Notes: generated by a model from the sequence alone, not told the origin. Counted from the stretch's first letter, positions 1-64,000 are shown. The stretch is 64,000 bases of DNA from Acidimicrobiia bacterium (GCA_038323195.1 JBBQGQ010000005.1:99217-163216), one strand, 5' to 3'. Translations and numbers: made by a program.

Positions 1-571
1 TCGCAATCTGCTCGGGTTCCGCCGCGATCTCCTGACCGCGGCCGCGTACGGCGTCGATCAATTCCTCTTCGTGTACGGCGACCGTCCGAGCCTCGGCGCA
101 CGCACCGGTCAGCTCAACGTGCAGTCGATGATGCGCGAGCTGCGCACGTTTCCGGAGACGCACGATTACATCGGTGAGCGCCCGTTTCGCGCCGGGGTGT
201 CGGCCGGCCCGGGCAAGCTGCCGGTGTGGAAGCGTGAGGCCGACTTCTTGTTCGCGCAGGTGCGCTTCTCGCTGGACGAGCTGCTCGATTGGCGCGCCGG
301 CATCGAGTTCGACGGTCCCGTCTACGCGGGCGTCATGGTCGTCCCGAGCGTGCCGATGGCGCGCAAGATCACTGCCGAGATCCCACAGCTCGCCGTGCCC
401 GACGCGTGGTTGCGCGCGATCGAACGCGATCCTCTGGCCGGAGTGGAGCTGGCCTGCGACCTCGTCGCCGGTATTCGCGCGTCCGGCGCGTTCGACGGCG
501 TGCACCTCATTCCGGTGAGCCGGTATCGCGAGGTCGCCGCGCGGCTCGAGGCGCGACTCGCCTCCGGCTGA
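1..571 (+). CDS. methylenetetrahydrofolate reductase-family protein, C-terminal part (5' end outside window)
   Basis: Frame 2 is open from the window edge to TGA 569-571. Translation (RNLLGFRRDLLTAAAYGVDQFLFVYGDRP...GVHLIPVSRY) resembles the C-terminal half of MetF/MTHFR-like proteins. High GC3. Confidence 0.6.
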   Translation, partial: RNLLGFRRDLLTAAAYGVDQFLFVYGDRPSLGARTGQLNVQSMMRELRTFPETHDYIGERPFRAGVSAGPGKLPVWKREADFLFAQVRFSLDELLDWRAGIEFDGPVYAGVMVVPSVPMARKITAEIPQLAVPDAWLRAIERDPLAGVELACDLVAGIRASGAFDGVHLIPVSRYREVAARLEARLASG

Positions 572-619
572 CGATCCCGAGAATGACGATGTGATATCGG
601 GGCGTGTACCGTCCGCGCC

Positions 620-1855
620 ATGAAAGCCTTGCTGTACGGCGTGAAGCCCGAACCCGTCCCGGAACCGGACACCGAGAACCCCTTGCTGCGCAGCCTCGCG
701 CACACTCCGATGAAGCTCGTCGACATGGACGAGCCGGGATTCTTCCTGCCCGACTGGGTCGTGACGCGCCCCCGCCTCACGGGGATATGCGGGTCGGACT
801 CGAAGCAGGTGTTCATGGACTGGGGCGAGGTGGGGTCGCCCGACAACCCCATGAAGGGGTTCTTCTCGCTGCCGCAGGTGCTCGGTCACGAGGTCGTCGC
901 CGACGTCGTCGCGGTCGGCCCGGAAGCCGAAGGTTTGCAGCCGGGTGATCGCGTCGTGCTGAACCCGTGGCTCTCGTGCGGCCCGCGCGGCGTGTCGCCG
1001 GTGTGCCCGGCGTGCGAAGTTGGCGACTTCAGCCTCTGCTTTTCCTTCGATGTCGGACCGATCCCGCCCGGCATCCACATCGGCACGGCACGCGACGTGA
1101 ACGGTGGGTACGCGCAAGTGATGTCGGCGCACGACTCGCAGCTCTTCAAGGTGCCCGACAACGTCTCCGATGAGCTCGCGGTGTTCGCCGACCCGTTCGC
1201 GGTCTCGTTGCATTCGGTCACCCGCCACCCTCCGACGCCGGGCGGCAAGGTGATGGTGTACGGCGCCGGCGCACTCGGGACCTGCGCGACCGCGATCCTG
1301 CGCGCGTTGTACCCCGACGTCGAAGTGCTCGTCGTCGCGCGCTTCGAGGCGCAGGCCGCGCTGGCTCGAAAGCTCGGCGCGAAGGTGATCGGGCACTCGC
1401 CCGCGTCGCGGGTCATCGAAGAGGCGGCGTCGTGGTCGGGGGGAGTGCTGCGCGCGAGCGACGGCCTGCCGATGGCCTTTCCCGGTTTCATCGACGTCGT
1501 GTACGACACCGTCGGCAAGCAGGAGACCTTCGAGGTCGGAACTCGGGTGCTCAAGGCGCGGGGCACGCTGGTAAAGGCCGGCGTACACGGACCGACGTGG
1601 TGGGAGGACACGCCGCTCTACTTCAAGGAGATCTCCATGGTCGGGTCGAACGCGTTCGGGTTCGAGGAGGTCGAAGGCGTGCGCAAGCACGGCATCCGCC
1701 ACTACCTCGACCTCGTATCGTCGGGCCGGATCGATCTCACGGGGATGCTCACGCACACCTTCGCGCTCGAGACCTGGCGCGACGCCTTCACCGCGCTCGC
1801 CACCCAGGACGACTCCGGCGCGATCAAGGTCGCCTTCGACTACCGGAGTGCGTGA
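620..1855 (+). CDS. zinc-dependent medium-chain alcohol/threonine-type dehydrogenase
   Basis: 411-aa ORF with a GHE motif (LGHEVVADVV), a Cys-rich structural-zinc loop (CGPRGVSPVCPACEVGDFSLC) and a Rossmann GAGALG. Its stop overlaps the next start (ATGA at 1853-1857). Confidence 0.85.
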   Translation: MKALLYGVKPEPVPEPDTENPLLRSLAHTPMKLVDMDEPGFFLPDWVVTRPRLTGICGSDSKQVFMDWGEVGSPDNPMKGFFSLPQVLGHEVVADVVAVGPEAEGLQPGDRVVLNPWLSCGPRGVSPVCPACEVGDFSLCFSFDVGPIPPGIHIGTARDVNGGYAQVMSAHDSQLFKVPDNVSDELAVFADPFAVSLHSVTRHPPTPGGKVMVYGAGALGTCATAILRALYPDVEVLVVARFEAQAALARKLGAKVIGHSPASRVIEEAASWSGGVLRASDGLPMAFPGFIDVVYDTVGKQETFEVGTRVLKARGTLVKAGVHGPTWWEDTPLYFKEISMVGSNAFGFEEVEGVRKHGIRHYLDLVSSGRIDLTGMLTHTFALETWRDAFTALATQDDSGAIKVAFDYRSA

Positions 1856-2649
1856 TGAGCGACGTCGTCCTCGTCGATATCGCGGATCGGGTCGCGGTCA
1901 TCACCTTGAACCGGCCCGATCAGCGGAACGCGCTGAATCGCGACGTCCGGCGCGAGCTGCCGGCGGCGATCACGCATTTCGACCGCGACGACGACGTCGA
2001 CGTGATGATTCTGACCGGCGCCGATCCGGCTTTCTCCGCGGGCGTCGACCTGAAGGAGTTCGGCTCGGGCCAAGTGCAGCAAGGCGAGAGCTTCGGCGCA
2101 GTCGCCGACAGCCGCGACACGTTCCGCGGCGCGCTCCCGCCGCACACCAAGCCGTTGATCGGCGCGGTCAACGGCGTCGCGGTGACCGGCGGATTCGAGG
2201 TTGCGCTGAATTGCGACTTCATCATTGCCTCGGATCGCGCCCGGTTCGCCGACACCCACGCGCGCGTCGGAGTGATGCCGGGTTGGGGTCTCACGGTGCT
2301 GCTCGCGCAGCGCATCGGCGTCGCCCGCGCCAAGCAGATGAGCGTCACCGGCAACTACCTCGACGCGCAGACGGCGTACGAGTGGTCACTGGTGAACGAA
2401 GTGGTTCCGCACGAGGAGTTGCTCCCGCACTGCCGGAGACTCGCGGCCGACATCGTCTCGAACGACCAGCTCGGCGTGCGCCGCATGCTGCGCACGTACG
2501 ACGAGGTGACCGCCACCACGGTCGGCGAGGGCTGGAAGATAGAGGCCCGCGTCAGCCGTGAATGGGAAGGCCCCGGGTTCGACCCCGCGAGCATCGAGTC
2601 CCGACGTATGAAGATCGTCGAACGCGGCCGCCGCCAAATCCAACCCTGA
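1855..2649 (+). CDS. enoyl-CoA hydratase/isomerase (crotonase family)
   Basis: ATG at 1855 inside the 1432..2649 ORF. Protein MSDVVLVDIADRVAVITLNRPDQRNALN...FSAGVDLKEF...GAVNGVAVTGGFEVALNCDFIIA is a typical crotonase fold. The upstream part of the ORF is Arg-rich noise overlapping the ADH gene. Confidence 0.9.
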   Translation: MSDVVLVDIADRVAVITLNRPDQRNALNRDVRRELPAAITHFDRDDDVDVMILTGADPAFSAGVDLKEFGSGQVQQGESFGAVADSRDTFRGALPPHTKPLIGAVNGVAVTGGFEVALNCDFIIASDRARFADTHARVGVMPGWGLTVLLAQRIGVARAKQMSVTGNYLDAQTAYEWSLVNEVVPHEELLPHCRRLAADIVSNDQLGVRRMLRTYDEVTATTVGEGWKIEARVSREWEGPGFDPASIESRRMKIVERGRRQIQP

Positions 2650-2680
2650 CCAGCTGTTGGTGCGGAATTGCGTGGTGTGA

Positions 2681-3658
2681 TCAGGGATCGGTGACGAGCA
2701 CGGGTGCGCGGTCAGTGACTCGGACGATGTCCTGGCGGACGCAGGTGTCGTCGCGATGCTCGATCGCGGCCATGAGCCCGGGAACCAGGACCAAGTCGTC
2801 GGGCCAGGCTTCGACGCCGCGGCCGGCGCCGTGGACTGTTGCTCCCCGCCGCCGGAGCGCGCCCGCCGTCGCGCCCGGAACGCACGCGGCCACGAGCTCG
2901 TCCCAACCTGCCGGCGCGCGTTGTTCGATCGACGGCGACCCGATCAGGTAGGTGCGGGCGAGGGATGCCTCCCAGCCGTCGCGTAGCGCGCCGGCGCGGA
3001 GCACGACCCGCTCGCCTGCAGCGAGCAGGCGCTCGGCTGCCAGCCACGTGGAGGTTCCGGGGTCGAGGGGCGCGGCGACGGCTTCGAATGCCGGGGTCGT
3101 GACGCCCTGCGACGCGAACGCAGCCGCGCACGCGCCGCGCAACGTGCCGGGCCGCACGCCGGGCCGGAGCGCGTCCACGATCGCCGTGAGCCCGGCTCGG
3201 GCAACGAGCGCAGCCCGTTCGACACCGGAGACCTTCTCTGGATCTGCAGTCCGCCACAGCACCGCGAACAGCGGCGCGGCGTCGACGATCTCGGCTCCAG
3301 GCGCCGCCTGTGTGACCAACGCGCCGAGCGCAGGGGTCATACCGTCGACGCCCACGCGCCGAGCGTCGCGCACGCCGTCGATCGCGGTGAGGGACGCGAG
3401 CAGCTTCTCCGGGTTCCACGTGATCCCGAAGAGATGCTCGACCGGAAAGTCGGTCGCGACGACCGCGTCGGTGTTCGAGAGAAGGTGCACGGCGGCGCGG
3501 CGGCGCACGACGACGCATCCGGGAGCGAACGCCCGGGTGCCGGCCAGCCAGAGTCGCGACACCCTGGTGACGGTCCGTGCGTTCGCCTCTCGTCCGAGCA
3601 GCAACACGTCGACCTCATCTCGTTCCATCAGGTCGATACACGCCGCGAGCCGGCTCAC
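2681..3658 (-). CDS. M24 (creatinase/prolidase) fold protein with degenerate metal site
   Basis: C-terminal 325 aa of ORF 2681..4111. A GTG at 3658 forms a GTGA overlap with the upstream stop; an alternative ATG lies at 3628. Aligned by eye with the neighbouring M24 gene, 3 of 5 metal ligands are replaced (D to R in VLRAG, D to S in GWEASLART, E to Q in RQDIVRVT). Confidence 0.75.
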   Translation of the reverse strand: MSRLAACIDLMERDEVDVLLLGREANARTVTRVSRLWLAGTRAFAPGCVVVRRRAAVHLLSNTDAVVATDFPVEHLFGITWNPEKLLASLTAIDGVRDARRVGVDGMTPALGALVTQAAPGAEIVDAAPLFAVLWRTADPEKVSGVERAALVARAGLTAIVDALRPGVRPGTLRGACAAAFASQGVTTPAFEAVAAPLDPGTSTWLAAERLLAAGERVVLRAGALRDGWEASLARTYLIGSPSIEQRAPAGWDELVAACVPGATAGALRRRGATVHGAGRGVEAWPDDLVLVPGLMAAIEHRDDTCVRQDIVRVTDRAPVLVTDP

Positions 3659-4830
3659 GAGGCGGCCCCGCCGTCGAGCTCGGCGCGCGCCGAGAGCCGC
3701 GCGTAGCCGTCTGCGGTCACGGCGACGATCTCCTCCGAGCGATGGCCGGCGCGGCCGTCGTCCCACACGACGGGCTCGAACACGAGAACCATGCCGGGTT
3801 GCAGGGTCAGGCCCGCGTCGAACGCGCGACCGAGATCGGTACCCACGAACGGCATCTCGGCGCTGTCGGTGCCGATTCCGTGGGCCAGGTAGAAATACGA
3901 CAGCCAGGGGCGCTCTCCGTGGTCGAGGCCGGCCGCGTCTGCGACTTCCGCCGCCGTCGCGCCCGGCTTCACCCGCTCGAGCGCGCGGTCGACGATCGCC
4001 CGCCAGCGCGCGAACTGATCGCGTTCGACGTCGTCGGGTTCGCGTCCGATGATCCATGTCGCGCCGAAGTCCGATGCGTAGCCGTGCAAATTGATCCCGG
4101 TGTCGATCCACATGACGTCGCCCGGTCCCAGCTCGTCGGCGCGGGTCGGGATCGGGAAGACCGGCTCACCGGTGACGGTGTACGGACCGGTGGCAACCGA
4201 ACGCGGCATCACCTGGAACACGGGGTCGACGGTGTTGGCGGTCGCGCCGAGCTCGGCGATCGCGCGGAGGAACATGCCCGAGAGGTCGGTCGCGCGCACG
4301 CCCGGCGCCGCGGCCGGCCGGACCGTCCGGATTGCCTCCTCGTTCAGCGCCTGCGCCCGGCGAATGCACTCGAGCTCGTCCGCGGTCTTCGTGAGCTTCG
4401 CCGGCACCATCACCGCGCCCGCGTCGACGACTTCGCGACGGCGCAACGCGTCCCAAAGCGGCATCGACGCGTCGTCGACGGCGACGCGGCTCCCGCCGAT
4501 CCTTCCGGCGAGCTCGCCCGCGCCCGCCGCGGTCTCGACTTCGATCGCCCGATGGAGGAATTCGTCCGGGAGCTCGGCCGGCGCGCCCTCGGGGAAGGCA
4601 GTGAACAGATGCGGCCACGGCGCGCCCCGCTCGAGCACCGCAACCGCGCGCCACAACGATGCGCGTACGTGATCGGCTGCCGGCACGCGGGCCCCCGACG
4701 CATAGGAGACGTTCTGCTGCCCACAGAGGACGAGCGTGTCGACGCCTGCGACACCCATGGCCGCGTCGAGCTTCGCGAGCCGGTCTCGGCGCATGCGCGC
4801 GAGGTCGAGCGCGCAGACGGGTTCGGTCAT
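3655..4830 (-). CDS. M24 family metallopeptidase/amidohydrolase (Xaa-Pro aminopeptidase / creatinase-like)
   Basis: ATG at 4830 (MTEPVCALDL...) inside ORF 3655..5649. All five pita-bread metal ligands are recognisable (WIDTG, YASDFGAT, AHGIG, FEPVVW, RSEEIVAVT). ATGA overlap with the upstream gene. Confidence 0.85.
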   Translation of the reverse strand: MTEPVCALDLARMRRDRLAKLDAAMGVAGVDTLVLCGQQNVSYASGARVPAADHVRASLWRAVAVLERGAPWPHLFTAFPEGAPAELPDEFLHRAIEVETAAGAGELAGRIGGSRVAVDDASMPLWDALRRREVVDAGAVMVPAKLTKTADELECIRRAQALNEEAIRTVRPAAAPGVRATDLSGMFLRAIAELGATANTVDPVFQVMPRSVATGPYTVTGEPVFPIPTRADELGPGDVMWIDTGINLHGYASDFGATWIIGREPDDVERDQFARWRAIVDRALERVKPGATAAEVADAAGLDHGERPWLSYFYLAHGIGTDSAEMPFVGTDLGRAFDAGLTLQPGMVLVFEPVVWDDGRAGHRSEEIVAVTADGYARLSARAELDGGAAS

Positions 4831-5780
4831 GCCTTGCCCGGCCGGCGACGATCGGAGGTCTGGAGGTAGACGGCGACCCGTGAGATGAGGCCGTCGGCGA
4901 CATCGAACACGACGGTCTCGTCGGTGTGCAGCCGATCGTCGCCGTCGTCGACCGTCTCGCTCAGCTCGACGGCGACGCGGTTGCCGTCGGCGATCACGTC
5001 GGCGACGACGAGCACGTAGCCCGAGAGTGCACTGATCGTGTTCCGAAGGAACTCGGCGTACCGCTCCCTCCCGCTGACCGCGTCGCGATACGGGCCGACG
5101 CGCTCGACGTCCGGCGCGAGCGACGCGGCCACCGCGTCCCAGTCGGCCGCGGCGAGCCCATCCAGGTATCGCTGCACGACATCGCGCGCGAATGCCTCGT
5201 CGAGCATCCGGCGCGCACCGGGACCAAGCGGCACCTCGGCAATCCGGGCGATGCCGGCGGCGCTCATCTTGCGCGCGGTCTTGGTGATCACACCCGGAAG
5301 CTTCTCCGGATCGAGGCGGGCCGCGATCTCGACGAGCTGCGTCTCGAGGAACACGAGGCAAAGCGCGTCCTCGAGCACTTGCACGTCGTCGTGCTCGCCG
5401 GCGCGGGCGAGTCCGTCCTTGCGGACGATCGCCTGTACGCGTCGGGTCGTCGCCTCGTCGTAGCCCGCGTCGCCGAGCAGGACGCCGAGCTCGTTCGCGT
5501 GTTGCGCGTGCAGGTCCTTGCGCCAGCGTAGGTAGCCCGCGCGCCCGGCCGGATAGCTCGCGCGCGGCACGGTCCAGCGGCGGAAGTGATGTCCGCGCGC
5601 GGCGAGCAGCAATGCATCGTCGGCATCGGGCTGGAGGCGCAACACCCATTCGGTGACGAGATCGGCGTGGACGATCTCCTTGGGTCCGGTGCGTTCGCCG
5701 ACCGTCACGATCGTCGGATCGGCCCGATTCGCATTGTCGATCGCGGCGAGGGCAGCGCGCAAGCGGGCGGACTGGGCCAT
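4827..5780 (-). CDS. DUF4202-like domain fused to SnoaL/NTF2-like domain, function unknown
   Basis: 317-aa ORF. The N-terminal two thirds (HHFRRWTVPRASYPAGRAGYLRWRKDLHAQHA) match my memory of the DUF4202 family. The C-terminal ~110 aa (VVQRYLDGLAAADWDAVAASL...ISRVAVYLQ) looks NTF2/SnoaL-like. Confidence 0.7.
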   Translation of the reverse strand: MAQSARLRAALAAIDNANRADPTIVTVGERTGPKEIVHADLVTEWVLRLQPDADDALLLAARGHHFRRWTVPRASYPAGRAGYLRWRKDLHAQHANELGVLLGDAGYDEATTRRVQAIVRKDGLARAGEHDDVQVLEDALCLVFLETQLVEIAARLDPEKLPGVITKTARKMSAAGIARIAEVPLGPGARRMLDEAFARDVVQRYLDGLAAADWDAVAASLAPDVERVGPYRDAVSGRERYAEFLRNTISALSGYVLVVADVIADGNRVAVELSETVDDGDDRLHTDETVVFDVADGLISRVAVYLQTSDRRRPGKA

Positions 5781-5789
5781 CAGCCGCAG

Positions 5790-5825
5790 CCTACGCAGCC
5801 ACTAGTGCCTACGCAGCCACTAGTG
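5790..5825. repeat. perfect 18-bp tandem duplication (CCTACGCAGCCACTAGTG x2) spanning a stop codon
   Basis: Copies at 5790-5807 and 5808-5825 are identical. The second copy contains the last codon and TAG stop of the 5820..6554 gene (minus strand). Confidence 0.95.
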
Positions 5826-6554
5826 AAGGTGCGACGCGAACCAGTCGAGGGCCCGCCGCCACGCGTCGGCCGCGTCGTCGGCGCGGTAGTCGGAACGCCG
5901 ATCGCAATGGAACCCGTGACCGGCGTCGGCGTAGCGCACGATATCCGTGTCGACCTTGGCGTCGCGTAGCGCGACGCGGAGCTGTTCGACGTCGTCGACG
6001 GGAATCGATGCGTCCTGGTCGCCGAACAGACCGAGCCACGGCGCCTGCAGTGAGGACGTCTCTTCGACGAGCGGCGGGAACTGTGGGAATCGGCCGGTCA
6101 CGATGCCGCCCCCGTAGAAACCGACGGCCGCGCCGAGGGGCCGGCGCAGGGCGACCAGGAACGACACGCGCCCGCCGAAGCAGAAGCCGACGATGCCGAT
6201 CCGGCTGTCGGCGTGGCCGGCGGCGTGCAGATGGGCGAGGGCGGCGTCGACGTCGGCGAGGACGGCGTCGTCGTTCGCCACGTCCCTGAAGTACTCCATC
6301 ACCTTCTCGAAGTCGCCGTACTCGACGACCGAGCCCGGACCCGAACGGTGGAAGAGGTCGGGCGCGACCGCGTGGTAGCCCGCCGCCGCGGCGCGACGGG
6401 TCACGTCTTCGATGTGGGGATTCACGCCGAAGGCTTCCTGAATGACGACGATCGCGCCCCGGTCGTCACCCGGCGGCCTCGCTTCGTACAACCGCATGGG
6501 ACCGTCGGCCGTCTCGACCGTGACGTCGTTGCCGGAAATATTGGCGTCGCTCAT
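5820..6554 (-). CDS. dienelactone hydrolase family protein (carboxymethylenebutenolidase-like)
   Basis: 244-aa ORF with a nucleophile elbow GFCFGG and a C-terminal HGF motif. Typical DLH length. Confidence 0.85.
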   Translation of the reverse strand: MSDANISGNDVTVETADGPMRLYEARPPGDDRGAIVVIQEAFGVNPHIEDVTRRAAAAGYHAVAPDLFHRSGPGSVVEYGDFEKVMEYFRDVANDDAVLADVDAALAHLHAAGHADSRIGIVGFCFGGRVSFLVALRRPLGAAVGFYGGGIVTGRFPQFPPLVEETSSLQAPWLGLFGDQDASIPVDDVEQLRVALRDAKVDTDIVRYADAGHGFHCDRRSDYRADDAADAWRRALDWFASHLH

Positions 6555-6659
6555 CTCCGGGAACCTAATGGGGTTCGACCGTCTTGCTCGGATGTTCGGG
6601 GGAGAATGGTTCCGAGCCGCCGGCGGGTCAGCACTCGTGGCACCCGAATTGTTGGAGTT

Positions 6660-8040
6660 CTACGTCTAGATCGTGCGCCTATCGGTCGGTGAGGTTGACC
6701 TTGGATGGCTGCTGGGATGACGTGCTTCGAGCACTGAACCATTAGGACGCTGCTGGTCGCCTCGGGCTCAAGGATCCGACGACGAGGAGGTGCTGGTGAG
6801 GAAAGTGTTCGTTGGTCATGACTGGGCTGAAGTCCATCACGATGTGCATGTCGAGGGCGAGACCGGTCAACGTCTCGCCGCAAGGCGATTGCCGGAGGGC
6901 ATCGAAGGGGTGCGCCGGTTCCACGAGCTGGTCGCGACGTATGTGGATGAACCCGCGGATGTGACGGTCGCGACCGAGACCGACCGCGGGCTGTTCGTCG
7001 GCGCGCTGGTCGCGTCGGGTTATCGGGTATTGGCGGTGAACCCGATGTCGACGTCGCGTTATCGGGAACGGCACTCGAGTTCGGGTGCGAAATCTGATCC
7101 GGGTGACGCGAAAGTGTTGGCCGAGCTTGCCCGCCTCGATGGCCACAACCATCGACCGATCGCGGGTGACAGCGATCTCGCGGACGCGGTCAAGGTGCTC
7201 GCCCGTGCACATCACGCGATGATCTGGAGTCGGCAACGTCAAACCAACCAGCTTCGCTCGACCCTGCGCGAATTCTTCCCCGCCGCCCTTGGGGCATTTG
7301 ACGATCTCGCTTCTGGTGACGCACTCGCAGTGCTCGCAATCGCGCCGACACCAACCCAAGGCCGAGCACTGTCGCGATCGAAGATCGCATCCGCATTGCG
7401 GCGCGGGGGACGCCAACGACGTATCGAGGAACGCACGATCGAGATCCAGACCGCGCTGCGGTCTGAGCAACTCGAGGCCCCACCCGTCGTCGCCCAGGCG
7501 ATGGGCGCATCGGTCGCTGCGCTGGTCGCGGTGATCGCCGAGCTCGTCACCCAGACCGGCCGACTCGAAACCGGCCTGGCCGACCGTTTTGAACAGCACC
7601 CGGACGCCAAGATCATCCGTTCCCTGCCAGGACTGGGGATGATCCTCGGCGCCCGGGCGCTCGGCGAGTTCGGGGATGACCCGAACCGCTACCTGAACGC
7701 CAAGTCTCGCAAGAACTACGCCGGCACGTCACCCATCACCAGAGCCTCCGGCAAACAACGCGTCGTGCTCGCCCGCTACGCCCGCAACCGCCACCTCGCC
7801 GACACCTGCCGAATGTGGGCCTTCGCCACCATCACCAACAGCCCCGGAGCCAGAGCCTTCTACGACGAACGCCGCGCCAACGGCGACACCCACAACCGCG
7901 CACTCCGAGCACTCGCGAACCGGCTCGTCGGCATCCTCCACGGCTGCCTAGCCAACAACACCCTCTACGACGAACACATCGCCTGGGGACACAGAATCAC
8001 CCTCGCCGCTTGACACCCACGAACCCTGGGATGTCTAGAC
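6660..8040 (+). mobile_element. IS110-family insertion sequence (boundaries approximate)
   Basis: A single transposase ORF flanked by non-coding sequence, lying between a hydrolase gene and a regulator gene. GTCTAGA occurs at 6664-6670 and 8033-8039, and CTGGGATG at 6711-6718 and 8025-8032. No terminal inverted repeats seen, as is usual for IS110. Confidence 0.6.
6790..8013 (+). CDS. IS110 family transposase
   Basis: 407 aa. N-terminal DEDD-type domain (VFVGHDWAEVHHDV...ATETDRGL...) and C-terminal Transposase_20-type helix-hairpin-helix (IRSLPGLGMILGARALGEFGDDPNRY). Start may be the GTG at 6796. Confidence 0.9.
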   Translation: MLVRKVFVGHDWAEVHHDVHVEGETGQRLAARRLPEGIEGVRRFHELVATYVDEPADVTVATETDRGLFVGALVASGYRVLAVNPMSTSRYRERHSSSGAKSDPGDAKVLAELARLDGHNHRPIAGDSDLADAVKVLARAHHAMIWSRQRQTNQLRSTLREFFPAALGAFDDLASGDALAVLAIAPTPTQGRALSRSKIASALRRGGRQRRIEERTIEIQTALRSEQLEAPPVVAQAMGASVAALVAVIAELVTQTGRLETGLADRFEQHPDAKIIRSLPGLGMILGARALGEFGDDPNRYLNAKSRKNYAGTSPITRASGKQRVVLARYARNRHLADTCRMWAFATITNSPGARAFYDERRANGDTHNRALRALANRLVGILHGCLANNTLYDEHIAWGHRITLAA

Positions 8041-8393
8041 GGTCACCGTCCGCGGCCCGGAATAAGGCATCTGCCCGATGTGCGGACAGGCCTCTTAGGT
8101 CGATCCTCGACCTGTACCAACAGGCAGAGAGGGCGTCATGTTCGACAACCCCGAGATCATGCGACAACTCGTAGACGCTCGACTCGAGCAGCGCCGTCGC
8201 CAAGCGGCGGTCGGTCGGGTCGCGGGCCGGGCCCGGCGCCGGCGCCGGCACCTTCATTGGCTGCGGGTGCCACCCGCGACCTGGTTCGGCCGGCGGCGCG
8301 TGCCCGGTGCTTCGAAGCCCGCAACCGCGTAACGGTGAGCACGCGTCCGAATCCGGCCGCGGCGCGCTCGGAGGCTGGACCAAACTGAACGCC

Positions 8394-11381
8394 GTGCCCA
8401 CCCGCGTCTCGAGCTCCCGGTTCGTCGGACGCCGGGCCGAGCTGACTCGGCTCGAAGCGAGCTGGAAGGCAGCGGTCGTCGACGAGCGTGCGGCGACCGT
8501 GCTCCTGTCCGGCGAGGCGGGCGTCGGCAAGTCGCGGCTCGTGGCCGAGCTCGTCGCTCGTATTCCGGAGCCGTCGCTGGTGTTGTTCGGTCAATGCTTC
8601 GACCTCGTCGATCGCGCGATGCCATTCGGGCCGATCGTGCAGGTGATGCGCACGTTGCATCGCACGCTCGACGAGGCGACGCTCGAATCGGTCATCGGGC
8701 CGGGACGCGACGAGCTCGCGGTTCTGCTGCCCGCGCTCCACACGCCGGCGCGCGAGGGCATCGTCTCCGGCGCGCTGTTCGAGCAGCTGCTCGGCGCGTT
8801 CGAGCGGTTGGCCGAGCGCGTTCCCACCTTGCTGGTGCTCGAGGATCTGCACTGGGCCGATCGGTCGACACGCGAGCTGTTTGCGTATCTCGCTCGAAGT
8901 CTGCGCACGGCGTCGATGGTGCTGTTGGGAACGTATCGTTCCGACGATCTCCACCGGCGACATCCTTTGCGGGGTGTGCTGGCAGAGCTCGACCGCTCGG
9001 GCGCGGTCGAGCGGATCGAGCTTGCTCGCTTCGATCGTGACGAGGTGCGCGAGCTCATCTCGGCGATCGTCGGGAGCGAGCCGTCGACCGAGCTGGTCGA
9101 GCGGACGTATCGCCGCTCCGACGGCAACGCCTTCTTCGCCGAGGAGCTTCTCGCCGTCGACGCCACATACCACGCCACGTACCACGCGTCCATGCCATCG
9201 ACGTTGCGGGAGATCGTGCTCGCGCGCGTCGACGGGCTCTCCGAACCGGCGCAAAACGTGCTCCGTTGCGCGGCGGTCATCGGGCGTTCCGCCGATCACC
9301 GGCTCCTGGAGGCCGCGGCCGGCATTCCTCGCGAGGATCTGCTCGCCGGTCTGCGCGACGCGGTCGAGCACCAGATTCTCGTCACCGACGTCGACGGCCT
9401 GGAATACCGGTTTCGACACGCGCTCGTGCGCGAGGCCGTCGAGGACGACCTGTTACCCGGCGATCGCGTTGCATTGCACTCGCGCGTCGCGGAGGTGCTC
9501 GCCGAGCAACCGGTCTGGTTCGACGGGGGCGCGGCGCAGCTCCTGGCCGAGCTGGCCTGCCACTGGGACAGCGCACGCGATGCGCCGCGCGCGCTCGTCG
9601 CCGCGCTCGACGCCGCGCGCGCCGCCGAGCAGATCTATGCGTACGGCGATGCCCTCGACCACGCCGAACAGGTCCTCGCGTTGTGGGCGCAGGTTCCCGA
9701 CGCCGAGGATCGCACCGGCATGCGCCACGTCGACATGATGCGCTACGCGGCGACGCAGGCGGAGATGTCCGGGAGCACCGACCGAGCCCTCGACTACACC
9801 CGCTCGGCCATCGCTGAGATCGATCCCGTCGACGATCCGATCGTTGCCGGCCTGTTGCACGAGCGCTTCGGCCGGTACCTCTGGATGCTCGCGCGATCCT
9901 GGTCGGACATTCTCGAACATTGCCGCGAAGCCGTACGTCTCGTGCCGGTCGAGCCCAGCGCGGCGCGGGCGAAGGTGCTCGCCACCCTCGGCCAACAGTT
10001 GATGCTCGCGGGCCGCGACGACGAGGCCATGTCCGTCTGTGAGCAGGCGATCGCGGTGGCACAGGCGGTCGGTGAGCCGGTCATCGAGGGTCATGCGCAC
10101 AACTCCCTCGGAACGATCCTCGCCGGCATCGGGCGGTTGGACGAGGGACTCGCCGAGCTGCACCGCGCGCGAGCGCTCGCGCTCGAGACCGAGTCGTGGG
10201 CCGACGTCGCCCGCGCCGCGGTCAACGAGGGCGGCGCGCTCCAGACAACGGCCCGTGACGAGGAGGCGTTGGCGATCTCACTCGAAGGCGCCGAGATCGC
10301 GCGTGCCCACGGGCTCGACCGCGCCTTCGGCGCGTTCCTGCGGTTGAACGCAGTCGAGGCTCTTCGTGCGCTCGGCCGGTGGGACGAGGCCGACGAGCAA
10401 CTGCAGGAAGTCGAGAGTGTCGATCCGCTCGGCATCGACGCCTGGCGCCTCGCCGAGCACCGATGCCTGTTGGCGGTGGGGCGCGCGCAGTTCGAGACCG
10501 CGCGCGCCGAGGCGGCGCGGATGGAGCAGTTGGTCGGCCATGCGGGCGCAGTGCGCGACCACCTCGCGATCGAGCACGCGCACATTGCGATCGCGGGATG
10601 GAGCGGCGACGAGGCCGGGGCGTTCGAGCAGGCGCTCGCGGCCCTGCGCGAGCCGGTCGAGGATCTCCGGTTGTGCTCCGACGTCAGCGTCGAGGTCATC
10701 GTCGAAGGGCTCGCGGCCGGGGCGTCGGTCGCGGCGCGCACGCGGGAGCCCGAAGCTCGCGCCGAGTACCTGGAGCGCGTGCGCGAGCTGGGCGGCCAGC
10801 TCGACGACGGGGTAGCCGCCGATCGGTGGGGCGGCGGTCACCCCGGAGCCCTGGACGCGCTCCGCTGCCACATTGCCGCGGAGACCGCGCGCGCCGCTCG
10901 GAGTGACGACGGGCCGAGCTGGCTCGCGGTCGCCGAGATGTGGTCGGGCTACGCCATGCTCCCGCGTGAAGCGTACGCGCGCTTCCGCGCGACCGAGGCG
11001 TTCGTGCGCGACGACGACCGCGACGCCGCGGCGTCGAGCGCTCGTGATGCGTACGCGCTTGCCGCCGACATCGGCTGGATCTGTGTACGCGACGCGGTCG
11101 CAAGCCTGGCGCGCCGGGCGCGCCTTGATCTGGGCGCGGTCGCCAGTGCGGTGGCCTCGCCCGCGGATCGGTACGGTCTCACGGCCCGCGAGCTCGACGT
11201 CGTCGCGCTCGTGGCCGAGGGTCGCACGAATCGCCAGATCGCCGACGCGCTCTTCATCTCGGCCAAGACGGCGAGTGTGCACGTGTCGAACATCTTGGCC
11301 AAGCTCGGGGTGACCAATCGGGGCGAGGCGGCCGCCGCCGCCCGGCGTCTGGGTCTCGACCTCGGTGCCGCGGGCGCGTAG
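8394..11381 (+). CDS. large ATP-binding LuxR-family (LAL/MalT-like) transcriptional regulator
   Basis: P-loop GEAGVGKS near the N-terminus, a long helical/TPR-like middle and a C-terminal LuxR HTH (LTARELDVVALVAEGRTNRQIADALFISAKTASVHVSNILAKLGV). Start is uncertain (GTG 8307 or GTG 8394). Confidence 0.85.
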   Translation: MPTRVSSSRFVGRRAELTRLEASWKAAVVDERAATVLLSGEAGVGKSRLVAELVARIPEPSLVLFGQCFDLVDRAMPFGPIVQVMRTLHRTLDEATLESVIGPGRDELAVLLPALHTPAREGIVSGALFEQLLGAFERLAERVPTLLVLEDLHWADRSTRELFAYLARSLRTASMVLLGTYRSDDLHRRHPLRGVLAELDRSGAVERIELARFDRDEVRELISAIVGSEPSTELVERTYRRSDGNAFFAEELLAVDATYHATYHASMPSTLREIVLARVDGLSEPAQNVLRCAAVIGRSADHRLLEAAAGIPREDLLAGLRDAVEHQILVTDVDGLEYRFRHALVREAVEDDLLPGDRVALHSRVAEVLAEQPVWFDGGAAQLLAELACHWDSARDAPRALVAALDAARAAEQIYAYGDALDHAEQVLALWAQVPDAEDRTGMRHVDMMRYAATQAEMSGSTDRALDYTRSAIAEIDPVDDPIVAGLLHERFGRYLWMLARSWSDILEHCREAVRLVPVEPSAARAKVLATLGQQLMLAGRDDEAMSVCEQAIAVAQAVGEPVIEGHAHNSLGTILAGIGRLDEGLAELHRARALALETESWADVARAAVNEGGALQTTARDEEALAISLEGAEIARAHGLDRAFGAFLRLNAVEALRALGRWDEADEQLQEVESVDPLGIDAWRLAEHRCLLAVGRAQFETARAEAARMEQLVGHAGAVRDHLAIEHAHIAIAGWSGDEAGAFEQALAALREPVEDLRLCSDVSVEVIVEGLAAGASVAARTREPEARAEYLERVRELGGQLDDGVAADRWGGGHPGALDALRCHIAAETARAARSDDGPSWLAVAEMWSGYAMLPREAYARFRATEAFVRDDDRDAAASSARDAYALAADIGWICVRDAVASLARRARLDLGAVASAVASPADRYGLTARELDVVALVAEGRTNRQIADALFISAKTASVHVSNILAKLGVTNRGEAAAAARRLGLDLGAAGA

Positions 11382-11412
11382 GCCGAGGAACTTCGCGGGT
11401 CAGGACCGGTCG

Positions 11413-12309
11413 TTACGTCGACAACTCGATCGGCTCGCCTTCGCGACCGACGGTCACGCCGGCGTCGTCGAGCACGATCGTCATGCCCTCGAAGGCGAGG
11501 CAGACGCGGTCCTCCGCCCCGGGCCAGTTTTTCCGCGCTTCCACGAGCAACGCCTCGAGCTCGTCGTCGGTGTGGTACGGATCGTGGTGGAACAGGACGA
11601 GATTGTCGACGCCCGCCTTGTCGGCGAACCTCATGGCATCCCCGATGCTCGAGTGCCCCCAGCCGATGTGCGCGCCGTACTCGTGATCGCGGTACTGCGC
11701 GTCGTGTAACAACACGTCGGCGTGGTGAGCGATGTCGTGACCGCTCATCCACGTCGCGGGAACATTCACGAGATCGCCGCCGATCGATGGCTCGTGATCA
11801 GGGAGGTAGACGAGCGTGTGCCCGTTCTCCTCGATTCGATAGCCGACCGTGGGGCCTTGGTGCGTCACCTTGGCGGCTCGAATCGTCGCCGACCCGACGG
11901 TCACCGGCTCTTCGGGTGCGTCGTGGAACGTGAGGTGCGACGGCACGTCTTCGAGGCGTACCGGGAACAACGGCGGCGAGAGATACATCGCGATGCGTTC
12001 GGCCAAATGCTGCACCGGCGATGTCGGACCCCAGATGTGGATGTCGAGCGCGGGTGCGAACAGAGGCCGGAAGAACCCGAGACCCTGCAAATGGTCCATG
12101 TGCAGATGTGTGAGCAGGATGTGCAGTTCGACGGGAAGATCGTCTTGCATCGACACGCCGAGCGGCCGCATTCCGGTCCCGGCGTCGAGGACCAGTACGT
12201 GACCGCTGTCGAGGCGCACCTCGACACACGACGTGTTGCCGCCGTACTTGACGGTATCGGCACCCGGCACCGCGACAGACCCTCGACATCCCCACACGCG
12301 GGCGCGCAT
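11413..12309 (-). CDS. MBL-fold metallo-hydrolase
   Basis: ATG at 12309 (MRARVWGCRGS...) with an HxHxDH motif (LTHLHMDHLQG). Its start overlaps the upstream stop (TGATG). Confidence 0.85.
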   Translation of the reverse strand: MRARVWGCRGSVAVPGADTVKYGGNTSCVEVRLDSGHVLVLDAGTGMRPLGVSMQDDLPVELHILLTHLHMDHLQGLGFFRPLFAPALDIHIWGPTSPVQHLAERIAMYLSPPLFPVRLEDVPSHLTFHDAPEEPVTVGSATIRAAKVTHQGPTVGYRIEENGHTLVYLPDHEPSIGGDLVNVPATWMSGHDIAHHADVLLHDAQYRDHEYGAHIGWGHSSIGDAMRFADKAGVDNLVLFHHDPYHTDDELEALLVEARKNWPGAEDRVCLAFEGMTIVLDDAGVTVGREGEPIELST

Positions 12310-12740
12310 CAGTGATCGTATTCCCCGGGTTCGCCCTCCCAAAACACCGCGACCACGCCGTGCATCTCACCGTTCCCGCCGAGCAACGGATACGCGGTGG
12401 CCTCGTACTCGCGTCGCGCGCCGTCGAACGCGGTGGCGACGAGCCGCTTGTGCGCGGGCCGGCGCTCGTAATACGCGATGCCGGATGGCGAGTCGCGCCG
12501 GCGAACCGGCTCTCCGTCGGGCGTCGCGAGCTGCAGGGCGGTGCCGAACTCACCGGAGGGAATCTCTCCGAGCTCGGCAAACGGCTTGCCGAGCAGCATT
12601 GCCGCCGCATCGTTGTAGAAGACGAGCATGCCCCCGGGATCCATCAAGAACATCGGCGTCGCGAGGTTCGACGCGAGCTCGCGCGCCAGGATCAACGGCA
12701 AGCTCTTGGGCGAGCCCGGCGTGCCCAGCGAGTCACTCAC
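12309..12740 (-). CDS. stand-alone PAS-domain protein
   Basis: C-terminal 143 aa of ORF 12309..13058 (LILARELASNLATPMFLMDPGGMLVFYNDAAAMLLGKPF...) looks like a PAS fold. The GTG at 12740 is the first start downstream of the carbonic anhydrase gene, so the start is uncertain. Confidence 0.6.
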   Translation of the reverse strand: MSDSLGTPGSPKSLPLILARELASNLATPMFLMDPGGMLVFYNDAAAMLLGKPFAELGEIPSGEFGTALQLATPDGEPVRRRDSPSGIAYYERRPAHKRLVATAFDGARREYEATAYPLLGGNGEMHGVVAVFWEGEPGEYDH

Positions 12741-12831
12741 CTCGCGCCGGTCCCTCGAGCCTGCTCGTCCACACGGGACCCATCGTTGCCGCGTCCGCCA
12801 GAGATCGCCAAACACGCCCCCCGTCCGGCCC

Positions 12832-13326
12832 TTACGGGTCGGGTACAGGGAGGAGCTCACCGCTGTGCACGTCGAAGATGAACCCACCGACGTGGAGGTC
12901 GGGAGGTAACAGCGGGCACGACGCGATGAGCTCCATGTCGCCGCGCAACGTCGCCAGCTGGTCCGTGCTCGCCAAGAAGTCCCAACCCCCGGCGTCGACA
13001 CCGCGGATCGCGCCGATACGCGTTCGCAGCTCGTCGTCGGTCGAGCCGACCATGGCACAGTCGGTGTGCTGTACGACGCAGACGCGCGTCACGCCGAGCA
13101 GGTTCACTGCGAGCACGAGCGAGCGCAGCGCGTCGGTGGTCACGCGTGCGCCCGCGTTGCGGATGATCTTCGCGTCGCCGGCACGCAACCCGGCCAGCGC
13201 GAGGGGATCGATGCGGGAATCGATGCACGTCAGCACGGCCAAGCCCTTCGCGGCGACGCCGGCTACGCCCGAATCGTGGAACTCGCGACGGTAGTGGCGG
13301 TTGGCGGCGAGCAGATCATCGAACAT
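12832..13326 (-). CDS. beta-class carbonic anhydrase
   Basis: 164 aa with zinc-ligand motifs CIDSR and HTDCAM. Confidence 0.9.
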   Translation of the reverse strand: MFDDLLAANRHYRREFHDSGVAGVAAKGLAVLTCIDSRIDPLALAGLRAGDAKIIRNAGARVTTDALRSLVLAVNLLGVTRVCVVQHTDCAMVGSTDDELRTRIGAIRGVDAGGWDFLASTDQLATLRGDMELIASCPLLPPDLHVGGFIFDVHSGELLPVPDP

Positions 13327-13600
13327 CGACCACTTCTTCTAGCAGGTCCCGTCTTCTAGCAGGCTGCGTCCGGGCCGTTCGATGATCCGTCGATCATCCC
13401 GTAGTCGAGCGTTCGCCGTCCTTCAGGATCCGTTCCACCGTCTCCCCGGTAAGTGGGTCTCGTACGAGGCGAGCGAGACGGCCGGCGGGTGGTGTTCCGA
13501 CTCACGCCCGGTTCTTTCACCGAAGCCGCCGGATGGATGCACGACGTCGGCGCGCGTGGGATCGGCGACTCGACAAGTTGGCGCGCCGGGTGACGTGAAA

Positions 13601-13649
13601 CCGCTGACGAGACCCCGCTGACGAGACCCCGCTGACGAGACCCCGCTGA
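13601..13649. repeat. 14-bp tandem repeat CCGCTGACGAGACC x3.5
   Basis: Three perfect copies (13601-13614, 13615-13628, 13629-13642) plus a 7-nt partial copy, in the divergent intergenic region upstream of the ferredoxin gene. Confidence 0.95.
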
Positions 13650-13713
13650 GGCCCGAAGCCCGGTGACGCGCGTGCGCTACGGTGCCGCCCGTCAGTGTGA
13701 ACGGGAGGAACCC

Positions 13714-13917
13714 ATGAGCTTCCGGGTCGTCGTCGACTTCGACAAGTGCGAGAGCAACGCGTTGTGCATGGCCGCCGCGCCCGAGGTGTTCGAGGTGCGC
13801 GAGGACGACTTCTTGTACGTGCTCCAAGAGGAGCCCGCCGACGACCTGCGCGCCAAGTGCGAGGAAGCGGTCCGCGTCTGCCCGAAGCAGGCGATCTCGA
13901 TCGTCGACGCTTCCTGA
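13714..13917 (+). CDS. small single-cluster ferredoxin
   Basis: ATG at 13714 preceded by GGGAGGAA. The 67-aa protein MSFRVVVDFDKCESNALCMAAAPEVF...RVCPKQAISIV has the Cys-x5-Cys...Cys-Pro pattern of actinobacterial 3Fe-4S/4Fe-4S ferredoxins. Confidence 0.85.
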   Translation: MSFRVVVDFDKCESNALCMAAAPEVFEVREDDFLYVLQEEPADDLRAKCEEAVRVCPKQAISIVDAS

Positions 13918-13926
13918 GCCGGGCCG

Positions 13927-14724
13927 ATGCCCGGCATGGAGGGTACGGCCGTGCTCGTCACGGGCGGAGGAAGCGGCATCGGGCTCGGATGCGCGCGGCG
14001 GTTCGCGGCCGACGGAGCGCACGTGACGATCGCGGGTCGCACCGAGGCGCGCCTCTCGGAAGGAGCGTTGGACATCGCGGCCATCGCCGCGCCCGGCGCC
14101 AGGGTCCAGTACGTCGTGAGCGACGTCACGAGGGAACCCGACGTGCAGCGCGCGGTGGCAGCTGCCGCGGAGCCGACCGGAAAGCTCGACGTGTTGTTCG
14201 CGTGCGCGGGAGGGTCGCTGCACGGTGGCCCGATCATCGCATCGGACGCCGACGCGTGGCGCGCCACCGTCGACCTGAACCTCGTCGGTACGTTCCTATG
14301 CATCAAGCACGCCGCTCCCGTGATGATCCGCGGCGGTGGCGGCTCGATCGTTGGTATGTCGTCGATCGCCGGACACACGACGCACCGCTTCATGAGCGCG
14401 TACTGCGCGAGCAAAGCCGGGATCGAGATGCTGGTGAAGTGCGCAGCGGACGAGCTGGGTGAGCACAACATCCGCGTCAATGCGGTGCAACCGGGCATCG
14501 TCGACACCGAGCTCATGAGCTTCATCACCGCCGGCGGGCCGATCCTCGACAGCTACCACGCGAACATGCCCGTGGCGCGCGTCGGGACGGTCGACGACAT
14601 CGCCGCCGCGGTGCGCTATCTCGGCGGTCCGGAGTCGACGTGGATAACCGGGCAGATGCTGGGGATCGACGGCGGCCATCAACTTCGCTGCGGCCCCGAC
14701 TACGGCTCAGTGCTGGGCGGTTGA
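13927..14724 (+). CDS. SDR family oxidoreductase
   Basis: TGGGSGIG Rossmann motif and a YCASK catalytic motif. 265 aa. Confidence 0.9.
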   Translation: MPGMEGTAVLVTGGGSGIGLGCARRFAADGAHVTIAGRTEARLSEGALDIAAIAAPGARVQYVVSDVTREPDVQRAVAAAAEPTGKLDVLFACAGGSLHGGPIIASDADAWRATVDLNLVGTFLCIKHAAPVMIRGGGGSIVGMSSIAGHTTHRFMSAYCASKAGIEMLVKCAADELGEHNIRVNAVQPGIVDTELMSFITAGGPILDSYHANMPVARVGTVDDIAAAVRYLGGPESTWITGQMLGIDGGHQLRCGPDYGSVLGG

Positions 14725-14727
14725 GCA

Positions 14728-15948
14728 GTGGACTTCGAGGAAACCGAAGACGAACGCGCGTTCCGAGTGGAGGTACGCGCGTGGCTCGACGCGCACGCGA
14801 AGCGGCGGGAGGCCGGAGAACGGTCCGATCACTCGTACATGCCGGGCGACGGCAATCCCGAGGCGGACGCCGCGCATGTGCGCGCGTGCAAGGAATGGCA
14901 GCGCATTCTCTACGACGGTGGCTGGGCCGGCATCACGTGGCCCGTGGCGGCCGGCGGGCGCGGTGGTCCGGGCTGGCAGCAACGGATCTTCAACGAGGAA
15001 CAGTCGCACTACAACGCCGCGGTCGGCGTGTTCGCGGTCGGCATCGCCATGGCCGGACCCACGATCATCGCGTGGGGCACTCCCGAGCAGCAGGAGCGGT
15101 TCCTGCCCTCGATGTTGCGGGGCGACGACGTGTGGTGCCAGCTGTTCTCCGAGCCGGGCGCGGGCTCCGACCTCGCGGGCCTGCGGACGCGTGCCGAGCG
15201 CGACGGCGACGAGTGGACGATCAACGGGCAGAAGGTCTGGACGTCGGGCGCGCACTACAGCGACTGGGGCCTCTTGCTCGCGCGCAGCGATCTCGACGCG
15301 CCGAAGCACAAGGGCATCACCGCGTTCCTGCTCGACATGCGTACGGCGGGGATCGACGTGCGCCCCTTGCGCCAGATCAACGGCGCGTCGCACTTCAACG
15401 AGGTGTTCCTCACCGACGTCCGGATCCCCGACGCGATGCGCCTGGGTCCGCCCGGAGGTGGTTGGCGGGCGGCGAACACGATGCTGTCGAACGAGCGGGC
15501 GATGATCGGCGGCGGCGGCCGGGTCGGCTTTCGCGATCTGCTCGCGCTCGCCAAGCGGTGTGGCGCGACCGGGGATGCGGTGCTGCGCCAGGAGCTCGTC
15601 CGGAGCTATACCCGGACCCAGATCATCAAGTGGCTCGGCTTGCGGGCGCGCAGCCGCAAGGATCAGGGCCTCGGTCCCGAGGCCTCGGTGCTGAAGCTGG
15701 CGGCGTCGCGCCGGCTCGAGCACGACGCCAACCTGGTGATGGAGCTCCAGGGCCCGCAATCGATGCTCTACGACGACGACGCGATCCAGCACGGGTACTG
15801 GCAGCAGCAGTTCCTCGGGCAGTGGAGCAGCCGCATCGGCGGTGGCACCGAGCAGATCCAGCGCAACGTGATCGGCGAACGGGTGCTCGGCTTGCCGAGC
15901 GAGCCGCGGCCCGGCAAGGACACGCCCTTCCGCGAGCTTCCTTCCTAA
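14728..15948 (+). CDS. acyl-CoA dehydrogenase family protein
   Basis: GTG start 3 nt after the SDR stop. 406 aa with typical ACAD N-terminal, middle and C-terminal layout (WCQLFSEPGAGSDLAGL...INGQKVWTSGA...). The C-terminal motif reads IGGGTEQIQ rather than YEGT. Confidence 0.9.
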   Translation: MDFEETEDERAFRVEVRAWLDAHAKRREAGERSDHSYMPGDGNPEADAAHVRACKEWQRILYDGGWAGITWPVAAGGRGGPGWQQRIFNEEQSHYNAAVGVFAVGIAMAGPTIIAWGTPEQQERFLPSMLRGDDVWCQLFSEPGAGSDLAGLRTRAERDGDEWTINGQKVWTSGAHYSDWGLLLARSDLDAPKHKGITAFLLDMRTAGIDVRPLRQINGASHFNEVFLTDVRIPDAMRLGPPGGGWRAANTMLSNERAMIGGGGRVGFRDLLALAKRCGATGDAVLRQELVRSYTRTQIIKWLGLRARSRKDQGLGPEASVLKLAASRRLEHDANLVMELQGPQSMLYDDDAIQHGYWQQQFLGQWSSRIGGGTEQIQRNVIGERVLGLPSEPRPGKDTPFRELPS

Positions 15949-15952
15949 CGGT

Positions 15953-16028
15953 CCGCGCTCGGCCCGCGGCCGGCGCGCAGTGCGCGCCAGCCGCGCTCGG
16001 CCCGCGGCCGGCGCGCAGTGCGCGCCAG
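15953..16028. repeat. perfect 38-bp tandem duplication containing a GC-rich palindrome
   Basis: CCGCGCTCGGCCCGCGGCCGGCGCGCAGTGCGCGCCAG occurs at 15953-15990 and again at 15991-16028. Each copy carries the inverted repeat GGCGCGCA-G-TGCGCGCC. Confidence 0.95.
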
Positions 16029-16037
16029 ACTCGGCGT

Positions 16038-16319
16038 ATGCAGCTCGACGATTTCCAACAGTTGATGGCCGACACGTTCGGCGCGCGTGATCGGGCCCGC
16101 GGCATCGACGCGACGATTGCCTGGCTCGCCGAAGAGCTGGGCGAGCTGGCGCGAGCCGTACGCAAGGGCACGCGCGACGAGCAGCTCCACGAGGTCGGCG
16201 ACGTCCTCGCCTGGTTGGCTTCCCTGACCGATCAGCTCGGCCTGTCGCTCGACGCCGCGGCGGCTCGCTACGAGTCGGGCTGCCCGCACTGTCACGCCCT
16301 GCCGTGCTCGTGCCCGTGA
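16038..16319 (+). CDS. MazG-like nucleotide pyrophosphohydrolase domain protein
   Basis: ATG at 16038. The 93-aa protein carries EELGELARAV...EVGDVLAWLASL helices (MazG EExxE/D type) and a Cys/His-rich tail GCPHCHALPCSCP. Confidence 0.8.
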   Translation: MQLDDFQQLMADTFGARDRARGIDATIAWLAEELGELARAVRKGTRDEQLHEVGDVLAWLASLTDQLGLSLDAAAARYESGCPHCHALPCSCP

Positions 16320-16327
16320 CCCGTGAC
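16314..16327. repeat. 7-bp tandem duplication CCGTGAC x2 spanning a stop codon
   Basis: Copies at 16314-16320 and 16321-16327. The first contains the TGA of the MazG-like gene. Confidence 0.8.
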
Positions 16328-16439
16328 CTGCGGTAGAGCGCGATAGCGCGCGACGCGCGCGATCCGCTCGACGCCGGTCGCCACGAATCCGGACGGTACC
16401 CTCGCTCGGAGCTCGTGCGCACGCCTCCGGGAGGAACGG

Positions 16440-17843
16440 TTGCGGATCATCGTTGTGGGCGGCGGGATCGCGGGTCTGGGCACCGCGCTCGCATGCGCGC
16501 GCGACGGACACCAGGTGACCGTCCTCGAGCGCGACGACACTCCGATGCCGACCGATGCCGACGCGGCGTTCGCGTGGCAGCGCACTGGCGCACCACAGGT
16601 GCGCCACTCGCACGCGTTCCTCGCCCGCCTGCGCAACCTGTTGCGCGACCGCGCGCCCGACGTACTCGACGCGCTGCTCCGTGCCGGCGCGACGGAGATC
16701 CCGTTCACTGAGCACCTACCTCCGACGCTCACCGATCAGTCGGCGCGCCCGGGCGACGCCGACCTCGTCGCCATCGCGTGCCGGCGCACGACGTTCGAGT
16801 GGGTCCTGCGCCGGCTGGTGCTCGACGAGCCGGGCGTCGAGCTCGGCCACGGCGCGGCCGCGAGGTCGCTCGATGCGCGCCCGGGAACGATCCCACGCGT
16901 CGTCGGTGTCGACGGCGCCCGGGCCGAACTTGTGGTCGACGCCCGCGGCCCGCGTTCGTCGTCCGCCGAATGGCTCGCCGCGATGGGTGCCCCACCCGTC
17001 CGCGAGGAACTGCACGAGAGCGGCATCGTCTACTACTCGCGGTTCTACCGCGTTCGGACCGGCATCGAGGCACCGCCCTACTCGGGTCCGACCGCCGCCG
17101 ATCTCGGCTACCTCAAGTACGCGATCTTCCTGGGTGACAACCGCACCTTCTCGATCACCTACGCGATCGAGAGCGACGACGAGCAGCTCCGCCGGGCTCT
17201 CGCCGCCTCCGATGGCTTCGAGACCGTCGCGGGGTCGCTCGTCGCGACCGCGCCCTGGCGCGTCGACGGTGTCGCCGATCCGATCACCGACGTGCACATG
17301 ATGGCCGGGCTCCGCAACCGCTACCGTCCCCTCGTCGACGACGAAGGCCGGCCGATCGTGTACGGCTACGTCGCAGTCGGCGACGCGGCGGTGTGCACGA
17401 ACCCGCTCTACGGACGCGGTTGCAGCCTCGCGTTCGTGCACGCGTTCGGCTTGGCCGACGCGTTGCGCGAGCACGGCGGCGATCTCGACGCGCTGTCGCG
17501 TACCTTCGCCGCCTTCACCGATCGCGAGGTAGTGCCGTGGTTCCGCTCGGCGGTGCTGCAGGACGCGCAGGCACGCGCGCTGCACGAGGAGCTGCCGTCC
17601 GAAGACCCGCGCGCGTTCGCGCAGGAGATCTTTCGTGAGGGACTCTTGCCCGCGATGCGCACCTCGCCCGTCGTGTTCCGGGCGTTCCTGCGGTGGTTCA
17701 ACCTCTTGGTCACGCCCGATGCGCTCATGGCCGACGCCGAGATCGTCGGCGAGGTGCTCGCCGCCTACCAGGATCGCGAGAACCGTCCCGGGCCACCGGT
17801 GCTCGGTCTCGACCGCGAGGCGTTGCTGCGCGAGCTCGCCTGA
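16440..17843 (+). CDS. FAD-dependent oxidoreductase (monooxygenase / geranylgeranyl-reductase-like)
   Basis: TTG start preceded by GGGAGGAA. N-terminal dinucleotide-binding motif IIVVGGGIAGLGTALA. 467 aa. Confidence 0.8.
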   Translation: MRIIVVGGGIAGLGTALACARDGHQVTVLERDDTPMPTDADAAFAWQRTGAPQVRHSHAFLARLRNLLRDRAPDVLDALLRAGATEIPFTEHLPPTLTDQSARPGDADLVAIACRRTTFEWVLRRLVLDEPGVELGHGAAARSLDARPGTIPRVVGVDGARAELVVDARGPRSSSAEWLAAMGAPPVREELHESGIVYYSRFYRVRTGIEAPPYSGPTAADLGYLKYAIFLGDNRTFSITYAIESDDEQLRRALAASDGFETVAGSLVATAPWRVDGVADPITDVHMMAGLRNRYRPLVDDEGRPIVYGYVAVGDAAVCTNPLYGRGCSLAFVHAFGLADALREHGGDLDALSRTFAAFTDREVVPWFRSAVLQDAQARALHEELPSEDPRAFAQEIFREGLLPAMRTSPVVFRAFLRWFNLLVTPDALMADAEIVGEVLAAYQDRENRPGPPVLGLDREALLRELA

Positions 17844-17858
17844 CCGGCGGGGCCGAGC

Positions 17859-19952
17859 TCAGTAGGCGAGGAGCGCCCGGAGGTCGCGCGCGATGTCATC
17901 GACCTGGGGGAGCGTCGCGTTCTCGAGGGTCGGCTCGTACGCGCAGAAGGTGTCGGTCGCGGCGAGGCGCCACACCGGCGCGTCGAGGTGCTCGAAGCAC
18001 TCGTCGGCGACGAACGCGGCAATCTCCGCGCCGAATCCGCACGTGAGCGTGTCCTCGTGCAGCACGAGCACACGGCCGGTCTTACGCACGGATTCGCCCA
18101 CGATGTCGCGGTCCCACGGCGCGATCGTGCGCAGGTCGACGATCTCGACGCCGCCGTCGTCGCCCAGCTCCTTGACCGCGAGCTGCGCGCGGTGCACGGT
18201 CGCGCCCCACGTGACGACGGTTGCCCGATCGCCGCGCGTCACGTAGGTGCCCTTGCCGAACGGCAGCATCCAATCCGCGGGAGGCAGCGGATCGCGGTTG
18301 TAACCCTGCCGGTACAGGTGCTTGTGCTCGAGGAAGAGGACGGGATCGTCGCAACGAAACGCGGTGCGCAACAAGCCGGCTGCGTCCCGCGCTCGGGACG
18401 GAAACGCGATCAGGAGTCCCGGAACGTGGGCGAAGACCGATTCGCCCGACTGGCTGTGGAACAGCGCGCCGCCCTGCAGGTAACCGCCGATCGGGATGCG
18501 CACGACCATGGGGCAGCTGAACGCGCCGTTCGAACGCCAACGCGTCGTTGCCGCCTCCGATCGGAGCTGGTTCATCGCCGGCCAGACGTAGTCGAAGAAC
18601 TGGATCTCCGCGCACGGCCGGAGTCCGCGCATTGCCTGCCCGACGGCGCGGCCGATGATGTTCGCCTCCGCCAGCGGCGTGTTGAAGCACCGGGCGTCTC
18701 CGAACGCGCGCTGGAGGCCGAAGGTGATCCCGAACACCCCGCCTTTGCCGGGTACTTCGTCGATGACGTGCGAGTCGGCGTCGGCCACGTCCTCACCGAA
18801 CACCCGGATCCGTTCGTCGAGCGCCATCTGCTCGTGCAATGTGAGGCGGATCGCCTCGCCGAACGTGACGACCTCGGGGGGCGGGTCGGGCTGCGCCGGC
18901 TCGCCGGGGTCGGCGGTCACCGGCGTGGGCCCGAACACGTGGTCGATGACCGACACGGGAGCCGGCCTCGGCAACGCGAGCGCGGCTTCGGCTGCCGACC
19001 GCACGGTCTCCTTGGCTTCGGCGCGCATCTGCTCGGCGGCCTCGACCGTGAGCGCGCCGGCCGCGAGCAGTCGTTGCTCGAGCGCGGTGATCGGGTCGTG
19101 TTCGCGCTCGTCGTCGAGCTCTTCGGCCGCGCGGTACTTCTTCTGGTCGTCGGAGAGCGAGTGTGAGTACGGGCGCGTGACGACCGCGTGCACGAGGCAC
19201 GGGCCCGCGCCGGCCCGCACGTGTGCGATCGCATTCGCGCCCTTGCTGCGAACCTCGAAGTAGTCGCGTCCGTCGATGTTCACGACGTGGAGCCCGCGAA
19301 TGCCACGCACCATCTCCGAAATCGGCGCGGGATGCTGATCGGTCGATCGCACCGAGATCGCGTAGCCGTTGTCGGCAACGACGAACAGCACCGGGAGATG
19401 GAGACGAGTTGCGGTGTTGAGCGCTTCCCAGAACTCGCCTTCGGAGGTCGCGCCCTCGCCGAGCGACACGTACGTAACCTCGTCGCCGTGTGCGGTGCAG
19501 CCGGGCAGATGCGGGCGCCGGCCGATGTAGCGCGCCGCCTCCGCGCAGCCGACCGCGGGCAGGCACTGACTCGCGGTGACCGACGTCTGGCTCACGATGT
19601 TGAGCCGGGCCGAGCCCCAGTGGCACGGCATCTGCCGGCCACCCGATGCCGGGTCGGCCGCCGCGCCGACGGCCTGCATCAACATCTCGAGCGGCGTGAC
19701 GCCGAGGGCCAACGCGAGCGCCCGATCGCGGTAGTAGGGGAAGAACCAGTCGTAGCCGGCGCGCAGGGAGCGCGCGAGGCCGAGCAGCAGCGCCTCGTGC
19801 CCGGCGCCCGAGATCTGGAAGAAGGCGCGGTTCTGCTGGCGGAGCGCGATCTCGCGGTCGTCGCAAAAGCGCGACACGAGCGCGAGGCGGAAATCGTCGA
19901 GCGCGTCGTCGAGGTATGCGTCGAGCGGTCGGTCGAGTGCGGCGTCGTGCAC
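17859..19952 (-). CDS. 2-oxoacid dehydrogenase E1 component, fused alpha and beta subunits
   Basis: One frame encodes the TPP-binding alpha part (SLGEGATSEGEFWEALN...VADNGYAIS) and the transketolase-like beta part (FGEDVADA...FNTPLAEANIIG...). Start is uncertain: GTG at 19952 chosen, ORF is open to 20123. Confidence 0.85.
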   Translation of the reverse strand: MHDAALDRPLDAYLDDALDDFRLALVSRFCDDREIALRQQNRAFFQISGAGHEALLLGLARSLRAGYDWFFPYYRDRALALALGVTPLEMLMQAVGAAADPASGGRQMPCHWGSARLNIVSQTSVTASQCLPAVGCAEAARYIGRRPHLPGCTAHGDEVTYVSLGEGATSEGEFWEALNTATRLHLPVLFVVADNGYAISVRSTDQHPAPISEMVRGIRGLHVVNIDGRDYFEVRSKGANAIAHVRAGAGPCLVHAVVTRPYSHSLSDDQKKYRAAEELDDEREHDPITALEQRLLAAGALTVEAAEQMRAEAKETVRSAAEAALALPRPAPVSVIDHVFGPTPVTADPGEPAQPDPPPEVVTFGEAIRLTLHEQMALDERIRVFGEDVADADSHVIDEVPGKGGVFGITFGLQRAFGDARCFNTPLAEANIIGRAVGQAMRGLRPCAEIQFFDYVWPAMNQLRSEAATTRWRSNGAFSCPMVVRIPIGGYLQGGALFHSQSGESVFAHVPGLLIAFPSRARDAAGLLRTAFRCDDPVLFLEHKHLYRQGYNRDPLPPADWMLPFGKGTYVTRGDRATVVTWGATVHRAQLAVKELGDDGGVEIVDLRTIAPWDRDIVGESVRKTGRVLVLHEDTLTCGFGAEIAAFVADECFEHLDAPVWRLAATDTFCAYEPTLENATLPQVDDIARDLRALLAY

Positions 19953-20008
19953 TGTCCGGCAGTGTACGACGTAGCCTGGGTCGCGGTGACACAGCCGGCG
20001 AGTGAGAC

Positions 20009-20908
20009 GTGAGCGAGTCCGCGACCCTTCCTTGGCGCCGGCGCGCCGCGCGCGACACGCGCGGCTTCGTGTCGCCCGCGGTGCGGAATCTCGGGCGCGA
20101 GCTCGGCGTCGATCCGGCTTCACTACTGGGCCGAGGGACGGGAGCCCGTGTCACACTCGCCGACGTGCGGGTTGCCGGAATGGGAGCCGATCGTGCTTCT
20201 GCCGCTGGCACTTCTGCCGCGGGCGAGACCGGGTGCGACGAGGTCGTGCCGTTCGACAACGTCCGGCGCCGGACTGCTGTCGGGCTGCTTGCGTCGAAGC
20301 GCACGATCCCGCACGCGCTGGAGGTCGTCGCGGCCGACTACGGGGCGATCGACGGAGCGCGCGCCGTCGCGGGGCTCACCGCGTTGCCGTTCGTGGCGCG
20401 GGCAGTGGTCGACGCGCTCCGCGAATTCCCGCTGATGAACGCGACGGTGGCCGAGGACGGGTTGTCGCTCGTGACGCACCGCGCCGTGCACCTCGGGATC
20501 GCGGTCGACCTCGACTTCCACGGGCTCGTGGTACCGGTCGTGCACGGTGCCGACGGCCTGCGCTTGCGCGCCCTCGCCGCGGCCATCCGCGAGGTCGCCG
20601 GGCGCGCTCGCGCCCGGAAGCTGGTCCCCGACGACCTTGCGGGCGGAACGTTCACGATCACCAACCCGGGTGCGTCGGGCACGTGGATCTCGTTCCCGGT
20701 GATCAATCGACCTCAGGTCGGGATCCTCGCAACCGACGGCGTCTCCAAGCAGGTGGTCGCCGGCGACGACAGCCGGCTCGGCATCGCGTCGGTCGGTCGT
20801 CTCTGCTGCGCGTTCGACCATCGTGCGCTCGACGGCGCGTACGCGGGCGCGTTCCTCCGGCGCGTCCGGCACATCATCGAGCACCGCGACTGGCTCAGGG
20901 AGCTTTGA
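20009..20908 (+). CDS. 2-oxoacid dehydrogenase E2 acyltransferase lacking a lipoyl domain
   Basis: 299 aa. It begins directly with a peripheral-subunit-binding motif (VSPAVRNLGRELGVDPASLLGRGTGARVTLADV), followed by the catalytic domain with DHRALDG. There is no room upstream for a lipoyl domain. Confidence 0.8.
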   Translation: MSESATLPWRRRAARDTRGFVSPAVRNLGRELGVDPASLLGRGTGARVTLADVRVAGMGADRASAAGTSAAGETGCDEVVPFDNVRRRTAVGLLASKRTIPHALEVVAADYGAIDGARAVAGLTALPFVARAVVDALREFPLMNATVAEDGLSLVTHRAVHLGIAVDLDFHGLVVPVVHGADGLRLRALAAAIREVAGRARARKLVPDDLAGGTFTITNPGASGTWISFPVINRPQVGILATDGVSKQVVAGDDSRLGIASVGRLCCAFDHRALDGAYAGAFLRRVRHIIEHRDWLREL

Positions 20909-22043
20909 CGGCCAGCTTCGCCGGATCCTCGACGTCGGTCGGCGTGCAGCCCGGTGGGGCCGTGACCGGATCGCAGCGCGCCGGCGTACCACCCGGAATC
21001 TTGGTCACGTAGCCGTTGCCGAGCTTCGGGTCGGGCTGCTCGTAGTCGGTGCTCACGAGCTGTGCGCCGCCGCTCAACGCGACCTGTTCGTCGTGGTGGT
21101 TGTTCGCGCGGGCTTCGACGGTGTCGGCGTCGGCGCGCGTGCGCACGATCATGTGCGCCGCCAGCGCGGCCTTGATCTTCGCCGCGTCGCCGACGGGATC
21201 GTTCAGCTTCGCGAACGCGGCATCGTCTTGTCCGGGTGCCGACGGAGTGAAGATCAACCGGCCGCGGAGCGACGGATGGCCGACGAGGTAGGCGGCGCGG
21301 AAGCTTCCTTCGTTGTCGAGCGTGAAGTAGACCTTGCCGCGCACGGTGCCGAGCGTCGGCCAGCCGTGCGCGCGAACGGCCGCTCCCAATGTCGGCGCGT
21401 TGGCGCGCACGTCGTCGGGAGTGATGATCTGCGTGCGATCGAACACCGAGGTGATCTCGTGCTCGAGCTCCTGGAACATCGGCTCGGTCGCCTTGTCGTC
21501 TTTCATCTCGATGTGGACGTCCATCGGCACATGACCCGGGTGCGCATCGGACCACGTGCGAACGAGGCGGAGGCACAGCACGAAGGTGAGGCATGTCGAG
21601 TTCGTGTCGACGTCGGCCTGGTGGATGATCTTGAAGCCCGGCTCGTTCATCACGGGGTTGTTCGGGATGTGGACACCCTCTTGGAGCGGAAAGGACGGTT
21701 TCGCGTATTTGCCGCCGCGCGGGTCGTACCAGACGTCGAGCTCGATCTGGCGAACGCCGATGTCGAACTGCTTCGGGAGCGGCGCGTGCGCGTAGTCGAG
21801 TGTTCGGGCCAGTGCGGGAGTCGATTTGTAGAGCGCGTCGAGAACCTGCGGATAGGGCCGGCCGTGGTAGCTGTTGTGCGACCCGAGTACTTGTACCTGG
21901 TCGAGCCGGAGCGTGTCGTCGAGCCGGTACGCGGGGGCGGTCGTCGTCGATGCGGGTGCCGTGCCGTTGTGGCCACCGCTACTGCTGCAAGCCGTTGCCG
22001 CGAGCGCGACGAGACACATTGATGCCAACATGCGGGGCCGCAT
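20895..22043 (-). CDS. secreted lipoprotein, PLC-like phosphodiesterase (PI-PLC X-domain type)
   Basis: ATG at 22043 gives MRPRMLASMCLVALAATAC (signal peptide plus lipobox). VLGSHNSYH and the rest resemble Ca-dependent PI-PLC-like proteins. The 3' end overlaps the convergent E2 gene by 14 nt. Confidence 0.75.
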   Translation of the reverse strand: MRPRMLASMCLVALAATACSSSGGHNGTAPASTTTAPAYRLDDTLRLDQVQVLGSHNSYHGRPYPQVLDALYKSTPALARTLDYAHAPLPKQFDIGVRQIELDVWYDPRGGKYAKPSFPLQEGVHIPNNPVMNEPGFKIIHQADVDTNSTCLTFVLCLRLVRTWSDAHPGHVPMDVHIEMKDDKATEPMFQELEHEITSVFDRTQIITPDDVRANAPTLGAAVRAHGWPTLGTVRGKVYFTLDNEGSFRAAYLVGHPSLRGRLIFTPSAPGQDDAAFAKLNDPVGDAAKIKAALAAHMIVRTRADADTVEARANNHHDEQVALSGGAQLVSTDYEQPDPKLGNGYVTKIPGGTPARCDPVTAPPGCTPTDVEDPAKLAVKAP

Positions 22044-22080
22044 GACCCGGAGCATAGGATCTCCGTCGTCCATCCGGCCT

Positions 22081-22106
22081 GCCCGAGCGGTAGGCCCGAG
22101 CGGTAG
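22081..22106. repeat. perfect 13-bp tandem duplication GCCCGAGCGGTAG x2
   Basis: Copies at 22081-22093 and 22094-22106, in the divergent region between the PLC-like gene and the ferredoxin gene. Confidence 0.95.
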
Positions 22107-22179
22107 ATATGTCTCGATGCGTCTCGAGCGAGTCGAAACACTGCCCACTGCGAGTGAGAACCCGAGGAGAAGCGTCGTC

Positions 22180-22371
22180 GTGAAGGTGCGTGTCGACCCC
22201 GATCTGTGCGTCGGCCATGGCCGCTGCTACGTGCTGGCTCCCGACGTGTTCGCCCCTGACGACTTCGGCCACTGCGAGATCGTCGCCTCCGAGGTCGGCG
22301 GAGCCCTTGCCGAACAGGCGCGCATCGGCGCCGAGAACTGCCCGGAACGAGCCATCTCCTTGGAGGATTGA
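22180..22371 (+). CDS. small single-cluster ferredoxin
   Basis: GTG at 22180 preceded by GAGGAGAA. VKVRVDPDLCVGHGRCYVLAPDVF...ENCPERAISL has the Cys-x5-Cys...Cys-Pro pattern. Confidence 0.8.
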   Translation: MKVRVDPDLCVGHGRCYVLAPDVFAPDDFGHCEIVASEVGGALAEQARIGAENCPERAISLED

Positions 22372-22374
22372 CGG

Positions 22375-23205
22375 ATGAACGACGTGCTGCAGTACGAGGG
22401 CAAGCGCGTGATCGTGACGGGCGCAGCTTCGGGGATGGGCGCCGCGACTGCGCAGATCCTCGTCGATCTCGGCGCCGAGGTGCACGCGATCGACATCAAG
22501 AAGCCCGAGGTGACGGGGCTGGCCAGCTTCAGTCAGTGCGATCTGCGCGATCCCGCACAGATCGACGAAACGATCGGGAAGATCGGCAAGATCGTGAACG
22601 CGCTCTTCAATTGCGCGGGTCTGCCGAACACGTTCCCGAACCTCGACGTGATGCTCGTCAACTTCTGCGGACTCCGCCAGGTGACCGAGTCGGTGATCCC
22701 GCTCATGATCGAGGGTTCGTCGATCGCGAGCATCGCGTCGACCGCGGGGATCGGTTGGATGCAGAACATGGAGCTTTTGTTCGGGCTCATGATGACTCCC
22801 GACTTCGCCGGGGCACGCGCGTGGTGCGAAGCGCACCCGAAGGAGCTCGCGAACGCGTACGGCCTGTCGAAGGAAGCGATCAACGCGTACACCGCGTTTC
22901 GTTCGTTCAACCTCGCCCAGGACGGGCTCCGCATCAACTGCGTCAACCCCGGCCCCACCGACACGCCGATGATGCCCGAGTTCGAGAAGGCCGTCGGCAA
23001 GAAGTACATGGACGACTTCCCGGTTCCCCTCGGCCGCCATGCCGTCGCGGAGGAGCAGGCTTGGCCCATGGTGTTCCTCAACAGCCCGCGCTCGTCGTTC
23101 GTCACGGGCTTGCAGTTCGACTGCGACGGCGGGTTCAAGGGCGGACTTTTCACCGGCCAGATCGACCCGACCGTGCTGATGCCCGAAGGTATGGGCGACG
23201 CATGA
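22375..23205 (+). CDS. SDR family oxidoreductase
   Basis: VIVTGAASGMGAATA Rossmann motif. 276 aa. Starts 3 nt after the ferredoxin stop, and its own stop overlaps the bioB start (ATGA). Confidence 0.85.
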   Translation: MNDVLQYEGKRVIVTGAASGMGAATAQILVDLGAEVHAIDIKKPEVTGLASFSQCDLRDPAQIDETIGKIGKIVNALFNCAGLPNTFPNLDVMLVNFCGLRQVTESVIPLMIEGSSIASIASTAGIGWMQNMELLFGLMMTPDFAGARAWCEAHPKELANAYGLSKEAINAYTAFRSFNLAQDGLRINCVNPGPTDTPMMPEFEKAVGKKYMDDFPVPLGRHAVAEEQAWPMVFLNSPRSSFVTGLQFDCDGGFKGGLFTGQIDPTVLMPEGMGDA

Positions 23206-24185
23206 CCGACGCGCGGCGAAGCGACTGGACGATCGACGAGGTGCAGGCGCTGTTCGAGCTACCCCTCATGGCGTTGGTACGCCGGGCCGGCCGGGTGTAC
23301 GAACAGTTCCACGACACCGACGTCGTGCACGTGAACCAACTGTTGTCGATCAAGACCGGGGCGTGTCCCGAGGACTGCGGGTATTGCTCGCAGTCGGCGC
23401 ATCACGACACCGGCGTCAAACCACAGCCGTTGATGGCCGTCGACGAGGTGGTGCGCACCGCGACGCGAGCCAAAGCCCAGGGCGTCACCCGGTTCTGCAT
23501 GGGTGCCGCATGGCGCGACGTGAAGGACAATGCGCAGTTCGACCGAGTGCTCGACATGGTTCGCCAGGTGAACGACCTCGGGCTCGAGGTGTGCGCGACG
23601 CTCGGCATGCTCACCGCCGACCAGGCGCGTCGGCTCGACGAAGCCGGGCTCTACGCCTACAACCACAACCTCGACACTTCACCCGAGTACTACGAGTCGG
23701 TGATCACCACCCGGACCTACCAGGACCGTCTCGACACGATCGACAACCTGCGGACGACGAACATCACCGTGTGCTGTGGCGGAATCATCGGGATGGGCGA
23801 ATCGGTCGCGGATCGCATCTCGTTCCTGCACCGGCTGGCGACCCTCGATCCCCACCCGGAGTCGGTACCGATCAACGTGCTGTCACGCGTTCCGGGTACG
23901 CCGCTGGAGGGGGCGGACGACGTCGAGATCCACGAGACGGTCCGCATGATCGCGACCGCACGGGTGCTCATGCCCACCTCGGTGGTCCGCATTGCCGCGG
24001 GGCGGCACCTCATGACCTTCTCCGACCAGGCGCTGTGCTTCCTCGCCGGGGCCAACTCGATCTTCACGAGCGAGCGCAACATGATGCTCACCGCGACGAC
24101 GCCGTGCGCCGACCACGCGACCGACCGCTCGATGCTCGCGACGATGGGATTGCGAGCCCGGGTGCTCGAGCCGACCGATCGTTGA
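23202..24185 (+). CDS. bioB: biotin synthase
   Basis: ATG at 23202. Radical-SAM CPEDCGYCSQS motif, then YNHNLDTS and CCGGIIGMGE, characteristic of BioB. Confidence 0.95.
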   Translation: MTDARRSDWTIDEVQALFELPLMALVRRAGRVYEQFHDTDVVHVNQLLSIKTGACPEDCGYCSQSAHHDTGVKPQPLMAVDEVVRTATRAKAQGVTRFCMGAAWRDVKDNAQFDRVLDMVRQVNDLGLEVCATLGMLTADQARRLDEAGLYAYNHNLDTSPEYYESVITTRTYQDRLDTIDNLRTTNITVCCGGIIGMGESVADRISFLHRLATLDPHPESVPINVLSRVPGTPLEGADDVEIHETVRMIATARVLMPTSVVRIAAGRHLMTFSDQALCFLAGANSIFTSERNMMLTATTPCADHATDRSMLATMGLRARVLEPTDR

Positions 24186-24218
24186 CCCGTTCTCGGTCGC
24201 GTCATCGAACGAAGCGCG

Positions 24219-24980
24219 TCAGCCGGTCGTCACCTCGCCGTGGGCGGTGTCGCACAGCCGTGCCTGCCCGGCGGGCACCTGGCCGGCACCGATCCCCTCG
24301 AGCGCGGCGAACGGCCCGCACACATTGGGTACGACCCAGACGTGCAGCATCGGGATGTCGGCTGCCTTCGACGACCCCGCCGGGCACTGGCCATTGATCG
24401 CGGTGAAGCCCGACAGTGTCTTTTGCACCGAGTCGTCCGTCAGACAGAGATCGCCGTGCACGTGCCATTGCGTGAGCGCGCCGCCGACGTCGGGCGCGTC
24501 GGTGAAGCGGCTCTTGAACGGCAGCATGTACATCGCGGCCGCGATCTGCTGCGTACCGTTGCGGACCTCGTAGACCAGTGACTCGGGTCGTGTCGGGTCG
24601 AGGATGTGGCCGTCGTCGACGTCGGCCCACTTGATGTAGTGCTCGTCGCCGGTGAGGCGGTCGCCGATCGAGCGATACCCGGCTGCGAAGGCCTCCGCTG
24701 GATACGTGTACTTGCGCAGGTCGACGATCGTCTCGCGTACCAGGGTCTCGGCGCGGTGCTGCTCGGCCGGCGTCACACCCGGTGTTCCCCCGAGGTCGAT
24801 CGGCTTGGTCGGGTCGTACGGCTTGGGCTTCTCGAGCGTGGTCGGGGTCGGCTTGCTCGTGGAAGACGCAACCGGCGCCGGCGCGGCGGACGGGTGCGCA
24901 CCCGACGATGCACCGCACGCGCTCATCACCAGCGCCAACGCGCACGCGGTGATCGCGACATTGCCCCCCGACACTGTCAT
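24219..24980 (-). CDS. lipoprotein of unknown function
   Basis: ATG at 24980 gives MTVSGGNVAITACALALVMSACG (lipobox), then a Pro/Thr/Ser linker and a ~200-aa globular part. It is the C-terminal part of the long ORF 24219..27134. Confidence 0.75.
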   Translation of the reverse strand: MTVSGGNVAITACALALVMSACGASSGAHPSAAPAPVASSTSKPTPTTLEKPKPYDPTKPIDLGGTPGVTPAEQHRAETLVRETIVDLRKYTYPAEAFAAGYRSIGDRLTGDEHYIKWADVDDGHILDPTRPESLVYEVRNGTQQIAAAMYMLPFKSRFTDAPDVGGALTQWHVHGDLCLTDDSVQKTLSGFTAINGQCPAGSSKAADIPMLHVWVVPNVCGPFAALEGIGAGQVPAGQARLCDTAHGEVTTG

Positions 24981-25012
24981 CCGGTCAGGATATCGACCGG
25001 CCGAGTCCTGGG

Positions 25013-26917
25013 TTACTGAGGTAGCGCGCGGAGGAACCCGGCGGCCAGGGGCGCGGCGACGCGGCCGCCCACACCGCCATCCTCGACGATCACCGCGAAT
25101 GCGACGTCGCCGCGGAAGCCGATGAACCACGCGTGGGTCCGGGGCGGGTTTGCGTTGCCGAACTCGGCCGTGCCCGTCTTGCCGAACGTGCCGGGAGGCA
25201 TACCCGCGCCGGCTGCCGTTCCGCCGGGTCGAACGACGCTCGCCATGAACGACTTCAGTGTCGAGTCGATACCCGGGTCGAGCGGGGCGACGACCGGGCC
25301 GGCGGCCGGTGCCGGCGCGGTGACGAGCGTCGGTGCGCGCCACCGCCCGTTGGCGACCGCCGCCGCGACCGACGCCATCTGAACGGGACTGGCGAGCACG
25401 CGTGCCTGCCCGATCGCCGACGCGGCGCGTTCGGCGCGGTCGCTGGGCGTCGGGTACGAACCGCCGGCCGCGTCGATGCCGAGTGACCAGTGCGCATTGA
25501 ACCCGAACGACGTCGCCGCCTTGCCGAGCGCGTCTGCGGGCAGTGCATCGGCCAGGCCGATGAACGCGTTGTTGCACGAGATCGCGAACGCGCCCGCGAG
25601 ATCGAGCGCGCCCGACGCCTCGCCCTCGAAGTTCGCGAACGACCGGCCGTCGACCGTGATCTTCGGCGGGCAGGGCGCGGGCGTCGAGCCGGTGTCGCCG
25701 GCGGCGAGCAGTCCCGCGGACGTGATGACCTTGAAGGTCGATCCCGGCGGGTACGTGCCCGCGAGCGCACGATCGAATCCGCCGTCGGGCTTCGAGACGA
25801 CGGCCCGGATCGCGCCCGTCGACGGGTCGATTGCAACCAGGGCCGCGTTGTTGGCGGTGACCCCGGCGAGGGCTGCTTCCGCGGCCTTCTGAGTTGCGGG
25901 ATCGATCGTCAGCCGCACCGATTGCCCCGCCTTGCCCGCGAAGCGCTCGAGCGTGCGTACGGTCGCGCCCTTGCCGTCGACGATCACGACGTCCGTGCTC
26001 GGCGTCCCGGCGAGCCGCCTCTCGTACACCGATTCCAGGCCGGAGAGCCCGACTCGATCGCCGACCGCGTAGGGCGAGCCGAGCTGGTGGAGCCGATCGG
26101 CCGTGATGTCGCCGACACTGCCGAGGATCTCCGCGCCGAGCGCCGTGTCGACCGTGACGACGCCCTGGGCGGCCCGGAAGATGATCCCGTTGATCGGAAC
26201 CAGTTGATCGTGGATGCGTTTGTAGCGGTCGGCCGGGAGCCGCGAGACCGTGACCACGGGCAGGAAGTAGAACGGGCGTACTCCGGGCGCGTGGAGCACG
26301 TTGTCGATGGTCGCCGGGTCGACCCCGAGCAACGACTTCATACCGAACTTCACGGCTGCGAGATCGGCCGGGGTCTTGATGTGATCGGGTTCGAGGCCGA
26401 CCTGCACGATTGCCTGGTCGCCGGCGAGCACGCTGCCGTCGGCGCCGAGGATCGGGGCGCGCGCGGGCCAGACTCGGTCGACCGTCAGGTGCTGGCCGGC
26501 GCCCAGACCCGGATAGAGATCGCTCGGATTCCACTTGATGCGCCAGCCCGCCTTCGAGTGGACGAGCGCGAGCGAACCGTCCCACTGGATCGCGCCCAAG
26601 CCCTTGAGCGCGACCTTGGCGTGGTACGTCGCGCTCGCCTCGGTTGCAGTGCCGGTGAGGCCAGTTCGCGTGTAGATCGCCGAACTGCCGGGAACCGCCC
26701 GCACCAGCCCGGACACCGCGGCGGCGAGATCGGTCGGCGGCGCGTCGAGGAGGGTGGCCATGTCGGCCGGGTCGCCGCGTGCCCAGGCGTGCAGGAAGGT
26801 GTCGACCTCCCGGCTCGGGAGCGTGAGCTTGTCCTTGTGGGTCTTCGCGACGACGACGCCCACGATGGTGCCGGCGACGACGAGGAGCGCCGCGAAGAAG
26901 ACGAGAGCGCGCTTCAT
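25013..26917 (-). CDS. class B penicillin-binding protein (transpeptidase) with NTF2-like N-terminal domain
   Basis: N-terminal TM helix and the motifs STFKV (SxxK), SCN (SxN) and KTGTAE (KTG). Confidence 0.9.
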   Translation of the reverse strand: MKRALVFFAALLVVAGTIVGVVVAKTHKDKLTLPSREVDTFLHAWARGDPADMATLLDAPPTDLAAAVSGLVRAVPGSSAIYTRTGLTGTATEASATYHAKVALKGLGAIQWDGSLALVHSKAGWRIKWNPSDLYPGLGAGQHLTVDRVWPARAPILGADGSVLAGDQAIVQVGLEPDHIKTPADLAAVKFGMKSLLGVDPATIDNVLHAPGVRPFYFLPVVTVSRLPADRYKRIHDQLVPINGIIFRAAQGVVTVDTALGAEILGSVGDITADRLHQLGSPYAVGDRVGLSGLESVYERRLAGTPSTDVVIVDGKGATVRTLERFAGKAGQSVRLTIDPATQKAAEAALAGVTANNAALVAIDPSTGAIRAVVSKPDGGFDRALAGTYPPGSTFKVITSAGLLAAGDTGSTPAPCPPKITVDGRSFANFEGEASGALDLAGAFAISCNNAFIGLADALPADALGKAATSFGFNAHWSLGIDAAGGSYPTPSDRAERAASAIGQARVLASPVQMASVAAAVANGRWRAPTLVTAPAPAAGPVVAPLDPGIDSTLKSFMASVVRPGGTAAGAGMPPGTFGKTGTAEFGNANPPRTHAWFIGFRGDVAFAVIVEDGGVGGRVAAPLAAGFLRALPQ

Positions 26918-27034
26918 CGGCCGCCAGTCTGGCCCAGGGGAGCCCGGAGCCGGGGGCGCGACCCGTCGGCCCGACCCGTCGAGATGCCGGGAGTGGGGCC
27001 GTCGTTCGACACGTCACGGCTCCGGGGACGAAGA

Positions 27035-27048
27035 TGGAACACGTTCTA
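27035..27048. promoter_or_regulatory. candidate TetR/KstR-type palindromic operator TGGAACACGTTCTA
   Basis: Matches the published KstR pattern TnnAACnnGTTnnA. It lies 60 nt upstream of the first gene of an acyl-CoA dehydrogenase pair. No kstR/TetR gene is present in the window. Confidence 0.35.
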
Positions 27049-27107
27049 TCCTGCGACCCCGCGACCCCTATCCCCCCGACCCTGTGTCGAGTAGTGCCGG
27101 AGGCCAG

Positions 27108-28286
27108 ATGTACGTCGGCTTGAGCAAGGAGCAAGAGGCGCTGCGCGACGAGCTACGCGCGTACTACGACGGACTGCTCACGCCGGAGGTCGAAGACGAT
27201 CTGCGCAAGGGCGAGGGAGTCGGTCAGGTCTCGAAGGACGTCTGGAAGCAGATGTGCCGCGACGGCTGGGCCGGCGTCGGATGGCCCAAGGAGTGGGGCG
27301 GCCGCGGCATGACGCCGATCGAGCAGTTCGTGTTCTTCGACGAGTCGATGCGCGCCGGCGCGCCGGTCCCGATGCTCACGATCAACTCGGTCGCGCCGAC
27401 GATCATGCGGTATGGCTCGGAGGAACAGAAGCGGTTCTTCGTCGACAAGATCCTGAAGGGCGAGATCCACTTCGCGATCGGCTACACGGAGTCCGACGCG
27501 GGTACCGACCTCGCGTCCTTGAAGACCCGCGCGGTGCGCGACGGCGACGAATACGTCATCAACGGCCAGAAGGTCTTCACGAGCTTGGCGAGCGGCGCCG
27601 ATTACGTCTGGCTCGCGGTCCGCACCAGCCAAGAGGCGAAGAAGCACAAGGGCATCTCGATCATCATCGTGCCCACCGACACGCCCGGGTTCTCGTACAA
27701 GAAGATCGACAACTTCGGCGACACCAACACGAACATCACCTATTACGAAGACGTTCGGGTCCCCGTCGGGAATCTGGTGGGCGAGGAGAACCAGGGTTGG
27801 TCGCTCATCACCAACCAGCTGAACCACGAGCGCGTGACGTTGTGCTCGTCGGGCGTCGTCGAGCGTCAACTCGACGACGTGCGTGACTGGGCGCAACACA
27901 CGAAGCTCGCCGACGGTCGCCGTGTGATCGACCAGGAATGGGTACAGGTCAATCTCGCCCGCGTGCACGCCAAGCTCGAGTTCCTGAAGCTCGCGAACTG
28001 GCGGGTGGCGTGGCTCGCGCAGAACGGTGAGGCGCTGAACCCGGCCGACGCGTCGTCGATCAAGGTGTACGGCACGGAGTTCTACATGGAAGCCGCACGC
28101 CTGCTGATGGAGATCATGCGCGATCAGGCGCCGCTGTCGGGCACGTCGCCCGGGGCAGTCGTGCGCGGACGGGTCGAGCGCATGCTGCGCGGGATGCACA
28201 TCTTGACCTTCGGCGGCGGCACCAACGAGATGCAACGAGACCTGATCGCGATCTTCGGGCTGAACATGCCCGGAAGCCCGCGCTGA
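27108..28286 (+). CDS. acyl-CoA dehydrogenase family protein (first of an adjacent pair)
   Basis: ATG at 27108 (MYVGLSKEQEALRDELRAYY...). ACAD fold. The C-terminal motif is FGGGTNEMQ, so there is no canonical YEGT glutamate. Confidence 0.9.
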   Translation: MYVGLSKEQEALRDELRAYYDGLLTPEVEDDLRKGEGVGQVSKDVWKQMCRDGWAGVGWPKEWGGRGMTPIEQFVFFDESMRAGAPVPMLTINSVAPTIMRYGSEEQKRFFVDKILKGEIHFAIGYTESDAGTDLASLKTRAVRDGDEYVINGQKVFTSLASGADYVWLAVRTSQEAKKHKGISIIIVPTDTPGFSYKKIDNFGDTNTNITYYEDVRVPVGNLVGEENQGWSLITNQLNHERVTLCSSGVVERQLDDVRDWAQHTKLADGRRVIDQEWVQVNLARVHAKLEFLKLANWRVAWLAQNGEALNPADASSIKVYGTEFYMEAARLLMEIMRDQAPLSGTSPGAVVRGRVERMLRGMHILTFGGGTNEMQRDLIAIFGLNMPGSPR

Positions 28287-28302
28287 CCCCAGGAGACGCA
28301 CC

Positions 28303-29424
28303 GTGGACTTCGCACTTTCCGAGGAACAGCAGGAGCTCGCCGGTCTGGCCGCGCGCATCCTCGAGGACCGGATGACGTTGCCGCACCTGAAGGAGCGCGA
28401 CCGGTCCGACGACTGGTACGACCTCGACACCTGGCGCGAGTTCGCGAAGGCGAACCTGCTGGGCATCGCGTTGCCCGAAACCGTCGGCGGGCTCGGGTTC
28501 GGCTTCGTCGACCTGTGCATGGTGTTGCGCGAGGTCGGCCGCAACGTCGCGCCGCTCCCGATGATCCCTACCCTCGTCAGCGCGGCGATGCCCATCGCGC
28601 GTTTCGGTACCGACGCGCAGCGCGCGGTGCTGTCGAAGGTCGTGGCGGGCGACCTGTTGCTCACCGCCGCACTCGTCGAGTACGGCAGCGAGTCGGACCA
28701 GCCGGCCACCACCGCGACGCGTGACGGCGACGGTTGGCGACTCGACGGGTTGAAGGGGAGCGTGCCCGGAGCCGGCGCCGCCGAGCTGATCGTGGTGCCC
28801 GCCCGCGTCGACGGCGGCGTCGGCATCTTCCTCGTCCCCGCCAACGCGGCCGGCGTCACGCTGCAACGCCAGCAGATCATGAACCACGAGCCGCTTTTCG
28901 AGCTCCGGCTCGACGGTGTGCGCGTCGCTGACGACGCCCGGCTCGGATCCGCCGAGCAGGGCCGCGAGATCCTCGCGTTCATGCTCAATCGCACAACGGT
29001 CGCGACCTGCGCCGTGGTCTCCGGTGTCGCCGACAAGGCGCTGCGCCTGACTGCCCACTACACGACGGAGCGCAAGCAGTTCGACCGCGCGATCGGGACG
29101 TTCCAGGCCGTCGGCCAGCGCATGGCCGACTGTTACATCGACAATCAGGCGATCGAGCTCACGATGCTGCAGGCGGCGACGCACCTCGACGAGGGCCGCG
29201 ACGACCCGCTCGAGGTCGCGACCGCGAAGTTCTGGGCGGCCGACGGCGGGAACCGGATCGCGCACGCCGCGCTCCACATCCACGGCGGGGTGAGCATCGA
29301 CGTCGACTTCCCGATCCACCGGTACTTCCTGTGGCTGAAGCGCTACGAGTTCTCGCTCGGGTCGGCCACGCCGGAACTGCTCCGCATCGGCGAGGTCCTC
29401 GCCGACACGCCCGTCTCCCACTGA
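28303..29424 (+). CDS. acyl-CoA dehydrogenase family protein (second of the pair)
   Basis: GTG start 16 nt after the previous stop. 373 aa with an ACAD fold (MDFALSEEQQELAGLAARIL...). Confidence 0.85.
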   Translation: MDFALSEEQQELAGLAARILEDRMTLPHLKERDRSDDWYDLDTWREFAKANLLGIALPETVGGLGFGFVDLCMVLREVGRNVAPLPMIPTLVSAAMPIARFGTDAQRAVLSKVVAGDLLLTAALVEYGSESDQPATTATRDGDGWRLDGLKGSVPGAGAAELIVVPARVDGGVGIFLVPANAAGVTLQRQQIMNHEPLFELRLDGVRVADDARLGSAEQGREILAFMLNRTTVATCAVVSGVADKALRLTAHYTTERKQFDRAIGTFQAVGQRMADCYIDNQAIELTMLQAATHLDEGRDDPLEVATAKFWAADGGNRIAHAALHIHGGVSIDVDFPIHRYFLWLKRYEFSLGSATPELLRIGEVLADTPVSH

Positions 29425-29444
29425 ACGGCGCCTCGAGCAGTGCG

Positions 29445-30206
29445 TCAGTCGCGGGCGGCGCGCAAGAGTCGTTCTACCGGCGCAAGATCGAACGGGGGTC
29501 CGACCATCACGATCAGGTGGTCGGCACGCGCGTCGAGATACGCGGGCCACGTGTCGACCTCGGTGGTGTTGATGGCGACGGTGCGCTCGACCTGACTCGG
29601 CTTGCGGTCGAGGCGGGCGCACCACTCGTCGAGCACCTGGTTCTTGCGTGCGAAGCTCTCGGGCGGCCCGAAGGTGTTCCACGCGTCGGCGTACTCCGCG
29701 ACGAGCCGCAACGTCACCTTCTCGCCGCTCCCACCGATCAGGATCGGGAGCCGGCCACGGGGCGGCGGTTCGAGGCGGCTCAAACGATCCATGATGACCG
29801 GCAGATCGCGGTTCAGGTCGCGCAACCGTGATGGCCCCGTCCCGAACTCGTAGCCGTAGACGCGGTAATCGCGTTCGAACCAGCCCGAGCCGATGCCGAG
29901 CACGAAGCGCCCGTCGCTGATGTGGTCGATGGTGCGGGCCATGTCGGCGAGCAGGTTCGGATTGCGATACGAGTTGCACGTGACGAGTGCGCCGAGCTGC
30001 GCGTGATGCGTGTCGGCGGCCATCGCGGCGAGCAATGTGTACGCCTCGAAGTGGGCGGCGTCGGGATCGCCGTAGAGCGGGAAGAAGTGGTCCCAGAGCC
30101 AGATGCTGTCGACCTCGAGCGCGTCGGCGGCGTTCCACGCGGCGCGTAGTTGCTCGACGGTCGTGGCTTGCGGGTGCAGCTGTACACCAACCTTGAATCG
30201 AGCCAT
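29445..30206 (-). CDS. LLM-class (luciferase-like) F420-dependent oxidoreductase
   Basis: 253 aa. MARFKVGVQL...DSIWLWDHFF...LGIGSGWFERDY is typical of the short LLM F420 subfamily. Confidence 0.8.
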   Translation of the reverse strand: MARFKVGVQLHPQATTVEQLRAAWNAADALEVDSIWLWDHFFPLYGDPDAAHFEAYTLLAAMAADTHHAQLGALVTCNSYRNPNLLADMARTIDHISDGRFVLGIGSGWFERDYRVYGYEFGTGPSRLRDLNRDLPVIMDRLSRLEPPPRGRLPILIGGSGEKVTLRLVAEYADAWNTFGPPESFARKNQVLDEWCARLDRKPSQVERTVAINTTEVDTWPAYLDARADHLIVMVGPPFDLAPVERLLRAARD

Positions 30207-30224
30207 GGGCCCGACGCTACCCTC

Positions 30225-30268
30225 GACTACCGATCTTGCAGCTCGTGACTACCGATCTTGCAGCTCGA
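30225..30268. repeat. 22-bp tandem duplication (21/22 identical) spanning a stop codon
   Basis: GACTACCGATCTTGCAGCTCGT occurs at 30225-30246 and again, with one change, at 30247-30268. The second copy holds the last codons and TAG of rnd (minus strand). Confidence 0.95.
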
Positions 30269-31388
30269 TGCGGCGTCCGCCGTCTCGCAGCAGGAGCGCG
30301 GCATCGCCGCGCAGCAGTCGTTGCAATGGCTCGCCGACCAGATCGGCTCGCCAGCCCGTCGCCAGCCGGCTCGGTCGATCCTGCAACATCTGCGTGAGCT
30401 CGGCCCGCGTTGCGAGCAACGCGGGGTCGAGATCCAGCTCGGACGCGCGTTGGGCCAACCACGCACCGAGCACCGTTACCGCCGGTGCGAGCGACCGATC
30501 GATCCGGTCGGACTCGGGAAGCCGCAGCTCCGACGCCGGGAGCTCGATGCCGGCCGCGATCGCGCTGAGCAGCTCCTTGGCCGTGTTGTCTCGCAACCGT
30601 CCGTCGATGCCGCGGATGCCCGTGAGATCGTCACGGTTGCGCGGCGGGCGCTGTACGACACCCGCCAGCGCGAGGTCGGAGAGCACGTAGCGGGCAGGTA
30701 CATCGAGACCCTCGGCCGTCCGTTCGCGCCACGCCGCGACCTTCTGCGCGACACCGCGTCCGCTGCCGCGTAACTGGCGTGCGCCCTTGATCCGCCACCA
30801 CGCAGTCTCGGCGTCGGGTCGCGTTCGGATGCGCTGCCGCCGCTCCTCGCACTCGTCGGTGGCCCACTCGAGCCGGCCGACCGCGTCGAGTCGACGTACG
30901 AGCTCGTCGTGCAACGGCAAGAGGTGCTCGACGTCGGCCGCCGCGTACACGCGCTGGTCGGCGCTCAGAGGCCGGCGCGTCCAATCGGTGAGCCGGTCGC
31001 CCTTGGTGAGCCGGGTGCCGAGCAACCGCTCGACGGTCGCCGCCAGCGAAGGGGTTCCCATCCCGATGAAGCCCGCGGCGACCTGCGTGTCGAACAGCTT
31101 CGAAGGCGCGCATCCGCACGCGCGCTCGAGGATCGTCAGATCCTGGTCGGCGGCGTGCGCGACCATGCAGCCGTCTCCGGCGAGGAGCTCGCCGAGGGGA
31201 GAAGGGTCGACCGACAGCGGGTCGACCAGCGCGACACCTTCAGGCCAGGCGATCTGGATCAGCGCGAGATGGGGCCAGTACGAGCGCTCGCCGTGGAACT
31301 CGGTGTCGAGCGCGTAGCGCGGCTCGCGGGCGAGGGTGCGGACGAGCTCGGCCAGCTCGGCCTGAGCGTCGATCCAGAGGAGTTCCAC
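30249..31388 (-). CDS. rnd: ribonuclease D
   Basis: 379 aa with a DEDD exonuclease motif (YALDTEF), followed by an HRDC-like region. Confidence 0.85.
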   Translation of the reverse strand: MELLWIDAQAELAELVRTLAREPRYALDTEFHGERSYWPHLALIQIAWPEGVALVDPLSVDPSPLGELLAGDGCMVAHAADQDLTILERACGCAPSKLFDTQVAAGFIGMGTPSLAATVERLLGTRLTKGDRLTDWTRRPLSADQRVYAAADVEHLLPLHDELVRRLDAVGRLEWATDECEERRQRIRTRPDAETAWWRIKGARQLRGSGRGVAQKVAAWRERTAEGLDVPARYVLSDLALAGVVQRPPRNRDDLTGIRGIDGRLRDNTAKELLSAIAAGIELPASELRLPESDRIDRSLAPAVTVLGAWLAQRASELDLDPALLATRAELTQMLQDRPSRLATGWRADLVGEPLQRLLRGDAALLLRDGGRRIELQDR

Positions 31389-31466
31389 GGCACAAGCTTG
31401 CCTCGCGAGCAGGCCCGCCCGCCGCCTTGCCCACGCGTCCCGCGCGGCGGGTGGTTGCCCCGGCCC

Positions 31467-32375
31467 TCATCGGAGCTCGGACCGCACCGCCGCGAGTTGC
31501 TCGAACGACCGCAACACCGGCGCCTGGTCGTCGGCGAGGTGACGCACGATGACGTCGGTGCAACCCGACGCCTGCAGGCCCTCGAACGCGTCGGCCACTC
31601 GGCTCGGTCCGCCGACGACCACCGCGGACGGGTCGAAGCCGCGATACCCACCGGCGATGATCGGATCGGCGACTGCGGCCGCCTCTTCGTCGGTCGCGGC
31701 GACGTGCACGTCCCGGCGCACCGCGATGCGGTTCGGTGCACGGCCGTGCCGCTCACATGCTTCGCGGTAGCTCTGTACGAGCGCCCCGACCTCGGTCGGG
31801 GTCGCCTCGGGCCCGATCAGGAAGGCATCACCGAGTCGGGCGGCGCGATCGATCGCGGGCGGAGACGCCGCGCCGATCCAGACCTCCAGCGGTTCCGGCG
31901 GCACCGGAGCGATGTGCGCCCGGTCGATCTTCCATAGTCCGTCGAGGGCCGTCACCGCCTCACCTCGGCACAACGCCCGCACGATCTCGAGCGCGGCCTC
32001 GAAACGCCGGGCGCGCTCGCGCAACGAGGTGTCGAAGACGCGGAACTGCTCGTCGCCCGCTCCGACCGCGCACTGCAGGACGAAGGGCCCGCGAGCGATC
32101 GCGGCGAGCGTGCCGATCTGCTCCGCGAGCAGCACTGGATGCCACAACGGCAACAGGAACAGCGCGCCCGCAGGCCGGTCGTCCCACTCGGCGAGTAGCC
32201 GTCCGAGGATCGGGACGTTCTGGTAGTAGGGCACGGGGACGTTGTGGTGGTCGCCGACGAAGAGGCTGTCGAGGCCGGCGTCGGCCGCGGCTCGCGCCCG
32301 TTCGACCATCCACCGCGCCCCGACCCGGGCGTCCATGGGCGCATACCCGCTCCGCAACGACACGCCTACTCGCAT
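31467..32375 (-). CDS. LLM-class flavin/F420-dependent oxidoreductase
   Basis: 302 aa. MRVGVSLRSG...DSLFVGDHH... indicates a luciferase-like TIM barrel. Confidence 0.8.
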   Translation of the reverse strand: MRVGVSLRSGYAPMDARVGARWMVERARAAADAGLDSLFVGDHHNVPVPYYQNVPILGRLLAEWDDRPAGALFLLPLWHPVLLAEQIGTLAAIARGPFVLQCAVGAGDEQFRVFDTSLRERARRFEAALEIVRALCRGEAVTALDGLWKIDRAHIAPVPPEPLEVWIGAASPPAIDRAARLGDAFLIGPEATPTEVGALVQSYREACERHGRAPNRIAVRRDVHVAATDEEAAAVADPIIAGGYRGFDPSAVVVGGPSRVADAFEGLQASGCTDVIVRHLADDQAPVLRSFEQLAAVRSELR

Positions 32376-32545
32376 GGCTCCCTCGCTGCGGCAAACCCTT
32401 CGGCCTGGCTCCGCTGCGTCCGCACGGTTTTCATGGCTCCCTCGCTGCGGCGCGCCCTTCGGCGCGCCTCCGCTGCGTCCGCACGGTTTTCATGGCTTCC
32501 TCGCTGCGGCGCGCCCTTGGGCGCGCCTCCGCTGCGTCCGCACGG
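32373..32545. repeat. 59-bp tandem repeat x3 beginning at the start codon of the LLM gene
   Basis: Units at 32373-32431, 32432-32490 and 32491-32545 (the last lacks ~4 nt). Units 2 and 3 carry the hairpin GGCGCGCC-CTTC/CTTG-GGCGCGCC. On the minus strand each unit ends with AGGGAGCC-ATG. Confidence 0.95.
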
Positions 32546-32571
32546 GTGCAGCCTCGCGCGAAGATGCATGC

Positions 32572-33084
32572 ATGGCGACTCTCGAACGTGATCTCACAGC
32601 CCTCGCGAAGCGTCGCGCCGAGCTGCGCGCGCAGTTCCTACGGGACGAGCGGCCCGAATCGAACGGTGGCGGCGTGCATCACCTTGCTTTGATCTGCGCC
32701 GATCCGGAGCGGACGATTCGCTTCTACCAGGAAGTGCTCGGCTTTCCCCTCGTCGAGCTCTTCGAGAACCGCGACTACGAAGGCTCGTCCCACTTCTTCT
32801 TCGACATCGGTGCGGGCAACATGCTCGCATTCTTCGACTTCCCGGGCCTGGGCCTCGAGCCCGTGCCCGAAGGACTCGGCGGGGTGCAGCACGTCGCCAT
32901 CTCGGTGACGCCGCCGACGTTCGAGATGCTGAAGCGCAGGCTCGACGACGCGGGCGTCGCGTACATCGGGCCCGACCGCGGCATCAAGGAGTCGGTGTAC
33001 TTCAAGGATCCGGACGGCATTCAGGTCGAGCTCATTCGCCAGCCGTTGATGGAAGTGCCCGAGAGCGCGCCGACGGAGGGTTGA
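32572..33084 (+). CDS. VOC (glyoxalase/bleomycin-resistance/dioxygenase) family protein
   Basis: ATG at 32572. GVHHLALICADPERTIRFYQEVLGF...GVQHVAISV...SVYFKDPDGIQVEL shows the paired beta-alpha-beta-beta-beta modules. Confidence 0.85.
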   Translation: MATLERDLTALAKRRAELRAQFLRDERPESNGGGVHHLALICADPERTIRFYQEVLGFPLVELFENRDYEGSSHFFFDIGAGNMLAFFDFPGLGLEPVPEGLGGVQHVAISVTPPTFEMLKRRLDDAGVAYIGPDRGIKESVYFKDPDGIQVELIRQPLMEVPESAPTEG

Positions 33085-33099
33085 TTCCGGGCGTCAGAG

Positions 33100-33888
33100 C
33101 TAGCCGAGCTCGACGAGCCATTTGAGGTGCGCGTCGGTGAGCCACGTCTGCAGATGCAGGCTCAGGCGCGACAACTCGTCGAACATCAGCAGCAATCCGA
33201 AGGCGCCGATGATCACCGCGGAGCCGCCGACGATGAGCACGAAGTGGCGCTTCACCCAGCCGAGCGCTCCGCCGAGCCGGCCGAGCAGCAAACCACTGAG
33301 CAGGAACGGCAAGCCGAGACCGAGCGAGTAGACCGCGAGCAGGGTGCCGCCGGCCCAGACCCGGTGCTGGTTCGCGGCGATGCCGAGTATCGAGCCCAGG
33401 ATCGGGCCGATGCACGGAGACCAACCGAAGCCGAACGCCACGCCGGCGATCGCCGGCGCCGCGTTGCCGAAACGCCCGAGCTGCGGATGGAAGCGCTTCT
33501 CCTGGTACAGCCAGGGCGCGCGGAGGAACAGCGACCCGAGGAGGAACAACGCCATCGAGAGCATCACGGTGCCCGACAGGCGCGTCAGCACGCTCTGGTG
33601 ATCTCTCAGCAATTGACCGAGTCCGGTAGCCGACAACCCGAGGGCGACGAACACCGCGCCGAATCCGGCGACGAACCACGCAGTGGTCGTGACGATGCGC
33701 CCGGCGTGCACGCGCGAATGGTCTTGTAGCTCGGCGAGGTCGAGACCCGTGACCATCGAGAGATAGCCGGGGACGAGCGGGAGCACGCACGGCGACAGGA
33801 ACGACACGACCCCGCCGCCGAACGCCGCAAGGTATGCGAGCACGTTGACGTCGCTGAAGCGAGCGCCGAGCGCGAGGAGCGCCATCAC
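33100..33888 (-). CDS. ccdA: cytochrome c biogenesis protein CcdA (DsbD-family thiol-disulfide transporter)
   Basis: 262 aa, polytopic, with the conserved LSPCVLPLVPGYL and WSPCIGPILG motifs. Confidence 0.9.
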   Translation of the reverse strand: MMALLALGARFSDVNVLAYLAAFGGGVVSFLSPCVLPLVPGYLSMVTGLDLAELQDHSRVHAGRIVTTTAWFVAGFGAVFVALGLSATGLGQLLRDHQSVLTRLSGTVMLSMALFLLGSLFLRAPWLYQEKRFHPQLGRFGNAAPAIAGVAFGFGWSPCIGPILGSILGIAANQHRVWAGGTLLAVYSLGLGLPFLLSGLLLGRLGGALGWVKRHFVLIVGGSAVIIGAFGLLLMFDELSRLSLHLQTWLTDAHLKWLVELG

Positions 33889-34068
33889 CGGGTTCCCGTC
33901 ACCAGTCGCCCTTCACACGATCCCGAGCACTCGATCCCCAACACCCGTTCATTGTGGGCGATTGGTCGTGCGCCCGGCGCACCAGAGCGACCGGGCCGCA
34001 CGGGCACGGCCGCGGGCCGGTTGCGTAGGCTCCCGGGCGGTTTTCGCCGGACGATCGAAAGGTGTCAC

Positions 34069-34872
34069 GTGACACGCGTGCAGGAGCTGTTCGACTTGTC
34101 CGGGCAGGTCGCGGTGCTGACCGGCGTTGCGAGCGGGATCGGCAAGGCATCCGCGCGCATGCTCTCGGCGGCCGGCGCGACGATCGTCGGAGGCGACATC
34201 GACGAGCCCGGCGCGCAGGTGACGGCCGACGAGATCGCCGCGGAGGGCGGTACGGCTCGGGCCCAGCGCGTCGACGTCACCCAGCGCGCCGACGTCGACG
34301 CCCTGGTCGACCGCGCGCAGTCCGAGTTCGGTCGCGTCGACATCATGGGAAACATCGCCGGCATCCCGCACAACAAGATGGTCGCCGAGTGCAGCGACGA
34401 GGAGTTCGAACGGGTCTTGGCGATCAATCTGAAGAGCGTCTTCTACGGATGCCAGGCCGCGATCCGGCACATGATTCCGCAGGGCTCCGGCAATATCGTC
34501 AACATCTCCTCGGGCGCGATCGACACGCCGGCGCCGACGCTCGCGTGCTACGGGATGACGAAGGCGGCGGTGGCGATGCTCACCAAGACGCTCGCGACCG
34601 AGGTCGGTCGCAACGGCATCCGCGTGAACGCGATCGCGCCGGGAATGATCCTGACGAATTTCTCGCGCCACAACTTCACCGACGCCGACGGCAACGTCGT
34701 GCCCGAGAAGCTCGAGCAGTACCACAAGCGCGCCGGCGCGATGGCACCGCTCGGGCGCGCTGGTGAGGCCGAGGATGTCGCCCGCGCGTTCCTGTACCTC
34801 GTCTCCGAGGCGGCCGCGTTCGTGACGGGTCAGATCGAACGCCCCAACGGTGGCGTGTCGATGCCCTGGTAG
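34069..34872 (+). CDS. SDR family oxidoreductase
   Basis: GTG at 34069 preceded by GAAAGG. TGVASGIG Rossmann motif and YGMTK catalytic motif. Confidence 0.85.
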   Translation: MTRVQELFDLSGQVAVLTGVASGIGKASARMLSAAGATIVGGDIDEPGAQVTADEIAAEGGTARAQRVDVTQRADVDALVDRAQSEFGRVDIMGNIAGIPHNKMVAECSDEEFERVLAINLKSVFYGCQAAIRHMIPQGSGNIVNISSGAIDTPAPTLACYGMTKAAVAMLTKTLATEVGRNGIRVNAIAPGMILTNFSRHNFTDADGNVVPEKLEQYHKRAGAMAPLGRAGEAEDVARAFLYLVSEAAAFVTGQIERPNGGVSMPW

Positions 34873-34895
34873 TTCAGGGCCACTGGTAGGTCAGG
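34866..34895. repeat. 13-bp direct repeat (12/13, period 17) carrying the stops of two convergent genes
   Basis: CTGGTAGTTCAGG at 34866-34878 and CTGGTAGGTCAGG at 34883-34895. Copy 1 supplies the TAG of the SDR gene. Copy 2 supplies the TCA (TGA on the minus strand) of the carboxypeptidase gene. Confidence 0.85.
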
Positions 34896-36213
34896 CGGTC
34901 CCGCGATCGGGGCGACGCACCGGGCGCACGCGGACGTGTGACTCGACCGGAGGGCCGATGCGCGTACCGGAGCGATAACGACCGTCGACCACCGGCAGGC
35001 CACCGCTGCGCATCGCGCTGATGCGCTGCCGACGCCGGGCGAGCCGCTGGATTCGCTGTCGCTTCACCGCGCGCCGGCGAAACACGATCGCGACCGCCGA
35101 GAGGAGTATCAACAAGATGACGATGTTGCGCGGACGCAGGAGTCCGGCCGAATGATGCGTGGTGCTCACTGAGGCGGTCCGCGCGTGTGTGGTCGCGGCC
35201 GCGAGCGGCGGCGAGTCGAGCACGGGGACCACGGCGGGCACAGTGACCACCGTCGGTGTGGTCGGCTTCGAGGCGTTACCGAGCTTCGCGAATGCGGTCT
35301 GGTCGGCGGCTCGGTCCGAGCAGCGCGAGACCGCGACGGGCGGCACGGAGCCGCCGGTGCCGGCCGCGCCCGGCGCCATCGCGAATCCGGCGTCGAGCAA
35401 CGACGCGGCCTCCTGGTAGCCGGCGTCGGGCGCGCCGAGGATGACCGCGATGAGCGTGCGCCCGTTGCGGGTCGCCGCCGCGACCAACGCGTGCTGCGAA
35501 AGGTTGGTGAAACCGGTCTTGAAGCCGATCGCGCCCAGATAGTCGTAGCCCCCACCCGGGAGCATCTTGTTGTGGTTGATCAGATGATGCGACACGCCGG
35601 TGGGGTCGACGAACGAGTACTCGTGCCGCGCCGCCCACTTTGCGATGTCGGGTACGGCGAGCGCGTTGCGGGTGGCGATCGCGAGGTCGTACGCGCTCAT
35701 GAACGGACCGCCCTTGAACGACGTCGTGTCGTCGAGGCCGGCCGGGTCGCCGAGCGTGCTGTCGCGCAATCCCAGTTGACGCGCGGTCGCGGCGAGATCC
35801 GTCGCGAACCCGTCGAGGCTCCCGCCGACGGTGTCGGCAATCGCATAGGCCGCGTCGTTTGCCGAGACCATCATCATCGACGCCATGATCTGGTCGAGCG
35901 GCCACGGCTTGTCGACCGGGAGACCGATGCGCATCGTCTCGACGGTCGCGTCCCTCGCGTTCGCCGTCACCATCGCGCCGGGGCACAGCCGCTCGACCGC
36001 GGTAAGGGCGGTAATGATCTTGGCGGTGCTCGCAGGGTGGATCGCCTGGTGGATGTTGTCGCCGATGAGGATCCGGCCGGTGCCGGCGTCGACGACGATG
36101 TCGGCCTTGGGCGAGGGGAGCCCCGCAGCCGCCGCCGGACCCGCCGCGGTGACCATGGCGACCACGACCGTGGCCGCGCCGGCAAACGCGGCGAAGCGGC
36201 GGGGGCGGCACAT
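34891..36213 (-). CDS. D-alanyl-D-alanine carboxypeptidase (S11, low-molecular-weight PBP)
   Basis: Signal peptide, ASTAK (SxxK), SAND (SxN) and KTGFT (KTG) motifs, plus a C-terminal TM anchor and a basic tail. Confidence 0.9.
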
Positions 36214-36305
36214 GGCCCTCCAGCGTAGGCGCTACCTGTTCCCAGGGGACGGCTCGCGCCGGAAGCGCCTGGGGCTCGTACGCGCCGACGTGCCACCATG
36301 GAGTC

Positions 36306-37508
36306 GTGCCCAACTCCGCGTCTCGCATCTCGGCTCGCATCGCCGCCATCCAGGAGTCCGCGACCCTCGCGGTCGACGCGAAGGCCAAGGCGCTCAAGGC
36401 CGCGGGCGAGAACGTCATCGGCTTCGGGGCCGGCGAGCCCGACTTCCCGACACCCGCGAACGTCGTGGAGGCGGCGATCGCGGCATGCCGCGACCCCCGC
36501 TACCACCACTACTCGCCGACTCCGGGTCTGCCCGAGCTGCGCGAGGCGATCGCGTTCAAGACCAAGCGCGACTCCGGCGTCGATTGCTCCGCTGCGCAGG
36601 TCTTGGTCACGAACGGTGGCAAGCACGCGGTGTACAACACCTTCCAGGCGCTGTGCAACGACGGCGACGAAGTGCTCGTGCCGGCGCCGTACTGGACGTC
36701 CTACCCCGAGGTCATCACCTTGGCGGGAGGTGTGCCGGTCGTGCTGGCGACCTCGGAGGCCGACGGCTTTCGCGTCACGATCGATCAGCTCGACGCGGCG
36801 TGCACGTCCCGCACCAAGGCGTTGCTCTTCGTCTCGCCGAGCAACCCGACCGGCGCGGTCTATCCGCCCGAGGCCGTCGAGGCGATCGGCCGCTGGGCGC
36901 TCGAGCGCGGCATCTGGGTGGTCACCGACGAGATCTACGAGCACCTCACGTACGACAGTCACGTGTTCTCCTCGATGCCCGGCCTCGTTCCGGAGCTGCT
37001 GGATCGTTGCGTGATCGTGAACGGCGTCGCGAAGACGTACGCCATGACCGGCTGGCGCGTCGGATGGATGATCGGGCCCCCCGACGTGATCACCGCCGCG
37101 ACCAACCTTCAGTCGCATTCGACCTCGAACGTCTCGAACGTCGCGCAGGCTGCCACGCTCGCCGCGGTGAGCGGCGACCTTTCAGCCGTGGCCGAGATGC
37201 GGGCGGCATTCGCGCGACGCGGCCACACGATGTACGAGCTCTTGTCGAAGATCGAAGGTGTGAGCGTGCTCGCGCCGCAGGGTGCGTTCTATTGCTTCCC
37301 GTCCTTCGAGGGCGTGCTCGGGCGCGAGATCGCCGGGCGTACCCCGCAGACGACGCTCGATCTGTGCGCGCTGTTGCTCGATGTCGCCAAGGTCGCGATC
37401 GTTCCCGGCGAGGCGTTCGGCGCGCCCGGCTACGCCCGGTTGTCGTTCGCGCTCGGCGACGACGACCTCGGTGAGGGCGTGCGCCGGATCGCCGACCTCC
37501 TGGCGTAA
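36306..37508 (+). CDS. pyridoxal-phosphate-dependent aminotransferase (aspartate aminotransferase-like, class I)
   Basis: 400 aa. [13 protein letters not shown] and a PLP-lysine region [16 protein letters not shown]. Confidence 0.9.
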
Positions 37509-37510
37509 TT

Positions 37511-37528
37511 TTCCGAGGGTTCCGAGGG
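37511..37528. repeat. perfect 9-bp tandem duplication TTCCGAGGG x2
   Basis: Copies at 37511-37519 and 37520-37528, 3 nt after the aminotransferase stop. A related GGTTCGAGGG lies at 37541-37550. Confidence 0.9.
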
Positions 37529-37580
37529 CGATGCTGCAGGGGTTCGAGGGCCACGGCCGGCGGCCGTCTACCCTCGGGCG

Positions 37581-39158
37581 ATGGCAGCGCGCGTTCTCGT
37601 CTCCGAAGCCCTCGCCGAGCGCGGCCTCGTCGCCATGCGCACCGCCGGCCTCGACGTCGACGTGCAGATCGGCCTCTCCGCCGAGCAGCTGCTCCTGGCG
37701 GTGAAGGGCGTGCGGGCGCTCGTGATCCGCAGTGCGACCCAGGTGACGGCCGAGGTGCTGGAGGCGGCCGCGGACCTGGTCGTCGTCGGAAGGGCGGGGA
37801 TCGGACTCGACAACGTCGACGTCACCGAGGCGACCCGGCGCGGTGTCATGGTCGTCAACGCGCCCCAGTCGAACATCCTGTCGGCGGCCGAGCACACGCT
37901 CGCGCTGTTGCTCGCGCAGGCGCGCAACGTGCCCCAGGCCAACGCCGACCTGAAGGCCGGCGCCTGGAACCGTTCGAAATGGGAAGGCGTCGAGCTACAC
38001 GGCAAGACGCTCGGCATCGTTGGCCTCGGGCGGGTCGGCGTGCTCGTCGCGCAGCGCGCGCACTCGTTCGGCATGCGGCTCATCGCGTACGACCCGTTCG
38101 TGAGTCCCGATCGGGCTCGCCAGCTCGGCGTAGCGCTCGTTCCGACCATCGACGAGCTGTTCACGATCTCCGACTTCGTCTCCATCCATGCGACGAAGAC
38201 GCCGGAGACGGTCGGGCTCGTCAACGCGTCCGTGCTCGCCCACGCCAAGCCCGGGTTGCGGCTCGTCAACGCGGGTCGCGGCGGCATCGTCGACGAGGAC
38301 GCGCTCGCGGCCGCGATCGCCGACGGGCGCCTCGGGGGCGCCGCGATCGACACGTTTGCCAAGGAACCGACCACCGAGTCGCCCTTGTTCTCCTTGGAGA
38401 ACGTCGTTGTCACCCCGCATCTGGGCGCCTCGACCGCCGAGGCCCAGGACAAAGCGGGCGAGACGATCGCGGAACAGGTGATCCTCGCGTTGCGCGGCGA
38501 CTTCGTGCCGTTCGCCGTCAACGTCGCCGCGTCCGAGGCGTCCGAGATCGTCCGCCCGTACCTCCCGTTGGCCGAGCGGGTCGGTCGGCTCTTCACGGGC
38601 CTGGCCGGGGGCGCACCCTCTACCCTCAACATCGAATACGAAGGCGAGATCGCCGACTACGACTGCCGCGTCCTCACCCTGTCGGTGTTGAAGGGCGTGC
38701 TCTCGCCCGTCGTCGCCGAACCGGTTTCGTTCGTCAACGCGCCACAGATCGCCGAGCAACGCGGCATATCAGTACGGGAGACCAAGTCGTCCGACGCGCT
38801 CGACTACGTGAATCTCATCGTCGTTCGCGGCGATCAGGGCACGCACGTCGCGGCCACGTTGTTCGGCAAGCACCAGGCGCCACGCATCGTCGGGATCGAC
38901 GGGCACCAGGTCGACCTCCCGCCGGCGCGGCACATGCTCGTGGTGCACAACGACGACCGCCCGGGCATGATCGGTCGCGTCGCGACCGTGCTCGGCAACA
39001 CCGAAATCAACATCTCGAACATGGACGTCGGCCAGAGCCCGAGCGGCGAGGCGGCCTTGATGGTGATCGCGACCGGAACAGCAGTACCGGCTCCGGTGGT
39101 CGAACAAGTGAGGCGTCAGCCGGGCGTGCAATCGGCGCGCGCGATCGACCTGGGCTGA
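37581..39158 (+). CDS. serA: D-3-phosphoglycerate dehydrogenase (long form with ACT domain)
   Basis: 525 aa with NAD-binding GIVGLGRVG, catalytic-domain motifs and a C-terminal ACT-like region. Confidence 0.95.
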   Translation: MAARVLVSEALAERGLVAMRTAGLDVDVQIGLSAEQLLLAVKGVRALVIRSATQVTAEVLEAAADLVVVGRAGIGLDNVDVTEATRRGVMVVNAPQSNILSAAEHTLALLLAQARNVPQANADLKAGAWNRSKWEGVELHGKTLGIVGLGRVGVLVAQRAHSFGMRLIAYDPFVSPDRARQLGVALVPTIDELFTISDFVSIHATKTPETVGLVNASVLAHAKPGLRLVNAGRGGIVDEDALAAAIADGRLGGAAIDTFAKEPTTESPLFSLENVVVTPHLGASTAEAQDKAGETIAEQVILALRGDFVPFAVNVAASEASEIVRPYLPLAERVGRLFTGLAGGAPSTLNIEYEGEIADYDCRVLTLSVLKGVLSPVVAEPVSFVNAPQIAEQRGISVRETKSSDALDYVNLIVVRGDQGTHVAATLFGKHQAPRIVGIDGHQVDLPPARHMLVVHNDDRPGMIGRVATVLGNTEINISNMDVGQSPSGEAALMVIATGTAVPAPVVEQVRRQPGVQSARAIDLG

Positions 39159-39163
39159 TCGCG

Positions 39164-39613
39164 TCAGACCTTCGAGGCCCGCAAGCCGTCGGCCTCCGCC
39201 GCCGGCTCGTCGACGTAGCAGCGGTCGGGCTTCGTCCGCGTATAGTTCGCGCCACCGGGCCGGTGGTAGATCCCGCTCGCGAGCTTCGCCTTGATCGGAT
39301 GCGTCGCCGGGCAGCTGCCGTCGGCGTTCGGCTCGACCCACGCGTGTGTCGGCGCGCGGCGTGCGGGAGCGCGTGCGGAAGGGAGTGCGGGAGGGCGTGC
39401 AGAAGAACGCGCGGGAGGACCGGCGGAAGGTGCCGCGGGTGTGGTGACCGGCTCCGGAGTGCTGCGCGGCACGGGCGGGAAGGGGAACGGCGCCGTCGAC
39501 CATTCCACGCCGCGCGCGGGGTCGGCGGTTCGAGCGCTCCAGGCGCGCCAAGCCGCGTACCCGATGCCGCCCAGGATTCCGGCGCCGAGCGCACGCTTCA
39601 GATGTTTATGCAT
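39164..39613 (-). CDS. membrane-anchored Pro/Ala-rich protein with a small C-terminal Cys-bracketed domain
   Basis: 149 aa with an N-terminal TM helix (ALGAGILGGIGYAAW), a low-complexity linker and the C-terminal module CPATHPIKAKLASGIYHRPGGANYTRTKPDRCY. From memory this resembles a small conserved actinobacterial domain; not verified. Confidence 0.65.
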   Translation of the reverse strand: MHKHLKRALGAGILGGIGYAAWRAWSARTADPARGVEWSTAPFPFPPVPRSTPEPVTTPAAPSAGPPARSSARPPALPSARAPARRAPTHAWVEPNADGSCPATHPIKAKLASGIYHRPGGANYTRTKPDRCYVDEPAAEADGLRASKV

Positions 39614-39712
39614 CGTGTTTAGCCATTGGGGGGTTTACCCATTGGGCCTCCGCATTTGTCCTCATCCGGCTGGATCTTCTCATGCGCGAGCCGCTCGCTG
39701 CCGACCAAAGGT

Positions 39713-39741
39713 TTGACCGGTGCCGTCGACACTGCCAGACT
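39713..39741 (+). promoter_or_regulatory. candidate promoter of the leuA leader (TTGACC - 17 nt - CAGACT)
   Basis: The -35-like hexamer at 39713-39718 and the -10-like hexamer (A2, T6) at 39736-39741 lie 10 nt before the leader ATG, which would make the leader peptide (nearly) leaderless. Confidence 0.35.
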
Positions 39742-39751
39742 GGCGGGACTT

Positions 39752-39805
39752 ATGCGCAAGGAGACAACGGCTTTCGCAGCTCTGCTGGGCCTCCTCCTTA
39801 TATAG
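39752..39805 (+). promoter_or_regulatory. Leu-rich leader peptide ORF (MRKETTAFAALLGLLLI) of a leuA attenuator
   Basis: ATG CGC AAG GAG ACA ACG GCT TTC GCA GCT CTG CTG GGC CTC CTC CTT ATA TAG. Five Leu codons fall in the last eight positions. It is followed by a hairpin, a terminator and then leuA. Confidence 0.7.
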
Positions 39806-39835
39806 GCGCGGGCGCCCACCGGTGCTCGCGCTCGA

Positions 39836-39866
39836 CCCTCCGTGCCGACCCGGCCGGGGGGTTTTT
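39836..39866 (+). terminator. intrinsic terminator of the leuA attenuator
   Basis: CCCTCCGTGCCG-ACC-CGGCCGGGGGG forms about 11 bp (one bulged T, one G-U pair) and is followed by TTTTT (39862-39866), about 105 nt upstream of the leuA ATG. Confidence 0.65.
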
Positions 39867-39972
39867 CGTTGCATAACGGTGCGGTGAACGGAGCCGACGG
39901 CGGAGTGAGCTCGCCAGCGAGCGAACGACAGCGGGACGGGTATCCCGGCCCGCAGAGAGTGAGCGAACAAAG

Positions 39973-41514
39973 ATGGACATGGTCAGGATCTTCGACACGA
40001 CCCTGCGTGACGGCGAGCAATCGCCCGGGATCTCGCTCGACGTCACCGAGAAGCTCGAGATCGCCGACCAGCTCGCACGCCTCGGGGTCGACGTGATCGA
40101 AGCGGGCTTCCCGATCGCGTCCGACGGCGATTTCGAGTCGGTCGAGGCCATCGCCAAGGTGGTGAAGGGGCCGATCATCACCGCCTTGTCGCGTACCGGC
40201 TTCAAGGACGTCGACCGGGCGTGGGAGGCGGTGCGGCACGCCGAGAGGCCCCGCATCCACGTGTTCATCGCGACGTCGAAGATCCACATGGAGAAGAAGC
40301 TCCGCATGACCCCGGAGCAGGTGAAGCACGAGGCCGAGGTGGCGGTGGCGCGCGCCAAGGGTTACGTGGACGACGTCGAGTTCTCGCCCGAGGACGGGTA
40401 CCGCTCCGATCCCGACTTCATGTGCGAGGTGTGCCAGATCGCGGTCGACAACGGCGCGACGACGCTCAACATCCCCGACACCGTCGGCTTCGCGGTGCCG
40501 GACGACTACGGCCGGCTGATCAAGCTCGTCATCGACACCGTGAAGGGCGATTTCGTCGTGTCGACGCACTGCCACAACGATCTCGGCCTTGCAGTCGCGA
40601 ACTCGCTCGCCGGCGTCGCGAACGGCGCCCGCCAGGTCGAGTGCGCGATCAACGGGCTCGGCGAGCGTGCCGGCAACGCCGCGCTCGAAGAGGTCGTGAT
40701 GGCGATCCGCACTCGGCGCGATTACTTCCACACGGTCGACGTGAACGTCCGCACGGAAGAGTTGGCCCGAACCTCGCGCATGGTCGCGCGGCTCACCGGC
40801 TACCACGTGCAGTACAACAAGGCGGTCGTCGGCCGCAACGCGTTCGCGCACGAGGCCGGCATCCACCAGCACGGCGTGTTGGCCGACCGGGAGACCTACG
40901 AGATCATCGACGCGTCGACGGTGGGTCAGGAGGCCGCCCAGATCGTGCTCGGCAAGCACTCGGGTCGCCACGCGTTCGCCGACACGCTCGAGAAGATGGG
41001 AATCCATGTTCAGGGCGACGCGCTGAACAGTGCGTTCGTGCGCTTCAAGGAGCTCGCCGACAAGAAGGTCGAGATCACCGACGCCGACCTCGAGGCGATC
41101 ATCGCCGAGGAGCTCGGCAGTGGCATGGTGCACCGTTACGGCTTGCACGAGCTCGAGGTGCGCGGTGGTACGAGCATTCCGCCGGTCGCCCGCGTCGTGC
41201 TGACCGATGCGGACGGCAAGATCGAGGCGACCGGCACCGGAGACGGCATGATCGACGCCGCGATCGCCGCGATCGGAACGGCGACGGGGGTGCAGGGAAA
41301 GCTCGGCAACTTCCAGGTGTCGTCGGTGACGGGCGGCGCCGACGCGCTCGGTGCGGTCGCGGTGACGGTCGACGCGGAAGGGCGCAAGGTGACGGGTCGC
41401 GGTGTCGCGACCGACGTCGTGGAGGCCTCCGCGCGTGCGTATCTCAACGCCGTGAACAAGCTCGTCCGCATGCGCGGCCGCGGCGAGGTCGACGTGTCCA
41501 CGGTCGGACCGTGA
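39973..41514 (+). CDS. leuA: 2-isopropylmalate synthase
   Basis: 513 aa. [29 protein letters not shown] and a C-terminal LeuA dimerisation/regulatory domain. Confidence 0.95.
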
Positions 41515-41515
41515 C

Positions 41516-42175
41516 ATGACGGTCAATCTCTGGGTCAACGAGGAACATGCGGTGGCCTACCTGCGGGAGCGGGACACGCTCCCGCACCGCGTCGATGCGC
41601 TCGAGGTGTTGTGCGAGCTGTTACCCGAGCGGGTGGGCCGCGTCCTCGATCTCGGGACCGGTGACGGCGTCACGCTCGCACTCGTGCTCGCGGCCCGGCC
41701 CGAGGCGAGCGGCGTGGGCCTCGATTTCGGCGAGGAGATGCTCCGCCGCGCGCAGGACCGCTTCGCGGTCGAGCCGCGGGTCGAGATCGACCGGCACGAT
41801 CTCGACCGGTCCCTGCCGCCTAGCTTGGGTGACTTCGACGTCGTGGTGTCGAGCTTTGCGATCCATCACCTTGCACCGGCCCGCCAGCACGCGCTCTACC
41901 GAGAGGTGTTCGCAGTCTTGCGTCCGGGTGGACGCTTCGTGAACGCCGAGCACGTTGCGTCGCCGACCGAGGAGTTGCACCAGGAGTTTCTCGCCGCGCT
42001 CGGACGCACGCCCGCCGAGGACGATCCATCCAACCAGCTCGTCGCCGTCGAACAGCATCTGAGCTGGTTGAACGAGGTCGGTTTCGTGAATTCTGAGTGC
42101 TTTTGGAAATGGCGCGAGCTTGCGGTCGTCTCGGGGACGCGGCCGCGGGAACAATCAGGAGGCCTCGAACCTTGA
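41516..42175 (+). CDS. class I SAM-dependent methyltransferase
   Basis: ATG 1 nt after the leuA stop. Motif I VLDLGTGDG, and post-I/II motifs (VVSSFAIHHL, LRPGGRF). Confidence 0.85.
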   Translation: MTVNLWVNEEHAVAYLRERDTLPHRVDALEVLCELLPERVGRVLDLGTGDGVTLALVLAARPEASGVGLDFGEEMLRRAQDRFAVEPRVEIDRHDLDRSLPPSLGDFDVVVSSFAIHHLAPARQHALYREVFAVLRPGGRFVNAEHVASPTEELHQEFLAALGRTPAEDDPSNQLVAVEQHLSWLNEVGFVNSECFWKWRELAVVSGTRPREQSGGLEP

Positions 42176-42227
42176 AACACACGACGACACCGCAGACATC
42201 AGGACACGACATCAGTGGAGGCGTGGG

Positions 42228-42350
42228 ATGAGCGTCATCGATTTCTTCGAGTATCTGGTCGCGAGTGAGCAGACGGTCGACCTGGCGCACGATCTCGCCG
42301 ACCTGTGGGTCGCTCGTCAGCTGGTCGACGTGTTCGAACCCGCCGCCTGA
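42228..42350 (+). CDS. candidate 40-aa acidic small protein (MSVIDFFEYLVASEQTVDLAHDLADLWVARQLVDVFEPAA)
   Basis: ATG preceded by GGAGG with a 6-nt spacer. No similarity that I recognise. It sits between convergent genes. Confidence 0.35.
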   Translation: MSVIDFFEYLVASEQTVDLAHDLADLWVARQLVDVFEPAA

Positions 42351-42366
42351 GTGCAGTCGAGCGGGT

Positions 42367-42969
42367 TCAGGCGGACGGGCCGGCCGTCGGCAGCCACGTC
42401 GGCCGCGTCGACTCGTAGGCATCGATCGCGTGGGCGTGTCGCAACGAGAGTCCGACATCGTCGAGCCCGTTGAGCAGCCGATACTGCGTGAAGTCGTCGA
42501 GCTCGAATCCGACATCGAGGTCGATCGCCGGTGCCGCGACCCGCTTGCGTTCCACGTCGACGACGATCTCGAGGTTCGGATCTTCTTCGATCGCCTCCCA
42601 GAGCCGGTGGACCGCCGCCTCGGGGATCGCCGCCACGACGAGGCCCATCTTTCCGGAGTTGTTGCGGAAGATGTCGGCGAAGCGCGTCGAGACCACGGCT
42701 TCGAAGCCGTAGTCCATGAGTGCCCAGACCGCGTGCTCACGCGACGAGCCGGTGCCGAAGTTGGGCCCGGCCACGAGCACGTTCGCGCCCCGGTAGCGCT
42801 CCTGGTTGAGCACGAAGTCGGAGTTCTCGCGCCACTCGGAGAACAGACCCTCGCCGAAGCCCGTGCGCTCGACGCGCTTCAGCCAGTCGCTCGGGATGAT
42901 CTGGTCGGTGTCGACATCGGAGCGCACCAGCGGCACTCCGCGCCCGGTGATCACACTCACCTTCTCCAT
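42367..42969 (-). CDS. leuD: 3-isopropylmalate dehydratase small subunit
   Basis: ATG at 42969 ([26 protein letters not shown]...GPNFGTGSSREHA). TAATG overlap with the leuC stop. Confidence 0.95.
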   Translation of the reverse strand: MEKVSVITGRGVPLVRSDVDTDQIIPSDWLKRVERTGFGEGLFSEWRENSDFVLNQERYRGANVLVAGPNFGTGSSREHAVWALMDYGFEAVVSTRFADIFRNNSGKMGLVVAAIPEAAVHRLWEAIEEDPNLEIVVDVERKRVAAPAIDLDVGFELDDFTQYRLLNGLDDVGLSLRHAHAIDAYESTRPTWLPTAGPSA

Positions 42970-44393
42970 TACTCCAGGTCCTCCGGGGTCGAGAAGTGGC
43001 CGGCGATCGCGGTCGCGGCCGCGACGGCCGGGGAAACGAGGTGTGTGCGCCCGCCTTTGCCCTGGCGGCCTTCGAAGTTGCGATTCGACGTGGACGCGCA
43101 CCGTTCGCCCGGCGCCAGCTTGTCCGGGTTCATCGCCAGGCACATCGAGCAGCCCGGCTCCCGCCAGTCGAAACCGGCGTCGCGGAACACGCGATCGAGC
43201 CCTTCCGACTCGGCTTGGACCTTTACCGCGGCCGAACCCGGGACCACGAGTGTGCGTACGCCGGACTTGACCTTGCGGCCGCGCGCGACACCCGCCGCGA
43301 CGCGCAGGTCTTCGATCCGCGAGTTGGTGCAAGAACCGATGAAAACGGTGTCGACGGCGATGTCGCGCATCGGCGTGCCGGCCTTCAGCCCCATGTACAC
43401 GAGTGCGCGTTTTGCGGATTCGCGAGCCGACTCGTCGGTGAACGCGTCGGGGTCGGGAACGGTGTCGTCGATCGGGATCGTCTGAGCGGGATTCGTCCCC
43501 CACGACACGTGCGGGCGCAGCGTCGCCGCGTCGATGAAGACTTCCTTGTCGAAGGTGGCGTCGGGATCGGTCACGAGCGCGCGCCAGTCGTCGAGCGCGT
43601 GCTCCCACTCGGATCCTTTCGGCGCGAAGCGCCGCCCTTCGAGGTATGCGAACGTCGTGTCGTCGGGGGCGACGAGGCCCGCGCGGGCGCCGGCTTCGAT
43701 CGACATGTTGCAGACCGTCAGCCGACCTTCGATGGACAATCCCCGGATGGCCGAACCTCGGTACTCGATCACGGACCCGATACCGCCGCCGGTTCCGATC
43801 CGGGCGATGATCGCGAGCACGATGTCCTTGGCCGACACGCTCGAGGGCACTTCGCCGTCGACGGTGATCGCCATCGTTCCCGGCCGCATCTGCGGCAGCG
43901 TCTGCGTGGCCAAGACGTGCTCGACCTCACTCGTGCCGATGCCGAACGCCAGCGCGCCGAACGCGCCGTGGGTCGAGGTGTGGCTGTCGCCGCACACGAT
44001 GGTCATGCCCGGCTGCGTGAGACCCTGCTCAGGCCCGATGACGTGCACGATGCCTTGGCCCGGATCGCGCATCCCGTAGAGCCGGATGCCGAACTCTTCG
44101 CAGTTGCGGGCCAGCACGTCCATCTGTTTCGCCGAGATCGGATCGGCCAACGGCAGGTCGAGGCCGGCGGTCGGGACGTTGTGGTCCATCGTCGCGACCG
44201 TGAGATCGGGCCGCCGCACGCGCCGTCCCGCGGCTCGCAGGCCGTCGAACGCCTGCGGCGACGTCACTTCGTGGACGAGATGCAAGTCGACGTACAGGAG
44301 ATCGGGCTCATCGGCGGCGGAGTAGACGACGTGGCGATCCCAGAGCTTCTCGGACAACGTCTTGGGGGCATTCGTCTTGGGGGGCTTCGCCAT
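42969..44393 (-). CDS. leuC: 3-isopropylmalate dehydratase large subunit
   Basis: ATG at 44393 ([21 protein letters not shown]...). Aconitase-family motifs GDSHT, GSCTNSR and CSMCLAMN. The upstream part of ORF 42969..45164 is non-coding noise. Confidence 0.95.
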
Positions 44394-44435
44394 GCGCTTC
44401 TCCTGTCTCAGCAGATGAGACGCTAGTATCGCTCC

Positions 44436-45161
44436 GTGGTCAGTGTAACAAGTGGCATCCAGGTGGTCGATCGCGCCGTGCTGGTGCTCGACGCGGTGGC
44501 GAACGGAGGACCGTGCTCTCTCGCTGAGCTCCAGCGCGCGACCGGTCTTCCGCGCCCGACCGCGTATCGGCTCGCGGTTGCACTCGTTCGCCACGGCGTG
44601 CTGGCGCGCGACGCCGACGGGCGCTTCGTGCTCGGCCGGCGCCTCGCGGCATGGGGTGCAGTGGCAGGCCGAGGGCTGCCCGATTCCGCACGCCCGCTGC
44701 TCGCTCGACTGAGTGAGACAACCGGCGAGAGTGCGCAGCTCTACGTGCGGGAGGGCGACCACCGCGTGTGCGTCGCCGTCCACGAGCGTCCGAGCGGGCT
44801 GCGCGACACCGTTCCCCTGGGAGCGGTCCTGCCGCTCGATCGGGGCTCGGGAGGCAAGGTGCTCCTGGCCTGGTCGAGTGACGCGGCGAGGTTCGAGGTG
44901 GCTCCCCGCGAGCTCGAAACGGTACGACGGCGGGGCTGGGCCGCGAGCGTGGGCGAGCGGGAGGCCGGCGTGGCCAGTGTGAGCGCGCCCGTCTTCGCCG
45001 GGCCCCACGTGGTGGTTGCCGCGGTCAGCGTGAGCGGTCCGATCGACCGGCTCGGACAGCATCCGGGCCGGCGGTTGGCGGCAGCCGTCACCGGCGCCAG
45101 CGAGGCCCTTTCGGCCGCGCTCGGCGGCCCCGACGGCGACTCGCACGTCACGGCGGAGTAA
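44436..45161 (+). CDS. IclR-family transcriptional regulator divergent from leuCD (LtbR/NdgR-like position)
   Basis: N-terminal wHTH ([23 protein letters not shown]) plus an IclR effector domain. The divergent arrangement with leuCD matches that known for Corynebacterium LtbR and Streptomyces NdgR. Confidence 0.85.
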
Positions 45162-45196
45162 CAAGGGCGTAACAAAGTGGCCCTAGCGTCGGCTCC

Positions 45197-45697
45197 GTGA
45201 ACGTCGAGGTCGTCCGATGGCCAGCTGACGCGCAGCGGCTGGCCGAGCTTCGGGAGATGCGCATTCCGCGGCTGTTGGTGGTGGCCGACGGCGACGGTGA
45301 GCTGCCGTTGCCGGTCGACTGTCTCGAGGACTGGGTGACGTCGGGCGCGCCCGAATGGGAGGTCGACGCCCGCCGGCGCGCCCTCCTGCTTCGGTCCGGA
45401 CAGCACGCGGTGCGGCCGCTGCTCGACGAGGACGGTCTGCTCCATCACCGCGACGCCTGGGTATCGCTCTCACCGGTCGAGCAGGCGCTCGCCGCGGTGT
45501 TGCTCGATCGCTTCGGCGCGGTCGTCACCCGCGAGATGCTCGCCGATCGCGCGTGGCCGGCCGGTGTGCCGACGCGCAACGCGCTCGACGTGCATGTGCT
45601 GCGCCTGCGCCGCCGCATCGCCCCCGTGGGTCTCGAGATCCGCACGGTCCGCTCACGCGGCTATCTCATGCAATCGCGCGAAGTCGTGCTGCAGTAG
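45197..45697 (+). CDS. OmpR/PhoB-type winged-helix DNA-binding protein with short atypical N-terminal domain
   Basis: C-terminal trans_reg_C-like region (LSPVEQALAAVLLDRFGAVVTREMLADRAW...LDVHVLRLRRRIAPVGLEIRTVRSRGYLM). The N-terminal ~75 aa is too short for a full receiver domain. Confidence 0.75.
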   Translation: MNVEVVRWPADAQRLAELREMRIPRLLVVADGDGELPLPVDCLEDWVTSGAPEWEVDARRRALLLRSGQHAVRPLLDEDGLLHHRDAWVSLSPVEQALAAVLLDRFGAVVTREMLADRAWPAGVPTRNALDVHVLRLRRRIAPVGLEIRTVRSRGYLMQSREVVLQ

Positions 45698-45738
45698 CTC
45701 ACCTCTTCCCTCGGAGGGTCCCGAGTAGCGTCGCGCGT

Positions 45739-47511
45739 GTGCGACTCGGGATCGACAGCGGCGGCACGTTCACCGACGTCGTCGCCGGCGACGGCCGGGT
45801 CGCCAAGGTCGCGTCGACGCCCGACGATCCCGCCCGCGCGGTGGAGCGCGCGGCCGACGCCGTCGGGGAGCGAGGCCGGATCGACGTGCTCGCGCACGGC
45901 ACGACGGTGGCCACCAACGCGCTCCTCGAGCGGCGGGGTGCCCGCGTCGCGCTGATCTCGACGCGCGGCTTCGTCGACGAGATCGAGATCGCGCGCCAGG
46001 TCCGGCCGTCGCTGTACGACCCGTTCGCCGATCGGCCGCCGCCGCTCGTGGGGCGCGACATGCGGTTCGAGGTCGCCGGCCGGCTCGACGCGCGCGGCGT
46101 GGAGATCGAGGCCTTCGACGGGACGCTGCCCGAGATCGCAGGCGCGGTCGACGCAATCGCGGTCTGTTTGCTGCATGCCGACCTCGACCCGCGACACGAG
46201 CGCGAGGTCGGCGACGCGCTGCGCGCGGTGCGGTCGGAGCTCGTCGTGTGCTCGCACGAGGTCAGCCCGGAGTTCCGCGAGTACGAACGCATGGTCACGA
46301 CGGTCGTGGAGGCGTTCCTCGAGCCGGTCTGCACGCCGTATCTGACACAGCTCGCGTCCATGGCACCCGAAGCGCTGGTGATGACCTCGGCCGGCGGCCT
46401 CGTACCCGTGGCCGCCGGCGCGCGGCTCGCCGCGTCGTTGTTGCTCTCGGGCCCCGCCGGCGGTGTACGGGCGGCGGCGGAGATCGCCGCCGCGTGCGGA
46501 TTCGTCGACGCGGTCAGCTTCGACATGGGTGGGACGAGCACCGATGTTTGTCTCGTGCGCGGGCGCGTTCCCGAACCGGCGTCGGAACGCGTCGTCGCCG
46601 GGTTCCCGATCCGGCTGCCGGCGCTCGACGTGCACACCGTGGGCGCGGGCGGCGGTTCGATCGCGCGCGTCGACGCGGGCGGCGCGTTGGCCGTCGGGCC
46701 GCGGAGCGCGGGAGCGGTCCCGGGACCCGCGTGCTACGGGCGCGGCGGTGCGGAGTCGACGGTCACCGACGCGGATCTGGTGCTCGGCCGGATCCCCGCC
46801 GACTCCGTCTTCCCCGATCTCGGCCGCCTCGACGTCGCCGCGGCGCGGCGCGCGCTTGAGCGAGCCGGCGTGACCGCCGAGGGCGTCGTGCGCGTCGTCG
46901 ACGCCGCAATGGAACGCGCGGTACGGGTCGTGACCGTCGAGCGTGGTGTCGATCCGCGTGAGCTCGCGCTCGTCGCGTTCGGAGGTGCCGGACCCATGCA
47001 TGCGTGTGCGATCGCCGAAGCGTTGGGCATGCGCGCAGTGGTGGTGCCCCCGCGCGCCGGCGTGTGCTCCGCCGCCGGCCTGCTGTGCGCGCCGAAGTCG
47101 CGCGAGGTAGTGCACAGCCTCGGCCGCGCGTCACTGGCCGACGCGCTCACCCGGGTCGAACGCGAGGCGCGGGCACGCGCCGGCGCCGGCGCGATCGTCG
47201 AGACGGCGGTCGATTGTCGCTACGCCGGCCAGAGTCACGAGCTGACCGTGGCGTCCCCCGACGACTTCCCGGCCGAGCACCAGCGCCGCAACGGACACGC
47301 GCGCCCGGGCGCGCCGATCGAGGTGATCGCGGTTCGCGCCCGAGCGTCGATCCCGGCGCCGCTGCGCATCACCGACCTGCCCGACGTCGAACGGTCCCGA
47401 GTGGTCGGGCCGGCGGTCGTCGCCGAGCCCGACTGCACGATGTGGGTTCCCGAAGGTTGGCAGGCCGAGCCCCGCGAGCTCGGGGCCTGGGTCGTCAGAC
47501 GGCGGAGATAG
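45739..47511 (+). CDS. hyuA: hydantoinase/oxoprolinase family protein, A subunit
   Basis: GTG at 45739 (VRLGIDSGGTFTDVV...). The ASKHA-fold hydantoinase_A pattern is present. The ORF upstream of this start overlaps the preceding gene. Confidence 0.85.
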   Translation: MRLGIDSGGTFTDVVAGDGRVAKVASTPDDPARAVERAADAVGERGRIDVLAHGTTVATNALLERRGARVALISTRGFVDEIEIARQVRPSLYDPFADRPPPLVGRDMRFEVAGRLDARGVEIEAFDGTLPEIAGAVDAIAVCLLHADLDPRHEREVGDALRAVRSELVVCSHEVSPEFREYERMVTTVVEAFLEPVCTPYLTQLASMAPEALVMTSAGGLVPVAAGARLAASLLLSGPAGGVRAAAEIAAACGFVDAVSFDMGGTSTDVCLVRGRVPEPASERVVAGFPIRLPALDVHTVGAGGGSIARVDAGGALAVGPRSAGAVPGPACYGRGGAESTVTDADLVLGRIPADSVFPDLGRLDVAAARRALERAGVTAEGVVRVVDAAMERAVRVVTVERGVDPRELALVAFGGAGPMHACAIAEALGMRAVVVPPRAGVCSAAGLLCAPKSREVVHSLGRASLADALTRVEREARARAGAGAIVETAVDCRYAGQSHELTVASPDDFPAEHQRRNGHARPGAPIEVIAVRARASIPAPLRITDLPDVERSRVVGPAVVAEPDCTMWVPEGWQAEPRELGAWVVRRRR

Positions 47512-47513
47512 CG

Positions 47514-49058
47514 GTGGACCCGGCGACGTTGCAGGTGTGGATCTCGCGACTCGCGGGCATCGCCGACGAGATGGGCGCGGTGCTACGCCGGGCCGCGTAC
47601 AGCCCCAACATCAAAGAGCGCGCCGACTGCTCGTGTGCGTTGTTCGCGCCCGACGGCACCCTGTTGGCCCAAGCCGAGCACATCCCCGTGCATCTCGGTT
47701 CCATGCCGGCGGCCGTGCGCGCCGCGATCGACGCGTGCGGTGACCGGATCGCGCCCGGTGATCAGGTCGTCGTGAACGACCCGTTCGCCGGAGGTACGCA
47801 TCTGAACGACGTCACGTTCGTCGCGCCCGCGTTCGCCGACGACGGGACCCTGCTCGGTTGGGCCGCGAACCGCGCACACCACGCCGACGTCGGTGGGATG
47901 GCGCCCGGATCGTTGCCGCCCGACGCGACGGAGATCTATCAGGAGGGACTGCGCATCCCGCCCGTCCGCTGGACACCCGAGGTCGAGGCGCTCGTCGTCG
48001 CCGCGTCGCGCACGCCCGACGAACGACGCGGCGATCTCGACGCGCAGCTGGGCGCGAACCACTTGGGCGTGGCCAGGCTGCGCGAGCTCCCGGTCGCGCC
48101 TGAGATCATGATCGAGATCGTCGAATACGGAGAGCGCCGCACTCGTGCCGCGATCCACGAGCTTGCCGACGGCACGTTTCGCTTCGTTGACGTCCTCGAC
48201 TCGACCGGCGGCCCCGGCGACGCGCGACCGGCGCGGATCTGTGTGGCGGTCACCGTGCTCGGCGACACCATCACATTCGACTTCGCGGGTACCGACCCGC
48301 AACGAGCCGGATCGGTGAACGCGGTGGAAGCCGTGACGATCAGCGCGGTCGTGTTCGCGTTGCGATCCGTCGCCGATCCCGATCTCCCGGCGAACGGTGG
48401 CGTGCTGCGGCCGTTGCGCGTGCTCACACCCGCCGGCTCGGTGGTCTCGGCCCGGATGCCGGTGGCGGTCGGTGCCGGCAACGTCGAGGTGAGTCAACGG
48501 GTTGCCGACGTGTGCCTGGGCGCCCTCGCGCAAGCCGCGCCGGAGCGCGTCGGCGGTGCGTCGCAGGGAACGATGAACAACGTGCTCGTGGGCGGCGAGG
48601 GTTGGGTGTACTACGAGACGATCGGCGGCGGCCAGGGCGGGCGGCCGAACGGGCGAGCGGGAATGAACGGCGTGCACACCGCGATGACCAACACGCGCGA
48701 CACGCCGGTCGAAGCGCTCGAGCGCGCGTACCCCATGCGGGTACGGCGCTACGCGTTGCGGACGAACAGCGGCGGGGCCGGCTTCGCCGCGGGCGGTGAC
48801 GGCATCGTCCGCGAGCTCGAGATGCTCGACGACGCGACCGTCTCGCTCATCACCGAACGGCGATCGTCTCGCCCATGGGGCATCGCGGGTGGCGAGCCGG
48901 GCGCGGTCGGCGAGAACTGGTTGCTTCCCGGCGGCGACGAGACGCGAGCCCGCCGGCTCGCCGACAAGTGCACGACTCGGCTGCGACGCGGCGACGTCGT
49001 GCGGATCCTGACGCCGGGTGGCGGCGGCTTCGGCCCGCCGACACCACCTCGAGGCTGA
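47514..49058 (+). CDS. hyuB: hydantoinase B/oxoprolinase family protein
   Basis: GTG at 47514, 2 nt after the hyuA stop. RAAYSPNIKERADCSCALF...NDPFAGGTHLNDV is typical of hydantoinase_B. Confidence 0.85.
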   Translation: MDPATLQVWISRLAGIADEMGAVLRRAAYSPNIKERADCSCALFAPDGTLLAQAEHIPVHLGSMPAAVRAAIDACGDRIAPGDQVVVNDPFAGGTHLNDVTFVAPAFADDGTLLGWAANRAHHADVGGMAPGSLPPDATEIYQEGLRIPPVRWTPEVEALVVAASRTPDERRGDLDAQLGANHLGVARLRELPVAPEIMIEIVEYGERRTRAAIHELADGTFRFVDVLDSTGGPGDARPARICVAVTVLGDTITFDFAGTDPQRAGSVNAVEAVTISAVVFALRSVADPDLPANGGVLRPLRVLTPAGSVVSARMPVAVGAGNVEVSQRVADVCLGALAQAAPERVGGASQGTMNNVLVGGEGWVYYETIGGGQGGRPNGRAGMNGVHTAMTNTRDTPVEALERAYPMRVRRYALRTNSGGAGFAAGGDGIVRELEMLDDATVSLITERRSSRPWGIAGGEPGAVGENWLLPGGDETRARRLADKCTTRLRRGDVVRILTPGGGGFGPPTPPRG

Positions 49059-49078
49059 TCGGCCTCGAGGCTGATCCG
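49047..49078. repeat. 16-bp tandem duplication (15/16) spanning a stop codon
   Basis: CCTCGAGGCTGATCGG at 49047-49062 and CCTCGAGGCTGATCCG at 49063-49078. Copy 1 contains the last three codons and TGA of hyuB. Confidence 0.95.
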
Positions 49079-49094
49079 GGGATGAGTCGGGCGG

Positions 49095-49568
49095 TTAGTC
49101 GGGGAGCCGTACCGCGACGACGGTCACCGACATCTCGCGTTTCGGACCTTGGTACGTGACGGTGGCCTCGGGTCCTTTGCCGATGATGGCCTGCCCGAGG
49201 GGTGAGTTGGTCGACAGCACGTCGTACTTCTCGTGGCGTTCCTCGATGGAGCCGACGAGATACGTGACGAGGTCGTCGTCGCCGGCGTAGCGCAGGTCGA
49301 CGAGTGTGCCCGGCTCCACCACGTCGCCGGCGGTGTTGGTGTCGATCACGACCGCGTTCTTCAGCATCTGCTCGAGCTGGCGGACCCGGGCCTCGTTGTG
49401 GCCCTGCTCGTTCTTCGCGGCGTCGTAGTCGGCGTTCTCGGAGATGTCGCCGTGCTCTCGGGCTCTTTCGATCCAAAGCGAGAGCTCGCGACGGCGCGTC
49501 GTCGTCCGTTCTTCCAATTCCGCCTTCAGGCGTGCGTGGGCCTGCGGCGAGAGGTGGGGCTCGCTCAT
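49095..49568 (-). CDS. greA: transcription elongation factor GreA
   Basis: 157 aa with a coiled-coil N-terminal region (DISENADYDAAKNEQ) and the GreA C-terminal domain. Confidence 0.95.
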   Translation of the reverse strand: MSEPHLSPQAHARLKAELEERTTTRRRELSLWIERAREHGDISENADYDAAKNEQGHNEARVRQLEQMLKNAVVIDTNTAGDVVEPGTLVDLRYAGDDDLVTYLVGSIEERHEKYDVLSTNSPLGQAIIGKGPEATVTYQGPKREMSVTVVAVRLPD

Positions 49569-49668
49569 GACCGGCAGGGTACTTCGGTCGCCCGGCCGAA
49601 TCCGTCGACAGGGGCACTTTTCGGCGCACGGTGTCGACCTCCGAGGTCACCGGGGACCGCGGTGTCGT

Positions 49669-49697
49669 TTGACAATGTTGTGATCTGCTGCGATCCT
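49669..49697 (+). promoter_or_regulatory. candidate promoter of the leuB-operon leader (TTGACA - 17 nt - GATCCT)
   Basis: Perfect -35 hexamer at 49669-49674 and a -10-like hexamer at 49692-49697, 9 nt before the leader ATG. The geometry is the same as at the leuA leader. Confidence 0.4.
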
Positions 49698-49706
49698 GGT
49701 CGTCTC

Positions 49707-49742
49707 ATGTCCGTGCATCTCTCAGTCGTCGTCATTCGATAA
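49707..49742 (+). promoter_or_regulatory. Val/Ile/Leu-rich leader peptide ORF (MSVHLSVVVIR) of an attenuator
   Basis: ATG TCC GTG CAT CTC TCA GTC GTC GTC ATT CGA TAA. It is followed at once by a perfect 9-bp hairpin (49743-49765) and a terminator, then leuB. Confidence 0.7.
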
Positions 49743-49770
49743 GCGAACGCCGCACCGGCGTTCGCTGCAA

Positions 49771-49798
49771 CCGTCCACCTCCGCGTGGGCGGTTTTTT
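49771..49798 (+). terminator. intrinsic terminator of the leuB-operon attenuator
   Basis: CCGTCCAC-CTCCGC-GTGGGCGG forms 8 bp (one G-U pair) and is followed by TTTTTT (49793-49798), 34 nt upstream of the leuB GTG. Confidence 0.7.
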
Positions 49799-49831
49799 CG
49801 TGAACGCACCTGATCGGAAAGGAAACAGCCC

Positions 49832-50824
49832 GTGGCCCATCGGGTCGGGATCATCGGCGGCGACGGCATCGGCCCCGAAGTCGTGCACGAAGCGTTGAAG
49901 GTCGTGCGCGCCGCGGGCGTCGAGCTCGACCCGATCGAATACGACCTCGGCGGACGTCGCTATCTTGCGACCGGCGAGGTGTTGCCCGACGCCGTGCTCG
50001 AGGAGTTGCGCGGCCTCGACGCGATCTTGCTCGGCGCGGTCGGGACACCCGACGTTCCGCCGGGCGTGCTCGAGCGAGGTCTGCTGCTGAAGATGCGCTT
50101 CGCGCTCGACCTCTACGTGAACCTGCGGCCGTTCAAGGCCGGTCCCGGACGCCACAACGAGGGTGTCGATTTCGTCGTGGTGCGCGAGAACACCGAAGGA
50201 ACGTACGCGGGCGAGGGTGGTTTCCTGCGCAGGGGCACACCGCACGAGGTCGCGACCCAAGGCTCGGTGAACACGCGCATGGGCGTAGAACGTTGCGTGC
50301 GTTTCGCGTTCGACCTCGCCCGATCTCGCGACCGTAAGCATCTCACGCTCGTGCACAAGACGAACGTGCTCACCTTCGCCGGCGACCTCTGGCAACGCAC
50401 GTTCGACGACGTGGCCCGCTCGTTCACCGACGTCGGCACCGCGTACAACCACGTCGACGCGGCGTGCATCTATTTCGTACAGGACCCGCAGCGCTACGAC
50501 GTGGTCGTCACCGACAACCTGTTCGGAGACATCCTTACCGACCTCGGCGGCGCGATCGGCGGCGGTATCGGGCGGGCTGCGTCGGCGAACCTCAACCCCG
50601 ACCGGACCGGCCCATCGCTCTTCGAGCCGGTCCACGGATCGGCTCCCGACATCGCCGGCACCGGGCAGGCCGACCCCCGGGCTGCGGTGATCTCGGCCGC
50701 GCTGATGTGTGATTTCCTCGGTGAGAGCGATGCTCTGGCCCGAATCCAAAAGGCACTGGACACGACGGACGATGTAAAAGGCACGACTTCACAGATCGGC
50801 GACGCGATCGCCGCCGCCTGCTGA
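49832..50824 (+). CDS. leuB: 3-isopropylmalate dehydrogenase
   Basis: GTG start preceded by [20 protein letters not shown] and the NLFGDILTD motif. Confidence 0.95.
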
Positions 50825-50851
50825 CGACGCAGCTCGACGAAAGGCTCTGCG

Positions 50852-51766
50852 ATGCCCATCACCCCGACCGACAAGATCTGGATGAACGGCGAGCTCGTTC
50901 CGTGGGCGGACGCGCGGATCCACGTCCTCACGCACACGTTGCACTACGGCACCGGAGTCTTCGAGGGCATCCGCGCGTACGAGACGGAACGGGGCCCGGC
51001 GGTCTTCCGCCTCACCGAGCACATCACGCGGTTGTTCGACTCCGCGCGGATCATGATGATGGAGATCCCGTACACCGTCGACCAGCTCGTACAGGCGACG
51101 AAGGACACCGTGCGCGCGACCGGACTCGCGTCGTGCTACGTCCGGCCGATCGCGTACTACGGGTACGGCGAGATGGGCCTCAACACGTTGCCGTGTGAGG
51201 TGGACGTCTCGATCGCGTGTTGGCCGTGGGGCGCGTACCTCGGTGCGGACGCCGTCTCCAAGGGCGTGCGCATGAAGATCTCGAGCTGGACGCGCCACGA
51301 CCACAACACGATGCCGCCCCTGTCGAAGACGACCGGCAACTACGTCAACTCGTCGCTCGCGAAGGTCGAAGCGCTCAAAGCGGGATACGACGAGGCGATC
51401 ATGCTCAATCCGGATGGCCTCGTCTCCGAGTGCACCGGTGAGAACATCTTCGCCGCGCGTCGCGGTGTGCTGGTCACGCCGCCGGTCTCCGCCGGCGCGC
51501 TGCCGGGCATCACCCAGGATTCGGTGACGACGATTGCCCGCGACCACGGCTTCGAGGTCCGCGTCGACGACTTGTCGCGCAGCGATCTCTACGTCGCCGA
51601 AGAGATGTTCGTGTGCGGCACTGCGGCCGAGGTCAGCGCCGTGAACTCCGTCGACGACCGCGCCATCCCGTGCCCCGGTCCGATGACCCAAGTCATCGCC
51701 GCCGAGTACGCCAAAGCCGTCCGCGGCGAGATCGACAAATACAAAGACTGGTGCGAATTGGTATGA
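50852..51766 (+). CDS. ilvE: branched-chain amino acid aminotransferase (class IV)
   Basis: 304 aa. HTLHYGTGVFEGIRAY and the rest of the fold-type IV pattern. Confidence 0.95.
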   Translation: MPITPTDKIWMNGELVPWADARIHVLTHTLHYGTGVFEGIRAYETERGPAVFRLTEHITRLFDSARIMMMEIPYTVDQLVQATKDTVRATGLASCYVRPIAYYGYGEMGLNTLPCEVDVSIACWPWGAYLGADAVSKGVRMKISSWTRHDHNTMPPLSKTTGNYVNSSLAKVEALKAGYDEAIMLNPDGLVSECTGENIFAARRGVLVTPPVSAGALPGITQDSVTTIARDHGFEVRVDDLSRSDLYVAEEMFVCGTAAEVSAVNSVDDRAIPCPGPMTQVIAAEYAKAVRGEIDKYKDWCELV

Positions 51767-53481
51767 GTGAGTCTGGAAGTGGCGGAGTCCCGAGCGCCCG
51801 CGAGGTGGGTATCCCGCCGAGCAGCGAGGGCGACAAAGCAAGCATCGTGGGTATCCCGCCGAGCAGCGAGGGCGACAAAGCAAGTATCGAAATTTACGAC
51901 ACGACGTTGCGGGATGGCTCGCAGCTCGAGGGGATCTCGCTGACCGTCGAGGACAAGCTGCGGATCGCGGAGCAACTCGACTGGCTCGGTGTGCACTACA
52001 TCGAAGCCGGTTGGCCGGGCGCGAACCCGAAGGACGACGAGCTGTTCCGGCGCGTGCCGAACGAGCTGAGGCTCGAGACCAGCACCCTCGTCGCGTTCGG
52101 GTCGACGCGTCGAGTCAAGGGCAAGGTCGACAGCGACGACACACTCCGCCACCTCGTCGAGGCGAATGTCGGGACCGTCTGCATCGTGGGCAAGTCTTGG
52201 GACTACCACGTCACCGAGGCACTGGGCACGACGCTCGACGAGGGTGTGGCGATGGTCGGCGATTCGGTCGAATTCCTGCGCGGCGCCGGGATGCAGGTGC
52301 TCTTCGACGCCGAGCACTTCTTCGACGGCTTCAAGCGCAATCCCGAGTTCTCGCTGCGCGTGCTCGAAGCCGCGGCGACGAACGGCGCGAGCCATCTCGT
52401 GCTCTGCGACACCAACGGCGGAGCGCTGCCACGCGAGGTCGAGCAGGCCGTGGCAGATGTCGTGCGTTACTTCGGTGCCGACGTCAAGATCGCGGTGCAT
52501 CTCCACGACGATGCCGGCACTGGAGTTGCGAACGCGCTCGCGGGGGTACTCGGGGGCGCCACACAGGTCCAGGGCACGATCAACGGTTACGGCGAGCGCA
52601 CGGGCAACTGCAATCTCACCACGATCATCCCGAATCTCACGCTCAAGATGGGCTACGAGACCATCCCGCTCGATCGCTTCGAGCGGCTCACTCCGGTTGC
52701 GCACCACATCGCCGAGCTTGTGAACATGCCCCTCAACCCGCAGGCCGCGTACGTGGGCCATTCCGCGTTCGCGCACAAGGCCGGGTTGCACACGAGCGCG
52801 ATCGCGAAGCGTCCCGACGCCTACGAGCACGTATCGCCCGAGGTCGTCGGGAACGGGACGCGGTTCGTGGTATCGGAGCTCGCGGGCAAGTCGACGCTCG
52901 GGCTCAAGGCCAAGGAGCTCGGCCTCGAGCTCGACGGACCGCAGCTGGCCGACGTGGTCGAGACGTTGAAGCGGCTCGAGCACGAGGGCTACCACTTCGA
53001 GGTTGCCGACGGCTCGTTGGAGTTGCTCATGCGCCGGGCAACGGGTTGGGAGCCCGGCTGGTTCCGAGTCGAGTCGTTCCGCGTGATCACCGACGACCTC
53101 GGCGGCGTCGACACCCTTACCGACAAGACCGGCGCGACCGTGATGACCGAAGCAACCGTCAAGGTCCACATTGGTGGTAGGCGAGTGGTGGCGACCGCCG
53201 AGGGCAACGGTCCGGTGAACGCGCTCGACACCGCGCTGCGAACCGCACTCGACGGCAATTTCCCCGCGCTCGAGCGAGTGCACCTGACCGACTACAAGGT
53301 GCGGGTGCTCGACACGAACAAGGGCACGGGCGCGGCGACTCGGGTGCTGATCGACTCCACCGACGGCAACGGCACGTGGACGACCATCGGCGTGAACGAG
53401 AACATCATCGAAGCCTCGTGGCAGGCGCTGCTCGACTCGATTCATTTCGGCCTGCTGCGCGCCGAGCTCGCCGGCGGCTGA
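51763..53481 (+). CDS. cimA: citramalate synthase-like LeuA paralogue
   Basis: ATG at 51763 in an ATGA overlap with the ilvE stop; alternative GTG starts lie at 51805 and 51847. IYDTTLRDGSQ, HLHDDAGTGVANALAGV and a C-terminal LeuA_dimer-type domain. From memory the layout resembles the TIGR00977 citramalate synthase class; the substrate is not proven. Confidence 0.8.
   Translation: MSESGSGGVPSAREVGIPPSSEGDKASIVGIPPSSEGDKASIEIYDTTLRDGSQLEGISLTVEDKLRIAEQLDWLGVHYIEAGWPGANPKDDELFRRVPNELRLETSTLVAFGSTRRVKGKVDSDDTLRHLVEANVGTVCIVGKSWDYHVTEALGTTLDEGVAMVGDSVEFLRGAGMQVLFDAEHFFDGFKRNPEFSLRVLEAAATNGASHLVLCDTNGGALPREVEQAVADVVRYFGADVKIAVHLHDDAGTGVANALAGVLGGATQVQGTINGYGERTGNCNLTTIIPNLTLKMGYETIPLDRFERLTPVAHHIAELVNMPLNPQAAYVGHSAFAHKAGLHTSAIAKRPDAYEHVSPEVVGNGTRFVVSELAGKSTLGLKAKELGLELDGPQLADVVETLKRLEHEGYHFEVADGSLELLMRRATGWEPGWFRVESFRVITDDLGGVDTLTDKTGATVMTEATVKVHIGGRRVVATAEGNGPVNALDTALRTALDGNFPALERVHLTDYKVRVLDTNKGTGAATRVLIDSTDGNGTWTTIGVNENIIEASWQALLDSIHFGLLRAELAGG
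51805..51888. repeat. 42-bp in-frame tandem duplication (41/42) in the 5' end of the cimA-like gene
   Basis: Copies at 51805-51846 and 51847-51888, each beginning with GTG. They encode VGIPPSSEGDKASI twice, directly before the conserved IYDTTLRDG core. Confidence 0.95.
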
Positions 53482-53493
53482 GGAGCGCCGGCC

Positions 53494-53523
53494 GGCGCGG
53501 GTCGGCGCGGGTCGGCGCGGGTC
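53494..53523. repeat. 10-bp tandem repeat GGCGCGGGTC x3
   Basis: Three perfect copies starting 13 nt after the cimA-like stop. Confidence 0.9.
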
Positions 53524-53554
53524 GGCCCGGCCGGGTCGAAATGCGATCCGAGTA

Positions 53555-54106
53555 ATGTCAGCGCTCGTGCCGACCGATCCGTTCGTCCCGTCCGATCCGA
53601 GTGCTCGGCCGCGCGAGCAGCAGAACCTGCCTCCCGGTGTGGCCCTGCCGGCCGCGGCCGACTGGCGATCCGATCGTCCGGGCGACCTCGGCCCCGACCA
53701 GCCCGAAGGCGCACTGTTCGGTCGTCCCGGCCCGAACGTCGGCTACGCGTACACCCTCGCGCAACGGGCCAAGGACCGGATGCGGCTGGGCCCGTTCGAG
53801 CACGCCGACGACGCCGTCGCGGTAGTCGCGGAGATCGCGGGCAAGCGAGCCGCGCTGTTCGGTCGCGCCCCGGTGATCGGTGATGTCGATCTCGCCCTCG
53901 CGGTGCTGGGATACGACGGCAATGTCAGCGACGACTTCGTCACGGCGCGCTCCGCGGTGGTACACGACGCGAACCACGACTACCACCGGCGGCGCACGCT
54001 CGTCGACGCGGTGCCGGACACGTTGTTGCGCATGCGGGCCGGCCAGGCCGGCGCGGAGATCGCAGCGTGGCGCGCGTCGATGCCCGCGCCGGCCGCCTCC
54101 GGTTAG
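53555..54106 (+). CDS. hypothetical protein
   Basis: 183-aa ORF with high GC3 and ordinary composition in its globular part (GPNVGYAYTLAQRAKDRMRLGPFEHADDAVAVVAEIAGKRAALFG). No family recognised. Confidence 0.6.
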   Translation: MSALVPTDPFVPSDPSARPREQQNLPPGVALPAAADWRSDRPGDLGPDQPEGALFGRPGPNVGYAYTLAQRAKDRMRLGPFEHADDAVAVVAEIAGKRAALFGRAPVIGDVDLALAVLGYDGNVSDDFVTARSAVVHDANHDYHRRRTLVDAVPDTLLRMRAGQAGAEIAAWRASMPAPAASG

Positions 54107-54133
54107 CGCCGGATCATCGCGGCGAAAGGCCGG

Positions 54134-55291
54134 ATGTTGACCAGTTTCACCCTGTCCGACGACCTCACCGAGTTGCGGGCATCGGTCCGGCGTCTCGCCG
54201 AGGACAAGATCGCCCCGCACGCCGCGCACGCCGACGAGTACGAGGAATACCCGTGGGACTCGTGGCACGCCTGGCGCGCAGCGGGATTCGCGGGCCTCGC
54301 GTTCCCCGAGGAGCTCGGCGGTCAGGGGGGCGGGTTCCTGGCGCACGCGATCTGCGTGGAGGAGGTGGCGCGGGTCTGCGCGTCGTCGTCGCTGTTCACC
54401 TTCATCTCGAAGCTGGCGATGACGCCGGTGCTCGACCACGGCGGCGACGGGCTCGGGCGGAAGTACGTCGCGCGCGTCGCGAGCGGAGAGTGCCAGGCGT
54501 CCTACTGCCTCTCGGAGGCCGACGCGGGAAGCGACGTGGCCGGCCTGCGCACCAGGGCGGTCCGCGACGGCGAGCACTACGTGTTGACGGGCCGCAAGCT
54601 CTGGATCACCAACGCGGGCATCAGCGACTTCTACACGGTGTTCGCCAAGACCGATCCCGAGGCGGGTCACCGCGGCATCAGCTGCTTCGTCGTCGAGAAG
54701 GACTTCGCCGGATTCTCGGTGTCGAAGCTCGAGCGCAAGATGGGCATACGGGGGTCGCCCACGGGCGAGGTCGTGCTCGACGAATGCGTCGTACCCGCGG
54801 AGAACTTGATCGGCGAACCCGGCCAGGGGTTCGCGTTCGCGATGGGCGCGCTCGACCGCTCGCGGCCGCTCGTCGGTGCGCAGGCCCTCGGCATTGCCCA
54901 GGGCGCGCTCGACCTGGCAACCGGCTACGTGCAGGAGCGCAAGCAGTTCGGACGGCAGATCGCCGACTTCCAGGGCTTGCAGTTCATGCTCGCCGACATG
55001 GCGACCGCCGTCGACGCGGCGCGCCTGCTCGTGTACCGGGCCTGCGCGTTGCTCGACGACGGGCTCGGCGGCACTCCGACGACCGCGAGCGCGTCGTCGA
55101 TGGCAAAGCTCTTCGCATCCGATACCGCGATGCGGGTGACGACCGATTGTGTGCAGCTCCTGGGGGGGATCGGCTACACGAAGGATGTCCCGGCGGAGCG
55201 GTTCATGCGCGATGCCAAGATCACCCAGATCTACGAGGGCACGAACCAGATCCAACGGGTCGTGATCGCCAAGCGCCTGCTCGGGGGCTGA
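54134..55291 (+). CDS. acyl-CoA dehydrogenase (short/branched-chain type, canonical YEGT)
   Basis: 385 aa. CLSEADAGSDVAGL and a C-terminal IYEGTNQIQR carrying the canonical catalytic Glu. Confidence 0.9.
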   Translation: MLTSFTLSDDLTELRASVRRLAEDKIAPHAAHADEYEEYPWDSWHAWRAAGFAGLAFPEELGGQGGGFLAHAICVEEVARVCASSSLFTFISKLAMTPVLDHGGDGLGRKYVARVASGECQASYCLSEADAGSDVAGLRTRAVRDGEHYVLTGRKLWITNAGISDFYTVFAKTDPEAGHRGISCFVVEKDFAGFSVSKLERKMGIRGSPTGEVVLDECVVPAENLIGEPGQGFAFAMGALDRSRPLVGAQALGIAQGALDLATGYVQERKQFGRQIADFQGLQFMLADMATAVDAARLLVYRACALLDDGLGGTPTTASASSMAKLFASDTAMRVTTDCVQLLGGIGYTKDVPAERFMRDAKITQIYEGTNQIQRVVIAKRLLGG

Positions 55292-55292
55292 C

Positions 55293-56636
55293 GTGAACGC
55301 GGTGACCGGCTACGCGAAGAACGGTGGCACGCACATCGCGTATTCGGTTCTCGGTGACGGTCCGGTCGACGTCCTCGCGGTGCAGTCGATGACTGTCGCG
55401 ACAGAAGCGTTCGCGGAGGAGCCGCATGCAGCCGCGTTCGATCGGCGGCTTGCATCGTTCTGCCGTCTCATTCGCTTCGATCTACGCGGGATCGGGCTTT
55501 CGGATCCAATCGATCTCGCCGTGGGTATGAAGCTCTCCGATATCGCCGGCGACGCGCTGGCCGTGCTCGACGCCGTCGGAGTTCCGAGCGCGACACTTCT
55601 CGGCACCGAGGGAGGGGTCGTCGCGGCGATCACGCTGGCCGCGACCGCGCCGGATCGGATCGACCGGCTGGTCCTCATCAACGGCTTTGCCCGGGTCATC
55701 AGGTCCGACGACTATCCCCACGGCCATGCACCGGAGGTCGTCTCGGCGTTCGTCGAGACCAACATCGATCCCGACGCCGAATGGTCCCTCGACGGCGCGG
55801 ACGATCTCGCGTTGATCGCACCGTCGCTCAAGGACGATCCGGCGTTCGTCGCCTGGTGGGTGCGATCGTCGCGCCGGGGTGCGAGCCCCGCGACCGCGCT
55901 CGCGATGTTGCGATTGACCAGCCAGTCCGACGTGCGCGACCTGCTTCCGACGATCAGCGTGCCGACGCTCGTTCTTCACCGCCGCGCCAACTTCTTTGCT
56001 CCTGTCGGTTGCGGGCGATACCTGGGTGAGCACATCGCGGGCGCCAAGTACGTCGAGCTGGCCGGCGCCGATCACCTTCCGTGGGCGGGTGACGCCGATG
56101 CGATCCTCGACGAGATCGAGGAGTTCCTGACCGGGCAGCGTGGCGGAACGGGCGAGCGCGTGCTCGCGACCGTGCTGTTCACCGACATCGTGGACTCGAC
56201 CCAACAGGCCGCCGCGCTCGGCGACCGGGCGTGGCGCGCCCGGCTCGAGAATCACGACGCGATCGTGCGCCAGGAATTGCGGCGCTACGGCGGTCGCGAG
56301 GTCAACACCACCGGAGACGGATTCTTCGCGGCGTTCGACAGCCCGACGCAGGCGGTGCGCTCCGCGCGCGCGATCATCGACGCTTCGGCCGCAGCCCAAC
56401 TCGATGTGCGTGCGGGAATACACACGGGTGAGTGCGAGCGGCGCGGCGATGATCTCGCGGGGCTCGCCGTCCACATCGCGGCGCGGGTGGCGGCGGCGGC
56501 GGGTGCGGGCGACGTGGTCGTGTCGCGGACGGTGCGCGACCTCGTCGGCGGCTCGGAGATGCGATTCGTGGATCGCGGCGAGCACGAGCTGAGGGGCGTG
56601 CCCGAACATTGGCAGCTGTACGCGCTGGAACGGTGA
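55293..56636 (+). CDS. alpha/beta-hydrolase domain fused to class III adenylate/guanylate cyclase domain
   Basis: GTG start 1 nt after the previous stop. The N-terminal ~270 aa has an alpha/beta-hydrolase layout. The C-terminal part (VLFTDIVDSTQ...NTTGDGFFAAF...GIHTGECE) is a class III cyclase. The architecture resembles mycobacterial LipJ (Rv1900c). Confidence 0.85.
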   Translation: MNAVTGYAKNGGTHIAYSVLGDGPVDVLAVQSMTVATEAFAEEPHAAAFDRRLASFCRLIRFDLRGIGLSDPIDLAVGMKLSDIAGDALAVLDAVGVPSATLLGTEGGVVAAITLAATAPDRIDRLVLINGFARVIRSDDYPHGHAPEVVSAFVETNIDPDAEWSLDGADDLALIAPSLKDDPAFVAWWVRSSRRGASPATALAMLRLTSQSDVRDLLPTISVPTLVLHRRANFFAPVGCGRYLGEHIAGAKYVELAGADHLPWAGDADAILDEIEEFLTGQRGGTGERVLATVLFTDIVDSTQQAAALGDRAWRARLENHDAIVRQELRRYGGREVNTTGDGFFAAFDSPTQAVRSARAIIDASAAAQLDVRAGIHTGECERRGDDLAGLAVHIAARVAAAAGAGDVVVSRTVRDLVGGSEMRFVDRGEHELRGVPEHWQLYALER

Positions 56637-56673
56637 GGACGACATCGGGCGGGCTCGTAGACTCGGAGATCCG

Positions 56674-58089
56674 ATGAGCCAGGTCCGCCTCCGTTTCTCG
56701 CCCGCTCCCACCGGGTCGCTCCACCTCGGCAACGTCCGCACGGCGCTCTACAACTGGTTGCACGCGCGCCACGTCGGCGGCACCTTCATCCTCCGGATCG
56801 AAGACACCGATGTCGTCCGCTCGACGCAGGAGTCGGTCGACGAGATCCAGTACGTGCTGCGCTGGTTGGGTCTCGACTGGGACGAGGGCTCCTACCTGCA
56901 GAGCGCGCGTTTGGACGTGTACCTCGCGGCGGCCGCCCGCCTGGTCGACGAGGGGCTCGCTTACGAGTGCTACTGCACCGAGTCCGAGGTCAAGGAGCGC
57001 AACGAGCAGGCGATGCACCAGGGTCGGCCGCCCGGCTACGACGGGCGCTGTCGAGATCTGAGCGCCGACGAGCGGGCCGCGCGCGCGGCCGAGGGTCGAC
57101 CCGTGTCGCTCCGGTTCCGCACACCCGACGAGGGCCACAGCTCCTTCACGGATCTGATCCGCGGCGAGGTCACCGTCGAGTGGTCGACGATCTCCGACTT
57201 CGTGATCGTGAGGTCGAACGGCACGCCGGTGTTCTTCCTCGCGAACGCGGTCGACGACATCGACATGCAGATCACGCACGTACTACGCGGCGAGGATCTC
57301 ATCGACTCGACCCACCGCGTTCTCGCGCTCCGGCGTGCGCTCGGTCACGACGATCAGCCCGTATACGCGCACATGCCGATGATCCTCGGACCCGGCGGCG
57401 GGAAGCTGTCGAAGCGCCACGGGTCGGTCTCGATCGAGGAATACCGCGACGCCGGTTACCTTCCGAGCGCACTGGTCAACTATCTCACCTTGCTCGGTTG
57501 GGGCCCGGAGGACGGCCGCGAGGTTCTGAGCACCGACGAGCTCGTCGCCGAGTTCGAGCTGAAGCGCGTCATCAGCTCTTCCGCAACGTTCGACGCCAAG
57601 AAGCTCGAGTGGATGAACGGCGAGCACATCCGGGCTCTTCCTCCGTCGGAGCTGGTGTCGGCCGTGTTGCCGTTCGCCCGCATCCGGTACGGCGACCGTC
57701 TCGAAATCCGGCGGTTCGAGGCGGCGGTTCGCCTGGCGCAGGTGCGGGCGACGACCCTCGTACAGATTGCCGAGCAGATGGCGTTCCTCTTCACCCCCGA
57801 CGACGCGCTCGAGATCGAGGCGGCGTCGTGGGAGAAGCTGACAAAGGTGGAGGCGGCGGCCGACATCCTCGATGCCGCCGCCGAATTCGTTGCAACATGC
57901 GACTGGACCGACGAGATCGATCCGCGTCCGGCCATCGAGGCGCTCGGGCTCAAGCCGGGCAAGGTCATGCACGTCCTGTACACCGCGATCGAGGGTCGCA
58001 GTCAAGGGCTGCCGCTGTTCGACTCGATCAGTCTGCTCGGCCGCGAGTCGGCGCTCCACCGGCTACGTGCTGCCCGCGCCCGCCTGTGA
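56674..58089 (+). CDS. gltX: glutamate--tRNA ligase
   Basis: 471 aa. RFSPAPTGSLHLGN (HIGH-type) and KLSKRHG (KMSKS-type) motifs. Confidence 0.95.
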   Translation: MSQVRLRFSPAPTGSLHLGNVRTALYNWLHARHVGGTFILRIEDTDVVRSTQESVDEIQYVLRWLGLDWDEGSYLQSARLDVYLAAAARLVDEGLAYECYCTESEVKERNEQAMHQGRPPGYDGRCRDLSADERAARAAEGRPVSLRFRTPDEGHSSFTDLIRGEVTVEWSTISDFVIVRSNGTPVFFLANAVDDIDMQITHVLRGEDLIDSTHRVLALRRALGHDDQPVYAHMPMILGPGGGKLSKRHGSVSIEEYRDAGYLPSALVNYLTLLGWGPEDGREVLSTDELVAEFELKRVISSSATFDAKKLEWMNGEHIRALPPSELVSAVLPFARIRYGDRLEIRRFEAAVRLAQVRATTLVQIAEQMAFLFTPDDALEIEAASWEKLTKVEAAADILDAAAEFVATCDWTDEIDPRPAIEALGLKPGKVMHVLYTAIEGRSQGLPLFDSISLLGRESALHRLRAARARL

Positions 58090-58820
58090 GACGGTGGATC
58101 AAGATCTCGCTGCGCATCGCGATCGGTCTGTTCGTCGTCGTCTTCGCGTATCTGTCGGTCGTGTTCGTACAGGTGTGGTTGGCTGCGCGCCGAGATGACG
58201 CCCGACCGTCCGACGCGATCATCGTCCTCGGAGCCGCGGAGTTCGACGGCCGGGCGTCGGCGATTCTCGCGGCCCGGCTCGACCATGCGATCGACCTGTA
58301 CCGCCGCGGCATCGCCCCGGTCGTCGTGGTGACGGGCGGCAGACAACCCGGAGATCGCTTCACCGAGGCGAGCGTCGGTGCGAGCTACCTGAACGATCGT
58401 CACGTCCCCGAGCGCGCGATCTTGCGCGAGACGACCGGGCGTTCGTCGTGGCAGTCGCTCGCCGCGGCGGCCCGCTTCTTGAAGGCGCGCAACCTCACAC
58501 GAGTCGTGCTCGTCTCGGATCCGTACCATTCGGCGCGCATCGAGGACGTTGCGCACGACGTCGGTCTGAAAGCCGTGACATCGCCCACCCGCACGAGTCC
58601 GATCAAGGGGACAAGTGAGTGGCGGCGATTCGTCACCGAAACGATCCGCGTCGGCGCGGGACGGATCTTCGGTTACGGACGCCTCGACCGGCACCGCCAG
58701 GTGGAGAGGCTCGTTCCCGGACTCGCTACAATATGCCCTTCGTTGCGGCGGCCGGATCGGCGATTCGGTCGACGGCGATGCGGTCGACGTCGCAACGGCA
58801 CCCATTCGGGGGTGGTGTAA
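58086..58820 (+). CDS. DUF218/YdcF (SanA/ElyC-like) membrane-anchored protein
   Basis: GTG in a GTGA overlap with the gltX stop. N-terminal TM helix, then AIIVLGAAEFDG...VVVTGG...VLVSDPYHSARI. The last ~45 codons are Arg-rich and the stop lies 15 nt inside tRNA-Gln, so the 3' part may be fortuitous. Confidence 0.75.
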   Translation: MRRWIKISLRIAIGLFVVVFAYLSVVFVQVWLAARRDDARPSDAIIVLGAAEFDGRASAILAARLDHAIDLYRRGIAPVVVVTGGRQPGDRFTEASVGASYLNDRHVPERAILRETTGRSSWQSLAAAARFLKARNLTRVVLVSDPYHSARIEDVAHDVGLKAVTSPTRTSPIKGTSEWRRFVTETIRVGAGRIFGYGRLDRHRQVERLVPGLATICPSLRRPDRRFGRRRCGRRRNGTHSGVV

Positions 58821-58877
58821 TCGGCAACACGACAGGTTCTGGCCCTGTTATTGGGGGTTCGAGTCCTCCCCCCCGAG
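58806..58877 (+). tRNA. tRNA-Gln (anticodon CTG)
   Basis: Hand-folded cloverleaf: acceptor TCGGGGG/CCCCCGA, D stem GTGT/ACAC, anticodon stem ACAGG/CCTGT with loop TTCTGGC, T stem GGGGG/CCTCC with loop TTCGAGT. No encoded CCA. Confidence 0.9.
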
Positions 58878-58892
58878 CGCAGCCGGAGACTT

Positions 58893-58968
58893 GCCCCGTT
58901 CGTCTAGCGGCCCAGGACGCCAGGTTCTCATCCTGGTAACACGGGTTCAAATCCCGTACGGGGTGCCA
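58893..58968 (+). tRNA. tRNA-Glu (anticodon CTC)
   Basis: Hand-folded cloverleaf: acceptor GCCCCGT/ACGGGGT, D stem GTCT/GGAC, anticodon stem CCAGG/CCTGG with loop TTCTCAT, T stem ACGGG/CCCGT with loop TTCAAAT. Encoded CCA. Confidence 0.9.
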
Positions 58969-59007
58969 TGTGGCCCGAGCAATACCGCTCGGGCCACATT
59001 TCTTTTC
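58969..59007 (+). terminator. intrinsic terminator after the tRNA pair
   Basis: Perfect 12-bp stem TGTGGCCCGAGC / GCTCGGGCCACA with loop AATACC, followed by TTTCTTTTC. Confidence 0.85.
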
Positions 59008-59146
59008 TGGACGCTTTCTCGGCGCGCGCGGTCACGCTGGGCGCGCATCACGACAAACCTCGTCTGCGTACATATACACGCGCCGACATCGACGAGAACG
59101 TGTCGCGCGCGCCTCGTCGCGTCGATCGCAAGCGACGCGATGTCGA

Positions 59147-59365
59147 TCACTGCGCGACGCGGATCTCGTCGTCGCGCACGATGAGCGTGCACGCCAAACC
59201 GACGAGTGAAAGTGGATCGCGCGCGACAAAACTGCTGGTCACGATGTTGATGACGTCACCACGATGCACGCCCGACGTGATCGTGCACTCGAGCATGATG
59301 CCGTCGTCGCGTTGCTCCGCCCAGATGATGAATGCGTCGTACGTTCCATCGCCGAGTCTCGTCAT
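59147..59365 (-). CDS. hypothetical small protein
   Basis: 72 aa from the internal ATG of ORF 59147..59443 (MTRLGDGTYDAFIIWAEQRDDGIMLECTITSGVHRGDVINIV...). Non-repetitive composition, in a stretch that looks lower in GC. No family recognised. Confidence 0.45.
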   Translation of the reverse strand: MTRLGDGTYDAFIIWAEQRDDGIMLECTITSGVHRGDVINIVTSSFVARDPLSLVGLACTLIVRDDEIRVAQ

Positions 59366-59552
59366 GAGCGTGGTATCGCGTGTGCACGCGTCATCGACAG
59401 GCGATCCGCATGCGCGCTTCCGCGCAGCCAACAATCTTGACACGAGTCGCGCAACGAGTGGTGGATGCTACGCGCGTTCCGTGAGAAGTGCTTGACGTGG
59501 CCGTGTGAATACGTTCTCATAACACGAACACACGCGGTGCGTGGAGGTTTAC

Positions 59553-59831
59553 GTGAACAAGGGCGAGCTCGTCGACGCGATCGCGAACGACGCGAACATC
59601 AGCAAGACGGATGCCGAGAGCGCGCTCAACGCATTCATCAACTCGGTGCAGTCGTCGATCTCGTCGGGCGAGAAGGTGACGCTCCCGGGCTTCGGGACGT
59701 TCTCGCCTGCGCTGCGCAAGGCGCGCACAGGTATGGATCCGCGCACGCGTGAGCCGGTGCAGATCCCCGAGCGCAAGAGCGCCAAGTTCTCCGTGGGCTC
59801 GAAGTTCAAGGCCCAGGTACAAGGATCCTGA
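59553..59831 (+). CDS. hup: HU family DNA-binding protein (core domain only)
   Basis: GTG at 59553 preceded by GGAGG (5-nt spacer). VNKGELVDAIA...LPGFGTF...RTGMDPRTREPVQIPE is a canonical HU fold. It ends at a TGA after 92 aa. Confidence 0.9.
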   Translation: MNKGELVDAIANDANISKTDAESALNAFINSVQSSISSGEKVTLPGFGTFSPALRKARTGMDPRTREPVQIPERKSAKFSVGSKFKAQVQGS

Positions 59832-59916
59832 TCGCGTAGGGCGTGGGGTCGCACTCCCTCGCGCACCGAGTTACCTAAGAAGTTCGAACTTCCCCGAGTG
59901 AGAGCTCTCAGGAAAG

Positions 59917-60270
59917 GTGGTGACCGTGCCTCCGGCTAAAAAGGCAACGAAGAGAAGGGCTGCCAAGAAGGCTCCGGCCAAGCGCAAGGCCGTGAAGAAG
60001 GCGCCCGCGAAGCGGAAAGCAGCTAAGAAGCGGACCGCGAAGAGAAAAGCACCGGCCAAGCGCAAGGCGGCGAAGAAGACCGTCAAGCGCAAGGCGGCGA
60101 AGAAGACCGTCAAGCGCAAGGCGGCCAAGAAGCGCAAGGCTCCGGCCAAGCGCAAGGCAGCCAAGAAGCGTAAGGCTCCGGCGAAGAAGCGTCGCAAAGC
60201 CGCGAAGAAGGCGCCGGCCAAGCGTGCCGTGCGTCGCACAACGCGCAAGCGCACAACGAAGAAGAAATAG
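59917..60270 (+). CDS. Lys/Ala/Arg-rich histone-H1-like basic protein (PAKRKAAKK repeats)
   Basis: GTG preceded by AGGAAAGG. 117 aa, almost entirely K/A/R/P/T repeats, like the C-terminal tails of mycobacterial HupB or Streptomyces HupS. The DNA has internal 27-36-bp repeats. Confidence 0.75.
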   Translation: MVTVPPAKKATKRRAAKKAPAKRKAVKKAPAKRKAAKKRTAKRKAPAKRKAAKKTVKRKAAKKTVKRKAAKKRKAPAKRKAAKKRKAPAKKRRKAAKKAPAKRAVRRTTRKRTTKKK

Positions 60271-60287
60271 CTTCGCTTCCGAAGTCT

Positions 60288-60322
60288 CGAAGAAGGGCCC
60301 GGGCAACCGGGTCCTTTCTTCG
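60288..60322. terminator. hairpin between convergent genes (possible bidirectional terminator, no U-tract)
   Basis: CGAAGAAGGGCCCGG-GCAA-CCGGGTCCTTTCTTCG forms a stem of about 15 bp with one bulge. Confidence 0.5.
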
Positions 60323-60344
60323 CGTTAGGACCGCGAGCATTTTC

Positions 60345-61070
60345 TCAGAGGTTGTCGATGCGGGCGAACGACTCGGCCGCGCGCAGCCCGGCCCGGAGGG
60401 CAGCGGCGCGGGTCTCGGCGTGGACCTTCTCCGCGAACGCGGCGCGCTCCTCGTCGGGGCGCTCGTCGATCGCCATCGTGGAGCGCCACTGACTCCGATG
60501 CGCGAGCAACGCCTCGATCTTGCGATCGACGTAACCGTCGACGTTCTCGACGTGATCGACCCGGCCCGGCTCGAAGCAGAGCAAGGTCGACGGCCGGTGC
60601 GGTGCCACTCCTTGCTCGGGGAAGAAATGCGGGTCGCGCGCGGCGACGATCCCGGAAGTGACGAGCAACCCCGCGTGGTGATGGTCGGGATGGATCCGGT
60701 ACGGGTGCCACGGGTCGTGTCCGAGCACGACGTCGGGGCGAGCCTGACGGATCACGCGGCAGACGGCGGCGCGCGGTGCCAGCGTGCTGTCGAGCTCACC
60801 GTCGACGAAGCGCAGGAACACGACGTCGACGGCTCCGAGGATGGCGACGGCGTCGCGTTGCTCGTCTTCGCGCTTCGCGATGAGCGCCGCGAGGTCGGCG
60901 GCACCGTCCCAAGTGCCCTTGGAGCCGTCGGTGCAGACGCAGAGGGTCACCTGCGTGCCGGCGGCCGCCCACTTCGCGAGCGTCGCACCACAGCCGAACT
61001 CGATGTCGTCGGCGTGGGCACCGATTGCCAGCGCGCGCCGCGGGATCGGGAGGTTGACGGCGATCGTCAT
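60345..61070 (-). CDS. PIG-L family deacetylase (LmbE/MshB-like)
   Basis: 241 aa. AIGAHADDIEFGCGATLAKW and the downstream HPDHHH motif. Confidence 0.85.
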   Translation of the reverse strand: MTIAVNLPIPRRALAIGAHADDIEFGCGATLAKWAAAGTQVTLCVCTDGSKGTWDGAADLAALIAKREDEQRDAVAILGAVDVVFLRFVDGELDSTLAPRAAVCRVIRQARPDVVLGHDPWHPYRIHPDHHHAGLLVTSGIVAARDPHFFPEQGVAPHRPSTLLCFEPGRVDHVENVDGYVDRKIEALLAHRSQWRSTMAIDERPDEERAAFAEKVHAETRAAALRAGLRAAESFARIDNL

Positions 61071-61137
61071 GGCGCAGATGTCATGGCGCGGATGTCGTGG
61101 GCGCGGATGTCTTGGGCGCGATTGTCATGGCGCGGGC
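61066..61137. repeat. 14-15-bp tandem repeat x5 spanning a start codon and the upstream stop codon
   Basis: Plus-strand units are GTCATGGCGCAGAT, GTCATGGCGCGGAT, GTCGTGGGCGCGGAT, GTCTTGGGCGCGATT and GTCATGGCGCGGGC. On the minus strand units 1, 2 and 5 read ..GCGCC-ATGA-C. Confidence 0.9.
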
Positions 61138-61727
61138 GTACGCCGGAGCGTTTCGAGCGCGTCGAGGTCGGCGGGGGTGTCGACGTCGAACCCCAACGCC
61201 GCGTCTCGCACTATCCGAACCGTGAGCGATCGGCGCCGGGCTTCGTCGGCATGACGAGCGGCGGAACGAGGCCCGTACGCGAAGGTGAAGGGCTCGGCCG
61301 TCGGAAGCGAAAGCACCGGAGTGCCGTCGTCGCGATGGTCCGGAACGATGACCGCGACCAGTGCGGAGCCGTCGGCGACGACGGCGTCGAGCGAGTGGGC
61401 GAGCGGGAGATCGGCGTGGACGACGGCATAGCGCGTCAGCGAGCGGCCGATCGCCCAGGTTCTTCCGGCCGCCGCCGCGGCGTCGAGCGAGCCGGGGTCG
61501 TCGAGCACGTCGAACTCGCGGTCTCGGGCCCAGGCAACGACCTCGGGCGCGCTCGAGACGACCACCACCGGACGCGTGCCGGCGGCATTGGCGACGCATT
61601 CCGCCATCGATCGCGCGAGCGTCTCGCGTTCGTGCTCGGAGAGTGTCTCGGCGAGCCGCGCCTTGCCCAAGGTGAACGACCGGAGCGGGACGACGATCCC
61701 CGCATCGTCTTGGGATCCACTCGGCAT
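61125..61727 (-). CDS. cofC: 2-phospho-L-lactate guanylyltransferase (F420 biosynthesis, CofC/FbiD)
   Basis: 200 aa. GIVVPLRSFTLGKARL...VVHADLPL... is the typical CofC layout. Confidence 0.75.
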   Translation of the reverse strand: MPSGSQDDAGIVVPLRSFTLGKARLAETLSEHERETLARSMAECVANAAGTRPVVVVSSAPEVVAWARDREFDVLDDPGSLDAAAAAGRTWAIGRSLTRYAVVHADLPLAHSLDAVVADGSALVAVIVPDHRDDGTPVLSLPTAEPFTFAYGPRSAARHADEARRRSLTVRIVRDAALGFDVDTPADLDALETLRRTPAP

Positions 61728-61736
61728 TCGCTGCGT

Positions 61737-62453
61737 ATGCTACCGACCGTGGACGCGGTGTATCCCGCCGCGAAGGCGGTGTTCTGGCCCTGGTTGCGCT
61801 TCGGCTTGCGTTGGACGATCGAAGGCGAGGCGAACATCCCGGCGCACGGCCCGGCGATCCTCGCGAGCAATCACATCTCGTATCTCGACCCGCTCACGCT
61901 GGCCTGGGTGGCGAACCAGCACAAGCGGCGCATCCGCTTCCTGGCCAAGGCCGAGCTCTTCCGGAACCCGGCGCTCGGTGTGTTGTTGCGAGCCGCGCAC
62001 CAGATTCCCGTGTACCGCGGAACGGCCGATTCTTCGGGCGCGCTCTCGGCCGCGGTCTCGGCGTTGCGGAACGGCGAGTGCGTCGCCGTGTTCCCCGAGG
62101 GCACGATCTCCGAGGACCTCGAGCCCATGCGGGGCAAGTCGGGTACGGCTCGCCTTGCCCAAGAATCCGGAGTGCCGGTCGTCCCGGTTGGCCTCTGGGG
62201 AACCCATCGGTTGATGACGAAGGGCCGCAAGCCCCACTTCTCGTGGGGGATCGCGCAGGTCGCGGTCGTGGGCGATCCGGTGCACATAACCGAAGGTGAG
62301 CGTCCGAGAGACGCGACGCTGCGCGTCATGGACGCCATCACGGCGTGCGTCGCCCGGGCGCGCGAGATCTACCCGCAGCGGCCCGAGGCGGGCAGCGACG
62401 CATGGTGGTGGCGCGATCCGGGGACGGCGACCGCGCACCGGAGACCGGCATGA
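61737..62453 (+). CDS. plsC: 1-acyl-sn-glycerol-3-phosphate acyltransferase
   Basis: ATG at 61737 inside ORF 60420..62453. HX4D motif (SNHISYLD) and FPEGT motif. Confidence 0.9.
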   Translation: MLPTVDAVYPAAKAVFWPWLRFGLRWTIEGEANIPAHGPAILASNHISYLDPLTLAWVANQHKRRIRFLAKAELFRNPALGVLLRAAHQIPVYRGTADSSGALSAAVSALRNGECVAVFPEGTISEDLEPMRGKSGTARLAQESGVPVVPVGLWGTHRLMTKGRKPHFSWGIAQVAVVGDPVHITEGERPRDATLRVMDAITACVARAREIYPQRPEAGSDAWWWRDPGTATAHRRPA

Positions 62454-63460
62454 CGCGCATCGCGGTCGTCGGGGCGGGATCGTGGGGCACGGCCGTGGCT
62501 GCGATCGCCGCCGGCAACGTCGCGACCACGTTGTGGGCGCGTCGGCCGGAGCTCGCGGCGCAGATCCGCGACGCGCACGAGAACCCCGCGTATCTGCCCG
62601 GCATCCGGTTGCCCAGTCGCCTCCACGCCACCGATTCGCTCGAAGAGGCTTGCACCGGCGCCGATGTGCTCGTGTTGGGCCTGCCGTCACACGGACTGCG
62701 GGCGGTGCTCGGTGAAGCACGTTCGTTCATCGGGCCGCGGGTCCCGGTTGTGAGTCTCGCCAAAGGCATCGAGCAGGGAACGCTCGCGCGTATGACCGAG
62801 GTCGCCTGTGAGGTCCTCGCCGGCCACGAAGCTGCGTGCGTCGGCGTCCTCACCGGCCCAAACCTCGCGCGCGAGGTCGCAGCCGGCCAACCCACCGCGT
62901 CGGTGGTCGCGATGGCCGACCCGGCGGTCGCCGAGGAGATGCAGCAACTGTTCTTCGCGCCGACGTTACGCGTCTATACCAATCCCGACGTCGTCGGCTG
63001 CGAGATGGCGGGCGCACTCAAGAACGTGCTCGCGATCGGTGCCGGTATCGCCGACGGCCTGGGCTATGGCGACAACACGAAGGCCGCGCTGATGACACGT
63101 GGTCTGGCCGAGCTGGCGCGCCTGGGCGCCACCATGGGCGGCGATCCGCTGACGTTCGCCGGGCTGGCGGGGATGGGCGATCTGATCGCGACGTGCAGCA
63201 GCCCGCAGAGCCGCAACCGCCACGTCGGAGTCGAGCTCGGCAAAGGTCGTGCCCTCGACGAGATCATCAACGAGATGAACATGGTTGCCGAAGGCGTGAA
63301 GACGACGGCCGCGGTCCTGGAGCTCGCGGCGCGGCACAAGGTCGAGATGCCGCTCGCATCCTTCGTCCAACGGGTGCTCTACGAAGGGGCGCGTCCTGCC
63401 GATCTCGTTCCCGAGCTGATGCTGCGCAAGGCGAAACCCGAGCTTCACGGGATGCGGTGA
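62450..63460 (+). CDS. gpsA: NAD(P)H-dependent glycerol-3-phosphate dehydrogenase
   Basis: ATG in an ATGA overlap with the plsC stop. IAVVGAGSWGTA, GALKNVLAIGAG and GDLIATC motifs. Confidence 0.95.
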   Translation: MTRIAVVGAGSWGTAVAAIAAGNVATTLWARRPELAAQIRDAHENPAYLPGIRLPSRLHATDSLEEACTGADVLVLGLPSHGLRAVLGEARSFIGPRVPVVSLAKGIEQGTLARMTEVACEVLAGHEAACVGVLTGPNLAREVAAGQPTASVVAMADPAVAEEMQQLFFAPTLRVYTNPDVVGCEMAGALKNVLAIGAGIADGLGYGDNTKAALMTRGLAELARLGATMGGDPLTFAGLAGMGDLIATCSSPQSRNRHVGVELGKGRALDEIINEMNMVAEGVKTTAAVLELAARHKVEMPLASFVQRVLYEGARPADLVPELMLRKAKPELHGMR

Positions 63461-64000
63461 CGGATCGCGCGATGGTCGGCGTCGGCACGTTGGCGACCGG
63501 GGTCGCAGCCGAGGTCGACGCATGGGGCACGGTGCACCAAGGCTCGTTGCGGCTCGGTTGGCGGATACGTAGCGGGAACGACTGGTTGGTGCCGGGGCGC
63601 GACGCGCCGGCCCGTCGTTCGCGGCCACGCGCGGCGCCGGTGGTGGAGACGGCGATCCGCGTCCCCGGCGGCGACGCGATCGAGCGCGTGTACGCGGTCG
63701 GTGACGGCGACGACGGAATCGTCGTCGCCGAGGTCCAGAACGATTCGCCCGAGGCGATCGCCGTCGCGTTCGTGGTCGACGCACCCGGTCTCGTGGCCGT
63801 CGACGGCACCGGCATACGGGTCGACGGGATCCCCGTCGTCGCGTTCGCATCCCGCCCGGGCGCGATCGAGGGCGACAATCGACTCGTGTTCCCGGTTCCG
63901 CACCGCACGACGGTTCGCGTCGCGCTCACCGGCGCCCCGGTCGACGTGCGTGCCCTTCCCGACGCCGACGCGGTCGGCCGAGCATGGGATCGGGTGCTCG
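63457..64000 (+). CDS. hypothetical protein, N-terminal part (3' end outside window)
   Basis: GTG in a GTGA overlap with the gpsA stop. The frame stays open to the window end (VTDRAMVGVGTLATGVAAEVDAWGTVHQGSLRLGWRIRSGNDW...) with high GC3. It is absent from the ORF track because it has no stop. Confidence 0.5.
   Translation, partial: MTDRAMVGVGTLATGVAAEVDAWGTVHQGSLRLGWRIRSGNDWLVPGRDAPARRSRPRAAPVVETAIRVPGGDAIERVYAVGDGDDGIVVAEVQNDSPEAIAVAFVVDAPGLVAVDGTGIRVDGIPVVAFASRPGAIEGDNRLVFPVPHRTTVRVALTGAPVDVRALPDADAVGRAWDRVL

Follow-up and report, generated by a model that had tools for sequence, protein, structure and literature searches.

The window, i.e., the whole 64-kb stretch of DNA that we analysed, carries on its minus strand a cofC gene (2-phospho-L-lactate guanylyltransferase) followed by a gene of the PIG-L/LmbE deacetylase family, with a short tandem repeat array lying between the two (Table 1). 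Both gene identities had been proposed in an initial annotation made from the sequence alone, and both hold: the CofC product scored 123.5 bits against TIGR03552 (cutoff 105) and is also matched by PF01983, and the deacetylase is matched by PF02585 at 96 bits while its scores for the BshB1, MshB and Mca equivalogs are under the respective cutoffs. Given that the CofC profile alignment extends to a few residues short of the called stop, and that the N-terminus of the deacetylase (MT.xV(D/N)LP.P.R) is kept in homologues of 241 aa with identities as low as 68%, we consider both gene ends to be correctly placed. The same 200-aa CofC product was also called in independent assemblies.

The gene order is a common one in Acidimicrobiia: among the matches listed, cofC lay directly upstream of the deacetylase gene in 152 out of 162 loci, and most of the other loci were contigs too short for gene order to be judged. 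To our knowledge, no functional link connects F420 biosynthesis with a PIG-L deacetylase; the tight coupling of the two genes across Acidimicrobiia (usually by a 4-nt overlap) suggests that there is one. On the far side of cofC, its ATG at 61727 (minus strand) diverges from the ATG of an acyltransferase gene at 61737 (plus strand), with 9 nt between the two start codons, and an identical 9-nt gap separates the divergent cofC and acyltransferase starts in the related locus L167. Such a gap leaves no space for 5' UTRs or Shine-Dalgarno (SD) sequences at either gene, which suggests leaderless transcripts with promoters located within the neighbouring gene.

The array occupies positions 61066-61135 of the minus strand, where TRF reported a period of ~15, 4.9 copies, 84% matches and a score of 87. 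Read in order on that strand, the region is CCCGCGCCATGACAAT CGCGCCCAAGACATC CGCGCCCACGACATC CGCGCCATGACATCT GCGCCATGACGATCGCC, with units starting at 61133, 61119, 61104, 61089 and 61075 (each GCGCC...). The initial annotation had described an ATGA overlap amplified to five units between cofC and the deacetylase gene, and the TRF result and the unit positions confirm this description. Its placement of the cofC TGA (61127-61125), the deacetylase ATG (61070-61068), the 54-nt spacer and the five-codon ORF MTSAP (61084..61067) is accurate in every detail, and two inner units (U2 and U3) have indeed lost the ATG. Its list of other junctions in the window using the same motif stands in part: those at 23202-23205 and 62450-62453 are ATGA overlaps, that at 1853-1857 is a TGATG/GTGA junction, and a range given as 62450-63453 is a typographical error. 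Three-frame translation further revealed an ORF that the annotation had not mentioned, namely the 15 codons that begin at ATG 61128 (mini-ORF 1). This ORF completes an unbroken chain of three ATGA overlaps leading from cofC to the deacetylase gene, which in the window share one reading frame.

Table 1 Features of the cofC/deacetylase junction in the window.
Feature	Position	Strand	Description
cofC	61125..61727	(-)	200 aa; TIGR03552 and PF01983
Unit U1	61133-61120	(-)	14 nt, ATGA
ATGA overlap 1	61125-61128	(-)	cofC stop and mini-ORF 1 start
Mini-ORF 1	61081-61128	(-)	15 codons and stop, MTIAPKTSAPTTSAP; spans U1-U4
Unit U2	61119-61105	(-)	15 nt, CAAGA
Unit U3	61104-61090	(-)	15 nt, CACGA
Unit U4	61089-61076	(-)	14 nt, ATGA
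ATGA overlap 2	61081-61084	(-)	mini-ORF 1 stop (TGA 61083-61081) and mini-ORF 2 start
Mini-ORF 2	61067-61084	(-)	5 codons and stop, MTSAP
Unit U5	61075-61062	(-)	ATGA; runs into the deacetylase gene and forms its start
ATGA overlap 3	61067-61070	(-)	mini-ORF 2 stop (TGA 61069-61067) and deacetylase start
PIG-L/LmbE-family deacetylase gene	60345..61070	(-)	241 aa; PF02585

We assessed whether such an array could be a chance product of the local base composition. All three exact copies of the 10-mer GCGCCATGAC in 64 kb lie within the array, and matches with one mismatch outside the array were at or below the shuffle expectation for the 64-kb window. When the window was shuffled 100 times with its dinucleotide composition preserved, a TRF score of at least 87 was reached in 2 shuffles, and arrays with at least four copies and a period of at least 10 arose at a mean of 0.05 per shuffle. 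A chance repeat is thus ruled out by the shuffle controls together with the confinement of GCGCCATGAC to the array.

Copy number in close relatives

The closest relatives of the locus were gathered through a 30-member cluster (at least 90% identity to the window's deacetylase) and exact-protein look-ups, and all of the alleles described here are metagenome consensus sequences. In relatives with at most 88% protein identity (L166, L165, L004, L083, L005, L084, L085 and L006) the junction consists of a single 4-nt NTGA overlap, and the same is true of L164, in which the flanking DNA closely matches that of the window. Two of these loci, L164 (ACGTCTGCGCCATGACGATCGCC) and L004 (CCGCGCCATGACCATC), carry in effect a single copy of the unit, both with GCGCCATGAC. 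The L164 deacetylase gene and the L165 cofC gene appear frameshifted or uncalled in long contigs, plausibly owing to sequencing indels, and these two loci served for junction sequence only.

Within the clade of at least 97% nucleotide identity to the window (measured over the deacetylase gene), copy number ranged over 1, 2, at least 3, 5 and 6 units. Specifically, one unit (spacer of -4 nt) was found in L167-170 (97% identity), two (+10) in L178 (98.1%), at least three in L176 (97.8%), where the contig ends in the array, five (+54) in the window, L001 and L002 (100%), and six (+66) in L177 (97.9%), where all units are 14 nt long with an intact ATGA. Further out, two units (+10) were found in L179 and L173-175 (about 91.7%), three (+24) in L171 and L172 (about 91.6%), and at least three in L163 (91.1%), where again the contig ends in the array; in the 92% clade, GTGA replaces ATGA in some units. 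Spacer length follows 14(n-1)-4 for n units, with 2 nt more in the window owing to its two 15-nt units. The contig ends within the array in L163 and L176 are only suggestive of copy-number heterogeneity inside a population.

Copy number shifts far faster than point substitutions accumulate: the 723-nt deacetylase genes of L177 (six units) and L178 (two units) have 99.9% nucleotide identity and yield one and the same protein. Different units have been amplified in different strains (four identical copies of ACAATCGCGCC in L177, and ACATCTGCGCC in L176), so that there must have been several slippage events. The unit itself is made up of the cofC tail (..T-P/S-A-P-stop) and the deacetylase head (M-T-I..), so that the mini-ORFs read M-T-(I/S/P)-A-P; the five-codon ORF MTSAP of the window recurs in L176, L177 and L178. 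The initial annotation had expected some relatives to show a single ATGA at the same junction, as well as variation in copy number, and the relatives' assemblies contain both (the former in, e.g., L164, L004 and L167-170). Its proposal that an ancestral, single ATGA-coupled junction expanded by slippage is well supported, with a lone NTGA being present in the relatives. With head-to-tail copies and whole-unit differences between close relatives, the array has the properties of a variable-number tandem repeat (VNTR), and comparison of these sequences gives good support to the view that it was seeded by the ATGA junction through slippage.

Duplications are also present within cofC itself. In L178 (~100-140) its 3' end contains a 9-nt in-frame duplication (GACGCTCGA twice, encoding LETLETL), and in L166 (~1400-1500) it contains repeated CTCGACGCG and CCGACGCCCACA (encoding TPTPTPTP). 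The final ~60 nt of cofC look like a slippage hotspot that extends past the junction.

Chained overlaps across lineages

A period of 14 nt equals 2 modulo 3, and the TGA of each unit consequently lies in the frame set by the ATG of the unit before it, meaning that a relay of overlapping ORFs arises automatically. In L177, for example, five successive 5-codon ORFs are linked by ATGA. We therefore rejected the relay in 14-nt alleles as a sign of selection, as it is an arithmetic product of the period. The window differs from this pattern in U2 and U3, each of which has lost the T common to ATG and TGA and has gained one base, a frame-neutral change that brings the unit to 15 nt; as these two units lack ATGA, three units are fused into one 15-codon ORF.

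To address the question of selection, we carried out a cross-lineage survey of all 145 usable cofC/deacetylase junctions among the matches listed. A start codon that overlaps the cofC stop and is in frame with the deacetylase (i.e., direct coupling, often with an N-terminal extension) was found in 84 out of 145 junctions, and no start overlapped the cofC stop in 49. A relay, defined as one or two bridging ORFs leading from the cofC stop to exactly the deacetylase start, was found in nine junctions (L001 and L002, both identical to the window, L003, L046, L119, L031, L125, L157 and L058), the class of L001 and L002 being a two-hop relay. In three further junctions (L019, L059 and L048) a bridging ORF did not end on a start, and in none of the 145 did an overlapping start run out of frame into the deacetylase gene. 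Thus, when the overlapping start was out of frame, the ORF ended exactly on the deacetylase start in 8 out of 11 distinct cases.

By comparison, shuffled spacers yielded a relay at a mean rate of 5.6%, and the rate was 0.1% when the spacer of the window itself was shuffled. The relay enrichment corresponds to a Poisson-binomial P of ~3e-9, a value based on a simple shuffle null and on lineages that are not all independent (L119, L031 and L125 are probably related to one another). By this measure, bridging-ORF relays are far commoner than chance, and the enrichment is large. The 49 junctions without an overlapping start show that the two genes can do without coupling. Nonetheless, the comparison of junctions across lineages, in which the chain of stops on starts is preserved, provides evidence that coupling at the cofC/deacetylase junction may be under selection.

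The L058 junction (2290-2371) contains a perfect 30-nt repeat in 2.7 copies that begins at the cofC ATGA and forms a 33-codon ORF, the TGA of which overlaps the ATG of an N-extended deacetylase; this is a clear case of independent junction amplification. A generic repeat screen of ~0.8 Mb of DNA also returned amplified junctions at other coupled pairs. In L102 (1874-1911), a perfect 15-nt repeat in 2.5 copies lies at a GTGA junction between cofC and the gene upstream of it, with the first GTG in the cofC frame. Three units of 13-14 nt are found in L006 (1153-1195, reverse strand) at the GTGA where the acyltransferase gene meets gpsA, and here too the first GTG stays in frame; in the window, the ATGA at 62450-62453 joins these two genes. 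Each of the L058, L102 and L006 amplifications keeps either the chain or the frame intact. In addition, the spacer of L157 looks, from its sequence, like a degenerate junction repeat of the same kind. Repeats in L041 and L087 (periods of 21 and 30 nt) were set aside, as they appear to be in-frame coding repeats when judged by period alone.

Proposed translation of the chain and alternative readings

We searched for SD-like motifs (GGAG, GAGG, AGGA, GGGA and AAGG) and found none within 25 nt upstream of the cofC, mini-ORF or deacetylase starts; SD sequences are in use elsewhere in the window, e.g., GGGAGGAACCCATG at a ferredoxin-like gene (~13715). The junction thus presents three successive 4-nt stop/start overlaps with no ribosome-binding signal at the downstream start. 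In E. coli reporters carrying native gene pairs, reinitiation was reduced by 40-80% at a distance of +14 nt and to almost zero at +38 nt (PMC10666635), and in published reporter work with native gene pairs in Haloferax a gap of 22-23 nt abolished termination-reinitiation. Given this distance-dependence, an ATG at 54 nt would scarcely be within reach of a ribosome that ends cofC. Furthermore, coupling requires no more of an upstream ORF than its last 15 nt (PMC10666635).

In our reading, the array arose when the 4-nt ATGA overlap at the cofC/deacetylase junction was duplicated by strand slippage, and each 14-nt unit is a self-contained 5-codon ORF with ATGA at both ends. We propose the following for translation. 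The deacetylase gene, having no SD sequence, would be translated by ribosomes finishing cofC, which would pass from cofC to the 15-codon ORF, on to the 5-codon ORF and finally to the deacetylase start. They would do so by three local reinitiations at -4 nt, never having to cross 54 nt. Coupling would in this way be kept across the spacer, probably with some attenuation at each extra hop, and the expected output would be lower the more hops there are: the ancestral state has 1, the window 3 and L177 6. As an explanation of the whole, a slippage-born VNTR combined with such a serial termination-reinitiation relay is the reading we favour, with moderate confidence. Its structural and comparative parts (i.e., the layout of the array, its origin from a single overlap, the variation in copy number and the excess of relays over chance) are shown by the sequences, and we infer from them that the relay is in use and that copy number alters deacetylase output. 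The suggestion that copy number tunes the coupling of the two genes is a plausible one, in keeping with the way reinitiation depends on distance in published work.

An extension of this proposal, which we consider improbable and put forward as speculation, is that NTGA overlaps might act as self-seeding repeat generators. Amplified units would then form an evolvable translational rheostat, with each mini-ORF hop lowering output geometrically and only chain-preserving expansions being selected. This would be general in coupled operons of Acidimicrobiia and other high-GC Actinomycetota, and could be a possible route to elements resembling the mycobacterial MIRUs discussed below.

The array can be explained in several other ways. 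One explanation is an assembly or sequencing artefact, to which we assign virtually no probability. Tandem repeats are liable to mis-assembly, and two related contigs (L163 and L176) end within the array. However, at 70 nt the array is by our estimate shorter than a typical short read, the lengths of the alleles vary by exact multiples of the unit, and the array is the same in three independent assemblies. Specifically, in addition to the window, it is found base for base, with the same proteins and with no collapse of the repeat, in the Logan assemblies of two different runs (SRR19962015 and SRR24807096), on which ground we rejected an artefact; L001 is 99.73% identical to the window over 1459 nt, and L002 100% over 1140 nt. 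Alternatively, readthrough of the cofC TGA could produce a CofC-deacetylase fusion with the linker QSRPRHPRPRHPRHDICA, as the two genes of the window share a frame and the spacer between them is free of stops, and the 66-nt spacer of L177 is also a multiple of 3. By contrast, spacers of -4, 10 and 24 nt place the genes in other frames in close relatives, no known or visible readthrough signal is present, and a fusion is therefore extremely unlikely. A further reading, also very unlikely, takes the direct repeats as sites where a regulator would bind DNA or RNA, or as an internal promoter of the deacetylase gene. Direct repeats spaced by 14-15 nt could in principle bind a multimeric regulator, and the MIRU spacer of senX3-regX3, which shows promoter activity (PMC4213456), provides a precedent. 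Against this, the spacer contains no sigma-70-like promoter and no terminator-like site (there is no TA dinucleotide in it, and hence no TANNNT -10 element), the unit is found nowhere else in 64 kb, and in close relatives a single copy embedded in coding sequence suffices. We likewise rejected a structured RNA element, since the spacer folds no better than its shuffles (z = 0.02).

Finally, slippage may have been neutral. Under this explanation, units would multiply via local microhomology and intergenic copies would be tolerated, with the deacetylase gene being translated independently of cofC and the mini-ORFs and with no phenotype. Several observations fit such a scenario: gains and losses of units far outpace point substitutions, the 14-nt period makes the relay automatic, the cofC 3' end is prone to duplication (as in the L178 and L166 sequences described above), the window contains other perfect short tandem duplications, and a third or so of related junctions (49/145) have no overlapping start. 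On the other hand, neither an SD sequence nor a promoter-like element is available for independent initiation of the deacetylase, the NTGA overlap is strongly conserved, relays exceed chance where the frame is broken, and in the 145 junctions no overlapping start enters the deacetylase gene out of frame. We regard neutral slippage as less likely than the relay but as a serious rival to it.

Known systems and other repeats in the window

The closest known analogue of the array is the mycobacterial interspersed repetitive unit (MIRU, or MIRU-VNTR) found in the Mycobacterium tuberculosis complex (Supply et al. 1997; see the descriptions in PMC3184786, PMC3635867 and PMC4213456). According to these descriptions, MIRUs too are tandem and copy-number-variable, lie in the intercistronic spacer of an operon and are transcribed within a polycistron, and the small ORFs of their units overlap the stop and the start of the flanking genes (PMC3184786); moreover, both occur in high-GC Actinomycetota. 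The same descriptions set the array apart from the MIRU family, outside which it falls. As described there, MIRU units measure 40-100 bp and are dispersed at ~40-50 loci, and their target duplications and imperfect inverted repeats suggest transposition. Here, by contrast, the units measure 14-15 nt, the array is the sole copy within the 64-kb window, it contains no inverted repeats, the host belongs to Acidimicrobiia, and the unit is composed of the local cofC tail and deacetylase head. Given this local origin of the unit, homology to MIRUs is unlikely.

The array also resembles the ATGA/TGATG coupling known from other gene pairs (Huber et al. 2019, PMC6728339; PMC10666635), in that every link is a canonical -4 overlap with no SD sequence and a plain -4 overlap is the ancestral state in the relatives studied here. 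In the known cases one overlap joins two genes, whereas here two non-conserved mini-ORFs (of 15 and 5 codons) are interposed, and as many as five in L177. With the simple-sequence-repeat contingency loci of phase variation, the array shares slipped-strand change that is faster than point mutation and that may shift gene output. However, it is not part of a coding frame or of promoter spacing, and a change in unit number is no on/off switch but would at most grade downstream translation. Indeed, the lengths of CofC and of the deacetylase are constant across alleles; since the array is intercistronic and leaves the proteins unchanged save for the last residues of CofC, it does not amount to a phase-variation switch. 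It differs, too, from the TAACTGA heptamers of Beggiatoaceae, Cyanobacteria and Bacteroidetes (PMC4679880), which are genome-wide (169 sets) and have a unit with no start codon and no link to an upstream stop, whereas the array is confined to one locus and derives from the junction.

The array is thus an intercistronic VNTR with coupled mini-ORFs in a minimal form, and not a new molecular system. It offers a natural allelic series of 1, 2, 3, 5 and 6 chained overlaps in the same gene pair, suited to measuring the efficiency of each termination-reinitiation step and to finding out if ribosomes can be handed on by very short ORFs. The array also reveals a simple, local origin for intercistronic repeats with mini-ORFs overlapping their flanks, a trait so far tied to mycobacterial MIRUs. 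In practical terms, the locus is a strain-resolving VNTR marker for an uncultured lineage of Acidimicrobiia.

Other repeats were present in the window, where short tandem duplications were well over the shuffle expectation. The strongest tandem repeat, at 32373-32545, comprises 2.9 copies of 59 nt (92% matches, TRF score 290) and includes GC-rich self-complementary segments (GCGGCGCGCCCTTCGGCGCGCC). Perfect or near-perfect duplications lie at 15953-16028, 51805-51889, 30225-30267, 5789-5825 and 53485-53530 (38 nt x 2, 42 x 2, 22 x 2, 18 x 2.1 and 10 x 4.6, respectively) and suggest a genome broadly prone to recent slippage. At 13601-13649, a perfect 14-nt repeat in 3.5 copies (CCGCTGACGAGACC) was found ~65 nt upstream of the small ferredoxin-like gene, the ATG of which (~13715) has GGGAGGAA just before it; this repeat was rejected as a junction amplification because it is not at a gene junction.

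Downstream of the deacetylase gene, on the plus strand, an HU-domain gene (59541-59831; 96 aa, PF00216) is closed by a stop and is followed, after 85 nt, by a separate Lys/Ala-rich ORF (59917-60270; 117 aa) with no Pfam match. In mycobacteria, a basic tail is fused to HU. The Lys/Ala-rich ORF of the window contains in-frame tandem repeats (TRF periods of 18-36 at 59965-60191), and with relatives' versions measuring 115, 116, 119 and 147 aa, it looks to be length-variable.
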